A stretch of DNA of 62,740 nt, counting the filler, from Basidioascus undulatus (Eukaryota): NCBI GenBank assembly GCA_000826855.1. It is 5 parts of 5 records of this genome, joined end to end, with 100 filler letters (N's around TTAATTAATTAA, not from the genome) between each part and the next. Parts side by side here need not be neighbours in the genome. Positions count along the whole stretch, not along the records: positions 1 to 12,478 come from JTLS01000903.1; 4 more parts are not named here. One strand, given 5' to 3'. Shown here piece by piece: positions 1 through 62,740 of the stretch (positions are counted from its first letter, which is position 1; every line of letters begins with the position of its first letter). A model generated the notes under the pieces. That model was given only the letters and a program-made list of their open reading frames with translations, made no database searches and was not told the origin of the DNA. Both the position numbers and the translations under genes were made by a program.

Positions 1-83
1 ACCGGACGACGGGATCGGCGCGACTCCTCGCCCGCATCCTTCTTGGCTCCAGTCCCCCCACTTCACAGTTACCCTCGGCCACC

Positions 84-1252
84 ATGTCCGGATCCTTCTC
101 TCTCCCGCCGCTCAACTGGCTCGTCTCCCCACCGCCGTCGACGACGCCCAGTCCCCAAAACCCTACCACGGATCGCACGTACGTCGCGAGATGGCGCAGT
201 TGGGACGGAAGAAGGGGGGGCGGGGACGGAGCGTCATACTGACTCGGCCTTCCTTATCGCAGGAGCTCCGATGATCTCTCTCTGCCGGTGCAGCACGACG
301 AGCTCGCCAAGCAGCTCGAGCTGTGGGCAAATGTTCAGTTCAACTTTGACTCGTCCGATGCGCTCGGCTTTGCGCTCCCCGATGACGCGGGCAAGGAGGA
401 GACCGCGACGGAGCGGTGGGAGGGCGAGCAGCGCATCCAGCGCAGGCGCGACGAGCAGTCCCTCTCTCGCCGCATCTTCGACGCCCCTGCCGCCGAGGAC
501 GAGTCCTCGACCGCCGAGCCCGTCGTGCCCGGCAACACCCCCGCGCCCAGCGCGCACGACGACCTCTCCCACTTCTTCAGCCTGACTTCCGCCGCCGCTG
601 CCGCCTCCGTCCCGCTCGCGCCCGTCGACCCCGACAACGCCTCCGTCGACCCCTTCGCGTCCCTCGCGCTCTTCGCGCCGCACGCACCCGCGCCCGAGCT
701 CCCCCCCATCCAGGCCGAGTCGTCCCCGTCTGACGAGAAGGCGGAGGCCAAGTTGACGCCGGGTGCGGAGGAGGAGAACGATGAGGAGGACAAGCCCAAG
801 CAGAGCCGCCGCCGTCGCACCAAGAAGGTACCCCTCCCCCCTGTCGTCCCCCGCGCGGGCGAGACGATGGAGCAGGCGAAGGCGCGCATCGAGCGCGAGC
901 ACCGCGAGGCGGAGGAGGCGGCGAAGAGGGAGCTCGAGGAGGACAAGCGCCGGCGTAACACTGCTGCATCCGGTGCGTCTCCGTCTTCCTTTCCGTGATA
1001 CGCAGTTGGGGTTGCACCTGACAGTGGGCCGTGGGGGACACAGCTCGCTTCCGCGTGAAGAAGAAGGCGCGCGAGGCCGCGCTCGAGCAGACGGCCAACG
1101 AGCTGCAGGCGCGCGTGTCGGAGCTGGAGAAGGAGGTCGACGACCTGCGGAAGGAGAACGGCTGGCTCCGGGGGCTCATCGTCGGCGGCGCGCCGGCGCA
1201 CCCGCCGTCCGAAGACGACGACCAACCGTCCGCCAAGCGTGCCCGCGTCTGA
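84..1252 (+). CDS. bZIP transcription factor of the MetR/Cys3/Zip1 (sulfur regulator) family, 3 exons
   Basis: Exons 84-178, 262-972 and 1044-1252 with GT-AG introns. Splicing gives EEDKRRRNTAASARFRVKKKAREAALEQTANELQARVSELEKEVDDLRKENGWLRGLI (basic region plus leucine zipper). The N-terminal LELWANVQFNFD motif also fits this family. Confidence 0.85.
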
Positions 1253-2137
1253 TGGAAGGGCATGATGGATCCGGATCCCGTTCCCTCCCGCCCCCCTCAT
1301 ACCACCTCCTCTACCTTCCACCCCCCGGCTCTCCTCCCTATTGCCCCCCGTTCTCTCTTGCGCTTCTCTGCGCTTTTAAAAGGAACCCCTTCTTTCTCTG
1401 CGATTTACTACTACCCATGTTGTTACCGATTACTCCGCGGCGCTTATCCGCTTTAGGGCTTTATGCTTTCTTTCCTTCTTCTTCTGGCCTCTTGCATGCA
1501 TGAACTCCCATGGTTCCATACATTTTGATCATACACGCTGGTAGTGTGCACATTCTCGTCTGCTGCTGCTCCTCCATCGACCTGCGATTGCCAGCGTATC
1601 TGCCCCGGCTTCCGCTCTACCCGAGACTCCCCGCGCAATTTTTCATCCTCCGCAATTGCAGCCTGTCAAAAGCACGTATTTCCAGCACTGGGGCTCCAAT
1701 ATACGTCGGGCGTCTGTCATTCTGACTGAAATGCAGAGCCGCGCGGAAGCGCCGGATGCGCGGGTGAGAGCACGCAAGAGCGCTGCGGGAGCACGCCATC
1801 GCCACCCCTACGCGCTCCACTCGGCGGCTCGTTGGCGCTGCTCGGGCTGCCTTCAGGTCGACCGGTGCGGCTTCCATCCCATTCGGAGCGAACGAGGAAA
1901 ACAGGCCTAGTATTGTGCTCTCATTGGCTCGTCGGGGTATTGAGAGATAAGGAGAACCTTCTGAGGTGCACACGGGCCGGGGTAAGACCAGCAGCGAGGA
2001 GCACTTGAGGAGCACAGGAACTGAACAGCGGAGAGTAAGCCGGACGCACTGGGACGGTAGAGATAAAAATACAGGACATTGGGTATGGGGTCTGAAGGCG
2101 TATGAGGGTTTAAAAAAATCCTTCCAAGGAGAGGATC

Positions 2138-2143
2138 AAAAAA
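2138..2143 (-). terminator. RNA polymerase III T-run terminator downstream of the permuted tRNA
   Basis: TTTTTT on the minus strand directly after the 5' half, with a second T7 run at 2118-2112. Confidence 0.6.
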
Positions 2144-2144
2144 G

Positions 2145-2219
2145 TCGTAGTCAGATACTCTACCATTGAGCCAGCCGGCCTTGACCGACGCAGGGATCGA
2201 ACCTGCAACCCCCTGATCT
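2145..2219 (-). tRNA. Circularly permuted tRNA gene (3' half precedes 5' half); Trp-like body, anticodon ambiguous (Trp-CCA or Arg-ACG)
   Basis: Minus strand reads ATCAGG-GGGTT-GCAGG-TTCGATC-CCTGC-GTCGGTC-A (2217-2182, tRNA positions 38-73), then one A (2181), then GGCCGGC-TG-GCTC-AATGGTA-GAGT-A-TCTGA-CT-ACGA (2180-2145, positions 1-37). Acceptor, D, anticodon and T stems all pair across the halves. Confidence 0.75.
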
Positions 2220-2904
2220 CGACTACCACTCGCTCACACTTGTGGTAGGAGTCAAATTCCTAAAGACCTCTCTGAACAAATGCTGTTCCATCATTGTAAC
2301 ACGCTTTCTGCTACACGAGCCCTTGAATCTATACCTACGCATCCTGATACATTAAAGCTGCTATTTTAAAACGAGGATTAGCATTTCCAGTCCAACGAAC
2401 CGATATCTGCCCTTGGAGCCTTAGTCTGGCGGCTGGCACCCCTCGACCCCATCTCCGTTTACTCGCCTGCCCCTTCTTCAGCCTGAAAAGGCTTATTACG
2501 TAAAAGATCACAGTCCTGAGTTCATAACTCTCATTGGGCGGTGCGGCGCAGTTGGGTCGCGAGGCTCCAGTGGCAGTTTCAAGAGTCTTCGAACAAGCAC
2601 GGAGAGCTTGAGCCCGACCGTGTTAACAATAGATAATCAGAGTAGATCTACATTCGCTTGACCGTCCAGGTTGAGCAAAGCCCCTACTCAGACCATAGTC
2701 GACGGTTGGTCCTCTTTTCTCGTCTGGTCCACTCTTCTGGTACCTGGCCGTCTTTCTCGCGCAAGTCAACAAAATGCTCGTCCTGGTCAGTTCCGTTCGT
2801 ATAAAGAATGATCAGGATAGGTTTCTTCATATTTTCAAGTTCACGTCCAAGCTGGGACGCTGTTCAAAGCTTACAGCTCAAACTGCTTTGTAGCCTTATC
2901 TGTG

Positions 2905-3469
2905 GATGTTGTTGGAATACCATTTCTTGGGGCAACGGCTTCAACAGGTCCGCTTTGACTCTTACCCAATGTTACCTGAACATAGGCTGAGTTGATGCTT
3001 TATTTTCAGCTGGGGTTTCACGTCGTTCGAAGGCGATGGGAACGGCTTCAAGCTCAGCGGCGGCAACAAAGGCGACGTCGCGCCCGCTGCTCACGTTGTA
3101 ACAACAGCATCGCCTTCTCCAACGCCGCAGGCGGCTTTGTCGACAACTCGCAGCCCGGCGACATCCTGCTAACCCGGGACATCCCCTGGAACAACGGCGC
3201 CACCGGCTTCATGTTCACCACCGCGACTGCGACGCTGACCGACAATCTGCGACAATCTGGCTGCGTCGAACGCGGACGACGCGGTGTTGGGCGACCAGGT
3301 CGCGAGCAGCGAGGGGAACTCGTGGGACATCGGCGGGTCGTGGGGGAACAGCAGCTTCGCGATCATTGACCCGTCGGTGGTGACGGGGGCCAGGACTGCC
3401 AACGGCGACATTGTGGGGAACGATATCTTGGTTCCGGTTTCTGGGGATGCTATCGGAGCCAGGACGTAA
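2905..3469 (+). pseudogene. C-terminal fragment of a polysaccharide lyase family 9 (pectate lyase L-type) gene, frameshifted
   Basis: Reads NTISWGNGFN / intron 2948-3009 / WGFTSFEGDGNGFKLSGGN...AAHVV, frameshift near 3100, NSIAFSNAAGGFVDNSQPG...WNNGATGF, then a 10-nt tandem duplication (GACAATCTG at 3241-3260) shifts the frame again to ...GNSWDIGGSW...GDAIGART*. GDGNGFKL(G)GG is the PL9 catalytic-Lys motif. Confidence 0.75.
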
Positions 3470-4283
3470 CGTTGGGAACAGTATCGCTTCCGAGGCCGCA
3501 TTGATACTTGCAATTCGATTCTTATGCTCAATTGTCCGAAAAATTCCGTTGGCGAAATTTCGGCGGTCTAACTTGCAGCCTCCGACTGGTATGTGTGCCG
3601 CCACGCGATTGTGCGGTCCGCACTAGATCAGCAAGTCCGAGCTTTAGAGCAGCAAACATCACCACGCAGTCTTCCAATTACGACAGCTCCATGAATAGGC
3701 GTCCAAAGCGTACCAGAAGGTGGTTGAGTCGGTCGAAGTCTCTGCATTCGTCCTCGAGCGGTTCATTGGCCCCTGGACCCTTGATTATTTTCGCGCCTCC
3801 TCCTTGGACTGCAATTACAAAAGCAGCACTCAATGAAAAACCTCGGTTGGGGTTCTTCCAGATGAGGCGTATTCTCCTTAGCATTCGTTATCCGCGCATC
3901 GCCCTGTCTGCAGCGGGTAGACGCAGCCGCTACACGCAAGCTTATGAAGGGCTATCATTCCTGATGGATCATGACACCCCCCGATGCCTGTTGTCGGGCT
4001 GCTGTAATGGATACCCTGTCTGGTCACATCGTGGATGGTTGAGCGGACGGTGGAGTTCCACGGTGGGGAAGTGGCGAAGCCCTCAGAGGTGCATAGTCTG
4101 TCGATGTACCAGCGCCCTTTGCGCACCTTACCTTGTTAGCCGGTAGGCATTGCTGAGTTCACACTTCACTAATATGGGTGCAAAGGATAACGTATGAGGA
4201 GGGGGAAGTGCTAAGGCCATTCAGATTAACGCGAGCACCAGCGTTGTCACACTCGGACAGGTTAAAGCATTGCATGGTCCGCA

Positions 4284-5320
4284 TCAATCCGTCAGCTGTG
4301 GAGTGAAAGAAACCGCTGGGGTAGAAGGTCTCGATCCGGGCACCGGCGGAATCTCCGTCTTGAGCACCCTCGTTGCCTTCTTCTTCGGGACGGGAGCTGT
4401 ATCGCCACGTACTCAATGTCAGCTGAACAGCGGAAGGCGAGCCCGCGCATCAGCGACGTACCGTTTTGGTTTTCCGTCATATAGAATCGCCGCAGAAGCA
4501 TGATCGCTTCGTCCCGGTAATAGCCTCCCAAGGCGCAGTACGAGCGATGGGACGTCAAGTTCGGGCTGCGAAATGTGCGTCGGGTCAGAACACTTTGCGG
4601 CGTCGAAAGCCAATGTAGAAAGTTACTCGGCATTGATAGGGACAACCGATCCGCAGCCGCCAAACCGGTCATTCCCAGCACCATAGTAGACCTGCCCAAT
4701 GTTGACCTGCGAAAAGGACGTGCGTTCAACGTCGACATCAGACGACGATCAAAGGGGGATTCCGCTCACTTGTCTCAAAGCGCTCGCACACATGACGCAA
4801 GGCTCCACCGTCACATAGAGACTCGTCCGCTGAAGAATGTCGAGCGAGTTTTCGGCAAGGATGCTGGTGATCGCCTCGAGCTCGGCGTGCAAGGTTGCCT
4901 GCGAGCGGGGGCTCTTTAGCACAAAAGACGTGCGAACGGTTAGAGCTCTACACGCACATTCCTGAGCTCGTTCGTCCTGTTCCGCGCTCGCGCGATGCAC
5001 CGCCCTCTCCCGCCCGTCTCTTCGTAGAGCGGACATCCGGGAAGGCCGGGTTGCTCGACGAAAACGCATCCCACCGGGACTTCAGCGGCCCGGAAGGCTT
5101 CCTCCGCCTTGGCAAATTAAATAGTACGGTAAGAAACACGCGAGATGATGGTTCATCGATCGAAATCAAAGACGGTAAGAGGGGGCAAGAAAAGGGCCAA
5201 CTGGATCAGCTTGCCATCTCCCGCCGCAAGAGATTTTCTGGCACGCACCATTGCCAACGCCTCCCGCATCCAGTACTTGTCAACCTCAGCTTGTTCTTCC
5301 ACCGGAACGTAAGTAGCCAT
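4284..5320 (-). CDS. TAD2: tRNA-specific adenosine-34 deaminase catalytic subunit (Tad2/ADAT2), multi-exon
   Basis: Exons encode MATYVP...KYWMREALAM, AEEAFRAAEVPVGCVFV...ARNRTNE, HAELEA...LYVTVEPCVMCASALRQ (HAE and PCxxC zinc motifs) and GGYYRDEAIMLLRRFYMTENQNAPVPKKK. Stop at 4284-4286. Confidence 0.92.
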
Positions 5321-5456
5321 GTTTGTGAGTATCTGAGGTAGTGAGCAGATGAAGGTAGGAAGCGAGCGAAACCTCGAAGAACGCGCCCTCGAAAAGCATC
5401 CGGGCCGATCTCAGCCTCCTGCTCGTCGCGCTCCCTCTTGATCCTCAACCGTCAAC
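5321..5456. promoter_or_regulatory. Short divergent (probably bidirectional) promoter between TAD2 and MED10
   Basis: Only 136 bp separate the two head-to-head start codons. Confidence 0.5.
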
Positions 5457-6373
5457 ATGGCCCCTCCGCTCGCCTACTCTCCTCCCGCAGCAGCCTCACC
5501 GACCACTCCAGCATCCCTGTTTGGCGACGGCGACCCACCTTCAGAACCAGCGGAGCCCATCGATCCCGCAACTCTGCCGCCGGAGGGGCGTCTCGAGCTC
5601 GCGCTCAAGGAGCTCGCGCAGAGCTTGCTGGAGCTCGGCGTGTGCGCGACCGATGTGCAGCCGTCAGGAGAGGGAGTGGAGGGCATGAACGGGCATGCTG
5701 GAGGCCCGTCGAATGGGTTGCAGGACATGGGAGGGCTGGTGGGGAAGAAAGTGTGAGTAGCGTACCTCGTTCATGCACTGCTCTCGAGTCCTTGCAGGAA
5801 GTGGGCTTTGTACGGAAGGCACAGCGGAACTTACCGCCAGTACTCTCTGGGAGGTTCCTTGTGGATTGCGTGTACTGGTGTCTTGAGGCGTGCGGGCTTA
5901 CGCACTTCGGAGGACGACAGGCAGGACGTAACAACGCATCTTGGAACCCTGGACTCCTTGAAGTCCCAATTAGACACGTATATACCCCTCGACGTTATAC
6001 AGTACGTCTCTTTCCGTCGCTGACTCGCGCTGGCTTTGCGATCACTGACCCGCCCGATGCAGATCCATCGATCAAGGCCGAAATCCGGATCTCTACACGC
6101 GCGAGTTCATCGAGCGCGTGGCGGGCGAAAACATGTTTATGAATGGGAAGCTAGATGCGTTGGATGTGGGTCTTCTGTCCTTCCCCACCCTCATCATAGA
6201 TCCAGGCTGATGTTGACTGGGCGGAATAGGGGTACGAGGAGCTTCTGAGTTCCGCGCTGGCGGACAACTTTCCGGAACTGGCACCGCATATCGAGCCCCG
6301 CGAACATTCACCTTCGGGGCCGCCTGGGTCGGGTGGAGGTGCAGCGGATAGAAGAGTCAAGCATGAAGAATGA
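5457..6373 (+). CDS. MED10: Mediator complex subunit 10 (Med10/Nut2), multi-exon
   Basis: LELALKELAQSLLELGV..., IPLDVIQ / IDQGRNPDLYTREFIERVAGENMFMNGKLDA is the Med10 signature. Last exon ends RRVKHEE* at 6373. Confidence 0.88.
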
Positions 6374-6786
6374 TCGTTACTCGAATGTTTGTCATGCGTG
6401 CGTACTGTCGGCGGATGGAGCTCCGTCAAGGCGCTCCGTCCATTCAGATGGGCGGGATCTCGATGAGATGGCATTGCTCAGCTTCGAAATTGTTCGGCAG
6501 GAGCATCGTGGATCGAGGCCAGTATGACGAAGTTGGTTCTGTTGTTACTGAAAACGACAAGATATAACGGAGCAGGACCCCTCAGCAAGCGGGTCAATGC
6601 TCGGTTAGGGACCACAACAAAGTGTATATCGGGCCCACGGCATTATTCGCGCTTTGGTGAGTTCTGCGCATACGCCCGCGCCCTTGCGCTGACACAGTGT
6701 ACGCTCACAGCCTACGCATGACCTGCGCACGTCCACAAGCGGTCGGTTCCATTCCGTACCACCATCCTCCCCGCCATCTCCATACA

Positions 6787-7270
6787 ATGTCCTCCCTTCA
6801 TCTGCCTACCGAAGTTATTTACGTTATTTTCGACCATCTCGGCTTCAAGGTGATTCAACTTCCAACAGCTTTTTTGCGAGGGGATGCCGCTCACGCCTTT
6901 ATCGCGCGAATCACTACAAGACCTCTGGTTGATCCAAGCCGTCTCCAAGCACTTCCGCTCGGCTTCCCACGCAGCCATCGAGCGCGCCTTCCGTAGCGGT
7001 CGCTTCACTTTGACCGTTGTGTGGAGCTTTGGTGCGTCGTTGTGTGGAACGTCGTACCCAGCCCATTCTGCTCAGTCTAAGGCCCGTGCTATGACAGGCA
7101 ATGCCGGCCTGGATAAGTCCATCTCTGGCTCCTCTTTCACCCTTGAGCCCGTCACGGAGGACGTCGAGCCCGGCCGCTTGCTACTCGTTTCGAAGGCGGT
7201 CGTCGCGGTCTTCCCGGACGATCGCGAGGCGCAAAACGAGATGCTTATATCGCTGAACCTCTCCGCCAAC
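6787..7270 (+). pseudogene. F-box-like gene 5' fragment
   Basis: MSSLHLPTEVIYVIFDHLGFK / intron / DLWLIQAVSKHFRSASH matches the F-box consensus LPxEVxxxIFxxL...LxxxxxVSKxF. The frame then runs into unrelated SET-domain sequence. Confidence 0.55.
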
Positions 7271-8524
7271 CGCATGGACTCACCACGCAATCTGTCGCCC
7301 ACACCAAGCTCGTCCACGCCGCGCTCGGCAAGCCGAGCCTCGAGCGGCGCATCGCTGCGCTGCCCGCCGGCGCGCGGCACGGCGCTGACACGGCCGACGT
7401 CGCGCTCCAGCTCGACGAGCAGCAGGTTCTCGATACGCTGGACCAGAAGGTCGATATCTATGTCGCTCGCCTGGAGGACGTGCTCAGCCTGAACGCGCTC
7501 GGTGATGATAGCATCGGTGCCAACTTCCTCTCGCCGTCCCACCGCATCCACGAGCACCACGGCCCGATATACCTCCAACTTAACCCCTCGCTTATCAACC
7601 ACAGCTGTGTCCCGAACGTCTCTCGCGCCCTCTTCGGCGACGTCATGGTCATGCGCGCTGTCGAGCGCCTCCGCACGGGCACGGAGCTCGTCCTCTCCTA
7701 CGTCGACTCGTCCAAGCCCCTCGAGCAGCGGAACAAGGTGCTCAAAAAGTTCGCGTCCACATGCGTCTGCGAGCTGGCACAGCTCGACAGAGCCGACGGA
7801 CCGGAAAGTCTGGCGGAACGCCGCCGGCTCCTGGAGGAGGTTCAGCCGAGGCTGCTGCACGAGAGCGAGCCGCTGGTTGTGCCGGCCAACCCATCGAGAG
7901 CGAGCAGGCGATTCTGCGCGTGTGCGACGAGATGTCGTCCGTCCTAGGGCTTCAGAATACCGCTGTGCAGCGCCACCGCGACGCCGTGCGCACGCGGAGG
8001 CACTCGAGCGCACGTACGCGCCCGAGCGCGGACCGCTCAGGCCGGAGATGTTCCTCGTTTGGCGCCGGCTCGCAGATCACTCGTCGTTCGCCAGCCCCGA
8101 AAAAGGCTATCAAAGTGCGCTCTGCTTCCTCCTGATGCTTAACAAATACTGTGTATCAGCTGACACCTCCTCGCACCGAGTACGAAATCAAAGCGCTCGA
8201 ATGCCTCGGCGCCGTCCTCTTTCCTTGGGCAGCCGCAATGCGCGCCGCCAACCGCACGCTCGAGAATCGAGAACCCACCGCTCATCTATTCGGCTCCGTA
8301 TATGATCTCGATCTTGCCGATCATCAGTGCACATCAGCGCACCGGCGTGCGTTGCACCCCTCCACTTTCTCTCTCTCGAGCATCATCCCGACGCGCTGGG
8401 CCTCGAACAGAAGACCGAGCTTGCCAAGCTCTGGAAGTCGACTGCCACCTGGGCGCACGATGCTGCTATTGGCGGTGGTGCGAAGCTGTTGAGTGTGCGT
8501 ACGCCCGCGAGGATGGGAGGTTAG
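7270..8524 (+). pseudogene. SET-domain (SMYD-like lysine methyltransferase) C-terminal portion with frameshifts
   Basis: PSLINHSCVPNVSRALFGDVMVMRAVERLRTGTELVLSYVD...TCVCEL contains NHSC, ELxxSY and a degenerate post-SET CxCxxC. Coding-like sequence changes frame near 7890 and 7990 without splice signals, and the N-terminal SET half is absent. Confidence 0.7.
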
Positions 8525-9496
8525 ATCTAGCTGGATCCACGACCCAGCATACATGTTGCACCGCTCGAGTACTGGAGCCCGCGTCAAGTCTGCCAGTGGA
8601 CGTCCAATTTGAAAGGCCTTCGACTGACTCTCATAGAACTCATGATGATTCAGATTTCGAAAACGACAGCCGCAACTGCATTGAGACCTTCGTTGCAGCG
8701 GCGGTAGACTTCAGCTTGGGCGAAGTATGCGCACGTTGCACAACTGGGAGAGGCCCAAAAAGAGGATCCTCAGGCCTTGTTCGTGGTACGGATGATCAAA
8801 AAAGATACCAGCTGGAGAGGAAAAATCAAGAGAAGCGGTTCTGGGGGGCTTAGCAGGCTTGTACCGTCACTCCTCTGTGATGCATGCAGTGGCTAACATT
8901 GGCAGTTCGGCCGCTCACCTCTCCTTGCTCAATTGAACGATCGAAGGGTCATTCGTTGGATACGTAGATCACCTTATCTTACCACTGTCGCGTCAGACAG
9001 ACGTCGTTGCTCGTCCGATGGACACCGGTACGCAGCTGTGCCAGCACTGGGCAATGGCGATAGTCCGAGTCGACGTGTTCAAGACCTCGCTCTTGCGATG
9101 CACGAGGAGTACACGGAAGGCGTTCCAGGTCCTCAATCCTTCCAAAGGCATTCCCTAGGAGGAAGTCGAAGAAAAAGTTAGAAAGTACATGTGGCACGAA
9201 TGTGCCATGTGCCAACGTCGATGGTCGATGGTGAACCATGCCTAGGCTTGAGAGTGATGATACCGCCCCGCCTGGTCAGTATGCCGGCTTCTGCGCAAGC
9301 GCGACGTACATGCGGCAAGCGCAAATGCACAAGATATTTGACGCGAGACTGCTCGCGTCGTAATCTATGGGGTATCGATGATCGCAACAACGTATCTGTC
9401 CGTGGGGTACATAAAAACAACACCGCGAAAGGGGTATTACCGTACCACCTTGTCCTCTGCTCGTCTCCTCGTCATCCCATCCTCTCGCCTCGTCCC

Positions 9497-10761
9497 TCAC
9501 ACCCACAGCCCCCCCTCCACCTCAGTCCACCTCCACAGGCCGCCCACAAAGCCCGCCACGCCGCCGGCATACGCGCATGCGAGGACGAGGCGGCTCGTCC
9601 ACGACGTGTGACGGGAGAAGGCGGACATGTCGGGGAAGCCGAAGAGATTGCAGGTGATGTGGCTTGCAATGGGCGGGAGGAGCGAGCCCGTGCGCAGGAA
9701 GAGGAAGGATGCGAAGGAGCCGAATAGGGTGGTGTAGAGGGTTTGGAAGGCTGGACGATGGGGGAAGGAAAGTGTAAGTTTAGGGAAGAGAATGGCGGAA
9801 GGCCGGGGAGAGACGCACTGCATGCGAGGAGGGCTTGCAGCGCTGCGCGCCTGTCGGAGCCTAGGCGGATGAAGTTTTCGATCGCATGGTGGACGTGCGC
9901 TGTGGAAATATGGTGGTATGAGTGGGTGAAAAATTGGGGAGAAGAGGGAAAGGAAGGAAGAAAGGCAACCGACCGACGCCGAACCAGAGGGGCGTGCCGA
10001 AGATGAGCCAGCTGCACGTGTTTATGGGCGTTGTGAGCAGGCTGAGCGCGAGGATGTTGGAGCGGAAGGTGAGCTCTTCTGTGATTGGCGCCTGAGAAGA
10101 AGTAGCGTGAGTAGGGAAGGCCAAAAAGAAAAAAAAGAAAACATGGTATAGGAAGGGAGGAAGCGGCGCGCACAATGAGGTAGTTCCGCAACCCGACCAT
10201 GCTCCCACACGAGCGCCCGATCTCGCGCAGCTCATCCCACCAGGACATCTTGAACCCGCGGTACGTGCGGCGGAGGAAGGGGAGGTCCCCGTCGAGAGCG
10301 AGGCCGACGAGGGGCCCGGCGAAGAGGAGGGGCGTGAGGAGGAGGGACTTGAGGAGCTGCGGGGAGGGCGGAGAGAGGGAGGTGGGGAGGCCGAGGAGCT
10401 TGGCGGATAGAAGGAGGGAGTCCTTAGTCGAGGAACCAACGAAGATTTAATTGGATAGGTTAGCAGACTGGGTGGAGAAGGGAGATGGGAGAGGAAACGG
10501 CAGACATACTGTGAACCCCTCCCCGCTCCAGACCCACACGACGCCCAGCACGCCCACCGCGCCGAGAACGCTCGCCCCTCCAACAGCCTTCATGCGCGCG
10601 CGGACGATTCGCGGATCATTACGCCCCAGGCTGTTGGACGCAGCGGAGAGGCGGGAGGCGGGGAAGAGGTAGAGCGATCCGACGTAGGCTGTGGAGAGCA
10701 GGAGGTGGCCGAGCGTGGACTCGCGGGGCGTGAGGAGGCCGGGGACTGCTGCTGCCTCCAT
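9497..10761 (-). CDS. RCE1: CAAX prenyl protease 2 (Rce1, CPBP family), multi-exon
   Basis: AYVGSLY...RNDPRIVRARM, APITEELTFRS (EExxxR), FGVAHVHH (FxxxH) and QTLYTTLFG...RTGSLLPPIASHITCNLFGFPD (HxxxN). Confidence 0.92.
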
Positions 10762-11006
10762 GCTTGCTGGTGCTCCGGATTGTGATGGTTATGGTTATGG
10801 GACAAGGAGGAAGGCAGTGTGCGATAAGAGATGGGAACAAAGGAAGGGGGAATACCAGACAATCGTGTGCTGCCGGACCGCGGATCGTCCTCGGAGGAGG
10901 TTGGCCAAGTCAACCTCAGCCGGACCTTGCCCTACCTTCTCGCTTGCCTTGATCCCCATTGCTCCTCCTCCTCCTCGCGCTGCGCCCCCCTTCCATCTCG
11001 CCCGCT

Positions 11007-12382
11007 ATGTCAGCGCCTCCCGACCCTCGGCCGCCCAAGCCGTCAAAGGAAATGTCCAAAGCCGAGCGACGAGCGCACCAAGAAGCCCAGCGCGCCGCAA
11101 AAGCAGCAGCCAAAGCAGCGGGCTCCTCCGCACTCTCCAACAAGTCCAACGCCACTCTCGCCGGCCTCTCGTCCTCCTCCTCCTCAGCACCCTCCTCCAT
11201 ATCTCAGTCCGCCGCCGGACCGGCCCAGAACCAGCACCAGCACCAGAACCAACCCCGCCCAGGCCCGACGCCCCAGCAGCTCCCGCCCGGCATGCACTCC
11301 GTCTCTCTCTTCCAGCACCTCGAGCGCCGCATACTCAGCACGTCCAGCCCGCAGGTCCACCCGGCCATACTCCAGCTCGGAACGCTCTTTGAGGGGTTCA
11401 AGATCGTCGGTGGGAATGCGAGGTGCACGGCGATGCTGAAGGGCTTGCAGGCGGTGCGTCGTCCGCTCTTCTCCCAGCCCAACCATCTCCTCTCCTCCCT
11501 ACCCAACTGTCCTCCGCATGGGACAACATGCTGAGATAGGGATGCAATGGGCAAGGTCATCGCAAGCTATACCGCTCCTCCCGGAACGACGCTTTCCCGC
11601 CAGCTCGTCACCCATCTCTCCCCGCAAATCGCTCACCTCGAGGCGTGCCGCCCAAAGAGCATCAGCATGGGCAATGCCATCCGCTGGCTTAAGCTCGAGG
11701 TTGCCAACCTCGACCCGGAGATGGGGGAGCAGGAGGTGCGTCGAGATTTCCCTTACTTGCTTTTCTGGTCATCCTTCTTGCCCCATCCTTTTTTCTTTTC
11801 TTTTCTTTATATTCTTTACGCTCCTACGCGTCTTCCCTTATTCCAATACCATGTTCCCTATTCGAACGCCCCAACTGACCCCTTCCCTCGGCAGGCCAAA
11901 GACCACCTCTGCCAGCGCATCGACCACTTCATCCGAGACCGGATCGTCGTCGCGGACGAGGTAATTACGCAGCACGCGATCTCCAAGATCCGGCCTCACG
12001 ACCGGATCATCACTTTCGCGCGGTCCTCGATCGTCGAGAAGGTGCTCCTGCGTGCCGCGCGCACGGGGATCGCCTTCTCCGTCATCCTCGTCGACTCACG
12101 CCCGATGCTCGAGGCCAAGGCGCTCCTCCGCGTGCTCTCCGCGCAGGGCATCCCCTGCACGTACGCGCTCCTCACCTCCCTCCCTTCCTTGCTCCCCACC
12201 GCCTCGCTCGCCCTCCTCGGCGCGCACGCGCTCCTCTCCAACGGCGCGCTCTACTCCCGCGTGGGGACGGCGAGTGTTGCCATGCTTGCCCGCGGGGCGG
12301 GTGTGCCTGTCGTCGTATGCTGCGAGACGTACAAGTTCGTCGATCGCGTCATGCTGGACTCCATTGTCGTTAACGAACTCGG
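11007..12382 (+). CDS. GCD2: Translation initiation factor eIF2B delta subunit, 3' end lost at the contig break
   Basis: MSKAERRAHQEAQRAAK, VHPAILQLG...IVGGNARCTAML, CRPKSISMGNAIRWLK, VILVDSRPMLE and LGAHALLSNGALYSRVGTA...VVCCETYKF...NELG. Confidence 0.93.
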
Positions 12383-12430
12383 TGCACTTATGCCCCTTCG
12401 TTTTTCTTTCCCTTCTTAACCATCTAACAC

Positions 12431-12478
12431 ACCCCTACAAACATCCTTACAGACATCCCCACAGACATCCCCACAGAA
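12431..12478 (+). repeat. Imperfect 12-bp tandem repeat (ACAGACATCCCC-like) at the contig end
   Basis: acccctacaaacatccttacagacatccccacagacatccccacaga, within an intron of eIF2B-delta. It may have caused the assembly break. Confidence 0.6.
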
Positions 12479-12578
12479 NNNNNNNNNNNNNNNNNNNNNN
12501 NNNNNNNNNNNNNNNNNNNNNNTTAATTAATTAANNNNNNNNNNNNNNNNNNNNNNNNNNNNNNNNNNNNNNNNNNNN
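12479..12578. other. Artificial contig linker (N44-TTAATTAATTAA-N44)
   Basis: 100-bp spacer with stops in all frames. Identical copies occur four times in the window. Confidence 0.98.
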
Positions 12579-12898
12579 AGAATAAGGAGAAGGGGGAGGC
12601 GGGCGAGGATTTTGACTGCGCGCCGTTGGGGAGGGGTGAGAATGAGAACGGCAGCGCCATGTTTTGTGGTGTACTCGTCCTCTGCTACAACAATAAAATG
12701 CGGTAGGACGGTGGAAGATGAGGTCAAGAGTGAGGACGCGAGCGTGTTCAGTCGCGTCAACGCCGAAAGCGGAAGATTTCATTCTGGCACGCAGTCAGCT
12801 GTCGCTGCTTTCATGTCTTGCGATCAGCAATGTTCGCATAGTCCCATCGACCAAGTAGCAACAAGGGACTTATTTTAGACTAGATTATTCCGACCCAT

Positions 12899-13657
12899 TC
12901 AGATGGGACAGACCTTCAACTTTACACTGAGCGATGCCCAAGCCCATCCCCACACGTCCCACACGGCCAGCCTCGCAAAGGGCGAACATGGATATGCGAA
13001 TGAAAAGAAAGTCCCAAGTACCAATATAGATAGTGTATCCGTCCACGAGTGTCGGGAATGTATTGGATGAAATAAACAGATTGCCTCAATACACTGCCTC
13101 AAGCGGCCTGGCGTCCTCCTTGCCCGGCACCGCCGGTGCGCCCTTCTTCTCGTCGTACGGAACCTTGACGACCTCGCTCCTTTTCCCAAGCTCAGTAACA
13201 GGGCGAGTCCAAGGGATCCCCTCCAGCGCCTGCTCGTGCGTGACCACGACGCCGTGCGGACGAGCATGCCCAAGTACGCGGCGACGAGTGCGAAAGCGAG
13301 GAACCCGAACGCGACGAGGGGGTAGGCCGCGCGGCAGGGGTCGGGGACGTGCTCTGTGTGGACGGCGGTTCGGGCGTCAGTCGGAAGGGGGAGGGGGTGG
13401 CCGGAACCGGCTGGTGTGGGGAGAACGGGACTGGGGGTAAGCAGTCTGGTCGTGTTAGACAGGGTGAGGACCTCGCTCACTGAGTGTGAAGACCAAGAGG
13501 ACCCCGAACCGCCCGAGTTCGACGCGCATACGAGTGTGGAGGCGGAAGGCGGTGAATCGCTCGAAGAAGAGGCTGCGAGGATGAAAGGCGGGGGGAGATC
13601 AGTCATCTGCTTCAGACTTCGCATTCGGTTTGACCCATTGACCCTGCCCCGAAACAC
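12899..13657 (-). CDS. Possible Ser/Thr/Pro-rich single-pass membrane protein (hypothetical)
   Basis: Open frame with an S/T/P-rich stretch, then hydrophobic YPLVAFGFLAFALVAAYLGMLV and a basic tail. No family recognised and boundaries uncertain. Confidence 0.3.
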   Translation of the reverse strand: MFRGRVNGSNRMRSLKQMTDLPPPFILAASSSSDSPPSASTLVCASNSGGSGSSWSSHSVSEVLTLSNTTRLLTPSPVLPTPAGSGHPLPLPTDARTAVHTEHVPDPCRAAYPLVAFGFLAFALVAAYLGMLVRTASWSRTSRRWRGSLGLALLLSLGKGARSSRFRTTRRRAHRRCRARRTPGRLRQCIEAICLFHPIHSRHSWTDTLSILVLGTFFSFAYPCSPFARLAVWDVWGWAWASLSVKLKVCPI

Positions 13658-16600
13658 CCATAAAACCTCTCAACAGGTAGGAACGAGAGACTCACGGTAC
13701 CGCGGTGTTGTGCAGTATCCACACCCTACCCCGCTTGCCTCGACTACCTTGACTCATCTCGCCTCACGCAGGGCGGGCTTCGGAGTTGGCGTTCAATGAG
13801 CGAGGTGTGAAATTACCTCTTTCTTTGTGGACCTCCTGGTGGATTTTCTGTACTCACATTAAGTCATCCGTGACTCATCCCAGGAGACCAAGAGCCTCCG
13901 TGCTAGCCGCATATCCGCAGCGATGCGCGGCGTTGCGGTAGACTCGCCAGAGAACAAGCATTTCGTTTTGCAACGGGACGAGCTTGTGGCGCGAGGGATC
14001 CTCTCCAAGTTATGCGGAAAAAATAACAACGCCAACAAGGTGGAGCTCCGGACCTGGTGTCTTCGCGAGTTGCTGCACTTGATGCACACGAGCGCTGTAC
14101 GAGCGCTGGCGTCTTTTGAGTCCTACCTTGGTCCTACCCATATGATCCAGTTGGAATTGGTCTAGTGGTCCTTCAGAGCTGACACATTTCTGTACCGCAG
14201 AAAAAAGGCACACCTCGTTCAAGGATGCCCTCTGCGTTCACCACGGTCCGCAAACGCTTGCCTCGACACCCACACCAGCTTTGTCGGTGCTGATGTGTAT
14301 TGTAATGGGGGGTAAAGGACCCTGCCGCATACCTTTCAAAGCACAAGCTGGAGATCACGGGGTGGAAGCCGGAATGGAGCGCTGAGTTTCGCCGAGTGCT
14401 AGAAACCCCCTATGGCAGATACGCTCTATGGAATCCAATTTCCATGTGGGTACTCGTGGACATTGCGTATGCGTTGCTGCACAACGAGGTGCAGATTGTT
14501 GGGCCGAAGCGGACGAAGCCATAGATTGCGTGCGGACCTAGAACGTGTGTCTACGTTTTGCGAGTAGTGACGTGCTTCTTGTGGTACAGGTCTATATCGA
14601 AAGGCAACTCAACAGTGAATTCCTTTGTACACAGACTCGCTGGATTTTTTGCGTTCCAATGTTGGTGCTGGGTAAGTACTGTCCACTTCGTACAGGATCG
14701 TGGAAGGGCCGCCTCAACGTGACTTATTCCAGTGGATAGTGTATTTCAAGGACTCCTTGACACAGTGTATGCTCTGCCTGCCCATATGCTGCGCCCAGAG
14801 TCGCTAACTTTGTGGCGGAGTCAGTATTGCGCCTGCCGCTCCCTACCTTCCTGCTCATGGGTGCGTTGGAACAGCATGTAGTGCATCAAACTGACTGTGT
14901 TATCCCGCGCCACATATCCACCGCGTAGTTCCGACTGTTGAGTCCCTTGCTTCCTAACACTTTCTCCAGCAACCTCCCGAGCAACCCCTCAAGCACGGCC
15001 AAGTTGGTGCAGTGTGTCTGGCATTGTCATGTGGGAGCCGCTTGCTCAGGTCTGTATCATCTCTGTATCATCTAATGGATCTTTGCTTGGAGCCCTCCTC
15101 TCAATGTTTTGCAGGAACGGAACGATGCGAGAAGGATGTTGAACATTCGGCCCTCCCGCCCCCATAGCCTGGAGATAAATATGCGTCACGCTGCGTACTG
15201 ATCAGCATTGTTTTTGTACCTTATTATGGAGATTCTACAGACCGAAAAACCTCGTTTCGTTAAAGGTTGCACTCGACCGATCTGAGCTAGGCAGGAGGAT
15301 CCAGATCATCCAGGCAGGCGGTTGTGCCGGAAGGACAGAGATGGCCTGTCGGTGCAGCTTATGAGCATGCGCCTTCAGCTGTATCTCTCCTATCCTCTAT
15401 AACTCTAGGGTTTTCTTATTCTGTGTGGCTACTCGATGACGAGTCTCCCTGTTCACCTCCGAGCCGCATTGACCGGCAGTGCCTTGAAGCTTTCACTTCG
15501 GATGAACGACGGCGAGGCAGACCTCGAGGAGAGTACGGGTAGTTGGGGCTGATTATAAGGAGTATACAGTTCTGGTGGGGTATCAGGGCATTGATGGTGG
15601 TATTTGGGGCTTCAGGGAAAAATAAACCGGAGGAGAAGAAGATGGAAAAGAGCACAACTTCCAGGTCTGGAGATGTTTTGCAAGGTTAGAGGAAGCGGCC
15701 GGTACTGCTGCCTCTTCAATTGACTGTATGCCGACCAAATGGGAGTTTAGGATGTAAAGACGGCCCCGTGGGACCAAGATTCATTGAAAATGGTCGGAGA
15801 CACAAATCTAAACGACGCTTGACGCAGTCTGTCGGTCGTCGGCGACTTGGCCATCCCAGGCTATGATTGTTATAGAGAATTATCTAAACCTTGGCCGTAA
15901 GCCTTAGCATCTTGTTTTTTGGACTTGAGCGAGGCGGATGAGGACCCGGGCGATGAAGGCGGGCAGGCGCGGTACCCTGGTGGATGTTCGGGTGTGGGCG
16001 AGCAAGATCGAGCGCGGTTCACTGCCTCCTATGCACAGGCATGCAAAAATCTTTGCATAACATAAGGTGAAGTACTTTCACCTCAACTCTGACTCCTCAG
16101 CTTGGTGGAGCAGTAGCGTGTCCACTTCTGCTCGAGGCTGGAGGCCGGCTGTCGTCTTCGTTCTGGTGCTCCAGACGCACCTGAGACTGCCCATCCCCAC
16201 AATTCCAAGACTAGCCCTTCCACGTCCCTCCTTCTCTCTTCAGCACGCCAATGACTGATCGCCGCCTTCACCTGTGAGGTGTTTCCCACTGTTTACCACT
16301 CACGGCATCACTGCGCTGTGCCCAGCGGATGTTTCAGCACGCAACGCGTTTCCTTTGCTCATCGATGACTGCTTCCCGGTACCTGTTTCGTCAGAAAGTC
16401 AACAAGTACATCGTAGCCGAGGCGCCGGCAGCCTCCAGCCGGGAGGCAGCGGCGTCCAAGAGGTTTCATTTTTTGTTTCGCTCGCATTTGCACATGAGCC
16501 GGCACCGGCGAGGAAGACGCCGGGCACTGGGCGCCGTGTCGCCTCTTATTGCTGCCCCTCCGCACCGCTGGCCTTCTTTCTCCACTTCCACCATCACCGC

Positions 16601-16685
16601 CCGCATCAACGCATATTCTCTTTACTCCACTACCCCCATCCCTGCCCCATTCGTGAGTTTTACGACTTCAACAATACCAAGCAAA

Positions 16686-18370
16686 ATGTCCGGCAAGCAG
16701 GCGATCCTCCAGAAGAACCCGAACGACGTCGTGATCGTCTCGGCTGTTCGCACTCCCATCACTCGCGTATGTCATTTCTCAGAAGGACAGTGATGAAAGG
16801 AGACGGGAATGCTGATGGATGTGGAGGCGGTGTTTCCAGGCGAAGAAGGGCGGTCTCGCCGCTGCGCTGCCCGAGGACCTGCTGTCCACCGTCTTCCGGG
16901 CCACCCTCGACCGCACCCGCATCGACCCCAAGCTCATCGAGGTCCGTCCTTCCCTTCTCCATCTTCCTATGGTATCCGCGCATACTGACGGGATGGTTCT
17001 CTTGAACTCCAGGACGTCGCGGTCGGGAATGTCCTCCCGCCCGGCGGTGGCGCGACGATGGCGCGCATGGCCGCCCTCCACGCCGGCATCCCCAACACCG
17101 CCGCGCTCAACACCGTCAACCGCCAGTGCTCGTCCGGCCTCCAGGCCATCACCCAGATCGCGCACGAGATCCAGTCGGGGCAGATTGACATTGGCATCGG
17201 TGCGCTGCGCTCCCTCTGCTGCTGCGGCGTGGCAGGCGGCCGGGGCTGATGAAGGTGGATTGGATTGTGTGGCGATCAATAGGCGCGGGCGTCGAGAGCA
17301 TGACTCACCACTATGGAAAGGGCGTCATGCCCGAGAACATGTCCGAGGCTGTCCTCTCCAACGAGGAGTCTGCCGACTGCCTGATCCCGTACGTCCTCGC
17401 ATATGTCATTCCAGCACTCAGGCAAGTGGAAGCTCACTTCTTCTTCGCTTCTTCCTTCCAGCATGGGCATCACCTCCGAGAACGTCGCCGCGCAGTTCAA
17501 GGTCTCTCGCGAGGCGCAGGACGAGTTCGCTGCCGAGTCTTTCCGTCGCGCCGCGACCGCGCAGGCGTCTGGCAAGTGGGCTGCGGAGATCGTCCCCGTG
17601 ACGGTGGTGGACTCTGAGGGGAACAAGAAGGTCGTGGACCGTGACGACGGGATCCGGGAGGGCGTGACGAAGGAGTCGCTCGGCAAGCTCAAGCCCGTAT
17701 TCTCCAAGACGGGCTCGACGCACGCGGGGAACGCGTCCCAGGTCTCGGACGGCGCCGCCGCAGTCCTCCTCGCCCGCCGCTCCGTCGCCCAGGCCCTCGG
17801 CCTCCCCATCCTCGGAAAGTTCGTCCAGTCCGCCGTAGTTGGTGTACCGCCTAAGATCATGGGCGTCGGCCCCGCCGTCGCGATCCCCAAGGTCCTCGAG
17901 AAGACGGGCCTCAAGGTCGACGACGTTGACATTTACGAGGTGCGTCCTCCCTGAACTCCTCCCCCTTCTATCCGTTTCCCCTTCCTCCTCCTTCTCCAAA
18001 TGCTAATTCTCCCTCCTTCCCTCCTCGCCCCCGCAGATCAACGAGGCCTTCGCGTCCCAGGCGCTCTACTCGATCCAGCACATCGGCATCCCCCTCCAGA
18101 AGGTGAACCCCAACGGCGGTGCGATCGCCCTCGGCCACCCGCTCGGCGCGACCGGCGCCCGTCAGCTCGCGACCATCTTTGCCGAGGCCAAGCGCACCGG
18201 CGCGAAGGTCCTATCCACCAGCATGTGCATCGGCAGCGGCATGGGCATGTGAGATTTCTGCTTCCCGCTCCCTTTCCCCCTTCTCTCCGCCCGCCTTCCC
18301 ACCTGGGTCAGGCACTGATGACGTGCTCGTACCTCTTCCCAGGGCCTCCATCTTCGTCAACGAGCAATGA
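16686..18370 (+). CDS. 3-ketoacyl-CoA thiolase (Pot1/Fox3-type), multi-exon
   Basis: [26 protein letters not shown] (catalytic Cys), [51 protein letters not shown] and SMCIGSGMG. Ends ASIFVNEQ*. Confidence 0.95.
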
Positions 18371-21300
18371 GTGCGGGACGGTTGGATTAGGGTGCGCGCG
18401 CGGGGATTGCGCGAGCGAGTTCGGGCTTGTACACGTTTCTGATTGGGCTTCGGTCTGATGGGTTTTGATGATGACACTACGACATGTATTCTTTCGCGCA
18501 CTGTCTTAGTTCGCGTGTGGGTCGGTTGGTTGTGCGCGGCCGTCAGATGAGTGACTTGCGGTTCAGAGAGGTAGCGCTCTTCACACACAACACTAGAAGG
18601 GCACCTCCCATCTCCCGCACGCCACCTTGCCCCAGCGAACCACGACCCCCGACTTCCCGCTCCATCTTTTGCCTCTTTGAATGTTCTCTTTAATTCCTGG
18701 ACTTTAAACGGGTCGGTCTGGTCGGCGGGGTCGGGTGAGCTGGGTGTGGTGCGCGATGAGGAAGAGACGGAGATGTGGTCGAGTGCGTGGGGTGCCTGAG
18801 AAAAGATTGGGGTTGGAACGAGGAGGAGGGTAATGAGATACGCTACAGTTTTGAAAGATCATAAAGCGAGCGCACGTGGTGTCCGTAGGCTAACGTGCTT
18901 GGGGGATGCGATGGGGACGCTGATTGAAGGGGAGGAAGAGGAAGAGGACGGGGGAAAAGCGGGCGCTCGTACAGGCTGGCTGATAAGGGACATTCGTGTC
19001 TTGGGTACGTTCTCAAAGAGCGATGTCAACGGCCGGGAATAGGACCTGCACTGGAACCACTTGAACTTGCAGACTCGCAAGTGCATGGATGTCGGTGAGA
19101 CTCCCCGATGTGTCTGTGTCCCATGCGGCATGTAGTTTCGTACATAGAAAAGGGGCACGCCTTGAAGGGTAAAGAGGGTAAAGATCCCGGAATACTTGGC
19201 GGAAAACGAGGATTCGGCGTGGAGTGACGAGCGACGATGAAACAGCTCGAGTGTGGACCGTCGTTTCTTTTGGCCGCTGCGCCCACGCCATTGCCTCTAT
19301 ATGTGGTAAAAATTAGCCCCGAGGTGGCCTGTGCTTGTGTAAACAAACGTTCGAACGCGGCGTCCCTCGGTCGCCAGACTACGGGCCTGTACGTTGTGCA
19401 AGAAGGGAAACCAGGGGACACACGCTGCGCCCCTGGTGTTCTTTTCTTTTCCGTATGTTCTATAATAATTTGTTCGTGGAAACGTGAAGGGGGTTACCTG
19501 GTTGCCTGGGCCATCCTCATCCTGGCTGGCTGTGCGCATCGCAGATGACGCTCGAGGAGAAGGCCTTCGTCGTCACCGACCAGCCCGGGCGCTGCACGGA
19601 CAACACTGGGACTGTTGAACAACTCGGCAAGCCTGTGTATGTCGGACGGGGCCAATGGGAGTAAATTCAGGTAATGGAGTATACTTAGCCCTGTTTTCCT
19701 CGCGTTCGAAAGCGGTGGACACGAGCGCAACGCTTACGGAAGGGGAACACGGTAGCTCGCAATTCCCTGCCAGCTTGACAACCACAGCCACGCGGGACAG
19801 AGGTCCTGTTTATTAGCGTGCGAGGCCATGTGTAGAGAGTTTAAGATCAAGATCCGCCCTCTGCTTACTTGAAGCGGGCTCACGCACCTCAATTCATTCT
19901 GAGCTACAAGGTGTCAACATCGCACTGATGGCTGTGACCGGTGGTGGGCTTGGCCGGTCTCCACTGTATGTGATAGGAGGTTATGTATCAGAGGGTATGA
20001 TAAACTTAGAGCTCTGGAACAGTGGTGGACGGAACTGGGAGTCATGGTACACGGACTCGTACGCGACTGCAGAAATGAGCTGGTACACCGTCAAAGGTTT
20101 GCAAGACGGCGGCGTTGCCACGTGCTATCCTCAATGAAGTATGCAAATGTTCTTAACCTTTGATGATATCAAGAGCTGATTTTGGCAACCCAACAGCAAG
20201 AGCTCCTCCGCAAACCATACTTCGGTGGTAACCATGACCAGGTTCGTGTTCTGCCGTACCAGTCGTGAGGACTACCCAGTGAGAGGCTGAAATGTGGAAT
20301 AATGGCACCCCAGCTTCCATGAGTCTATACTTCAGGAAATTTATATGTGCCGTAGCCGCTGATACTAATGGTTCGGTACAGTATCTCGTCCAACACCGAC
20401 GACAAGTCAATGCACGAGCTGTAACTGCCTCCCTTTGTTGCGGCGGTCCGTGCCGGAACCTCACATGTAATGTGTCCGTACAACCGGAGTGCGTACTACT
20501 CGTCCTTATGCGGCGCAATTGTAACAGTTAACGGCACCCATGCCTGTCACGACGCGTACTCGCAGAATCACCTACTCAAGGGCGAGCTGCACTTCCAAGG
20601 ATCTAGTCAGTTTTATTTTCTACCTCATGTCCCAAAGAGGAGGGGGCAAGGCGGCAGCGCAGCTGGTGCGCGCTTTCCGACGGTGCAAGGGGGAGAAGAA
20701 GACGCTTCAGTGCCTCTTCTGCCCACAGCTTGTCCTGGGTAAGCTGCTCTTCTATTGATTGCTGTCCTGAACCTGTCCTGACCAATATTGGTCATCCAAC
20801 GGGACAGAGCGACAATCTTCGTGGGGCGCCCTCCAACCGTCCCATGCTACATGCGCTGTTCGACCGCCGCGCTCTCAAAGTTCCTCTCTGGCTCCGCAGT
20901 CCCAAGACAATCCCGCTCGAATGCGTCGATACTTTCGAGGACTGCAACTTTGAGCTGTATGATGACTGCAACTTCTAAGAAGGCGGTTACGATTCAGACG
21001 GCCGCGAGCGGGGCGGCGGATACGACGATTACGCTCCGGGGTGTCCAGAGACGTCTCTCCTAGTTCAGCATCCATTCCTGGCGATGGCCCTCGCTGTACA
21101 TCCCAAAATAACTGAGCTTGAGATTGCCTTCAAAGGACACGAGGCTGGGGCGCTCTCGATCTGGACCGCAAAGATCGTCAATTCCACTCGCGTGACCGTG
21201 CTCGACGTTTGTCTCGCCATCCAGAAACTGTGAGTATTGGAGACCCCATTTTGAGCGAACGAGGTGAGAACTTAGGGGAACTCCCATTTCATACTACAGG

Positions 21301-23502
21301 CTTTCACGCCGCTTGACCGCCGCGGAATTAGATGGCACTGAGGGATGAGCGCACTCAGTCCGGGGACGACGGCATCCCAAATGAGGCCCAACGCTGCGAG
21401 TGGTTCATACCGCGATACATAGTGAGTCAAGATCAGGACCAACAGAGTTACTATTCATGGCTGACTATGTCAGCTATGCTGGACACTGGTGGCTAAAGGA
21501 GGCGGCATCGGGTCGGTGCTCGAGGTCGGTGATGAAGAAGAAGAGGTTTTCTAAAGGACTTTATTTGATCAATCTGCTGATTGAAAGGTGTTGGCATGCT
21601 TGTGTGCCTATTAGCCAGCTTGTCTCGAGTGAGTATCTCCCAGGCCGAGCAGAGACGTCTGTGGCATCTGGATAATGTGCTTGGGTCTTTTAGATCCTCA
21701 GGCCTACTAGATGAGGTCAGACTTCCTGGCCCTACTGCACTCATTCAACTCCTATCCGACGCCCTCGATCTTGCCAACCTCGGCCCTCCCTGCGCCTCCG
21801 TCACCTTCAAATCGTGCATGTCCTTCTCCAGCCACCGATGCTCAAATGTCTGGGAGTCCCTGTACTTGAGATAGTTCAAGGCGAATCCCTTCATTCCATC
21901 ATACGAGTCCCATAAGAGCGAGACAAGCTCTAGGCAGTGGGACGGGACGCACCGCTGCTGCGACCGCAACCATCGTGGAAGTCATCATCGATAGGTAGGC
22001 GGAGGGTGGGTTTGGAGCTCGGTTGGGAGGGGGGGAGGTGGAATAGGAGGGATTACAAGGGGTCTGTATCCTCAGCTTATGCTCAGCAAAGAGGGTTGCG
22101 CGAAAGGGAAGGCGGACAGTACGCGCCTTGTGAGTTGGCGCCGGCCTCACACCTATACGGCCTTTCAGGACCACGTTCTGAGGGTAACGTAACAAAGGAC
22201 TGCGTTGAAAACCCTGGGGTCTGTATAACACAAAAAGCATTGTGGTGCTGATCGCTGGCGAGAGCAGCTCGCCCTGGTACTGTTGAAGGGGGGCAGTGCG
22301 TGACGCAAACCCGTCAAAGCTCGGGATCTCCACCAGAGTTTCAGCCTGAACACGCGTTGTCGAGATGAAAAGAAATTCAATTAGTCAATCACAATGAAAG
22401 TGAAAAGCAATGCTCATTGGGGTGTGCTAGGAAATCCTACAAGCGAGAAGCCGGGCCGGATGGATAGACATAGTCCTTATTCAGGTGATAATTATCAGTG
22501 GAAATATAGAAGTCCTTGCCTGCGCGGCGTCTCGGTCTGTCTTCCGAGCTGTTGGACAGGGCGCCCAGTTCAAGCCCTCCGACTTCGAGCGCTTCGCCGG
22601 GGATGTGCTGAAGCAGGTGGACCGACAACGGGACCTTGTGTTCTGGCAAGTCGGGAACAGCTATGTCGAAGATGGGAGGGTCCGGTTGCTGCCTATGCAA
22701 TCTCGGCCTTGAGGGCAGCAGCGGCAAAAAGCGGATCGGGTACGCGCACGCTTGCGAGGCGCTGTTCTTTGCTATGCGCGCTGCTGTTCAGCAGAGGTGC
22801 ATGGTATGGGCACATCGAAAAGCACTTTGAGAAGCACGGGTATGACAAAGTCGGGTTGGATGCCTTTTCGGAGGGCAGGTGACATCAAGGCGTCGTCACA
22901 TTTGCCCAAGGGGGCAGCCGTTGCGTAGGGATGCATGCACGGAAGGCATCTGGTGCTTGTATGGCGGCTATGAGGGAGTGGATATACCCTGCCATATGAT
23001 AGTACTTGTTGCCAATCGCACAAGCGGGGCGGTTCAGAGGCGTAAGAAGTGTGTGGGAGCCTCGAGTACCGCAGACACAAACATGTCAGCTCGTCTAGCT
23101 CGCAGCTGCTTCCTGTCCAGAGGTACCAAATCTGGCTGGCTCTTTGCGTTACGGATTTTTTCTTCCTGGTTCGTGCCCCTTTGAACAATTAGAACTGCGA
23201 GAACAGCATGCGGCTCCAGCCGACACGTTGACGCCTACGTGTGTCAGGACTTGTCTCGCGTCGTCCAAGGTCGTTGACAATCAGTCCCTCACAGTCAGAC
23301 GGTCGAACATTCCTTTCTTTCCTTGATGCACTGGTAGATAATCTGCAGGAGGGCTGAGCCATCGCCACTGCCTATGGCGAAGAAAGGTCGCAGTGCTGTG
23401 AAGTGCAAACGCGGTGTTTCGCGAAGACCGGATCTCCGGCGCGGGATCCGGGCCCACTCCAACGCTGCCAGCTTCAACACGCCTTGCCTCCCCATCAACA
23501 TC

Positions 23503-24898
23503 ATGTCCTCCGCCCCCGTAAACGACTACAGCACGATCATCATCGGCGCCGGCTGGGCGGGCGTGACCGCGGCTTACGACCTGACCTTGCAGGGGCACAA
23601 GGTGCTCCTCCTCGAAGCGCGCAGCCGCGTCGGCGGGCGGGCACTCACGCTGGGGAAGGAAGACGGCCTGCCCGGGCCTGTCGATGTCGGGTGCTCGTGG
23701 ATCCATGGGTACCTCGAGGGGAATCCCGTCAGGGGGTTGGCGGAGGAAGTGGGGGTGGTGAGTCCGCGGGAGAGGGTGAGGGGTGGGGCGTGCGCTGACA
23801 AGGGGGAGGATAGGCGGCGCACATGCCGAACCCGACTGAGGGCGCTGTATACTCTGGCGAAGGTGCGTCTTTCACCCACCTTCCATTTCTCAACCCCCCA
23901 GCTGAACCCCCGCTCCAGCGCCCCTCGCCCCCGCCCTGCTCTCCCAGCTCCGCGCGAACCTCCTCAGCGCCCAATCGCTGCCCTCATCCGTCCACCCGCT
24001 CCCTCCAGCATCCACACCCCTCTCCTCGCTCATCTTCCCCGAGTCCTCTCCGCTCTTTTCCGGGCTCGCCTCGCACGCCGAGCGCGAGCTCGCGAAGCGC
24101 TTTGTTAGGACGTGGGAGGGCCCGCTGGGCGCGCCGCTTGAGGAGGTCGGGGCGCGGTGGGCGGGGTGGAAGGCTGAGTTTAGCGGGTGGGTTTTCCGAT
24201 TTTCATCCTTCCCTTGGTTTCCACGCTGATTGGGAGGCTGTGGGGGAACCAGCTCCGACGCCGCCCCCGAAGGCGGGTACCAGCCGCTCCTCACCCTCGT
24301 GCTCTCCGTCGCGCAAACGCGGGGGGCCACCCTGCGTCTCTCCGAGCCCGTGCAGTCCCTCACGCACCTCCCCACCGGGCAAGTCTCCGTGTTCACCACC
24401 ACCGGCGCAACCTACACCGCGTCCACGGTGATCAACACGATCCCGCTCGCGGTCCTCCAGTCCTCTTCAGCGCCAACGTTCGACCCGCCGCTCCCGCCCA
24501 GAAAGGTCGAGCTCATTCGAAACACGCACGTCGGCGAGCTCGAGAAGATTGTTCTGGCGTACCCGAGCGCGTGGTGGCCCGCCCCGGAGGAGACGGGGAG
24601 CTTCACGCTCCTCCCCTCCGCGCAGCTGCAGCTGGACACCACCTCGGACTTGGAGGACCCCAGTGCGATCCTCAGCGCCGCTGCCCTCGTAATCGCCTCC
24701 TTCTCCGCGGGTGCACTCCCCGACCCACACCCCACCCTCCTCATCTACATCCCGCCCCTCACCGCGCGCGCCCTCGCCCCGCACTCCTCCGCCTCAATCA
24801 TAGCCGCCGCGCACGCGCTCCTGTCCTCGCGGCTCTCCCCCTCCTCCGCGGTCCCCCAACCCAGCGCCGCACACTACACGAACTGGCTCGCCGACCCG
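23503..24898 (+). CDS. Flavin-containing amine oxidase (polyamine oxidase-like), 3' end lost at the contig break
   Basis: IIIGAGWAGVTAA...VLLLEARSRVGGRA (FAD-binding GxGxxG), DVGCSWIHG, GGYQPL, VINTIPLAVLQ...FDPPLP, EKIVLAYPSAWW and TNWLADP. Confidence 0.9.
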
Positions 24899-25055
24899 GT
24901 TCGTCTCTCCCCCCCCCCTCCTCCTTGCACATCAACGCTACTCACGCTCCCGCTCCTCTTCCTCGCCTTCCCGCTCCCAACCCCCGCCCCCGCTCCCGCC
25001 TCCCCCTCAGCAGCAAACACCCTCCTGACCCTCAACCCCTCATGCCGCTCCCAAC

Positions 25056-25155
25056 NNNNNNNNNNNNNNNNNNNNNNNNNNNNNNNNNNNNNNNNNNNNT
25101 TAATTAATTAANNNNNNNNNNNNNNNNNNNNNNNNNNNNNNNNNNNNNNNNNNNN
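25056..25155. other. Artificial contig linker
   Basis: N44-TTAATTAATTAA-N44. Confidence 0.98.
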
Positions 25156-25213
25156 CACTCCCTCGACCCACACCCCGACCCACACCCCGACCCGGACGAC
25201 GTGGTCCGCGCCG

Positions 25214-28200
25214 CACAACAGCAATACGCGAACCTCTTCTTCCTCCTCCAGTCGGAGCCGCGGCACATCGCGAGCCTATGCCGGCTAGTATCTCTCGCGG
25301 AGATCGACACGCTCCTGCAGACGGTCATGTTTACGCTCTACGGGAACCAGTACGAGAGCCGGGAGGAGCACCTACTGTTGACTATGTTCCAGGTTCGCTT
25401 CTCCACGTCTTCTGTCTTCCCTCCCTTCTCTCCCTCCTTTCCCTCCTTCCCCCTCCCTCTCCCTTTCCCGGCGCTCCTTCTACCGGCGTTCCGCAAGATG
25501 GGAGATGCTGATGATGGGGTGGGGTGGGATGCAGTCCGTCCTCGCCGCCCAGTTCGAGACCGCGACCGAGTTCGGGTCCCTCCTCCGCGCCAACACGCCT
25601 GTCAGCCGGATGATGACGACGTACACGCGCCGCGGGCCGGGCCAGAGCTACCTCAAGAGCGTCCTCGCCGAGCGCATCAACAGCCTCATCGAGCACAAGG
25701 ACCTCAATTTGGAGATCAACCCGCTCAAGGTGGGTTGCTCTTTCCTCCTTCCTCTTCCCCTTGCCTTCCCTCTTGCTCCTACCCCAACTCCCCGCTCTCC
25801 CTTCCTGATTCCCCCTTCCCCCATCCTACTGTCCATTTCCCACACCCTTCCCCGTCTCTCCTTTCCTCCGTCCCATCCGGAATCGGCCACTGATGCTTTC
25901 TGGGGAGAACAGGTCTACGAGCAGATGGTGCAGCAGATCGAGTCGGACACCGGCACGCTCCCGCCCGAGCTGCCCCGCGGCGTCTCGCCCGAGGTCGCGG
26001 CCGCGAACCCAGACGTGCAGGCGATCATCGCCCCGCGCCTCACGATGCTCATGGAGATCGCAAACTCGTTCCTCCTCACCATCATCGACTCGATAGAGAC
26101 CGTCCCGTACGGCATTCGCTGGATCTGCAAGCAGATTCGAAGCCTTACTAAGGTGCGTTGCGCTGCATTATTGCTCTCCCCCGCCCCTCCCCCCTCCATT
26201 CCCTGCCCGTCTTCGCCGGTGTTCCGTGTCCCCACTTGGTGCGGTTTCGGCTTGGATGGGACGGCCGGGAGGAAGTATGGGGAAAGGAGGAGAGGCGGGA
26301 GGTCGGGGAGAGAGGAAAGAGCGCGCAGGCTGAAACTTGGTGGGGTTGGGAAATGTGTGGATGGGGGTGGAACAGCGCAAGTACCCCGAGGCGAGCGACT
26401 ACGCGATCTGCAGCCTCATCGGCGGCTTCTTCTTCCTCCGCTTCATCAACCCCGCGGTCGTCACGCCCCAGGCGTACATGCTCGTCGACGGCGTGCCCGC
26501 TAAGCACCCGAGGAGGACGCTCACGCTCGTGCGTCCTTTTGCCTTCTCCTTTCACTCTTGCCCTCCTTTTCCCTCTCCCTTCCTCGTCCCCACCCCTTCC
26601 TTCTTTCCCCTTGTCCCTTGTCCGATGCGCCCTGATCCCCAGACGCGGAAACTGACGCGCGCTGGACTGGTACCGACAACAGATCGCCAAGATGCTCCAG
26701 AACCTGGCGAACAAGCCGAGCTATGCCAAGGAGGCGTACATGATCCAGCTCAACCCGTTCGTCGAGAACAACAAAGCGCGCATCAACCAGTTCTTGAACA
26801 ATTTGTGCGAGGTCGGCGACTTTTACGACCAGCTCGAGGTGAGTTTGGCGGGTAGATTCGGCTGGCGATAGTGGGTTGCGAACGAGGCAGGGGTTCCTGG
26901 GGCAGTGCGGGGAAGGGGAAAGGGTCGGTTGGGCTGGGTGCGGTTGGGAGGTCGGGCTTGAGGAGGATTGTGGGACGGAGAAGCTGGACACGCAAGAGTG
27001 GCAGAGAAGATCGGTAGCTGACACCAGGGACAATGGCGGGCACGGGGGTGAACAGATGGACCAGTACATGGCCCTCAGCAAAAAGGAGCTCATGATCGAG
27101 ATCACGCTCAACGAGCTGTACAACACGCACGCGCTCCTACAGCAGCACATCGACATTCTCGTGCGTCCCGGTCCCCGGTCGCTTTCCCCCGCACCCCCGC
27201 ACCTCTCCGCTTCGAGACAAACTTGCTGAAATCGACCCCCGACAAGTCCCCAAACGACAAGCAGCACCTCCGCATCCTCCTCGACGAGCTCGGCTCGGCG
27301 CCGCCGCTCGTGCCCCGCAAGGAGAACCGCGCGATCAACCTGCCCATGTACAGCCGCTGGGAGACGCCCATTCAGGACCTCACGACGGCGTTGATGGCCG
27401 AGAGCAACATCACGCAGGTGCGTCTGGCCTGGGAGATCGTCAATTCGTAGGGCGTGTGAGACTGACAGGGAAGGGTGTTGCGCTGCAGAACGATATCCTG
27501 TACATGGAGGCGAAATCGAGTGCGTTCGCGGTGGCGCGCTGTTGTGAACCGAGGATGCGTGTCGACTGACATAGGGTGATGGGCTTCGGCGCACAGTCTT
27601 CGTCCAACTCATCCGTTCCCTGCCCAGCGCGAGCGGAAAGCGACCTATCGACCTGCCCGCGATCGCCGAGCGCGCAGCGACGACGAAGGACGCCGTGCTC
27701 GTGCGCAAAGGAATCAAGGTTAAGGAGATGCTGCGCGAGCTCGAGGAGCTGCACGTCGTCGACCACCGGGACGACTATGCGCTCATGCAAGAAGAAGTCT
27801 CGGCCGAGCTCGCGCACCTGGGCAACATCCGGGAGAAAGTCGTGCTCGAGACGCGCTCGCTCGAGGCCGTGTACAAGACGATCTGCGACCACAATAACTA
27901 CCTCCGGAGCCAGCTCGAGAGCTACAAGGCGTACCTCGCCAACGTCCGCATCAACTCGAGCAAGGACTCCAAGGGCGCGAGCGGCGGCGTCGGCGTCGTC
28001 ACCGTCGGCGGAAAGGAGAAGAAGCCCGCAAAGAGCCAGGTACTCGGCCCGTACCGGTTCACGCACGCCCAGCTCGAAAAAGAGGGAATCATTGCGGAGA
28101 GCAACGTCCCGGAGAACCGGTGCGTTTACCACCTGCTGTCTTTCCTGATGGTCGCGACCGGTTGACTGGCGATGTTCCTGCCGGCAGACGAGGAAACATC

Positions 28201-28546
28201 TACTTCAACTTCACGAGCCCGACGCCCGGGACGTTCATAATCGCGCTCCATTACAAGGGGTGCGTCGTCGAACGGCTGTGAGGCGGTGGTCTGTTCGCCT
28301 TGAGCTGACGCACTGCCCCTCCCATTTAGGCGTGAAAAGGCAATTCTTGAGATGGACCTTAAGATCGACGACTTGCTCGAGAAGGTGCGTCGTCCTCTGC
28401 CCTCCTGGCGCGGAAAAATACACGCTGATTGCCGCATGTGGGAATAGCAAAACGACGGCGTCAAGCTGCTCGACCTCGAGTACGTCCAGCTCAACGTCGA
28501 CAAGACGACGCAGCTCCTCCAAAAGACGTTCCGCGGTCGCAAGTGA
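25214..28546 (+). CDS. Ras GTPase-activating protein of the fungal Gap1/Sar1 type (RasGAP plus RasGAP_C), 5' truncated
   Basis: [16 protein letters not shown]...[83 protein letters not shown] and [14 protein letters not shown]. Ends KTFRGRK*. Confidence 0.93.
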
Positions 28547-29271
28547 GCGCGCGCGCTGCCGCCCTTGTCCTCGCCCTCATCCCTACGTCCACCCTCCTCT
28601 CCGCACGCGTCTCGGCTGGCCCGGCTCGCACCCCGTCCCCTCTCCTCTCCGCACGACCGACCGTTCGCCTCCTGGTCTCCCTCTATCGCGCGAGGGTCCG
28701 CCTCTGCACCCATCCTCGTCCGCGACGCTCGGCGTCTCTCGGCCCGGTTCGTTCTCGCTCTGTGCTCTGTTCCGGTGGTCGTTCTTTCGTCTTGGTTCTC
28801 GGTCTCGGTCTCGGTCTCGATCTTGGTCTGTAAAACGCTCTCGTATCTCTTCGCTATGTTCGTGTTCCATACTCGCTCCTACTTTCACGCCCCTACTACG
28901 GCGCTTCCTGTCTTTTTAGCTTCTATTCCCTTAACCACTCCCTTACTTCTAGCACATACCTCGACTCTACGTTATGCCCAGCCGCCATCCCGATTCCCCT
29001 CGATACTGTGCCTAATCTTGACTATTACTGGCTCCATTCGTGTTACGTCTGTGCCTTCTCCCTTCGTCACGCTGTGGTTCGCTTCGTGTCCCTGCTTAAC
29101 TAGTGCTGCTCTCGTTCGCTTCCCCTAGTCTGCGTCTTCTTGTCACATACACTTCATTGTACTGCGTTGCCCCGACCACGTCTGCGCTTGTGTGGATGAT
29201 GATTAGACCCGGCAAACGAGCATAGGGACAGTCGCAGAACGGAAGAATTGATCGTGCGGAATGAATGTGCA

Positions 29272-31459
29272 TCAGTCAAGCCCATGGAAGCGCTCGGGCA
29301 AGACGATGGGTGCGACAAGCGCTATGATTGCGGCACCCGAGCCATGCGGGATCAGTCAGCACTACCGCTGGGAAGCAAGGCAACACTAAAGGGAAAGAAT
29401 CGTGACGTACACCAACTGTAGATGGCAAAGCACAGCCAAGAAGAGACGATGCGCATCCACATCGCCGTTACGCTCCGGCCGATCGTGACAGGCTGGTCGC
29501 CCGACTCGGTCTCGTCGCCGACTGCACGGATGACGTTCCTGTGGGGTAGGCGTGCGCAAATGTCAGCTCGACTGGGCGTGGAGAGCAGGAAGGGGGGAAA
29601 AGAAACCTACCAGTCGGTGAGCAGCATGGCAACGTACATCGCCGCCTGCGAGAAGAAGCCATCGAACTTCAGAACATGCGCATGTGAAATTGACGCGTAG
29701 AAGACGCACCAGAGCGAAGATGACGTGGAACCAGGAGTACTGCGAAAGTACTGTGAGTCGTCTTAATGAAGATCGAGGAGACGGAGGGATGAACATACGT
29801 TGTACTTGGTACCGGTGCGCTCGTCGTCGCGAGCCTCGCCAGTAACCTCCTCCTCCTCGTCCGACTCCTCCACCTCGTCGAGAGCAGAAGCGGGGATAGC
29901 ACTGCATGGCGGCAGCGTGGTAAGCCACCGGTCCAGTCCGCTCTAAGCGTACGTCTCGCGCCGCACTTACCCAGCCTCGATAGCAGCCATCATCGCCTGA
30001 ATGCGGATGTTGTCCTTGCGCGTCGGCTGGGTGTTCACGACGCCCATGCCGGCCTCCCCCGTGTCGAGCGCGGAATACCCGTCCGCCGCGTCCCCGCCCT
30101 TCTTCTTCTTGCCCACGAGCGCCTTGCTCTGCGTCGCGGCGCGCGATGTCGAGTACGCGATCGCAAGGAAGGTGAATACCGCGCCGAGGACCACCGTCGT
30201 CGTCTTGGTCGTGCTCGTCGGCCCGCGTAGCGGGTTGCACGATCCGACGTGGTTGACGACCCCGGAGGTGACGAGGTACGTGCAGTACGCGGCCACCATT
30301 CCGGCCTGGGCGAGACCGCTCTTTGGGTTGGCGTCTTGCACCGGCGGGCTGACAGAGAGGATGGTGACGAGAATGCAGAGCGCGAGGTTGAACGAGATGA
30401 AGAACGTGTTGAGGCCGCAGCCGGAGCCGGCGAAGAACGCGTACATCACGCCCGTGAGCGCGATCGTCGCCGCGTAGAGACCGAACGTCGAGCCAAGGAG
30501 GATGAACTTCCACAGGTCCGAATCGCGCCGCTCCCAGTTGTCGAGGCACGTCTCGGACCACGTGTGCGCGAAGTCGACGAGGAGAACGAGCCCGATGAGG
30601 ATGAAGATCGACGCGCCGATGAGGGCAATGTAGTTGCTCCAAACCATAAAGAACTCGTTCGGGATGACGAAGGAGATGACCACGAGTACGAGCCAAGCAA
30701 GAACCCTGCGGGTGGTGCAAGAGCGTCAGCTGGACATTCTCTTGCAGTCACCCAATGCGAGGTTGGCGTACTTCGGGCCCCACCAGCTGTTACGAGCCAT
30801 GGTAGCAATTAGTAAAAATGTTCCATGGGCGGTGTGAAGGCAGTGGTGACGTACCCGTTCTGGATAGAAGCACGCTTGTCGCGGGTGTCCTTGACGCCGA
30901 CAAGCAGCAGTCCCAGAATGAAATGCAGCAGGGAGAGTGCGAAGCAAAACCGGTGCACCTATAGATCCCAGCTTCAGCACTTCATGCCTTTCCCGTTCGC
31001 CTCTTCCCTGTTGCAGTACGAAGGAAGATAGCGCACCGCCAATACGCCATAGCACTTGCCCTCCGTACACTCCATCTTCAGCCAGTCGTAGCTTATCTTC
31101 TCGATGGCGTGGATGGCCCATCGAGTGCGCATGAGCCATGCCAGAAGGGAATTCAGGGTGAAGATGACCTGCACAGGAGCAATGGTTTAGCACGCGTCAA
31201 CCTGTACCCGCGAAAACGCAGGGGCTCACGCCGTAGCCGATACGAGTTGCCACGGACGAGTTGCAGTTGCATGACCTGGAAGTCCCCATCTCTTTAGCCC
31301 CACCGAGGCCGCCCCCCAGCTAATGAGTTTATGGACGCACTTGAACATGGCTGACAACGCAGTGCTCGTGCAGCAGAATGCGGCAGCGCCGATGCAGCTG
31401 GAAGCAATGGTCGCGAGCGGGCCGCCCGCGAAAGGGAGGAAGCCCAAGCAGGCCGCCAT
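29272..31459 (-). CDS. TMS1: Serinc/TDE-family membrane protein (Tms1), multi-exon
   Basis: SCNCNSSVATRIGY, CYGVLAV, IFILIGLVLLVDFAHTWSETC, NPKSGLAQAGMVAAYCTYL, YSWFHVIF...AAMYVAMLLTDW and WMRIVSSWLC...LVAPIVLPERF. Confidence 0.93.
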
Positions 31460-32014
31460 GGTCGATAGAGCGGGTTAGGCCGCCGGTAGAGAGCTTGAGG
31501 ATATGGAAACCGGGTCAGTAAACGAATCGAGGAGGAAGGCGCGAAGGTGGTGGCGGATGGGGTGCAAGGAGGCGATCAAGTGACGCCGGATCCAGGGGCA
31601 CTCGGCTCAGGCGGCACGCGAGCTCACTTTCTTTGGCGTTTCTCCCGACGTGGCGGTACCAGCATCGCATTTTCAGTCAGAACCTCGCCGCTTTCTTTGG
31701 TTCATGCTTTTCAGAGTCTACGATTGAGTCTGAAGTTCATTCAATCAAGAAATACAACAGACATGGACGTAATGCCTGACATCAGGACGTCCGATACAAC
31801 TCGACATCTGCGGTTAACATCGAAGTACAGCTTATCAAAGGGACATGTGAGCTCCAAGAAGGTCAACGCACAACCAAAGAAAATTTATACTGAGAAGACT
31901 GAGTTTAAGAGAGCTGCTAATGCATTGTGATATGAGTAACCGTGTCGCTGAGGGAGAGCTGTTCCGGTCCGGCACGACCACAGGCACGGCCTGCGCTACG
32001 GCTTCACGACGACA

Positions 32015-32218
32015 ATGCGGCAGCTGTCAGATTGGTTCAAATGCGTTCGAGAAACAACTCAAAAAGCCGTCTATGGGGCGACACAGGTGTACGTGTGTGG
32101 ACCGGAAGGGCTCGTGGCGAACACACTTGCTGCTGGGGCGCAGTGCTGCAGCCCGGCCAAGGTGGCCAGGGGAGACGAGAGCGGGGACGTGCGTGTCCTG
32201 GTAAAGAACTTTGATTGA
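32015..32218 (+). pseudogene. Orphan C-terminal fragment resembling a ferric reductase NAD-binding tail
   Basis: VRETTQKAVYGATQVYVCGPEGLV...DVRVLVKNFD* (VxVCGP followed by a terminal aromatic residue). No upstream exons recognised. Confidence 0.4.
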
Positions 32219-32389
32219 ACGATTGAGGAGCAATTCTGTTGTCGCATGCGTATGCGCGTTTAGGCGCTGCCGAGGGAGTGAGAATGTGGCGAGCGCGGTG
32301 TGAGGAATGACAAGTCGAGTGAAATGCACAAGATGCACACCAAAAAGAAATCTGCGCAATAATGCATGTCCAAGCCTCAGGAAGATCTA

Positions 32390-35300
32390 TCACCCGAACC
32401 TGATCGGCTTAGATTCGTCCCAAGCGCCCCATCGCGAGTCGTCCTGCGCCTGCGGGACGCTTGCGTACTGCGACAGCGGGGCCGACGCGGGCGCCGGAGG
32501 CGGCGCGTACGGCAGATGCTGCTGCTGCTCATACGGCTGCTGTGGTGGTGCGGAAGGTACGGGCGAAGGGGAATGGGAAACGTTGTTGAGCGAGTCGGCG
32601 AGATGGCTGCGCAGCGATGGCGACTGGTCAGCAATGAACGCCGGCCCGACGAGGACAAGGGAACGTACCCGACAGCGCCCTGTTTCTCCATCCGCCTGGC
32701 GTGCACCCAGCCCTGCGCGGCGGTGCGCAGCTGCCCGGCGATGCCCGCAAAATCGTTGTAGAACTGCAGACCCTCGAGGACGTTGAGCCGGAGCTCGCGG
32801 TACTTGTGGTACGCGAGGTCGAGCGTCTGGAGCGCCTGCTCGCGCCGCTTAATCGTGGAGTCCGACTTGCGCGCGGCGAGGAACTGCTTGTTGAGGGTCT
32901 GTAGGTTCGATCCACCCCTTGCTCAGCCACAGAACGGATTCCGGCTCAAGCGGAACAGCCAGCCGCAGACACACCCGGATGTTTTCCAGGAGCTCGCCCT
33001 GCTTCCGTCCGCTCTCCTCCAGCTCCGCCTCGTATCGGCCGTACTTCCCCAGCTCGCGCTCAAACAGCGGCTCAAACTGGGCCGCCTCGATCCTGACCTC
33101 CCCGACCGCGCCCCTCTGACCCAGCTCGCCCGCTTCCCGCATCACCGCAGGCCGCACATCGTCGCGCTTCGAGAGGCGACGCGCCTCGTCGACTGCCCGC
33201 CCGCGCGAGGCGACAACGTCGTCGAGCTCCTCCAGTGCCGCGCGGAGCTCGCGCGTGACGCGGATCTGCTCCGTCTGCGATGGGGAGGACGGCCGGCCGG
33301 GGGCGGAAAGAGTCGTTACGGACGAGGGCACGAAGGACTCCAGTGTGGACGGGTCGTCGGTGCCCAGCAGGCCGATGTACCGCTCCCACTCGTCGAGCTT
33401 TTGTCGGACGAGCTCGTCGGAGGACGACGCGGCCGCGAGCGTCTCGCGGTACCGCTGCGTCTGCGACGTCAAGTGCGCGTTGGCCTCGTGCGAGGGCGGA
33501 TGGGAGAAGTTCGCAGTGGGGTAGGTCGTGCGAAGCTGCTCGTCTTCGGTCGCTTCTTGATCGAGGAGGTCCAGCGTCTGGAACGAGCGAACGTAGCCAT
33601 GAGCACACCTGAAAGCGAGATCTGGATTCTGTGAGGCGTATACGGACCTCTTCAAGAACGTCCGAGTCTGAACGAGCGACGCGCCGGACGTCCTGCATGA
33701 GTTGCCGTATCGCGTTCAGCCCGCCCTCCTGCCGAACCTCCTCTGCCTTCTTGAGCAGCGTAGGCGGCAGGCCCGCCGGGCGCTCCAGAGCCTGTAACGA
33801 GCCAGGCAAGTTGAGGGAGTGCAGCGTGCTGGTCGCCACCCCACCAGTCAGATCTTGCCGCCGACAGCTACCCCTTCAGTGAGGCGCCTGGGACTCACCT
33901 AGCCTGCACGCCATCCAAGTCCGCCTTCTTCCCCTCCAGCTCCCGCACGCGTTGCTCCTTGCGCTCGTCCCACAAGCTGATCGCGAGGTGCACCGCAAAC
34001 GGCACGAGCGTCTGGAAGAGCGGCTGGCCGAGCCCGCCCGGGCCCGTGTGCAGGTGCTGGATCGGCTTCTCGACTTCGGGTGGGAGCACGGGCTTGACCA
34101 TCGCGGCGGCCGGGATGGAGGGTAGGGAGGACGCAGCCGGGATGGGCTGAAGGTAGATCAGGTCATTGTCGCGCGTCGCGCGGGTGACGTTCGTCGCGAG
34201 AATGCCTTGCAGCGACTTTGGTGAAAGGGCTTGTGAGCGCTGCTCTATGGCGTACCACGGAAAGCATAGAAACGCACCTTCAGATCGGAGATGACGGCAT
34301 CGGCAACTCCTCCGCGCTTGGACGCGTCAAGCGCCTTCTTGACAAGATCTTGGGCGACCTTCAGCCGGCCGAGCTCGTCGCCGTACCTGCAGTACTCTTG
34401 TCAGCTTTGCCCCAGACGGAGTGGCAAGAAGACTGGGACCTGTTCGAGCCAAGATCATCCAAACTCTTCCGGTACTGTGCGGCAGCAGCGAAGTGGTGAT
34501 TCTTGACGGTCAAGTGGGTGATCCAAGACTGCGCAGCGCTGTCAGCCGACCGCACACTTGCTCGCATTTGAGAGGAACTTACTGAAGGTACAGAGTCGGA
34601 CGGGGGTGGTCGTGCGCCCTTTGCAGCCTCGAGAGCCTTCTCGTAGAACTCCGAGACCTGCACATTTACCGGTTTCAGACTTCCATACAGATACCCGAGC
34701 CCAATGAGAAGACGGGGACTCACCGCAGCGGAGATCTTGGCGATAGTGCCATTCTTCAGCTTGTCCAGCACCGCCTTCTGCCAGAAGCACTCCTGTGCCT
34801 GCGCAAGCATGAGCTGCTCGAGCATGCCGAGGAAGCCGGCGCTAAGGTCGGGTGTTGGTGCCTCGGCGAGACGGAGGAGGGGAAGGGAGGCCGAGGCGTG
34901 GGCGAAGAGAGCTGCTGCGTTCTACGTTACCGCCCTCAGCATCCCAGTGCGCTTCCACCCGTGCTAGGAAATCAGCTCACTTGAAACCAGGCCACAGCGC
35001 GCTTGATCCCCTCCGTCGCCTCGCGCGACTCGGCCCCGGCCAGCTGCGAGTACATCGCGCCGATGTTGAAGAGGGTTGCGACGCGCTCGTACTGGACATT
35101 GGGAAGCGCATAGAAGTCGGAGAGGGCCGCGGAGAGGGAGAAGGTTGTTTGGGGTGGGAAAGGCTGGGCGTAAGGGAAGGAGAGGCCGATGTCGAGAGGG
35201 AACTTGGTGGAGATGAACGACAGCTGGGCGTGATATCTGCCCCATCCACCGCCATACTTTAAGCTGTCCAGAACCTGATCGAGATCTTCAAATTAATGAA

Positions 35301-35529
35301 CTCAAACTCACGTTATCAGCTCATGCAACGTCTCTACGTGAACGTCGAGTCCCTTCGGGCCCTCCCGCGCAATCACACCGTTGCGGAGCGCGTCCCACTG
35401 CTTGATGTCTGCCTTGAACTCGTCCGGGTGCGAGTCCGTGAAATGTTCAGAGATGTACGATCGAACCGCCGCCTGGAGATTTGGCAGCGGCTGTGAAGGT
35501 TTGAACGGCGTCGTTAGTTGGTTGGGCAT
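32390..35529 (-). CDS. RIM20: Bro1/ALIX-V domain pH-response protein PalA/Rim20, multi-exon
   Basis: MPNQL...YISEHFTDSHPDEFKADI, ERVATLFNIGAMYSQL, LEQLMLAQAQECFWQKAV, RDNDLIYLQPIP, PLFQTLVPFAVH, LHSLNLPGSLQALERP, EATEDEQLR and a Pro-rich tail ending WDESKPIRFG*. Confidence 0.9.
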
Positions 35530-35703
35530 CGTAAACGTGGTCAATGTGCAAGGGGCGACGCCGGCCTGGGAGTCCTGAGGTCGTTACTCGACGGCGGCGA
35601 TTCAAGGTGCGCTTCCGGCTCACGACACTGTCCTCCTACCTCCATCATCCCACAAAACGGACTCTGCTCATTTTTACCTAGCGTGCTCCAATACTTACAT
35701 ACC

Positions 35704-36697
35704 ATGTCCACCCCGAAGCTTCCGCTCGAGACCGTCTATCGCATCGTCGAGCTCGTCGCCGAGCCGGCATGCCCACTAGCCTACACCCCCGACTAAGCCA
35801 CGCTCGCCTCGCTTTGCCTCGTATCTCGATCCGTTCTTTCGGTTTCACAAGCCCATCTTCATGAATTGATTGTGATTAGCACGCCGTATCTTCTTGCGAC
35901 CCTCCAGGACACCCTGGAGAGGCACGCTTCTCTGGTAGCGCTGGTTCACTCATTGACCCTGCCATTTGTCACCAACATCTCACCTCGGGGGGGCCGCCAT
36001 GGCTGGTGGAACAGTCGCTGGACAAATTTGATCTGGTTACGCCGTCTTTCCGACGTCTCGTCGTCTCGGACAACACGTTCATGCCGGACCTCGTCGATAT
36101 GCCTATCAACGACCCTGCCCCCGGGGATCCGATCTTGCTCCCGACCCGGCATTCCGGTGGCGTCCAAATTCGAACACTTGGAAGAATGTGTCCTGGGTGC
36201 AGACCCAATGCGTAACAATGATGCGATCCGGCTTACCGTCTTGTGTAACGCCGAAACGCTCAATCGCCTGCGGCGGTTGGCCGTCCCTCGACTCGATTTC
36301 ACTACAGCATCTCCAGCGACGGACGTTCTCTGTTGCTATCCGATCTTTCTGTCCTATCCAGCCTGACGGACCTGGTCTCGTCTTCGAACGAGCTTCTCAG
36401 GAGACCTCCTCATTCCCTCCGAACTTGATCACATTTCTGAAGCACAGGCCTTAGCTCGAACGCCACGTTCTTCTCGTGGCGGGTGCCATGGCGGAAGAGC
36501 AATTGCTTCGAGAGCTTCTGGAGGAAGAGGGGCGCTCGGCAACCGTTTTCAAGGACGTGGAAACAAGCGTTCAAGAGTGGATGATTGAAAGAGCGATTGA
36601 AGGGAACAGGTTGAACAGATATGTTGAGATAATCTGGTGCCTGGTGATATGGGAGAACATTGTCGTGGTACTATGTTCACAATTTCATGCACCTTGA
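35704..36697 (+). pseudogene. F-box-like gene with an in-frame stop and frameshifts
   Basis: MSTPKLPLETVYRIVELV...TPD*ATLASLCLVSRSVLSVSQAHLH: TAA at 35794-35796 interrupts the F-box-like motif. Downstream coding-like sequence switches frame several times. Confidence 0.65.
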
Positions 36698-36791
36698 GGC
36701 TGCTCCGAGAACGCTGCGTCCGCAACGTAGTGCCACATCTACCGAAGTCCGCTCACCACTGACCAACTTTGCAGGTCTACGACAATCCTTC

Positions 36792-37211
36792 ATGTCTCGT
36801 CCCGTCCACTCTCGAACGGCTGAGGAGATCCTCGTACTGATTGGGCCAGAGCCCGGAAGAGGTCCACGAGTTCCGCGTCCCCGCATGGATCTCGCCGAGC
36901 TTGACGTGTGGACAAGCCCCCTTCGCGCACTCCGTACCGACCCCGCTACCCCGCAGCACGACTGGTCCAAGTTCTGCGCCGACCACCACCTCGCTTTCCA
37001 TCCCACTCCCGACACACTCTCACGCTACATCGCCTGTCGCTGCCGCGATGCGTTCGGCGGCCAAACCGTGGCTGCGCACACATCCACTCTCCGCAGGGCG
37101 TTGCACCCCTACTACCCCGACATCGACCAGGTCTTCATCCACGGCGACGTTCAGATGACCATTAGAGAATCGGAGAACGGGGCGGAGCCTGCGACGCGTA
37201 GATGTGGTTGA
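36792..37211 (+). mobile_element. Truncated tyrosine-recombinase N-terminal (core-binding/SAM-like) fragment resembling DIRS/Ngaro elements
   Basis: WSKFCADHHLAFHPTPDTLSRYIA...TVAAHTSTLRRALHPYYPD...VQMTIRE resembles the W/F-xxFC-xxH...PT-DTLS-Y pattern of basidiomycete YR-element recombinases. The catalytic R-H-R-Y domain is absent. Confidence 0.55.
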
Positions 37212-37546
37212 GCTGCTAGGTTGGAGGTGCATGGCGGACCGGGAGACTGCGAGGACTTTGTGCGTGAAGGCAATGCTAGACTCAAGTTTGTTCGGAGGCA
37301 AACTATCACAGCCCGAGGTACCAGAAGTCCATTAAAAGCGATTTCGGTGGTGCTTTCCTGTGTCACTGTTCGGAACAAATGCTGCTACCGACAACATCAG
37401 TCAAGAAAGCGAGCAAACGCCTGATCAGTGGCTGCTTCAGAGAGGAGCATAGCAAGATCTGGAACCTGGGCCTACAGTTCAAAAAGGAAAGGAAGCTCAG
37501 TAAAGCGTGCAGGTGTAACACATGCAGTGTGTACTCGGCAAAAGTA

Positions 37547-37623
37547 TGACGAGAGTGGGATTCGAACCCACGCCCTTTCGGACCAGATCCTTAGTCTGGC
37601 GCCTTAGACCGCTCGGCCATCTC
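37547..37623 (-). tRNA. tRNA-Leu(AAG), intronless; first 3 nt cut off by the contig end
   Basis: Minus strand reads ...GAGATGGCCGAGCGGTCTAAGGCGCCAGA-CT-AAG-GA-TCTGG-TCCGAAAGGGC-GTGGGTTCGAATCCCAC-TCTCGTC-A, with a long variable arm. Confidence 0.93.
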
Positions 37624-37723
37624 NNNNNNNNNNNNNNNNNNNNNNNNNNNNNNNNNNNNNNNNNNNNTTAATTAATTAANNNNNNNNNNNNNNNNNNNNN
37701 NNNNNNNNNNNNNNNNNNNNNNN
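37624..37723. other. Artificial contig linker
   Basis: N44-TTAATTAATTAA-N44. Confidence 0.98.
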
Positions 37724-39021
37724 TGTGTGAATTCGATACCTATAAATAAATGATTGCCTCAGGAACACGAACTAGTTGCTGGGGACTGATGAGTCGGAGG
37801 ACCTTACCGAGTAGAGAGTGGATGAGGTGTTCGGGGAATCGGCGGCCCCTGTTGTGCCTGAGACTCGCGTCCTCGCCTTCGCACTCGCAGATTATTGGTT
37901 ATGTTTTACAGTATTTTCAGGTCTAATCCCATGACATACAGCCTAACTGATCTATCAACAGTCACCAGTAAGCTGAGCAGGCCTGCCTGCCTGCCTGCAG
38001 CAAACCACTCCATGTTGGTGTCTGGCTCAATTTCACTAATATCTGATACCTGTATCATAGAATTTGAAGTCCGTCAATACTCACACTCTGACATTCCACT
38101 AGCCTGACTGCCCACTGTCAATTCAGTCCTGCAAGTCTTGCATACACGCCTGCAATCTTGCAACTTGCTTGCAGCCCCAAAAGCTTCTGTGCACATACAG
38201 GCACACTCAATGACCGCAATATAGCGAAAAGTTTAGACATGAACATTAGACGCCAAAATCAGCACCAATCGGAGTGATCAAGTTTTGAGTCAGGCAGTGA
38301 AGAGCAGTCCGCATTGGCACACGCTGCCGTCTTTCCTCTCGTCATGAGTCACCGCCTCTATCTGTGTTTCTTTGGTGAAAGTACTGGCGCCCTCAAAACC
38401 AATTCACCTCTACATTTTAGAGTCGTCCTCGCCATGCGCTTGGGGCTTTTCCAGATGTGGCTGTCTTCGTGGCACACGTGGGTTGTGCGTTTCAAACTCC
38501 CATAGCGCTGGGACAAGTCTGGTTCATATCATGTCGCATTATGCATTTCAAATCATCCATCGCTCCCACTCAAATGATTCTTTCTCACTCCATCATGCCC
38601 CGCGAGCGGGCTTCTCAACCTTCCTCCTCCCCCTCACGGCCGGTTGTGGATGCGGAGGTCCTTGTCGGCCCAGACTGCGAAGAAGGTCGAGATCAAAGCC
38701 TTTCAGTTCATAATTCAATAAGGGAGAAGGCGGAGGATGCGGGCTATAACAGCGTGCGAGTGAGTACGTACGCTTATAGCCCATGTAGGCGAAAGCGCCC
38801 ACCACACCCGCTCCGACGGCGGCGAAGAGGGGGACGAGCTCTGCATGAAAGAGACCAGCAAGAGCTTGTTAGTTTCTCCAGTCGAGAGACGTTCGAGCTG
38901 CTTGTCGACGCACCAGCAGGGATCTCGCTCGGCTTGACGCGGAAGATCTGGTGACGTTTCCACCACCGCACATCAGCCACTTCCTCATTACCATTCTCTA
39001 GCAATTAAAAGAGGAGCTCAC

Positions 39022-39264
39022 CAGCTTCGACCTCCCGTCGTCCCTGAGCTTCGGGCCATCGCGCTTCTCCGCGTGCACGTTGCTGGACGCGCCCTCGGGC
39101 CAGCGCATGTGCGTGTCGGGCGGGACGCGCAGGTCCTCCGGGCGCGCGTCAGCAGGGACGCGCTCGGCGGCGCGGTTCAGCACCGCATACGACCGCGCGG
39201 GGGTCGCAGCGAAGGCGGTGGCGGGGCGGGCGAGCGGGCGCAGGGCGAAGGGGGGACGCAGCAT
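39022..39264 (-). CDS. First exon of a hypothetical protein with a mitochondrial presequence-like N-terminus; downstream exons unresolved
   Basis: MLRPPFALRPLARPATAFAATPARSYA is Arg/Ala-rich, acid-free and has an RSY cleavage motif. Codon usage is GC-rich and the exon ends at a GTGAGC donor. Confidence 0.45.
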
Positions 39265-40228
39265 GGTGAGGGTGTATCGTCGTTGATGGGGTGTTGGAGA
39301 GTGTGCGGTGCTCGTTTGGTGAGTGTTATTGGGTAAATAATTGGATTCAAATGGTAGGAGGTCAAGAAGGTAGAAAGGGATACGCTGCAGATATGGGCAG
39401 CGGGCGGACGGCGATGCAGAGTTGAGAAACGAACGTCATTTCTTTGTTAGATACGGGCCAGCTGACTTCACGCACGCAACGTCTGTTTCGTCCCACGCCA
39501 CATCCGTGCACGGAATGAGGCCAATCATTGACAGAAATTGCGTAGGATGATTCGCCCCCTGCAGAAGTGCCGCGAGTGTAGAGGGCAAACCCGATCTGGA
39601 GGCGCAGCGCACGGGTTACAGACGCAGATTTGCTGAAATCAGCGCAGTGGCCTAATACCTGGGGAGCTTTTCACTTGAGTTACAGTTATCGAATACAGAT
39701 TTACGCCGGCATCACAGTTCACAGATGACATTCGCTAGCACGCAGAAGCCAGCGAGACAGTCTCGCTGTGAGATGTCACATCCGCTGTCTAACAGCCGGA
39801 GTGCGTTGTATGCATGTTTCGAAGGACTTCGTCTTTCCAGACTAAGAAACATCCTAAGGGAAGAACAGTGTGACCTCCCAGAGAACTACTAGGCTGAGTG
39901 CTTCTCGGGCTGAATGTTCACCGACAGCAGACACTCGTGCACGATGGGTGCACTCGTTTTCGCACCTCGTCTTTGACTCGCGTGACTGTCTTCACACTCT
40001 CACACTCCAAGAGTTCAGAGACTTTTGTATTGATGTTCGGCTGCCTACAAACGCAAGCATCAGTTTCAACAGCTGACGTAAGCTAGCGTGGCTGGGCAGT
40101 GGCGCTGCGGTTCAACAACAATCATCTTGCTCGCTGCCCCTGACCATCTCATCCCCGCCTTCGCCCCTTCCTTCCGCTTGCTGACCCGCCAACTCGAACC
40201 ATTCGATCAAACCCAGCACACGCTCATC

Positions 40229-41799
40229 ATGGCACCCAGCCATCCTCTTACGCCCGCCTCCGTCCCTTTCGACGTCCTCACCCAGGTCTTTGCCTACCTT
40301 CCCGTCGCTGATCTCCTCTCCTGCGCGCAGACCTGTCGATCGTTCGAGCCGAGCGCCCTACACGCGCTCTATACCGACATTGTCCTCTCTGTTGAGCGCC
40401 CATCGCACGCTGGGGCGCGGGTAACTGCCCTAGCGTGCGCGCTCGAGCAGCGGGCCTCACTCGCCCAGCTCGTCCGCACGCTCTCGCTCCGCGTTCATGG
40501 GACTGATGAGGATCCAAAGCCTTGTCACGACATGATATCGATCCTTCGACGTGCGTTCCGCGTCCGCGAGCTCACGGTCGACTATGAGCCTTCTCGGTAC
40601 GCCAGCCTGAAGCACCGCCCTGGGTGGGATACGATCTTCCATGCGCTCTCCGCTATGCTCGATCTCGCGTTCGGGCGGAGTCGGCTCGTAAGCCTCAGAT
40701 TCAGGGTAGATGGCGTATACGCGCTTTCCAACGGCACCCTGTGGGCGGTCCTTCACCTCCTCGGGCCAGGTGGCCTTCAGCTCTCCACTCCTCGATCGTA
40801 TTCGTTCCCTCTCGCTTCTGCCCAGCTCGAATGCCTGGCCCTCGATGGCGCCCTCTGGAAAACCGATAAGCACCACTACGTTACACTGCAAAGATCTTTG
40901 ACGACGCGGCGAACACGCCCCTCTTCTCTGACCGCCTCAGCGTGCTCGAAATCAAGAGCATCTACTGCGAATCAAAGGCTCTGTCCGCCCTCCTCGCTTG
41001 CTGCCTGAACCTCCGTTCGCTCGTCCTGCAGGTCATCCATCCCCGCCACAATGCCCGTAATGCAATCCGCGCAAGCGAGATCTGGAACCCCACGCCGTAC
41101 CCGGTCCCGTGCATTGAGCTCGCGCCCGACGCGCTGCGCCACCTCGAATCATTCCGCGGCGGCTACCATGACACCAAGGCCGTGCTGGAGTCGATGGTGT
41201 CCGGCTCGGCGCTCGAGCGCCTCACGCTCGTTTCAAGCGGCTGGTCGGACCAGGAATCCTATGCCTTTTTGGAGTGCTTACCGTGCACGCTGCGCGAGCT
41301 TCATATGTACCCTCACACTAACGACTGGTACGGATTCGAGCTTGGCCCGCACTCCTTGGGAATCATCGCCCGGAACTTGGATAGGCTCCACGCGCTCGTC
41401 ACACTCAAGTCCATCTGGGCCGAAGTGCGTGACCTGACGGTGCGTACAGTCTCACGCGCTCACCCCACAATCGAACCTTCCTCACACTCCTCCTCTCCAA
41501 CCCCAGCCCATAGCAGACGCCCTCTTCGCCTCGCCTTCTCTCCGCACGCTCACCTCGGCCGGTGCACCTTCTACCGTCGCGAACCACCACCCCTCAACTC
41601 CGAGATCGCCCTTTTTGGCTCGCGCCTGCCGGGGCTCGAGCGCTTGCGCATCCGCGGCATCCGTTTCTGGGCGTCCATCCTGCGGAGCCGGGACGGGTCG
41701 TATGCGGGCTATGAAGAGGGGCCGATCGAGCGGGAGGGAGAGGAGTGGGAGGATGAACTAGAGGATGAGCTGGGGGAGGAGGAGGAGGAGGAGGATTGA
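40229..41799 (+). CDS. F-box / LRR(RNI)-like protein with an acidic C-terminal tail
   Basis: VPFDVLTQVFAYLPVADLLSCAQTCRSFEPSALHALY (F-box), LxxLxL repeats and a tail EEWEDELEDELGEEEEEED*. The frame change near 40890 is either an unresolved intron or a frameshift. Confidence 0.7.
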
Positions 41800-42611
41800 A
41801 TTTGCAGTGGATCTTACGTTGTGACCTCTATTTATTGGTATTGCCAATGCTGTCAGTCGGCATTGTCTTACACCTCAAGATTTCGACGCTTCGGAAAGCT
41901 TGCAGTCGGTGTGGATATACATACAGTGCAGTGACGACCATGCCTTAGGAAAAAACTTTCTATTGCCATACAGTGCAGAGGGGACAGCTGCAAGAACACA
42001 TGCATGCACGCGTTGTCGACCATTGCAGCGCAGGCTGCCCGTGCTCGCTGTGGTCGGTTCTTCGTGAGCTTGGGAATCATGTTTGGACGGTGGGATTTCG
42101 GTAAACATAAAGCCTCTCATTCTATGAAGGCACGCAAACACATGACCTGGTCATGTGTACCACAATCCTCACAAAGAGTGTTTAATCAGAACACCGTTCA
42201 GTCGAGCCCAGGACGGTGACAACAACCAAGCCCAGTCCCAAGACCTATTAACGAGCAGCAATTTTTGCATGAGTAATATGTTGCTGCAATGTACATCTTT
42301 GAGGTGCAGACCTCGTGAAAACCGCAAAATAACGCTGCACATGAAACTGGACTGTTGAGGCTGCGCTTGGAAGGTGCCGATCGGGACTCGGGGCGCTAAG
42401 CCGATGTCGATCACGAAGACGCGAGATTTCGGGACGACCCCCCGCATCTGCCTCCTGCCATCGTCTTCTCTACTGTGTGATTGCTCAGCTCCAGCTCGCC
42501 AGCGCGGCCGCCCCATTGCGGTCGGTCAATTACCAACGAATACCACCCACATCACCATCGGTTCCCAATTCCTCTCTATCTCCGTCGACGCCGACACCAC
42601 CGCTGCCGACG

Positions 42612-44423
42612 ATGACCTCCCCGACGCGCCACCTGCACGCCCTCCCGCCCGCGTCGCTCTCCCCGCCCGCGCACCCGCTCCCGTCGACCCACTTCCTCTC
42701 CATCCAGCAGCCCTCCGTCACCGCCGTCGCCGCAGAGAACGTTCCGCCCACGTCCACCCTCGCGGGAGCCGACTTTGACGTCGACGTTCGCTCGGGGTTC
42801 TTGCCCCCTGAGGAGCCTTTGCGGAGGCTTGGCGGCGAGTGGGAGGTCTGGGAGAGTGCGCTTGGCGCCGCGATGGAGGGTGCGGTTAGCTTGCATGGCG
42901 TTTCCGGGGACGGGGAGCAGTGGAGGAGGGCTGTTAGAGAGGTGAGTCCTGGATCTTGAGCAGTCTGCATGAGCGGTGGCGGGGAGTACATTGGTCGCGT
43001 GATGCGTCCTCGCCGACGTTGTCACAGCGCCTTCTTGCGCTCCAGTACCTCTCCAGCGACCGCGCCGTCTTCTGTTTTTATTTCCGGCCCTGCATTCCCT
43101 GTGACCCTATCTAGGAGCCCGAGACACTGACGCCTGTCCTCCCTCAACAGATGCCCATCATCCCCACCCCGCCTGCCTCGCACGACATCCGCCCCCTCCG
43201 GCGCGCCTACACGGTGCTTTCCTTCCTCGCACACTTCTACGTGCACTCCTCGCCCGCGTCACCCAGTCCGTCCGAAGACCCCACCGGCGGTCCGGCCGGG
43301 ATCGTCCCGCGCTCGCTTTCCTTGCCGTGGATGGACGCCGCGAGCCGCCTCGGCCTGCCGCCCGTCCTCACCTATGCGGCAACGGTGCTCTGGAACTGGG
43401 CGTATCGGGACCCGGCGAAGGGGTATACTATCGAGTGCGTGGCTCCGGGATTGATTGCGTAGGTGCAGGCAACCTGACGCGCAGACTTGGGTGGACACAG
43501 CAACCTCTACTCGCCCATCACCTTCACACGCACGCCCTCGGAGCAGCACTTTTACCTCACCTCGGCCATAATCGAGTCTCAGGGCGTGCCGGCCCTTCGC
43601 CTGATGTCCGCCTCCATGGACGAAGCCTTCCTGGCCGACCTCTCCCCGTCGATCTCCTTCCCGCGCATCGCCTCGCACCTGCGCGCGCTCGCGTCGCACA
43701 TCGACACGCTCACCGCAACAATGTCGCACATGCGCGACGCGTGCGATCCCCCGACGTTCTACCACCTCATCCGGCCGTGGTTCAACGGGCCGAACGGGGC
43801 CGCGCCCGGGCGCGGGTGGGCGTACGAGGGCGCGGACGCCCCCGGGGTGACGCGTGCGTACGGCGGCCCGAGCGCCGGGCAGAGCTCGCTCGTTCATGCG
43901 CTTGATGCGTTCTTGAGCGTCGACCATGCGCCCCTGGAGGGCGGGGCGGGATACGACGACACGTTTATGCGGAGGATGCAGGCGTACATGCCCGCGCCGC
44001 ATAGGGAGTTCTTGACGCATCTGTTGGAGAACCCTACGCCGATTAAGGGGGTGGTGATGGGCAGCGGGGATGAGGGGCTCAAGATGGCGTATAACGAGAG
44101 CGTCCAGGCTATGAAGCGGTTTAGGGACGAGCACATCCGAATAGCGACGCTTTATGGTGCGTCGTCGTCTCCTCCTTCTCCATCTCCTACCTCTCATTCT
44201 TCTTCCCTCGTCTCCTTCCCTTCCCCTGCTTTACCCCCCTTTGCTGACCTGTTGGGACCCTCCACGCACAGTCGTCACCCAAGCGCGCGCCGCGCACCGC
44301 CAGCCCGCGGGCGACCACATCGGCGAGGTCGAGGCCGAGGTCAAGGGCACGGGCGGGACCGCGCTCGTGCGCTTCCTCAAGATGTGCCGGGACCGAACGA
44401 CAGACGCGCTCGTCCACATCTGA
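42612..44423 (+). CDS. Indoleamine 2,3-dioxygenase (Bna2-like), multi-exon
   Basis: DFDVDVRSGFLPP, LRRAYTVLSFLAHFYVH, LGLPPVLTYAATVLWNW, CDPPTFYHLIRPW, GPSAGQSSLVHALD, MQAYMPAPHREFL, FRDEHIRIATLY (proximal His) and KGTGGT. Confidence 0.95.
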
Positions 44424-44799
44424 TCCCGCCTCTTCTCCCTCCTCCTCCGCCGCCCCTCGTCCCGCTTTGCCCACTTCTTTCTCTGTCCGCCGCATCTTCT
44501 CGCCGCCCCGCTTATACTTTAAGCCTTCATTTTTTTGTTTCTCGTCCCGCATTTTCCCCCGCATGCCTAGAGCGCTCACCCACTTCGATGACGACTTCGC
44601 ACGACCCCGTTATGACCCACCCGCCACCTTTTGCATCTTTTTTCCCCTTTTCTCTTTCGATGAGCTGAGCTCGCAAGTCGCGCGAGCGCTCGTAGTTGTA
44701 CTCCTGTAATTTGGCTAGATCTGTATTGCATTGGCTTGGAGCTTGGAACAGATAACGTCTGCCTCGGAGTTGCCGATAGCGTTTGTCGCTTATGCTATC

Positions 44800-45711
44800 T
44801 CAGCGAGCCATTACAGTAGCGCTTTGGGATACTGACGGACGTGGCGAAGCATAGTTATGTAACATGAATAAATGCGCAATATAACAGCAACGGTCCCACA
44901 AAAAAAGGAAGATGAAGCTCGGAAGGAGTGATAGGCTTCGTCTTGGTCGGGAGATGGTTGACGAGCGTGTACCGTTATTGTCCCTCAGGTAGGGGATGAG
45001 CGTGTCGTTGGGTGTTGTTGTCATCCCCACCACCTGCATGGGGAAGCCAGTCAGCACGAGGTGAAAGAGAAGTCGAGGGATCCCCCGGAGCAGGCTCGGG
45101 AGGGCTGCAACCTGAACGAAGCTCACTGTGAACGTGTCGGAGATCGCAGTGCGCGAGGAGGGGATAATAATGTCAATATTTGCTGCGGAAATATATCCGT
45201 ACAACGCACGCACCTACGGTAAAGTCGTTCGGGGCGAACCTCAGGTGACTGCACGTGCAAGGCGGGGTGGTTCAGAGTAGGGACGTGCTGCATATAATGA
45301 AGAAAAGACACACTAGTACTCTCCAGATGGCCCGAGCTCGGTGGGGATCACAATCGTGGTCGTTCGCCGACACGTTGTAGGTCAAGTTACGCAGCCAGAG
45401 CTGGCGGTCCGCTTCGTTCAGCTCAATCCTCTGGCAGTCGAACCAGAACCTGAATCCCTCACATGAGCCATCTGGTTTTGAGGAAGCGGGGTCAGTCACC
45501 GTACCACGACCGTCGCTGAGAGGGAGAATGCGCACATAATCTCCAGCGTGAAGCGAAACGACGCTTGGCTGAACTCCTCCTCGTCCGGCTCCCTGAAGTC
45601 TGCCGCCCAGCTTATGGTGTAGCTTTGACCAGCAGTCACTGTGTCCGATAAAGTGGGATGAGAGAAGACCTGTGTGAATGCGCCCACTGTCACGGTCAGC
45701 CTCACACCCAC
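44800..45711 (-). CDS. Possible secreted/cell-surface protein (hypothetical, may be degenerate)
   Basis: HPTLSDTVTAGQSYTISWAAD resembles the N-terminus of fungal Kre9/GPI-type Ser-Thr-rich proteins. There are several exon-like blocks and a hydrophobic C-terminus. The start codon was not resolved. Confidence 0.3.
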
Positions 45712-47247
45712 ACCTCGTCACCCCCGCTCGCGTTCCTATAGTATTAAAGACGCACCACGTCCGCATTCGTCGGGGATATCAGGGCCCCAAGTAAAGAGCT
45801 ACGGTGCTCTCGCCGACGCAGGCTCAAGACTGTGATGGCCGAGGCAGCGAAGCGAAAAATGCGAGGGTAAGAGGTGAAGAGGCCTCAGTGAGGACGTGGG
45901 CGATGGTGATGGACAGAGGATGAGCAGGGGAACACAAAGCCACCAAAAGGTCACTGATTTAATGAGCCTAATGAGCCCATATTAGTCACCATACTCTTAC
46001 ATGTACGCCGAGTCTGCGAGGATCCCATTCAGTTGTTCAGAGGACAGTGTCGGACAGGCGCCACAGCGGCTTGACCAAGCTCCTCTGGAATGCTGGTTCG
46101 CGAAGGCCTGCCTCTTGCCGCTGTACCGCCGCCGGCCCTACGATCAATTCTTCTGTCATAACCTTGAAGCAGCGCGTTCTTTTTCAAGAGAAGAACCGCA
46201 CCGATACGTTTCCAGTTCGAACAGTGGCGACCGGACGAGGGGTGCGCATCCGGATCCTGTACTCGCTGTGCGCCTTGTCCCACTTCTTCTTTTAACACCG
46301 TCTGCCCCTCTTAATCGCCTCCCACCTTCGACAAATACCACAGTAATTCTCTACCGACTACCCTCCTTGGCACGTCTGGCCGGTGTGTCTCTCAATGTGT
46401 TTACTCCCGCACGCGCATAGTAACCTGAACGCAAAGTTGCACGAACCGTTACGGCGTCTAGTACGTCACTTGCATCTGACTTCTTTTCATTCTTTATCGT
46501 TCCAATTGCCTGCTTTAACTGATCTGGTCTCGCATACGGCGCGATCGTACGTGGTAGTGTACCTTGCGTGTTGACCTGCCCCGCATTGACTTGGTGCTGG
46601 GCGGCTATCCCTCCTTGAAGAGTATGCGAAACCCGTTGCTACGTCTCTTGGACAAGCCTATAGTTAGACATGAAAGTTTATCCAAACGGGTATGTAGCAC
46701 ACAATGAGGGTGTAGAGAGGGCGATCCCCTTCAACGGGCGACGGGGTGGAGGAGTCTGCCCCGCGGCGGCTTCAACACAGCCTTCCATCCCTCCCCATCG
46801 AATGCCATCAGGAAAGAAAACCCTCCTCCGCGCAACATCCGCTCAACGCCTATTATCGAGGCAGTGCACATTCTCATCTCGGCTCAATAAACGATTCTTC
46901 GACAGTAGACACGCTCAGATGATAGCCGTCCCAAGAGCGCCAAGCCAAAGCTCCGGTCGAACGTGCTCTCGTGCTACGATACCTTTGTTCGATCTCCTAT
47001 CGCTTTGCAACAGTCGGGCACAGCTTTTCTTCCTGAGGCCGTGCGTCTTGCAGAATATCGAGGTGCTAGTGAGCTCTTGAGTGCGGCACGATGCCTCGCC
47101 GAGGCTGGGAGATAGGCTCAGCGTTCCTGTCCCTCGAAGATGTTATGTTGGAAGGGAAGGATATCTTTGGGAGTGTTTCTAACCTTGCCTCATACCAGTT
47201 GAACCTGAGACGACTCTCTTTGGCTGTCTCATCCACACCTCGCAATC

Positions 47248-48537
47248 ATGTCCGGCCTCGCAATCACTGCAGTAAGTCGCCCTCTCGCAGCACCCTGTTG
47301 AGGTGTTGGCTGATCTGACTGCTTTGGATGCGTGTCGCACCTATAGCCTCAATCAGTACGCCCTGGGTGTATGACAAGAGCTCAAATTTTTGGATGCTCA
47401 GAACGCCCTTCTTGACAGGCAACTGAGTGCGACCCGGTGTCCATCTCATGGACTGGCGGTATGCTTTTAAACCGCCTATACAATCCACACCTTGTACCAC
47501 AATGACTTACAAGAACCTCACATGCAGGGACCGCACCTTACGCCCTCGAAATCCTAGACGAAGACGACCGCGAGCGGACGTTCCAGGTCCAGTCAGACAC
47601 GAGTGCGTCCCATCCTCCCGACTCCAATCCTCCCAGCATCCCCACCTCAGCGGCTTACTCCCGTTTCTTCCGCCAAAACAAAGCCTTCAGCTGGACCGCC
47701 GACCTCGAAGCCGACGACGTCTCCGAGCTCCGCTTCCGCATCACAGATAGCACGGGCGCGTCGAGCGTGTCTGCAGAGGTCAACTTCCTCCCCAACGCCA
47801 ATTCCGGCTGCCTCGCTTCAATGTCGTCCGCTTCGGAGATGTCCACTCCGTCTGTCGCTTCTGCGACTTCGGTGGGCAGCGCTTCGGGCACGCTGACGGA
47901 CGCGTCGAGCGCGGCGGGGTGGTCGCCTGCTCCCACAGGGTACGTGCCGTTCTGGTGTTCCGTGCGACCTTTCTGACCGACGAAAACATAAATGCCAACC
48001 TCGAACAGTGAGCCATTGCCCTCGAGCACGCCCGGCGCGACCTCCAGCTCCAGCAGCAGCGGCCTCCCCGGCGGCGCAATCGCAGGCATCGTCGTCGGCA
48101 TCCTCGCAGCGCTGGCGATCCTCGGCCTGGCGTACTGGCTCGGCCGCCGCAGGTGGAAGTGCAAGACCAGAAGTGCATGGACCGAGGAGGAGGGGCTCGA
48201 TAGGGACGTGGACGGCGACGGGTCGAGCATCCGCAGTGGGCCAGCGATGGACGTCAATCCGTTTATGGGGGGCGCGGCAGTGGGGGTGGAGGCTGGTGCA
48301 GCGGTGCGTCCTCCTCTTTCTTTTGGGAGGAAGCAGGCTAAACAAGGTTGCTTTCTTGGCCTGTTGGGGAGTCAGATGCTTCAAGCCCACCCGCAGGCCA
48401 CCAACACCTCGCAGCCGCTTACCGATTCGAAGCGGGCTATCGTGCACAACCCGACCGAGTCCCAGAATGACGAGATGAACTTCCTGAATCCGCACGAGGT
48501 CCGTCCCGATTCTCCAATGCTTTTCCACAGAGCGTGA
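47248..48537 (+). CDS. Ser/Thr-rich single-pass cell-surface protein (Mid2/Wsc-like topology), multi-exon
   Basis: GTAPYALEI..., SWTADL...FRITDSTGAS...SGCL, an S/T-rich stalk, TM segment GGAIAGIVVGILAALAILGLAYWL and stop-transfer GRRRWK. Start position uncertain. Confidence 0.55.
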
Positions 48538-50183
48538 CGCCTAAAGGGAGAAACAGGCCCCACCTGCTTACGAGCCAAAGCTCTGATCGATGATCCTCCG
48601 TGTTGAAATGCAACAACCTGTCATGCCCCTTCTTTAATGTGATGATACCCTGCGCAGATGCTTTGGTGCTCAAGTGTTTTCTTGCAATGTCCATTATTGC
48701 TCAGAGGTCGAACGCGAAGGTGCCACGAAAGCTAGTCCATCCGGTTCATCAGCTCTTTCCGCAGATGGCTGGCTGTCGAGCGCGAATGAGTGGTCAATGC
48801 CAACCCGATCAAAGGCCGTTGTGGACATGCCATGGTTCAAATTTAAAAGAGGGGTTTGGCCGACAAGGTGTCTTTCGCAGAATCGGCGAAGATAACAGTC
48901 TGGCAAGGACTTGACAGAAAGTGAGGGCTGCGCGGCAACACGGTTATACCAGAGCTGTGGGAGGGGGTGAGAAGAATTTCTTAAACGTCCTTGAGAAGCC
49001 CTTCAGAACCACAGCTTCAGAGAGAGGAAGAGGAAAGTTATGGATGCTGATCAGAGGGCGCGAGGGTGCGTTGATTCGCCAGTGATGGTGTACGCGACCT
49101 ACGCATTCCATTTTCACATCAGTGCGTGGGACATCGCAGTAACAAGGTTTGGAAATTACTATTATCCTCATAGTTGACCACTAATTACAGTGCCATGAGG
49201 ATGGCTCAGACCTAAACAGCCTCGGTGCAGTGACACGGGGTAGAGGTGGACGGAGGTACGAGAGGCCGAGCACACGCTGTGTCTTGTTTCTTGGAGGCTT
49301 GGCGCTGCAGCCCAATCGATAGACCCACCTTAGGCCGCAACATTCCTCCAGGAGCTGGAAGGGAACTTTTGCGGGAGGCCCGGATGCATTGGATGGTGGT
49401 GGGCAAGGGAACTCGCTCCAGCCACGATGTGTGGCTCGACTGCCCTCTGTTCTTTCCTTAATCCGTCCCATGTAGACTGTTTTCTATTGTTGGATATTTT
49501 CGATCCGTTATAATTAGTGTTACGATTGACAGAGTGCTCGAGACCGCACCAGGCAAGCTGAAATGTTTGCAGTACGACTGCGCCCTGCGATATTCTTGCC
49601 GACTTCGGGTCATCAACATGCTCAAAGTATACCGCAGGTACCTTCTAGACAATCTCAGTAATCTCTTTCTGGAAAGGTCCGTTGCAAAGCGAGTCGTCAC
49701 GCATGGGCCAGCATGAGCTAAGAAGGGTGACGTCCGCGTTCTGTCGCCCGTTGCTGGGCACACAGCGTTCAACTTTTAAATTTTATGTGCTGTCAGGTGG
49801 ACGGTATCACAGAGATGGATCTGGCACCTGGAGGAACACCGAAGGCGCGAAGGCAATTGTGAAGACTGTGCTAGTAGCTGGCTAGGGGCAGGCTGGATGG
49901 CTGGCAAGCGCACCGTTTCATCCGCGTTCGCCCTCGCCCGACGTTCTGCGCTGAGCGCTGCGGACGTGCAAGTCGTCGTCTTCGCTGCCCTGCGCCTCTT
50001 GCCTCTGACCACAGCCTTCCCCTTGTGGACTGCTGCCACTGCCCCATTCTCCTCATTGCCCTTCCTCCTCCCTCCCCCTGCCCATATTCCCCATCCGGTC
50101 CTAGTCTCCTCGCCGTTCCGACCTTCGTGCTCGCTCGAGAAGTCGATGGCTTCTTGCCAGCTGAAACAGAGGAACTAGTTAGC

Positions 50184-50283
50184 NNNNNNNNNNNNNNNNN
50201 NNNNNNNNNNNNNNNNNNNNNNNNNNNTTAATTAATTAANNNNNNNNNNNNNNNNNNNNNNNNNNNNNNNNNNNNNNNNNNNN
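50184..50283. other. Artificial contig linker
   Basis: N44-TTAATTAATTAA-N44. Confidence 0.98.
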
Positions 50284-50399
50284 CAGCAAAGTCGGGGTCC
50301 GGCACATTGACCTCCCCCGAGAGATTGCCGAGCTCGACAATGCGGGAAAACACTTCCCGCTCGCGTTTCAGCCCCTCATTGTGGAATTGCGGCCGCTCG

Positions 50400-52618
50400 G
50401 CCGCGACGATCGAGCGCATCCACCCGCCGTTCTGGTGGGATGATAAGGTGGGCTTGTCGCCGCATCAGCCTTCCAAGGAACGTTAGACTGATAGTTCCTT
50501 TTCGCCCAGGCCATCCTCGGCGCATTCGACAACGTCCTGCGCTCGCGCGTATGCTGCCTCTGTCCCGCGCCCCTACGCCCGTGATGCTGAGATGGTTGGG
50601 GGACACGCAGACCAAGAAGCCGTCGCTCATCAAGCGCCTCACGCACCCGGGCGAGCGCAAGCCGCCCTCACTCACGCAGGGCGAGAAGCTCGCACAGGCG
50701 GCGATCCGCCGGCGCGCGACGCAGTTTGTCGACTCAAGGGACGAGCTGGAGACCAAGTGCGTCTCCATCACCTCCGCCTTCCCCTCTGCTTCTCCGAAAT
50801 GATTAATGGAATTGACTGGATTGGATGTGCACCGCAGGATCGGCCGCCTCAACCGCCGACTTGCGTTCCTCGTCGCCGAGAGCGACAGGTGGAAGCACCG
50901 CTTTGAGCAGTTCGAGAACTACGCTGAGCGTCTAAGCGTGCGTCGATGCTTAGGTATGAGATAAAGGGCGGCTATGGCTGACTTGCATGAGGTTGGGACG
51001 GGACGTCAGGCCGAGGCGACCGAACTCCGGAACAAGATCGAGAAGGAGCGCCGCGAGTCGCGCAGGCTCTCCGGCATGATCTTGCAGCAGACCAAGGCGC
51101 GCGACAGCCTCGTCGAGCGTGCGTTCTTTCTGTGGGGGTCGTTAGAGAGATAGAGAGCTGATGAGGGACGTTGTTCTGGGCACGGCTGCAGAGCTCCGCC
51201 GGACCGAGGCGCTCCGCGAGAATGCACTCAACGAGCTCGGCTCCATGCAGAGCAAGCTCGAGGATCTCGAGAAGGAGCGCGAGGAGTACGTTTCATCGCT
51301 TGCTGCTAACGTCGACGGCAAGGACTGACGCTCGCCTTGGTGATCCAGCATGATTTCGCACATCCAAGGTCACCTGAGCGAGGCGCTCATCCAGCTCGAC
51401 ACCGTCTCCGCCTCGGGCAACCTCTCCTCCCGCGCCGACTCGCCCATGTCGATGCACTCCTCCCGCTCGCGCGACAGCTCGTACTCGTCCATCCTGCCCA
51501 ACAGCGACCCGACGAGCTCATCGGCTGGGCGCGACCGCAGCGAGAGTATCACGTCCATCCCGGAAGACGCGGCTGGCGAGCAGGAGTCGCTCGCCGCGGA
51601 GGACTCGCCGCGGTCGTCGATGGTCTCGGCGTCCGCGTACGCGCGCCCCATCTCCTTCGAGGGCAGCGTCGACTTTGAGCGCTTCCGCATCAACCCGGAC
51701 GTGCAGAGCACCATGACCGCCATCCAAGCCAAGCTCGAGTCGGCGCTCGCCGAGCTCGAGATGCGCAGGCGCCAGTCGACCGAGAGCTCGCGCGTCGGCA
51801 TCGCGCTCGACGGCGAGCCGGACGCGGCGAACCTCGAGGACGTCCGCATGTCGGTGGAGCAAGACCGGCTCGCCGAGGCGCAGGCGCAAGCGGCCCCGCC
51901 CGGACAGGACAAGTCCAAGCACCGCGGCCGCTCGCCGTCCACCACTTCGCTCAGCGGCGTCTCGACCAGCGGCACCGCGACCCCCCGTGCGCCGATCGCT
52001 TACCACAAGTCCGCCGCGCCTGTTCCTGCTGAACCGCTCCCGCCTACGCCAGACGAGCAAAAGTACGCGCGTAACAACAAGACGCGCTCGGTGCACGCGC
52101 CCGCGCGGTACAGCGGCATCGGGCACCACTCGCGCCACTCTTCCTCCACCACCTCCCCTGCGCAGCACCAGCACCAGCAGCCGCGGACGTCGACCGAGGC
52201 CGACGCGCCGCTGCGCGACCCGCGCTCGTCGCCCATCCCGATCCGCTCGCGCCGCACGAGCGCAGGCACGTCCGAGGACGACTCGGCGCAGTACGTCTCC
52301 GCCGCGGGCTCACCGACATCCCAGCGCTCCATGACGTTCGGCCCTGGCCCCGGAAACGGCAGCGGCGTCGAGGAATCTGACTCGTCCTCCAACTTCCCCC
52401 GCAACCCCAAGCGCGAGACGTTCGGCATCCCGCCTGTGCTGGTCGGCTACGGCGACGAGGACGCCCCGGACGCAAACACCGATGACGACACCGTCCGCAT
52501 CGAGACGCTCCGCCAGCTCGAGGGCGCTTACGACCAGGCCCACAAGCGCGCGGGCAGCGCAGGAAAGGTCTCGTCCCGCTCCGGCGGAGGCAGTCGCTCG
52601 CGCGGCACTCGCGAATAA
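50400..52618 (+). CDS. Coiled-coil protein with a long disordered Ser/Pro-rich C-terminus, 5' truncated (unknown family)
   Basis: Spliced exons IHPPFWWDDK / AILGAFDNVLRSR / TKKPSLIKR...ELETK / AESDRWKHRFEQFENYAERLS / AEATELRNKIEKERRESRRLS and a final exon of about 420 codons with strong GC3 bias. Confidence 0.75.
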
Positions 52619-54119
52619 TTTCCCATCGACTTTAATCTCTCGTCTTTCCTACTGCCCTCATTTTGGGCTCTACCTGTCATTACTCTTCGTCTCTCTTGCC
52701 TCTTTGATTCCCTCGGCTCCCCATGCCCCCAAGTCATCGCGCTCACTAATCTACCCTACTAACCTCATGTAGTCGTTCTCAACTGCGTCTCTATGCACTC
52801 CCACCATCGTCACTCGCTTTACTATTCTTCACTCCCATTCATACCCCCAACTTCACTCTGTTGACCCTGTTGATATCCTCCGTCGTTACATCTTGATACC
52901 ATCGGCCATTCAATCACATTCTTGTCTGCTGTTTCAATGTTAGCATGGGAAGCGCCTTGGCTGATTGCACCCCTCGACTTCCTTTCCGGCTGGCATTACA
53001 AACGCGGACGCACCTGCGGGCCGGTACAAACTCGAAGCGAAGTGTACGCCCGCGCATTACCCGCAAAGCTGTTGGGTAGTGGACTGTGCCTTACCGTTGC
53101 AGCCAAGGCACGACAGCTCGAGGGCGTTTCCCTGCCTGCCAAGCGTCCTCGGCAGCATGCTCGCTCGCTCACCTCCGAAAGTGTGCTCGTCGTGTTGCTC
53201 GGAGCGGCCCGGCGTACTTCCGGTCTCGACCTAATCCACTCTTTTGCACTCCCAATGCCCTCTCAATCGCCGGCGAGCGCTTCCAAGACTTCGAGAACCG
53301 CCCACGTGCACCCCCGTGCTCGACCACAGTGACGACGATGGCACCTTGGCATTGCAGACTGGCATGGTACAGCAAGGTACAGTCGCTGCTGTGTCCTGAA
53401 GTCACCCCCCTAGACGTGCTTTATTGATTTATTTTAAAAAATTCTGAATCATAACTTGCACTGTCGGTTGAAAGCATGCAGAGTCCATTGTCCCCGCGCC
53501 TGCTGTCTGCGGAGTGATCTGCGATGCAGCTGTGATTGCCCTGCAAATGTCGCTCACGCTGGTGTCTAATAGTTTGTGTCTTCTCAGGAGCAATTCAAGG
53601 AGTTTCTCAAACATCGTCAAAGGAAACCTTCCCTTGCTAGACGTCTTGTCCTCCTCATTGTGATAGACCTGCCCAGATCCTCGGCCACGTCTCGGGCCTT
53701 CACGCGGTCATTGCTAGCCTCTCCTCAGTGAAGTTGTCTGGTTTGTCTGCGGTTGTTTTCCCTTTACCTTGCCTGCGGGACATCTCATACTGATCGCTGC
53801 GTGGAGGCGCCACTGCATGCGCCCAGGGCTGGGTTTTTCTGCGCTCGACGCGGCTCGCGCTCGAAATGGGTCGACTCTCTCCCCGAACAGCTGGGTGTAT
53901 AGGCGTCGCAGCAACTGCCTAAAACTGCACTATACAGCCAAGTCCGGTAGACTAACTTACTTCACGTCGCCCATGTGAACAACTGGTCGTCCCTGGCCCT
54001 GGTGTGGGACTCGAAAGGTACAAAAGCTGTCAGGCCCCTCATCGGGGCTCCAAACTAACGGTGTTGCCCCGCACTCCGCACTTTTGGGCACATAATCAGA
54101 ACGACGGCGTCAATCCGAC

Positions 54120-55877
54120 ATGCACTCCCTCAACATGAATGACACGAAAGACAACAAGACCCACATCGAGGTCTACAAGCACGTTCCTACTCTCGAAAGC
54201 GCCGGCCACAATGAGGCCGAGAAGATCGCCGTCACAAAGGAAAAAGTACGTAAATGTAGTTTTTTGCACCCCATGGCGGTAAGAGTACCCATAACCAGCT
54301 CCATCTTCACAGTCAGCGATGGTTCCGAGGCGAAGACCAACCCAGCGGAGATCGCACTCGTGCGCAAGCTCGACCGCTGTTTCCTCCCCATGCTTTGGTG
54401 TGTTCTCTTTGTGCTACTCTGATTGGTGTGCAGCGGGGAGATCCTTATGTGAATGTTTTGCAGGTTCATCTACATCATGAAGTAAGTCGTCCGTCCGGCT
54501 TTTTCACACTTGCAAACGACCGAGTATTTCACTCTGCACGTCCGAAGCTATTTGGATCGGTGAGAAGACCAGTTTTCCCCTTGGTCGAACCGTGACTGAG
54601 GAACTCTTCCCAGTAACAACATTGCGCAGACTCGTCTTAACACTCTCGAGACGGATCTCAACCTCACTGGTGAGCAGCCAGTGCCGGCCTCACGAGCTCA
54701 CCTCCATCCTATTTGAAGTCTGACGCCGGTCTGACGGTAACTTGCAGGCAGCCAATACAATACGTACGGTTCTTTCCATAAATTCAAATTCATACTCCTT
54801 TCTAACATATCGAAGTGTTTGTCCACCAGCGCCGTTGCCATCCTTTTTGTTGGCTACGTGTCTATGCAACTCCCGTCCAACATGCTTCTGAGCCGCGTTC
54901 GACCCTCTCGCTGTACGTTTCACCGCCTTTCGAGTTATTCGAGTGGATACTGATTCATCATCCGTAGACATCCCCGCCTGTGTCATCCTCTGGTCCTGCA
55001 TCTCGGCTGCGACGGGCGCAGTGCAGAATTTCTCAGGCCTAGTCGCCTTGCGGTTCCTGCTCGGTATCGCAGAGGTATGTCAGATTTCATCTCAGATAGG
55101 GTGATCTCACTGTTCACTGTTCTCCTTGCTGTCCAGGCCCCCTTCTACCCAGGCGCGCTGTTCCTGCTCTCAGTATGGTACAAGCGCAACGAGCTGGCAC
55201 TGCGAATGGCCATTCGTAGGTCATTTTTGCCCAACTCGGAGGATTATGAATCCTGATATCACTCGATCTGTTAAGTTTACATGGGGCTAGTCCTCGCTAC
55301 GGCCTTCTCGGGCCTGTTTGCGGCGGCCATCTTCGAGCTGGACATGGTCGCAGGCATTCCTGGTTGGCGATGGCTGTGCGTAGGACACTTCCCCTCCTCT
55401 CACAATACTCTCTTACAAGCTTATCTTCATAGCTTCATTCTAGAGGTGCGGTTAAAAATTCTTCACATAGGCTCGCCTGCTGGGTTAACTATGCTGATTC
55501 GCCTTCCAGGGCTCATTTTCCGTCCTTGTCGGCATCCTGGCCATCTTTGTCCTCCCAGACTACGTAACTCGTCTTTGTTTGGTTCCTCGGCATATTCTTT
55601 TCTCTAACCCCTACTTCTGCAGCCGGAGAACACCACTTGGCTCACCGAGGCCGAGAGAAAGCTGGCGTCAGAGCGCCTGGAAGCAGACAACGTCTCGGAC
55701 CAGGAGTCAAACAACTCCCTCATGTTTGGCGTAAAGCAGGCCGTCAAGGACCCGCGATGCGTCCGATCGTCTGTCGTTGAGTTTTGGGTCCGTGTGCTCA
55801 CTATGTGTGACGCCCGTAGCACATTCATATTTGCGTTCATGCAGCTCATGAACAACAGCTCGAGCTCCTTCAACCAG
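54120..55877 (+). pseudogene. MFS transporter of the anion:cation symporter (Dal5/Tna1-like) family, N-terminal half only
   Basis: LVRKLDRCFLPMLW / FIYIMN / YLDR / NNIAQTRL / GSQYNT / GYVSMQLPSNMLL / LRFLLGIAE / APFYPG...WYKRNELALRMAI / GWRWL / FILE / LPDYP...WLTEAER. Coding similarity stops after about TM7. Confidence 0.8.
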
Positions 55878-56130
55878 GTGACGCTGGCCCTTACTTAGCC
55901 TGTTGCTGTCAGGCTGAGCGTGACGCTGGCCTGAATGAAGTTCCCAGAGCGTACGATGCACATTGGTCAATCAATCAGTTGCACCCTCCAGTAGGACGAC
56001 GCACCAGCCGGCTACGGTACTCCCGGCAGAGAAGGCACATCAGACGTGCAATGTCGGTTCGCAGCAGCTTGTTGGCTGGTCGGGGCTACTGATGCGAAAG
56101 CATAAAAATGGGGGAAACTGCAAAAGAAAT

Positions 56131-56215
56131 TGGCCACTGCAGGGGTCGAACCTGCGACTTTGGAGTCTCAACTCGTTTATTAGCTCCACACTCTAACCAA
56201 CTGAGTTAAGCGGCC
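56131..56215 (-). tRNA. tRNA-Ile(AAT) with an 11-nt canonical intron (56167-56177)
   Basis: GGCCGCT-TA-ACTC-AGTTGGTTA-GAGT-G-TGGAG-CT-AAT-A-[AACGAGTTGAG]-A-CTCCA-AAGTC-GCAGG-TTCGACC-CCTGC-AGTGGCC-A, followed by T-runs. Confidence 0.95.
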
Positions 56216-56973
56216 GTGGTGTGCTGAATTACTTAAAATAATTCATGGCGGTTCGCCAGGCTCTGCCCCGTGCATTCCAGCACATCCGTTCATATTCCCT
56301 GAGCCTTTCCCACATCTTAGCGATTCCAAACTTATATCACCAGTCCTGTATAAGAAAATTTTAGTTGTTTGGTCCGGCTAGGGCCAGACGTGACGGACCG
56401 CATGGGACGCTGAGCTGAACAGGGATAGTATGTATCTTGCCGAGCTGCATGCTGTGCTAGGGTGGTTTTCCCCGGCCTCTCCATAGAGGCTATTACGCCA
56501 AGATAGTTCAAGGGGAAGGCGTACTATCGGCCGGGTTGTTGTGGGTTCGGAGATGCGGCGGTTCAACGTGAGGCAGGCCGGCTCGAAGGAGTACGAGAGC
56601 TTCATGCTCGTCGGGAAGGCCAAGTGGTCGCAGAACATTTTCACTCATGAGCGCGGAGCATTGTGTGTGGTCAAGATGCGGCACTGCAAAGGTGAAGCTC
56701 AACGATATGGTAGGGCGAGCCAAGTCTCATTCAGCTGCTCCATTCCAAAGAGCAGTGGAGTCCCTTGAGTGGACCTGGAGCTCATTCCGAGATTCGTCAT
56801 CTTGTCGTTCTGTCATATGCTTTGGCTTGTATGTGACCCCTTTGGGTATGTAAGGTGGGAGACAAAGGCAGACATCCGCACATGGCCAAGTCAACGTGAA
56901 TCTCATTATTTTGGGTATCATTAACATTACAGTCGTAACTCGTCTGACGACCAAGCATCGTTTCCGAGGTATC

Positions 56974-59297
56974 TCATCCGATAACCCTCATTGCACCCCA
57001 GTAACCCTGCCTCCAGCCATCTTCGTACTCCCACGTGCTCTGGCTGTTTCCCTTCTCCCGGATGTGGTGCGCGAGGACCGAGAAAAGCCAGCGCTGTTCG
57101 TAGCCCATCTCCGTGCGGGCCTTGGCCTTGTCGTTCCCAAAGTAGGCGAAGATGATGGCGTCGTCCCAGCCGCGCTCGTAGCCATCGGTGAAGCGCCAGT
57201 GCTCGCGGGGCGTCGGCGGGGGATGCGATTGCCAATAAGCTGTGTGCTGTTCTGTAGATGGGGTTCGACCTTGAGTAAAGATTGGAGTCTCGGAACAAAG
57301 AACTGAGCCTACCGAGGGCTTTGTGCAGCTCCGTGTTGCGCACCTCCCACGTCGGTCTCTCCTTCGTGGGCTGCCCTACGACGCCGCCAACCCAGTCGGG
57401 CATCACGTCCGCTTCCACGGCTTCCATGTAAGACCAACCAGAGTCCGCGTCTCCGGGCTTCTTCTTGAGTGACCAGAAGAACTTTCAAATATTGGAACGT
57501 CAACGTTAGCTGAGCTCGGTGATCGTGAGGAAAAGCCCCTCACCTGCGAAGCGGTTGTCTGTTCCAGCATCCTATGGACACGGTGTATGAATTCCTGGGT
57601 GTCACATTACCGAAGTAGACGAAAAACGTACTCGAGTTCAGCGCGACCCCACAGTCGCCGAAGCTCGTTCCAGTCGCCCGGCATGCTTGCGGGATCGAGT
57701 GCAGCGCTCTGCAGAGCCCAAGTGTTCAACTTGGAAGACTTGCCCCGCTCGCGAGAGTGATACTTACCCATTCTCCGACCATGAAGCTCCCACGGCTCTT
57801 TGTTTGACCGTCACGCATCATCCAGAGGTACTCCGCTTTGCAACGACCAGCATGTTCATACGCCGTGGCAGCGCGGTCCTGCCAAGCAGAATCAGTCTCT
57901 GACCTGGAGCAAGGCAACCCTCGTAATGACAAGTACCTCGGCTGTGTAGCATCTCTGATCATGCCAGGTATATTCTCAGCCAATTTACCCACCTGGTGCT
58001 CAAGAACGGACTCACGTAGAAATGATGGTCGCATACGACGAAGTCCTCCCGGCGACCCACCAACTGGCTGTACCACTGTGGGATGCGAGACAAGCCAGAG
58101 TGAGATCCTGCTCCTCCCTGGACATCTGTTGGAGGCTTTAAGATATGCATACGTTCAGATCCCATGTATCGTGAATCACGATCGGGAATTCGGGGGGAAC
58201 GATGTTGCGGAGGTCATCGATCGTGCGCTCGTACCACGCCTGCAGGCCCCTGTTGTTGACCGGCTCGTTCAGGATCTCAAGCCCGACAACGTTGGGCGTG
58301 TCCTATAGACTCTCTTCAGCCAGACTTCTCAAGAGTGTCTTGATCTACTCACCTTGAACGTGGTCGCGATGTGACGCAGACATTGGGACATGACCTCCTC
58401 GTTCCGCATGTTTCCGAGGAAGTTCGGCTCGGGGGCGGACGTGCCAGAGTGGGCATCGCGGTTCTGCTTTCCAGGCGCGGCGTGGAGATCTGTAATCAGA
58501 AAGTCAGGTATGGTCACCGCGTTTATGGAAGGACTGACCGATGAGAACGCCCAGGCTGTACTTCTCAGCGAGGGCGACAAACGCAACGATGCGGTCCCAT
58601 GCGCCTTCGAACGGGGCACCGAGACCCTCAAAGCTGCAAAAGCGATCTTGTTAGCCCCAGATCACGGCAGTAGTTTCAGCTGGCCGCACTCGGTACGCCG
58701 GAGGTAGTCGTCTCCAAGCGGCTTGTAAAGATGATAGTAGCCCAACTGTGCTCGCAGCGTCAGTTTTACTTTCAAGCAGAGCATTGACGAAAAAAAACTG
58801 CCGCCAATGCTCACCGGAAGCCGGACAGTGTTGAAGCCCCTATCCACGATCCAAATGAGGTCCTGCTCCGTGATCCACGAATCCCAGTGCTTCTCCAGGA
58901 TCTCCTTGGCATTCTCGCCTTTCGCTACATCTACAGGCCTAATCCTGTCAGTTCTCTCTGTAGAAGTGCGCTCGGAATAGCCCAGCATGATAACGTACCG
59001 TGGTCCGACTGCCCCGGCGCAGCAGCCTGGCTGTACGGCCTGTCGTCCATCCATTTCTCCTGCTCGGGCGATGTACCTCAGTCGAAGGTGCGCACGTAAA
59101 GAAATGATCAGGAAAGTAAGACGCACGAGCACGAACCACGCGCCGAGGTTGATTCCGCGCTGCTTGCGGTACCGATAGACGTCCTTGTCCGTCAGCGGCT
59201 GGGATGGGACCGCGAGGGCTTTGAGGTCCTTCGCGTCCGCGGTCTTGCGCCGAAAGTGCCCGCGAAAGTCGGCGGACATGCGCTTGATGGCTTTCAT
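56974..59297 (-). CDS. Glycoside hydrolase family 5, cytosolic glucan 1,3-beta-glucosidase-like (YBR056W-type), multi-exon
   Basis: VYRYRKQRGINLGAWFVL/EKW, LEKHWDSWITEQD...GFNTVRLP/LGYYH, DLHAAPGKQNRDAHSG, VVGLEILNEP (acid/base Glu), VVCDHHFY, MVGEW (nucleophile Glu) and a C-terminus WEYEDGWRQG...VIG*. No signal peptide. Confidence 0.9.
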
Positions 59298-60012
59298 AGT
59301 GGCAGCAGGACGGCGGGGGGGTGGGGGAGAGGGGTCGTGAGCGAGCGTCGGGGACGATCACCCGGCGGTACTTATGCGCCCTGCCCTGGTAGCACAAATC
59401 GTAGGTATGCATCCATCGCGGCCCCGGCCAAGCACCGAAGTGTGCATCACGATTGGCGATTGCAACGAGCAGGGGCTCGTGCGACGCGCTTCTGTAGCGC
59501 AGCCTGCCTGCCGGTTAGGCTCACAGCAGCAGCAGCCCACCTTGCGTTCTCGACTCACGAGGTGCAAGAGGGTCCGCTTCGAACCCCTATCTGCCGAGCA
59601 ACGCTCGCAATATCCCGAGGGGGCGAGGGCCGCAGTATTCCCATCTCATGGTCCATGTCCTGCAAAATGAAACCCCTTGAGCAAATCAACCCTCTCGCCG
59701 CGAGGGGGAATGCGCCTTGCAGACAGGGGCTCTTCACAGCTCTTCACCCGCCACTGGCACGCCGTTAGACTTATCTGAGCAGGCACACCCTTGCTCGGCA
59801 GACGGACGTCCTCATCGCGTTTCTTGACGCCAAGATGCCCCGCAGCCGTTGCAGGCACAAACTGGCAACGCACCCAGCACACGCTCATCAAAGCCAAGCA
59901 AAGAAACTCTCCGGGAGAGCGCACTTTTTGTTTTCGTGTTCTCCTCGCCCCCATCCGCAATTAAGCACAGGCCTAAATAATTTTTTTGGCTTCAGGTTCA
60001 AGAGCGTTCCAT

Positions 60013-62550
60013 TCAGTCCTCCGAGACGTCGCCGTACCTGAGTAACAGGGGCGAAGTACAGTCAGCTCAATCTGTCTCTGCCCGCCGAAAAGAATGAAAG
60101 CCAGCAACGCACTCGTACGCGCCCGCACGCGTCGACTTGGCAACATCTAGCGCCGTCTGGAGCGCCTGGCCCATCTTGGGGTAAGCAGCGGCGTCTGTGC
60201 CATGATCCCGGCGTCAGTGCTTGCATTATGGGAAAGAAGAAGGGGAAGGGGAAACAAGAAGAACAACGCACAGCGCGACTTCCTGTCGATTGTGGCGAGG
60301 CCGTCGGCGACAAGGTCGACGTTGATGCAGTGCTCGGGCGAGATGGCGCTCCGCGGGTCGGCGGGGTCTATCAGCCGGAGGTGGAGCTGGTTGCCCTCGC
60401 GCTGGTCGATGCGGCCGATGAGCTTGCGGCCCTGCGAGTCGGATGTAAAAACAGCATCAGCGACCCTAAATAAGTGCGGAGACGAGGGAGAATCGACCAC
60501 GCACCTCGCACAGCTGGCGGAAGCGGTCGATCGCCTCAGGGCCGTACTCGGAGTCGGGCGGAAGGAGATTGACGAAGCTGCACGGCGGCGTTAGCACGGC
60601 ATCTACAAGCGCGCACGGAGGTATGTCCCTTACCTGAGCGTGGCGTCCTGCGCCTGGGCGGGGAGCGCCTTGAACTTGGAGTCGAGCGGGCGGATCTTGC
60701 TGAACGGGACGGTCTCTTGGTTGCCCTATCAATCCCAACCTCAATCAAATCAGTCTCGCTTGACCTTCCTCAATGCCCCTCCGCGAACGAAGAAGGCGGA
60801 GCGCGGGTTGGGTACGAGGAAGTAAAATAGAAAAGCGCACGCACATAGTCGATGAACGTCACCTCCGCCTCCTTCTTGATCGGGCTCGCGCGGCGCACGC
60901 GCGCGCGGTACCACGCGCCGTCCTGCGAAAAGATGGCCGACACGAGCTCTCCGGCGCGGGGGGTGAAGCCGGGTGCGGAGGATGCGGTGCGGTGGTGGAT
61001 CGAGAAGTCGTTCATCAGCCTGGCCACCTCCCCGGAGTCAGCATGTCACTCCACCCCTCCCGCTCTTGCCTTCGTGAGCAGAAAACGCACTTCTCGAGCT
61101 GCTGGATGCCTGTGCAACCGCCCGAAAGAATGAGTTCGGTGGTGAGAAGAGAGAGAGAGGGAGAGGAGGGAGGGCAGGGAGAACGCACCGTCGCTGTTGA
61201 GGACCTGGACGGAGAAGGCGAAGTTGGGGGTGGTGCGTACGTCCGAGACGATGAGATCGACGAGCTCGCTCGCGAGTGCGCCGGCCGAGCCGTTCGCGTC
61301 GGTCTCGGCCGCAGCCGCCTGAGCCGCCTCCGCCTCCGCATCGTAGTCCTTCCAGATCTGTCCTCCCACCCTCCATATCAGCCTCCCACCCTCCCCTCCC
61401 CGCTGACAGTCCAGCTCCAGCTCCGACTCACGTTCTTCTCCTCCCGCTTTGCAGCCTCCTCCGCGTCGAACAGCTGCTTGCCGAAGCTGAGGCCCTCGGC
61501 CGAGTACGCGTGCACGGTGCCGAGGCCCTCGCGCACGAGCGAGACGGCAAAGTTCTCGGAGCCGTTGACGAAGAGCGTGCCGATGAAACCCCCCGCGCGG
61601 TCGACGCCGTCGAACAAGACCTCCACGTCGCGCTGCAGCAGCCGCCGCGTCGTGTAGTCCAGCGCCTCCTGCCCGTACGGCTCGGACTTTTCGGACGGGT
61701 TGCGCGCGGTGCGTGGGGCGCGGATGCCTGGCGGCGTCCACTCTTTGTCAGTCTCGCATATCGTCGAGGGGAAGGAGGAAGGAGATAAACGGGGAAGGGT
61801 AAAAACGGGAACGGGAGGTACAGGGGAAGTACAAGGGCGGGGGTTGGGGGAGGTAGGAAGGTAGAGGGGGAGGGGGTTGCACGAAAGGGGAGAGAAAACA
61901 GGATCGAGCACCCACCAGAAAGCACGAAAGTGCACCTCTGCCCCTCCCTCGGGATGAACAGCTTGAACCTCGAGCCCGCCGCGACAAAGTCGACGACGGC
62001 GGGGACGCGCCCGGTGCGCTTGAGCGAGGGGAGGAACTGTGCGGCCTTGGTTCCGGTCTGTCCCACCACCGAATCTCAGTAACCGGAGAAGGAAGAAAGG
62101 TGGGCGGAGGGGGTGAAGATAGCGCTCACCTCGGATGCGTCTCCAATCCGCGGGAGGGGCACCTCCTTGCCAGAGTGCACGCCCTTCGCCTCCGCCGCGG
62201 CGCGCTGCTCGGCCGCCATCAACTGTTTTCCTCCCCCAAACATCAGCTTCCTCTCTTTCCTCTTTCCTCTGTCTTCTTCGCTCTTCCCCCTCGTCCTCCA
62301 CAAAGCCCCAGAGCGACGAGGGAAACTGCGCGGGAAAAGGGACTGGAACGCACAGCGTCGAACTCCCCGCTCCTGCTCTCATCATCCCTCCGGTGGCGGA
62401 TCACAGTCGCCAAGCCGCGCTCAACGAGAAGCTCGCCGATGTTGGCCTGGCTGCCGCCAAAGCGGACGGTCGCGGCCTCGCGCTCGTCGTACCCGTCCTC
62501 GGCGGGGCGGATGTAGTCCACGGTGATGGTGACTTTCTTGCCGATCAACC
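60013..62550 (-). CDS. SND1: Tudor staphylococcal nuclease (Tudor-SN/Snd1), 5' part outside the window
   Basis: [15 protein letters not shown]...[58 protein letters not shown], Tudor motif [12 protein letters not shown]...VTFIDYGNQE and end YEYGDVSED*. Confidence 0.95.
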
Positions 62551-62740
62551 TGGGGGCGAGAGAACGGGTAGGGGGAGGGGGACGAGAGGGCCGGGGGGGC
62601 AAAGACCGGGGCAGTGAGGGTGGGAGCGCGGTGCGAGCGGAGTAGGAAGAAAGGAATGAAAAGGTAGGGGCGGGGACGGAGGGCGAGGGGAGGAGCGGGA
62701 GGAGGCCTTCCTGCGCACACCGAAGGGATCGGGATAGGCT

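Follow-up and report, generated by a model that had tools for sequence, protein, structure and literature searches.

Layout of the locus

The window (the whole stretch of DNA that was analyzed, 62,740 nt) contains a tRNA-Arg(ACG) gene whose halves lie in permuted order. On the minus strand, a leader is followed by tRNA positions 38 to 73 (2217-2182), a single base (2181), positions 1 to 37 (2180-2145), one C, and six T's. The locus sits between a bZIP gene and unrelated sequence on contig C2883 of the 32 Mb assembly of the basidiomycete Basidioascus undulatus. A protein encoded on another contig of the window (29970-30725) has named hits in basidiomycetes only, the best ones spread over all three subphyla at 59 to 68%; in a quick tree built from 43 of 240 hits, it forms a long, unplaced branch outside Agaricomycetes and Dacrymycetes. 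Its features, from leader to trailer, are as follows, with leader positions counted back from base 38 (−1, −2, and so on) and trailer positions counted forward from base 37 (+1, +2).

2248..2257, minus strand: repeat of the anticodon-arm 5′ strand followed by CC, described in an initial annotation; private to the window copy and outside the conserved element
2224..2247, minus strand: leader hairpin, arms 2247-2242 and 2229-2224; the 5′ arm near −31 to −28 is partly conserved
2226..2236, minus strand: A-box-like leader element, −19 to −9, scoring 6.95 bits in the window copy
2218..2224, minus strand: leader −7 to −1, resembling the 3′ end of a tRNA intron; the G at −3 (2220) can pair with C32
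2182..2217, minus strand: 3′ half of tRNA-Arg(ACG), positions 38 to 73, with the anticodon-stem 3′ strand, variable loop, T arm, acceptor 3′ strand, and discriminator A73
About 2203-2193, minus strand: B box within the 3′ half
2181..2181, minus strand: intervening sequence of 1 nt between A73 and G1, free among copies (C 20, A 13, T 11, and G 1 in 45 records)
2145..2180, minus strand: 5′ half, positions 1 to 37, with the acceptor 5′ strand, D arm with the native A box, anticodon ACG (2148-2146), and A37 (2145)
2138..2144, minus strand: trailer of one C and six T's, resembling a Pol III terminator; +1 to +7 are 85% alike among copies, against 27 to 29% farther out

When the halves are joined at 37/38, they form a 72-nt tRNA-Arg(ACG) that ARAGORN, run on the rebuilt sequence, calls as a canonical cloverleaf. 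No CCA is encoded at the end of the 3′ half. On the window itself the locus was missed by both ARAGORN and Rfam, which found only ordinary genes for tRNA-Leu(AAG) and tRNA-Ile(AAT). The Leu gene (37546-37627) has its 5′ end cut by one of the four N-padded linkers between separate contigs (12479-12578, 25056-25155, 37624-37723, and 50184-50283); the Ile gene (56215-56131) carries an 11-nt intron with a G at its own position −3. Two kilobases from the Arg(ACG) copy lies a spliced deaminase gene (PF00383; 4261-5410, minus strand), which resembles the gene for Tad2, the enzyme that converts A34 of ACG anticodons to inosine. Because about 30 Arg(ACG) copies exist in the genome, this proximity is probably a coincidence.

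A dispersed family of near-identical copies

The window locus is one of about 30 near-identical Arg(ACG) copies dispersed through the genome. A DNA search returned at least 40 family matches (40 of 45 candidates were scored, and all match). A pattern requiring a B box followed by an A box gave 62 matches, against 3 for the reversed-pattern control, which places the permuted layout far beyond chance; 43 of these matches belong to the Arg(ACG) family, 13 to a second family, and 6 to others. The fetched Arg(ACG) set comprises 45 distinct records with 32 distinct leaders and 29 distinct trailers, both flanks being present in 16 records. Many records stop at contig ends, and the number of genes is therefore put at about 30.

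Conservation among these copies is sharply partitioned. The 72-nt exons are identical to those of the window copy in 23 of 28 complete records, with the remaining five differing at 1, 2, 3, 4, and 8 positions. Among leaders, identity declines from 84% (−7 to −1) through 51% (−19 to −8) and 36% (−31 to −20) to 26% beyond, while the flanks are 26 to 31% alike; past leader −31 or trailer +7, no conserved sequence was found among the copies. Fixed exons, a free spacer, and graded leader and trailer identity are the mark of selection acting on a tRNA and on the signals for its processing. Decayed copies were seen on C161 (L089), C24 (L119), and C1296 (L012), with 4, 8, and 3 exon changes, respectively; the C24 copy has lost its leader and most of the anticodon-stem 3′ strand.

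Read contigs cross the 73/1 junction, and unique flanks enter the core from both sides. The layout is therefore not a scaffolding artifact, with the proviso that those runs may be the genome's own source. Soil run X4 did not cover the window gene. In run X3, a 93-nt contig (record 21) reads 2189-2160 and then 2222-2160, that is, a 63-nt loop (window 2160-2222) in which the D loop is joined to the leader at a 6-nt microhomology and not at the splice sites. The B-box-then-A-box search of the assembly found no tandem copy matching this loop. The library type of run X3 is unrecorded, and the run covers no more than 9 of 30 bins; template switching is the simplest cause of the loop.

Supply of the CGC/CGU-reading tRNA

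A pattern for ACG 5′ halves gave 46 matches (40 for the reversed-pattern control). All 31 family-type halves lie in permuted loci, and three of the other 15 matches were fetched, none of which is a tRNA. In a second ACG pattern search, all 11 non-family matches were fetched, again without a tRNA among them. No ordinary Arg(ACG) gene was found under the patterns tried, in a pattern census that is non-exhaustive and an assembly fragmented into 2992 contigs; for these two reasons an ordinary gene whose D arm is interrupted may have escaped detection. In eight ORF stretches of the window, not all of which are verified exons, CGC and CGT together make up 95 of the 138 Arg codons. Within the limits of the fragmented assembly and the pattern searches, the permuted genes are apparently the only supply of a CGC/CGU-reading tRNA, and with it of a decoder for the most frequent Arg codon.

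Genes for other isoacceptors (Trp, Asn, Lys, Cys, Gln, Asp, Ile, and Leu) have the normal order, some with introns at 37/38, and a Thr(AGT) gene is continuous from the anticodon to the T arm. Ordinary tRNA genes are also multicopy in this assembly. Two organelle-like tRNA clusters of differing composition were encountered as well, one AT-rich (C1206) and one mixed with repeats (C2990 to C2992); these records (L021, L022, L024, and L025) include C952, which holds a bacterial-type Ile/Ala tRNA pair. Given these clusters and this pair, the assembly may hold foreign DNA.

Permuted Thr(CGT) and Arg(TCG) genes

Two further isoacceptors share the arrangement. Thirteen Thr(CGT) genes are permuted at 37/38, with spacers of 8 to 13 nt; they include acceptor-stem variants, and the pairing between leader and trailer differs from copy to copy. 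A CGT 5′-half pattern gave 93 matches, and all 12 credible halves fall among the 13 permuted genes. ACG makes up 50 of the 94 Thr codons sampled in the window ORF stretches. Three diverged Arg(TCG) genes (L152, L159, and L160) are likewise permuted at 37/38. The loci are as follows.

C151, C465, C652, C723, C1001, C1385, C1532, C2298, C2418, C2444, C2688, C2735, and C2830: permuted Thr(CGT) genes L106 to L118
C735:5505-5582: permuted Arg(TCG), spacer of 20 nt
C688:1079-1139: permuted Arg(TCG), spacer of 4 nt
C2924:8484-8540: permuted Arg(TCG), spacer of 0 nt, base 73 being joined directly to base 1

Searches for further families, allowing other A-box endings and spacers of up to about 20 nt, gave 24, 49, and 8 matches (controls, 18, 43, and 9) and yielded only the three Arg(TCG) genes; three matches of the first search and two of the second were fetched, and the others were judged by eye. 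A looser pattern for permuted genes proved too loose, with 304 matches against 515 in its control. No CCG or GCG gene was present among 55 pattern matches (5 fetched, the rest judged by eye), and the patterns used revealed no nuclear gene for Thr(TGT) or Arg(CCG) among the matches listed (100 of 130 in one search). The Thr(TGT) and Arg(CCG) genes may be absent, otherwise disrupted, or lost in assembly. One candidate ordinary Ala(CGC) gene weakens the idea that permutation extends to every anticodon containing CG. One metagenome scan returned 17 loci, by eye without a fungal permuted gene. Six metagenome contigs (L127, L130, L134, L137, L140, and L141) carry prokaryote-like elements with the T arm before the D arm and no evident anticodon arm, which we take to be similar to YrlA-type Y RNAs.

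The A-box-like leader element and transcription

Permutation of a gene puts its native A box downstream of the B box. A weight matrix was built from 12 A boxes of the genome (one of them the Arg(ACG) family's own) and applied to leader positions −30 to −7, with one decayed copy omitted. The best leader scores average 5.6 bits (n = 31), reaching at least 4 bits in 24 leaders and falling below 4 bits in 7; since the copies are related by descent, these scores are not independent. Sequence farther upstream averages −1.7 bits (3 of 31 at 4 bits or more), sequence upstream of 37 ordinary ARAGORN-called genes averages −0.5 (5 of 37), and 200 shuffles have a mean of −0.5 and a maximum of 1.0. True A boxes average 13.1 bits with a minimum of 8.5, by which standard the leader box is degenerate. 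Part of its signal (−11 to −8) could reflect conservation of the leader hairpin, whose 5′ arm region (−31 to −28) is likely the region where transcription starts.

The best leader box begins at −19 or −20 in 26 of 31 leaders, about 22 nt upstream of the B box, which is near the shortest A-box-to-B-box spacing for yeast TFIIIC. Similar elements are visible by eye in the leaders of the Thr and Arg(TCG) copies, and the genome encodes TFIIIC subunits (Tfc1 and Tfc3 B-block domains). Together, these features suggest that the leader element takes over the role of the A box, in contrast to the TATA-type model for algae. For the permuted genes of Cyanidioschyzon merolae, TATA-driven, TFIIIC-free transcription has been proposed, and TFC1 and TFC3 were not found in that alga, as described in a 2014 review (PMC3978253).

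Real genes transcribed in the C. merolae manner, from upstream TATA-like elements without TFIIIC and with the leader kept for RNA structure, would account for some of the same observations, and we regard this as a doubtful but serious alternative. Leader positions −11 to −8 pair with −31 to −28, the corresponding stretch of the Thr copies pairs by eye with the trailer, and several loci appear AT-rich upstream. Yet positions −19, −18, −13, and −12, which fall in the hairpin loop or in a bulge, are kept in 21 to 22 of 32 leaders, and the position of the box is fixed. The presence of Tfc1 and Tfc3 likewise sets the fungus apart from C. merolae as that review describes it (PMC3978253).

The proposed splice junction

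The initial annotation had pointed out that direct joins at 37/38 and at 36/37 both give Arg(ACG) and that the leader end resembles the end of the tRNA-Ile(AAT) intron. Both observations stand: ARAGORN calls Arg(ACG) from either join, the ACG reading is conserved in 32 of 33 records that reach the anticodon, and the G at −3 is common to the leader and the Ile intron. Among Arg(ACG) leaders, this G occurs in 31 of 32 (the exception being a decayed copy), T at −5 in 31, and G at −6 in 29; positions −2 and −1 are variable. Inspection by eye places G(−3) in 11 of 13 Thr leaders and in all three Arg(TCG) leaders as well; two Thr leaders have a G at −4 rather than −3. Because base 38 is fixed while leader positions −1 and −2 vary, the 37/38 junction is preferred to 36/37. 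An anticodon-intron pair of the C32-G(−3) type is used by the yeast endonuclease together with a ruler mechanism, as summarized in the review (PMC3978253).

A relaxed bulge-helix-bulge (BHB) can be drawn by hand at the junction, with bulges of −2, −1, and 38 and of 36, 37, and +1 around the pairs C32-G(−3), A34-U(−5), and C35-G(−6). With a U33/C(−4) mismatch, a central helix of three pairs out of four, and a weak outer helix, it is not a strict BHB. The minimum-energy fold adopts a shifted register in which 35 to 37 and +1/+2 pair with −3 to −7, which would account for the pyrimidine found at −4 in every case. The z-scores for folding lie at only −1.3 to −1.4, and neither fold is significant against shuffles. 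In the Thr genes, leader and trailer change together, as judged by eye only: in L106, +1 to +7 are the exact complement of −12 to −6, and L107, L111 to L113, and L118 have a different set of five base pairs.

Proposed pathway and origin

Taken together, the DNA features make it very probable that the locus functions as a type II (37/38) circularly permuted gene for tRNA-Arg(ACG), belonging to a family of about 30 copies that is the only source found for a CGC/CGU-reading tRNA. The genome contains genes for the expected splicing machinery, namely, two tRNA endonuclease domains (PF01974, twice), Sen54 (PF12928), and a Trl1 ligase domain (PF09511). Expression and processing would, by analogy, follow the pathway modeled for permuted tRNAs of algae (PMC3978253). 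Pol III would start about 30 nt upstream of base 38, with TFIIIC placed on the leader's replacement A box and on the B box in the 3′ half, and would stop at the T run. The transcript would fold as a cloverleaf, its leader and trailer standing in for an opened intron's two ends. The splicing endonuclease would cut at −1/38 and 37/+1 by means of the ruler mechanism and the C32-G(−3) pair, and Trl1 would ligate 37 to 38. RNase P and tRNase Z would then remove the single base between A73 and G1, after which CCA would be added and A34 edited to inosine.

The same product could arise in another order. If RNase P and tRNase Z opened the acceptor loop first, a nicked two-piece precursor would be spliced at 37/38 without passing through a covalent circle. 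This order is compatible with the identity of the gene as a permuted Arg(ACG), and we consider it possible, if distinctly the less likely one. [quoted passage not shown] Circles, however, are the intermediate found in red algae and in green algae, according to the same review (PMC3978253).

The permuted gene most likely arose when an intron-bearing gene was duplicated in tandem and the first 5′ half then decayed, with only its A box spared. The order of leader box, intron-like end, 3′ half, and 5′ half is what the tandem-duplication model outlined in the review predicts for such a decay with the A box kept (PMC3978253).

Mobile repeats, duplication scars, and the Trp route

With about 30 dispersed copies, a few of them decayed (3, 4, and 8 differences), the family might also be read as a tRNA-derived mobile repeat (a SINE or the solo LTR of a Helenus-type TRIM) or as a set of dead duplication scars, making no tRNA in either case; tRNA-derived TRIMs do occur in fungi (PMC10886601). 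We find this reading very improbable. The longest word common to a copy's own flanks averages 4.2, against 4.8 in mismatched pairs (n = 15), so that no target-site duplication is detected. Conservation tracks tRNA anatomy, from the fixed exons and free spacer to the graded leader. Three unrelated isotypes have the permuted layout, no other CGC decoder was found, and ordinary tRNA genes are multicopy in the same genome. The dead duplication scar to which the initial annotation resorted as a fallback is also at odds with the 23 exon-identical records, whose flanks are unrelated.

The initial annotation had proposed that the identity of the window copy depends on the splice path, with a two-step route to tRNA-Trp(CCA) competing with Arg(ACG). 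The bases it named are all present on the minus strand (the CC at 2249-2248 and the hairpin arms as listed above), the repeated 8-mer at 2257-2250 agrees with 2156-2149 at 7 of 8 positions, and removal of 2247-2220 does give a loop that ARAGORN calls Trp(CCA). The route itself fares poorly across the family, as the leader motif it needs occurs in 1 of 32 leaders even with a mismatch allowed. A Trp pattern gave 12 ordinary Trp(CCA) genes, identical and intronless (12 of 30 matches), as against no ordinary Arg(ACG) gene under the patterns tried. Nor is the body Trp-like, which leaves the supposed mismatch between anticodon and body unsupported: the Arg-route tRNA agrees with the genome's Trp body in 45 of 72 bases, below Lys (52) and Ile (50), and the Trp-route reconstruction does so in 48 of 72 (Lys, 52; Ile, 49 to 50). 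We judge the upstream repeat and CC to be a chance match; the dual Trp/Arg identity is likewise fortuitous and confined to a single copy. That the window copy makes tRNA-Trp(CCA) as an alternative to Arg, through removal of 2247-2220 within the anticodon and joining in the anticodon stem, is hardly credible despite the local hairpin and a reconstruction that folds, given that its motif lies at −40 to −31, where leaders are 26% alike and which is probably upstream of the start site, and that it needs two non-canonical cuts from an enzyme described in yeast as fixed to 37/38 (PMC3978253).

Implications

On a wider view, we lean slightly toward a scenario in which three isoacceptors of a fungal lineage, the main arginine tRNA among them, have come to be encoded entirely by permuted genes (about 46 copies); the lineage would keep a second A box in a discarded leader so that ordinary TFIIIC works, and would mature acceptor ends that lie 0 to 1 base apart. 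If so, these genes would preserve an intermediate of the tandem-duplication model and would be, within the literature searched, the first permuted nuclear tRNA system in an opisthokont. Until now, permuted tRNA genes have been regarded as rare relics, found in reduced genomes of algae and archaea and having promoters upstream. In this fungus they are multicopy and apparently the sole source of a major tRNA, alongside standard TFIIIC, endonuclease, and Trl1. Yeast-type tools would thereby make testable Pol III transcription with the A and B boxes reversed, the opening of a 0- to 1-nt acceptor loop, and the tandem-duplication origin of permuted genes. For annotation, this means that in fungal genomes entire isoacceptor families can escape standard tRNA finders.

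Comparison with known permuted tRNA genes

The permuted layout has so far been described only in some algae and archaea. In the literature searched, mostly outside subscription journals, no fungal permuted tRNA gene was found; the 2014 review remarks that yeasts and plants could have such genes and that most eukaryotes do not (PMC3978253), and a 2026 review is confined to photosynthetic organisms (PMC13578239). Comparable elements in fungi are Helenus TRIMs and tRNA-derived SINEs, which are also dispersed short repeats with tRNA sequence and Pol III boxes (PMC10886601). Unlike these, as that paper presents them, the Arg(ACG) family has no target-site duplication and retains a full tRNA complement, invariant exons, and an intact anticodon.

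Among archaeal genes, the permuted tRNA-Tyr(GTA) of Thermofilum pendens shares an intervening sequence of 1 nt, the removal of which the review calls an open question. It differs in being archaeal and single copy, with a 59/60 junction and an encoded CCA (PMC3978253).

By its DNA features, the Arg(ACG) locus belongs with the type II (37/38) permuted genes listed for C. merolae, Ostreococcus, Micromonas, and the Bigelowiella nucleomorph (table 1 of Soma 2014, PMC3978253), and it would be expected to work as they do. It shares with them the 3′ half before the 5′ half, the 37/38 junction, a T run after the 5′ half, and the lack of an encoded CCA, and the motif drawn by hand at its junction may be of the same relaxed kind. 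In C. merolae, too, Thr(CGT) has a type II gene; Arg(ACG) and Arg(TCG) are absent from the review's table (PMC3978253). Like the permuted tRNA genes of the green alga Auxenochlorella, which standard tRNA finders miss (PMC12633428), the fungal locus escapes ARAGORN and Rfam. What is new relative to known permuted genes is the host kingdom, the copy number, the spacer length, and the apparent solution to the promoter problem. The host is a fungus, with about 30, 13, and 3 genes of the three kinds as against 34 in all seven species of that table; its spacers are 1 nt in Arg(ACG) and 0 nt in one Arg(TCG), compared with 5 to 74 nt in algae; and it has an A-box-like leader element together with TFIIIC genes (PMC3978253 for the algal cases).

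Follow-up and report, generated by a model that had tools for sequence, protein, structure and literature searches.

In the parts of the 2014 review that are cited here, 34 permuted tRNA genes are counted from six algae and one archaeon, and most eukaryotes are described as being without them (PMC3978253). The known permuted genes exhibit type II junctions and a downstream T-stretch, and their maturation is performed by endonuclease, ligase, RNase P, and tRNase Z, as outlined in the same review (PMC3978253). The origin models that it presents are tandem duplication with loss of the outer halves and reverse transcription of permuted or circular pre-tRNAs. Auxenochlorella was added in 2025 according to the cited part of that report (PMC12636532). 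In the cited parts of a 2026 review, permuted tRNAs are still named from algae and archaea only, and the cited parts of the tRNAscan-SE 2.0 paper mention permuted tRNAs for archaea only.

The locus that is described here lies on the minus strand of a window from Basidioascus undulatus. The window is the whole stretch of DNA that was analysed (62,740 nucleotides, filler included). At the locus a complete tRNA-Arg(ACG) is genuinely circularly permuted, with the break at 37/38, the canonical intron site. The locus belongs to a dispersed family of many copies and is not a single odd gene. The initial annotation of this DNA had stated that no permuted tRNA gene was known from fungi, and this agrees with the open full-text papers listed in the literature searches, whose titles and abstract openings gave no fungal case. 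Descriptions of the permuted layout have so far come from a few algae and one archaeon only. The main new result here is its occurrence at many loci.

Host genome and layout of the locus

The genome had been called fungal, and the exons in the window do match basidiomycete proteins best. The IDO exon exhibits about 50% identity to Tulasnella and Hydnum, which are its best matches. The Serinc exon exhibits 60-68% identity across Agaricomycotina, Ustilaginomycotina, and Tremellomycetes, with the maximum of 68% in Calocera. The host is a basidiomycete that has no close sequenced relative in the protein collection compared, and these matches and the protein domains of the window reject an algal origin. 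The window is an ordinary intron-rich piece of eukaryotic chromosome with eIF2B, thiolase, RasGAP, Serinc, BRO1/ALIX, F-box, IDO, and SNase domains. It also has a linear tRNA-Ile(AAU) gene (56215-56131) with a genuine 11-nt intron that ends in GAG|A38, and a tRNA-Leu gene. The eight N runs in the window are 44-nt masks and are far from the locus. The reading frames that adjoin the locus (1-6139) gave no Pfam family. A scan for sigma-70 promoters and intrinsic terminators gave 0 sites; these are bacterial models that are irrelevant to a eukaryote.

The features of the locus and its surroundings are as follows.

2252..2266, minus strand: patch with a modest AT excess, located 18-32 nt ahead of the conserved leader; the sole TATA-like candidate, a putative assignment
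2218..2234, minus strand: intron-like leader that ends in GAG directly before position 38, with complementarity to the anticodon loop and to the trailer's first bases
2182..2217, minus strand: 3' half of tRNA-Arg(ACG), positions 38-73, with the 3' strand of the anticodon stem, variable loop, T arm, 3' strand of the acceptor stem, and discriminator A73
2203-2194, minus strand: B box, inside the T arm of the 3' half
2181..2181, minus strand: one-base intervening sequence (A) that separates A73 from G1, ungapped in the junction-spanning contigs
2145..2180, minus strand: 5' half of tRNA-Arg(ACG), positions 1-37, with the 5' strand of the acceptor stem, D arm, 5' strand of the anticodon stem, and the loop with anticodon ACG and A37
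2173-2163, minus strand: A box, inside the D arm of the 5' half
2138..2144, minus strand: trailer made of C and T6, probably an RNA polymerase III terminator; the unit common to the copies ends here
2112..2118, minus strand: second run of T (T7), 19 bases beyond T6, a possible back-up terminator that is specific to this locus; also seen as a direct repeat

Read on the minus strand, the sequence bears out the order that had been proposed for the two halves and their coordinates: positions 38-73 (2217-2182) come ahead of positions 1-37 (2180-2145), with the single A (2181) between them. The T6 run (2143-2138) that had been placed after position 37 is present as well. It does not follow immediately as had been claimed, since a C at 2144 between A37 and T6 had been overlooked. 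The leader sequence ahead of the 3' half is ...GGTAGTCGAG, with its last base at 2218. The 3' half is directly ahead of the 5' half on the same strand, and the short spacer between them has no promoter or terminator, which is the arrangement of a type II permuted gene in the sense of Soma et al.

The in-silico rearrangement that had been suggested as a check was performed by swapping the halves in a script, and ARAGORN calls the rejoined halves tRNA-Arg(ACG), with anticodon ACG and a perfect cloverleaf. The pairing that had been read from the sequence holds for every stem: acceptor 7/7 with two G-U pairs, D 4/4, anticodon 5/5, and T 5/5. One G-U pair is located in the D stem and one in the anticodon stem. 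The bases listed as invariant were found in place (U8, A14, G18G19, U33, and the T loop TTCGATC), and the A15-U48 pair is also present. The rejoined halves thus form a canonical cloverleaf with eukaryotic invariant bases, as type II permuted genes do.

In its native order the locus is seen neither by ARAGORN nor by the Rfam tRNA model, just as the initial annotation had expected of standard scanners. The sole Rfam match in native order is YrlA (RF02553), a bacterial Y-RNA-like RNA whose tRNA-like module is permuted too, with a full-length alignment and 38.4 bits against a gathering score of 69 (E-value 8.7e-7 locally and 6.8e-5 window-wide). The statement that neither half belongs to a linear gene also stands, with no normal-order pair of A box and B box and no tRNA model match within 1800-2600.

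The chance of such a layout was controlled by applying the 36|1|36 swap to every N-free 73-nt word on the two strands of the window and running ARAGORN on the constructs. The 123,958 constructs gave 16 tRNA calls, every one of them at offsets within 2142-2221, and zero calls elsewhere in the window. A motif scan for a B box followed by an A box found two sites in the window, and only the site at this locus is tRNA-like.

Dispersed copies of the permuted unit

The contigs of two genomic read sets (X1 and X2) were aligned to 2040-2340 at 85% likeness; both sets are perhaps source data of the window and are not independent for that reason. The permuted unit is matched by 80 of the 24,453 contigs in X1 and by 74 of the 16,194 contigs in X2. 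The single-copy flanks of the locus are covered once, at a depth of 13-18 in X1 and 52-58 in X2. One contig of 56 nt is identical to 2156-2211; it starts in the T arm, crosses A73-A-G1, ends in the D arm, and has a depth of 175 in X1 and 473 in X2. The depth of the junction-spanning contig is about tenfold that of the flanking contigs, as contig depth that gives no exact copy number. X1 also contains a 53-nt variant contig with one mismatch at a depth of 298.

Other copies are diverged and collinear, with flanks of their own. They align without gaps to 2138-2220 (6 differences), 2137-2188 (4), 2156-2212 (4), and 2201-2246 (5). In X1, 33 of the 80 pieces (21 + 11 + 1) are below 99% likeness.

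The contigs from other loci leave the window at two boundaries. On the T-run side other loci diverge at 2137-2140; the boundary at 2137-2139 is shared by 8 contigs in X1 and 8 in X2, and the boundary at the leader (2227, 2230, 2231, and 2234) by 9 contigs in X1 and 6 in X2. The 10 nt of the leader at 2227-2218 are common to all copies seen, and up to 17 nt are common to a subfamily. Beyond the boundaries the loose ends of these contigs agree poorly among themselves (0.5-0.75), and the flanks of the copies are therefore unrelated. The 22 remaining loose ends equal in number the leftover contigs, 13 in X1 (30 minus 17) and 9 in X2 (23 minus 14); therefore, if each contig has only one loose end, there is no third boundary with two or more contigs. 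The unit common to the loci consists of the leader, the 3' half, one A, the 5' half, C, and the T run, which is what a permuted gene needs and nothing more.

We read the contig data as at least 8 further loci, with roughly 10-30 near-identical copies in addition to the diverged ones. Every copy seen is in the permuted order, and nothing in the contigs of X1 and X2 points to a linear multi-copy gene that has the same body. Such linear genes would be expected to give a shared boundary at G1 or A73, and none is present among the contig boundaries. Joints in linear order are also absent among the contig joints, a weak blank given that pieces with fewer than 31 letters on a side are unlisted, as is a two-piece contig of X3.

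No single contig of X1 or X2 spans 2040-2340. The flank contigs of the locus itself stop at 2165/2166 and at 2205. The left one includes the T run and positions 37-16, and the right one the leader and positions 38-50. Such breaks inside the unit are expected of a repeat that exceeds the word length of the assembler.

A third read set (X3), which comes from the same sample as X2 and whose kind of data is a guess, contains next to none of the 1-kb stretch and yet has four contigs on the unit. Among the sequencing runs listed for the stretch, none is recorded as RNA, a blank that carries no weight for expression. Exact matches to short pieces of the locus were searched for in three collections that contain little fungal DNA, so that the blanks carry no information on the distribution of the unit. 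Metagenome contigs had 0 matches to a 27-nt piece from the 3' half and to a 29-nt piece from the 5' half, prokaryote genome contigs had 0 to the latter piece, and viral contigs had 0 to a 29-nt piece across the junction.

Putative maturation and rival explanations

The leader can pair with the end of the unit. An inverted repeat (2143-2152 and 2221-2230, 90% complementary) joins the leader to the anticodon loop and trailer. The leader duplex has an energy of -10.4 kcal/mol, which is reached by 0.2% of 17,789 17-mers of the window and by 1.1% of 5,000 shuffles. The best predicted fold with the cloverleaf enforced (-29.4 kcal/mol) has A38 bulged, the pairs G-1:C32 and A-2:U33, A34 bulged, and five pairs from G-3:C35 to A-7:U+2. 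The predicted fold of the tRNA-Ile(AAU) intron in the window exhibits the same A38 bulge, C32:G-1, and U33:A-2, followed by a helix over the anticodon. Because the GAG|A38 context and the predicted fold both match that intron, the leader looks like the 3' part, or the whole, of an intron of this organism. In Cryptococcus, also a basidiomycete, tRNA introns are very common and occur in 132 of 143 tRNA genes, as the cited part of that study gives it (PMC4090602). The hexamer TGGTAG occurs in both the leader and the D loop of tRNA-Arg(ACG). In the window copy, only this hexamer and a loose resemblance to an A box would support the leader as a decayed D arm of an upstream copy; of the 15 nt that precede it, 4 agree by eye with the 5' half.

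In a type II gene, leader and trailer are expected to form a bulge-helix-bulge (BHB) or its relaxed hBH variant at 37/38 for the splicing endonuclease. A strict BHB was not found in the predicted folds. The canonical 4-bp helix has one U-C mismatch and is unfavoured, at -19.9 kcal/mol versus -21.3 kcal/mol without the helix. In the unconstrained minimum-energy fold the anticodon stem is broken in favour of a longer leader helix, and the fold is a long stem that is capped by the T arm, a closed acceptor hairpin, and the D arm. The 5' cut site is located inside a predicted helix, near the 3' end of the precursor. According to the cited part of the 2014 review, eukaryotic endonucleases measure from the mature domain, and what they chiefly require is the anticodon-intron pair together with a bulge at the 3' site (PMC3978253); the predicted precursor is a plausible substrate of the splicing endonuclease for this reason.

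The T6 that lies one base past A37 is a good candidate for the stop of RNA polymerase III (Pol III). The start of transcription is the weak point of reading the locus as a working gene. Fungi normally depend on TFIIIC, and the B box precedes the A box at this locus. In the part of the review that deals with this order, it is called unsuitable for TFIIIC, and algal permuted genes are thought to rely on upstream TATA-like boxes (PMC3978253). A type II gene is expected to have its TATA-like promoter within about 50 bp upstream. Clear AT-rich boxes are present upstream of the tRNA-Ile and tRNA-Leu genes of the window, and the patch at the permuted copy (2266-2252) is weaker.

We give about an even chance to the reading of these loci as a multi-copy family of working permuted tRNA-Arg(ACG) genes (type II, junction 37/38) that would be spliced via a 73-nt circle. 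Pol III would start at about 2234 or a few bases upstream and stop in T6. The precursor would consist of the leader, positions 38-73, A, positions 1-37, C, and a U-tail. Its body would adopt the normal L shape, with a tiny loop that closes the acceptor stem, and the leader would pair with the anticodon loop in the manner of a tRNA intron. The splicing endonuclease would cut before A38 and after A37, with loss of the leader and trailer, and a fungal Trl1-type ligase would join A37 to A38 into the 73-nt circle. RNase P and tRNase Z (or a 3' exonuclease) would then cut the circle open at the acceptor end and take out the single A. CCA would be added, and A34 would be deaminated to inosine. A unit that begins with an intron-like leader and ends at A37 would fit an origin by tandem duplication with loss of the outer halves, or by reverse transcription of a permuted or circular intron-containing precursor.

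The codons CGT, CGC, and CGA are read by tRNA-Arg(ICG). They make up 156 of the 244 arginine codons in the stop-free, Pfam-supported frames of the window, a crude count in which exon limits are not set. From this share, the genome must hold several working genes for the tRNA-Arg(ICG) isoacceptor. Judged from these sequences, the permuted family probably supplies the main arginine tRNA of the fungus. The fuller proposal is that in this deep-branching basidiomycete every gene for the major arginine tRNA (ACG, read as ICG) is permuted, in roughly 10-30 near-identical Pol III copies whose transcripts would be cut by Sen, closed into a 73-nt ring by a Trl1-type ligase, and reopened across the one-base spacer; we regard it as tentative and as slightly more doubtful than probable. 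The one-base spacer forces a very tight acceptor loop, and the diverged members of the family look like decaying copies, both of which count against working genes.

The presence of a multi-copy family removes an unconserved relic and a misassembly of this locus as explanations of the layout, and it opens a new rival in the form of a tRNA-derived repeat that has spread on its own. A tandem tRNA duplication that left a one-off relic here, or an artefact of assembly, would agree with the standard origin model of tandem duplication with outer-half loss in the cited part of the review (PMC3978253) and with the lack of a single spanning contig. However, the junction-spanning sequence is found letter for letter and at high depth in contigs from two runs, both boundaries recur at at least 8 other loci, and the contigs break as a repeat would make them break. 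This explanation is largely refuted for the layout and hardly credible overall. We consider a selfish or dead tRNA-derived dispersed repeat (SINE-like or retro-copied pseudogenes) unlikely, although it has to be taken seriously. A permuted transcript, or a circular or tandem intermediate, would have been copied back without giving a working tRNA. Such a repeat would be multi-copy and dispersed with unrelated flanks, as is found here, and it would account for the sizeable share of diverged members (33 of 80 X1 pieces below 99%, contigs with 4-6 differences in 46-83 nt) and for the summed depth within the unit that is far above that of the flanks. The unit also begins near a possible transcription start and ends in a Pol III U-tail as a retro-copy would, and reverse transcription of permuted or circular pre-tRNAs is among the origin models in the cited part of the review (PMC3978253). 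Basidiomycete tRNA-like sequences have been amplified to hundreds of copies, as stated in the cited part of that work (PMC10886601). Measured against the hallmarks of tRNA-derived SINEs, the many dispersed copies are found here, whereas the A-before-B head is absent, there is neither a tRNA-unrelated body nor an A-rich or LINE-like tail, and this copy has no target-site duplication. The order of the two boxes is not that of a self-contained SINE promoter. All 5' boundaries lie inside a stretch of 8 nt (2227-2234), unlike the scatter that 5' truncation gives, and the putative linear multi-copy tRNA-Arg(ACG) parent left no shared contig boundary. The cloverleaf is flawless in the window copy and in the most abundant junction contig.

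A tRNA look-alike that is transcribed by Pol III and has a role outside decoding, either a closed-acceptor mimic (a YrlA-like module) or a source of a 5' tRNA half that ends at A37, is rather improbable. YrlA is the only Rfam match and aligns over its full length, the minimum-energy fold is the long stem with T arm, closed acceptor hairpin, and D arm, and the terminator follows right after position 37. However, the score of 38.4 bits versus 69 rests on the tRNA-like arms with several non-pairs in the outer stem, YrlA is bacterial, and we know of no Ro60-type partner in these fungi. A mimic needs neither an intact anticodon loop, an exact break at 37/38, nor a full acceptor stem, and dozens of copies would be unusual for such RNAs. 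A solo LTR or fragment of a Helenus-type TRIM that carries a tRNA-like promoter is very improbable. According to the cited part of their description (PMC10886601), these elements are present in Pucciniales and in some of the Agaricomycetes; they raise the counts of tRNA-like sequences and leave solo LTRs behind. The permuted unit is multi-copy too. Their tRNA-like parts were found by tRNAscan-SE and are hence in linear order (PMC10886601, in the same part), whereas the order here is permuted. This copy also has no TG...CA ends and no 5-bp target-site duplication, and no second copy, primer-binding site, or polypurine tract is present nearby, with a single unit in 62.7 kb. The similarity between loci stops at the T run and the leader.

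Significance and comparison with known systems

If the family is what the layout suggests, it would extend permuted tRNAs beyond algae and archaea for the first time and would be their first multigene family. Its spread would imply that permuted genes can multiply, perhaps via retro-copies of their own precursor as in the origin models by reverse transcription. If the genes work, the ordinary opisthokont machinery (Sen complex, Trl1, RNase P, tRNase Z, and TFIIIC/TFIIIB) would cope with a permuted layout, and a fungal study system with Trl1-type ligation would be available. Working genes would also be a test case for the start of Pol III on a gene with the B box before the A box and for the opening by RNase P of a ring with a one-base spacer. 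They would warn that censuses of fungal tRNAs by standard finders can miss a whole isoacceptor. If the family is a selfish repeat instead, it would be a new architecture of tRNA-derived element.

The bacterial YrlA (RF02553) shares with the locus the order of T arm, closed acceptor-like hairpin, D arm, and enclosing stem. It differs in that at the locus the anticodon loop is complete and the two halves of a real tRNA are kept in full, and the score to the YrlA model is below threshold. The tRNA-derived SINEs are likewise tRNA-related and of Pol III type, with many dispersed copies that have unrelated flanks. SINEs have an A box before a B box in the head, a tRNA-unrelated body, a tail, and flanking target-site duplications; none of these hallmarks was seen at the permuted locus. 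The Helenus TRIMs amplify tRNA-like sequences in Basidiomycota, and some of these could encode tRNA, as the cited part of their description states (PMC10886601). The features of their own that it lists are linear tRNA order, LTR pairs, a primer-binding site, a polypurine tract, and 5-bp target-site duplications (PMC10886601), none of which was found here.

The permuted tRNA-Tyr(GTA) gene of Thermofilum pendens (Chan et al. 2011, as the review summarises it), which is presumed essential, has the only 1-nt intervening sequence known in the cited part of the 2014 review, the same length as here (PMC3978253). It differs from the locus in its junction at 59/60, encoded CCA, archaeal endonuclease and promoter, and single copy, as given in the same part (PMC3978253).

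The algal type II genes were described from Ostreococcus, Micromonas, the Bigelowiella natans nucleomorph, and Cyanidioschyzon merolae (PMC3978253) and from Auxenochlorella (PMC12636532). In the cited parts of these sources they are similar to the locus in the order with the 3' half first on one strand and in the break at the canonical intron site. They are also similar in a leader that could pair across the junction, the T-stretch past the 5' half, the CCA that is not encoded, and the ordinary eukaryotic tRNA body (PMC3978253, cited part). The trailer here is merely C and a U-tail, and this copy has no clear TATA-like box, in which it differs from the algal genes. Ligation here would need a Trl1-type enzyme, since fungi are without an RtcB-type ligase in the cited part of the source (PMC4090602). 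The intervening sequence of eukaryotic permuted genes is 5-74 nt in the range given by the review, whereas it is 1 nt here (PMC3978253, cited part). The algal genes are tabulated there as single entries except for two C. merolae tRNA-Gly(CCC) genes (PMC3978253), whereas the permuted genes here form a dispersed family. The hosts of the type II genes are algae, and the host here is a fungus (Opisthokonta).

Contig depth and a contig that repeats part of the permuted unit

The permuted tRNA-Arg(ACG) unit lies on the minus strand, where a leader (2234-2218) is followed by the 3' half (2217-2182), a single spacer A (2181) and the 5' half (2180-2145). Summed contig depth across 2139-2226 is uneven: over the two acceptor strands and the spacer it is about half of that over either the D/anticodon arm or the T arm. 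The summed depths in the genomic read set X1 are approximately 4,600 and 3,700-4,100 for the D/anticodon arm and T arm, respectively, versus 1,900-2,100 for the acceptor strands and spacer. This unevenness may reflect a different acceptor stem or spacer in part of the family, or a partial copy in a high-copy replicon.

A 93-nt contig of X3, a third data set from the same sample as the genomic read set X2, was placed on 2145-2222. This contig runs from 2189 to 2160 and then from 2222 to 2160, where D-arm bases ending in AATGGTAG are directly followed by TCGAG and the 3' half, with a period of 63 nt. Possible explanations are a partial unit in tandem, an ancestral form that was longer and in which the leader is what remains of a D arm, or an artefact of copying at TGGTAG, the hexamer common to the leader and D loop. 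X3 consists of 15.7 Mb in 36,764 contigs with uneven depths; this size and unevenness would be compatible with a transcriptome as well.

Within 2107-2146, the two terminator regions (GAC-T6-GATCC and GAT-T7-AAACC on the minus strand) repeat each other directly over 14 nt with 79% identity. A small palindrome, TCCTTGGAAGGA, lies ahead of T7. The paired T-run regions may represent a terminator duplication or may have arisen by chance.

Other tRNA genes of the window

37546-37627, minus strand, tRNA-Leu(AAG) gene, first bases overlapping a 44-nt N mask (37624-37667)
56131-56215, minus strand, tRNA-Ile(AAU) gene, 11-nt intron at 37/38, Rfam match of 54 bits

Upstream of the tRNA-Leu(AAG) gene, TTAATTAATTAA is flanked by two N masks.

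The tRNA-Ile(AAU) gene served as the comparison for intron structure within the window. It was not called by ARAGORN at default settings. A clear AT-rich box lies about 14-29 nt upstream of the gene, and an interrupted T-run follows it downstream. The first seven bases of the 17-nt leader (2218-2234) and of the tRNA-Ile intron (56168-56178) are identical at six positions on their minus strands, and both sequences end in GAG at the 3' end. This likeness may reflect splice-site constraints that act on both in this organism, or chance.

Lineage of the host

42345-44665, plus strand, indoleamine 2,3-dioxygenase gene, interrupted by introns

The proteins nearest to this indoleamine 2,3-dioxygenase share only about 50% identity with it, and the identity of Serinc to known proteins reaches at most 68%. 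Taken together, these values suggest that the host belongs to a basidiomycete lineage sparsely covered in protein collections.
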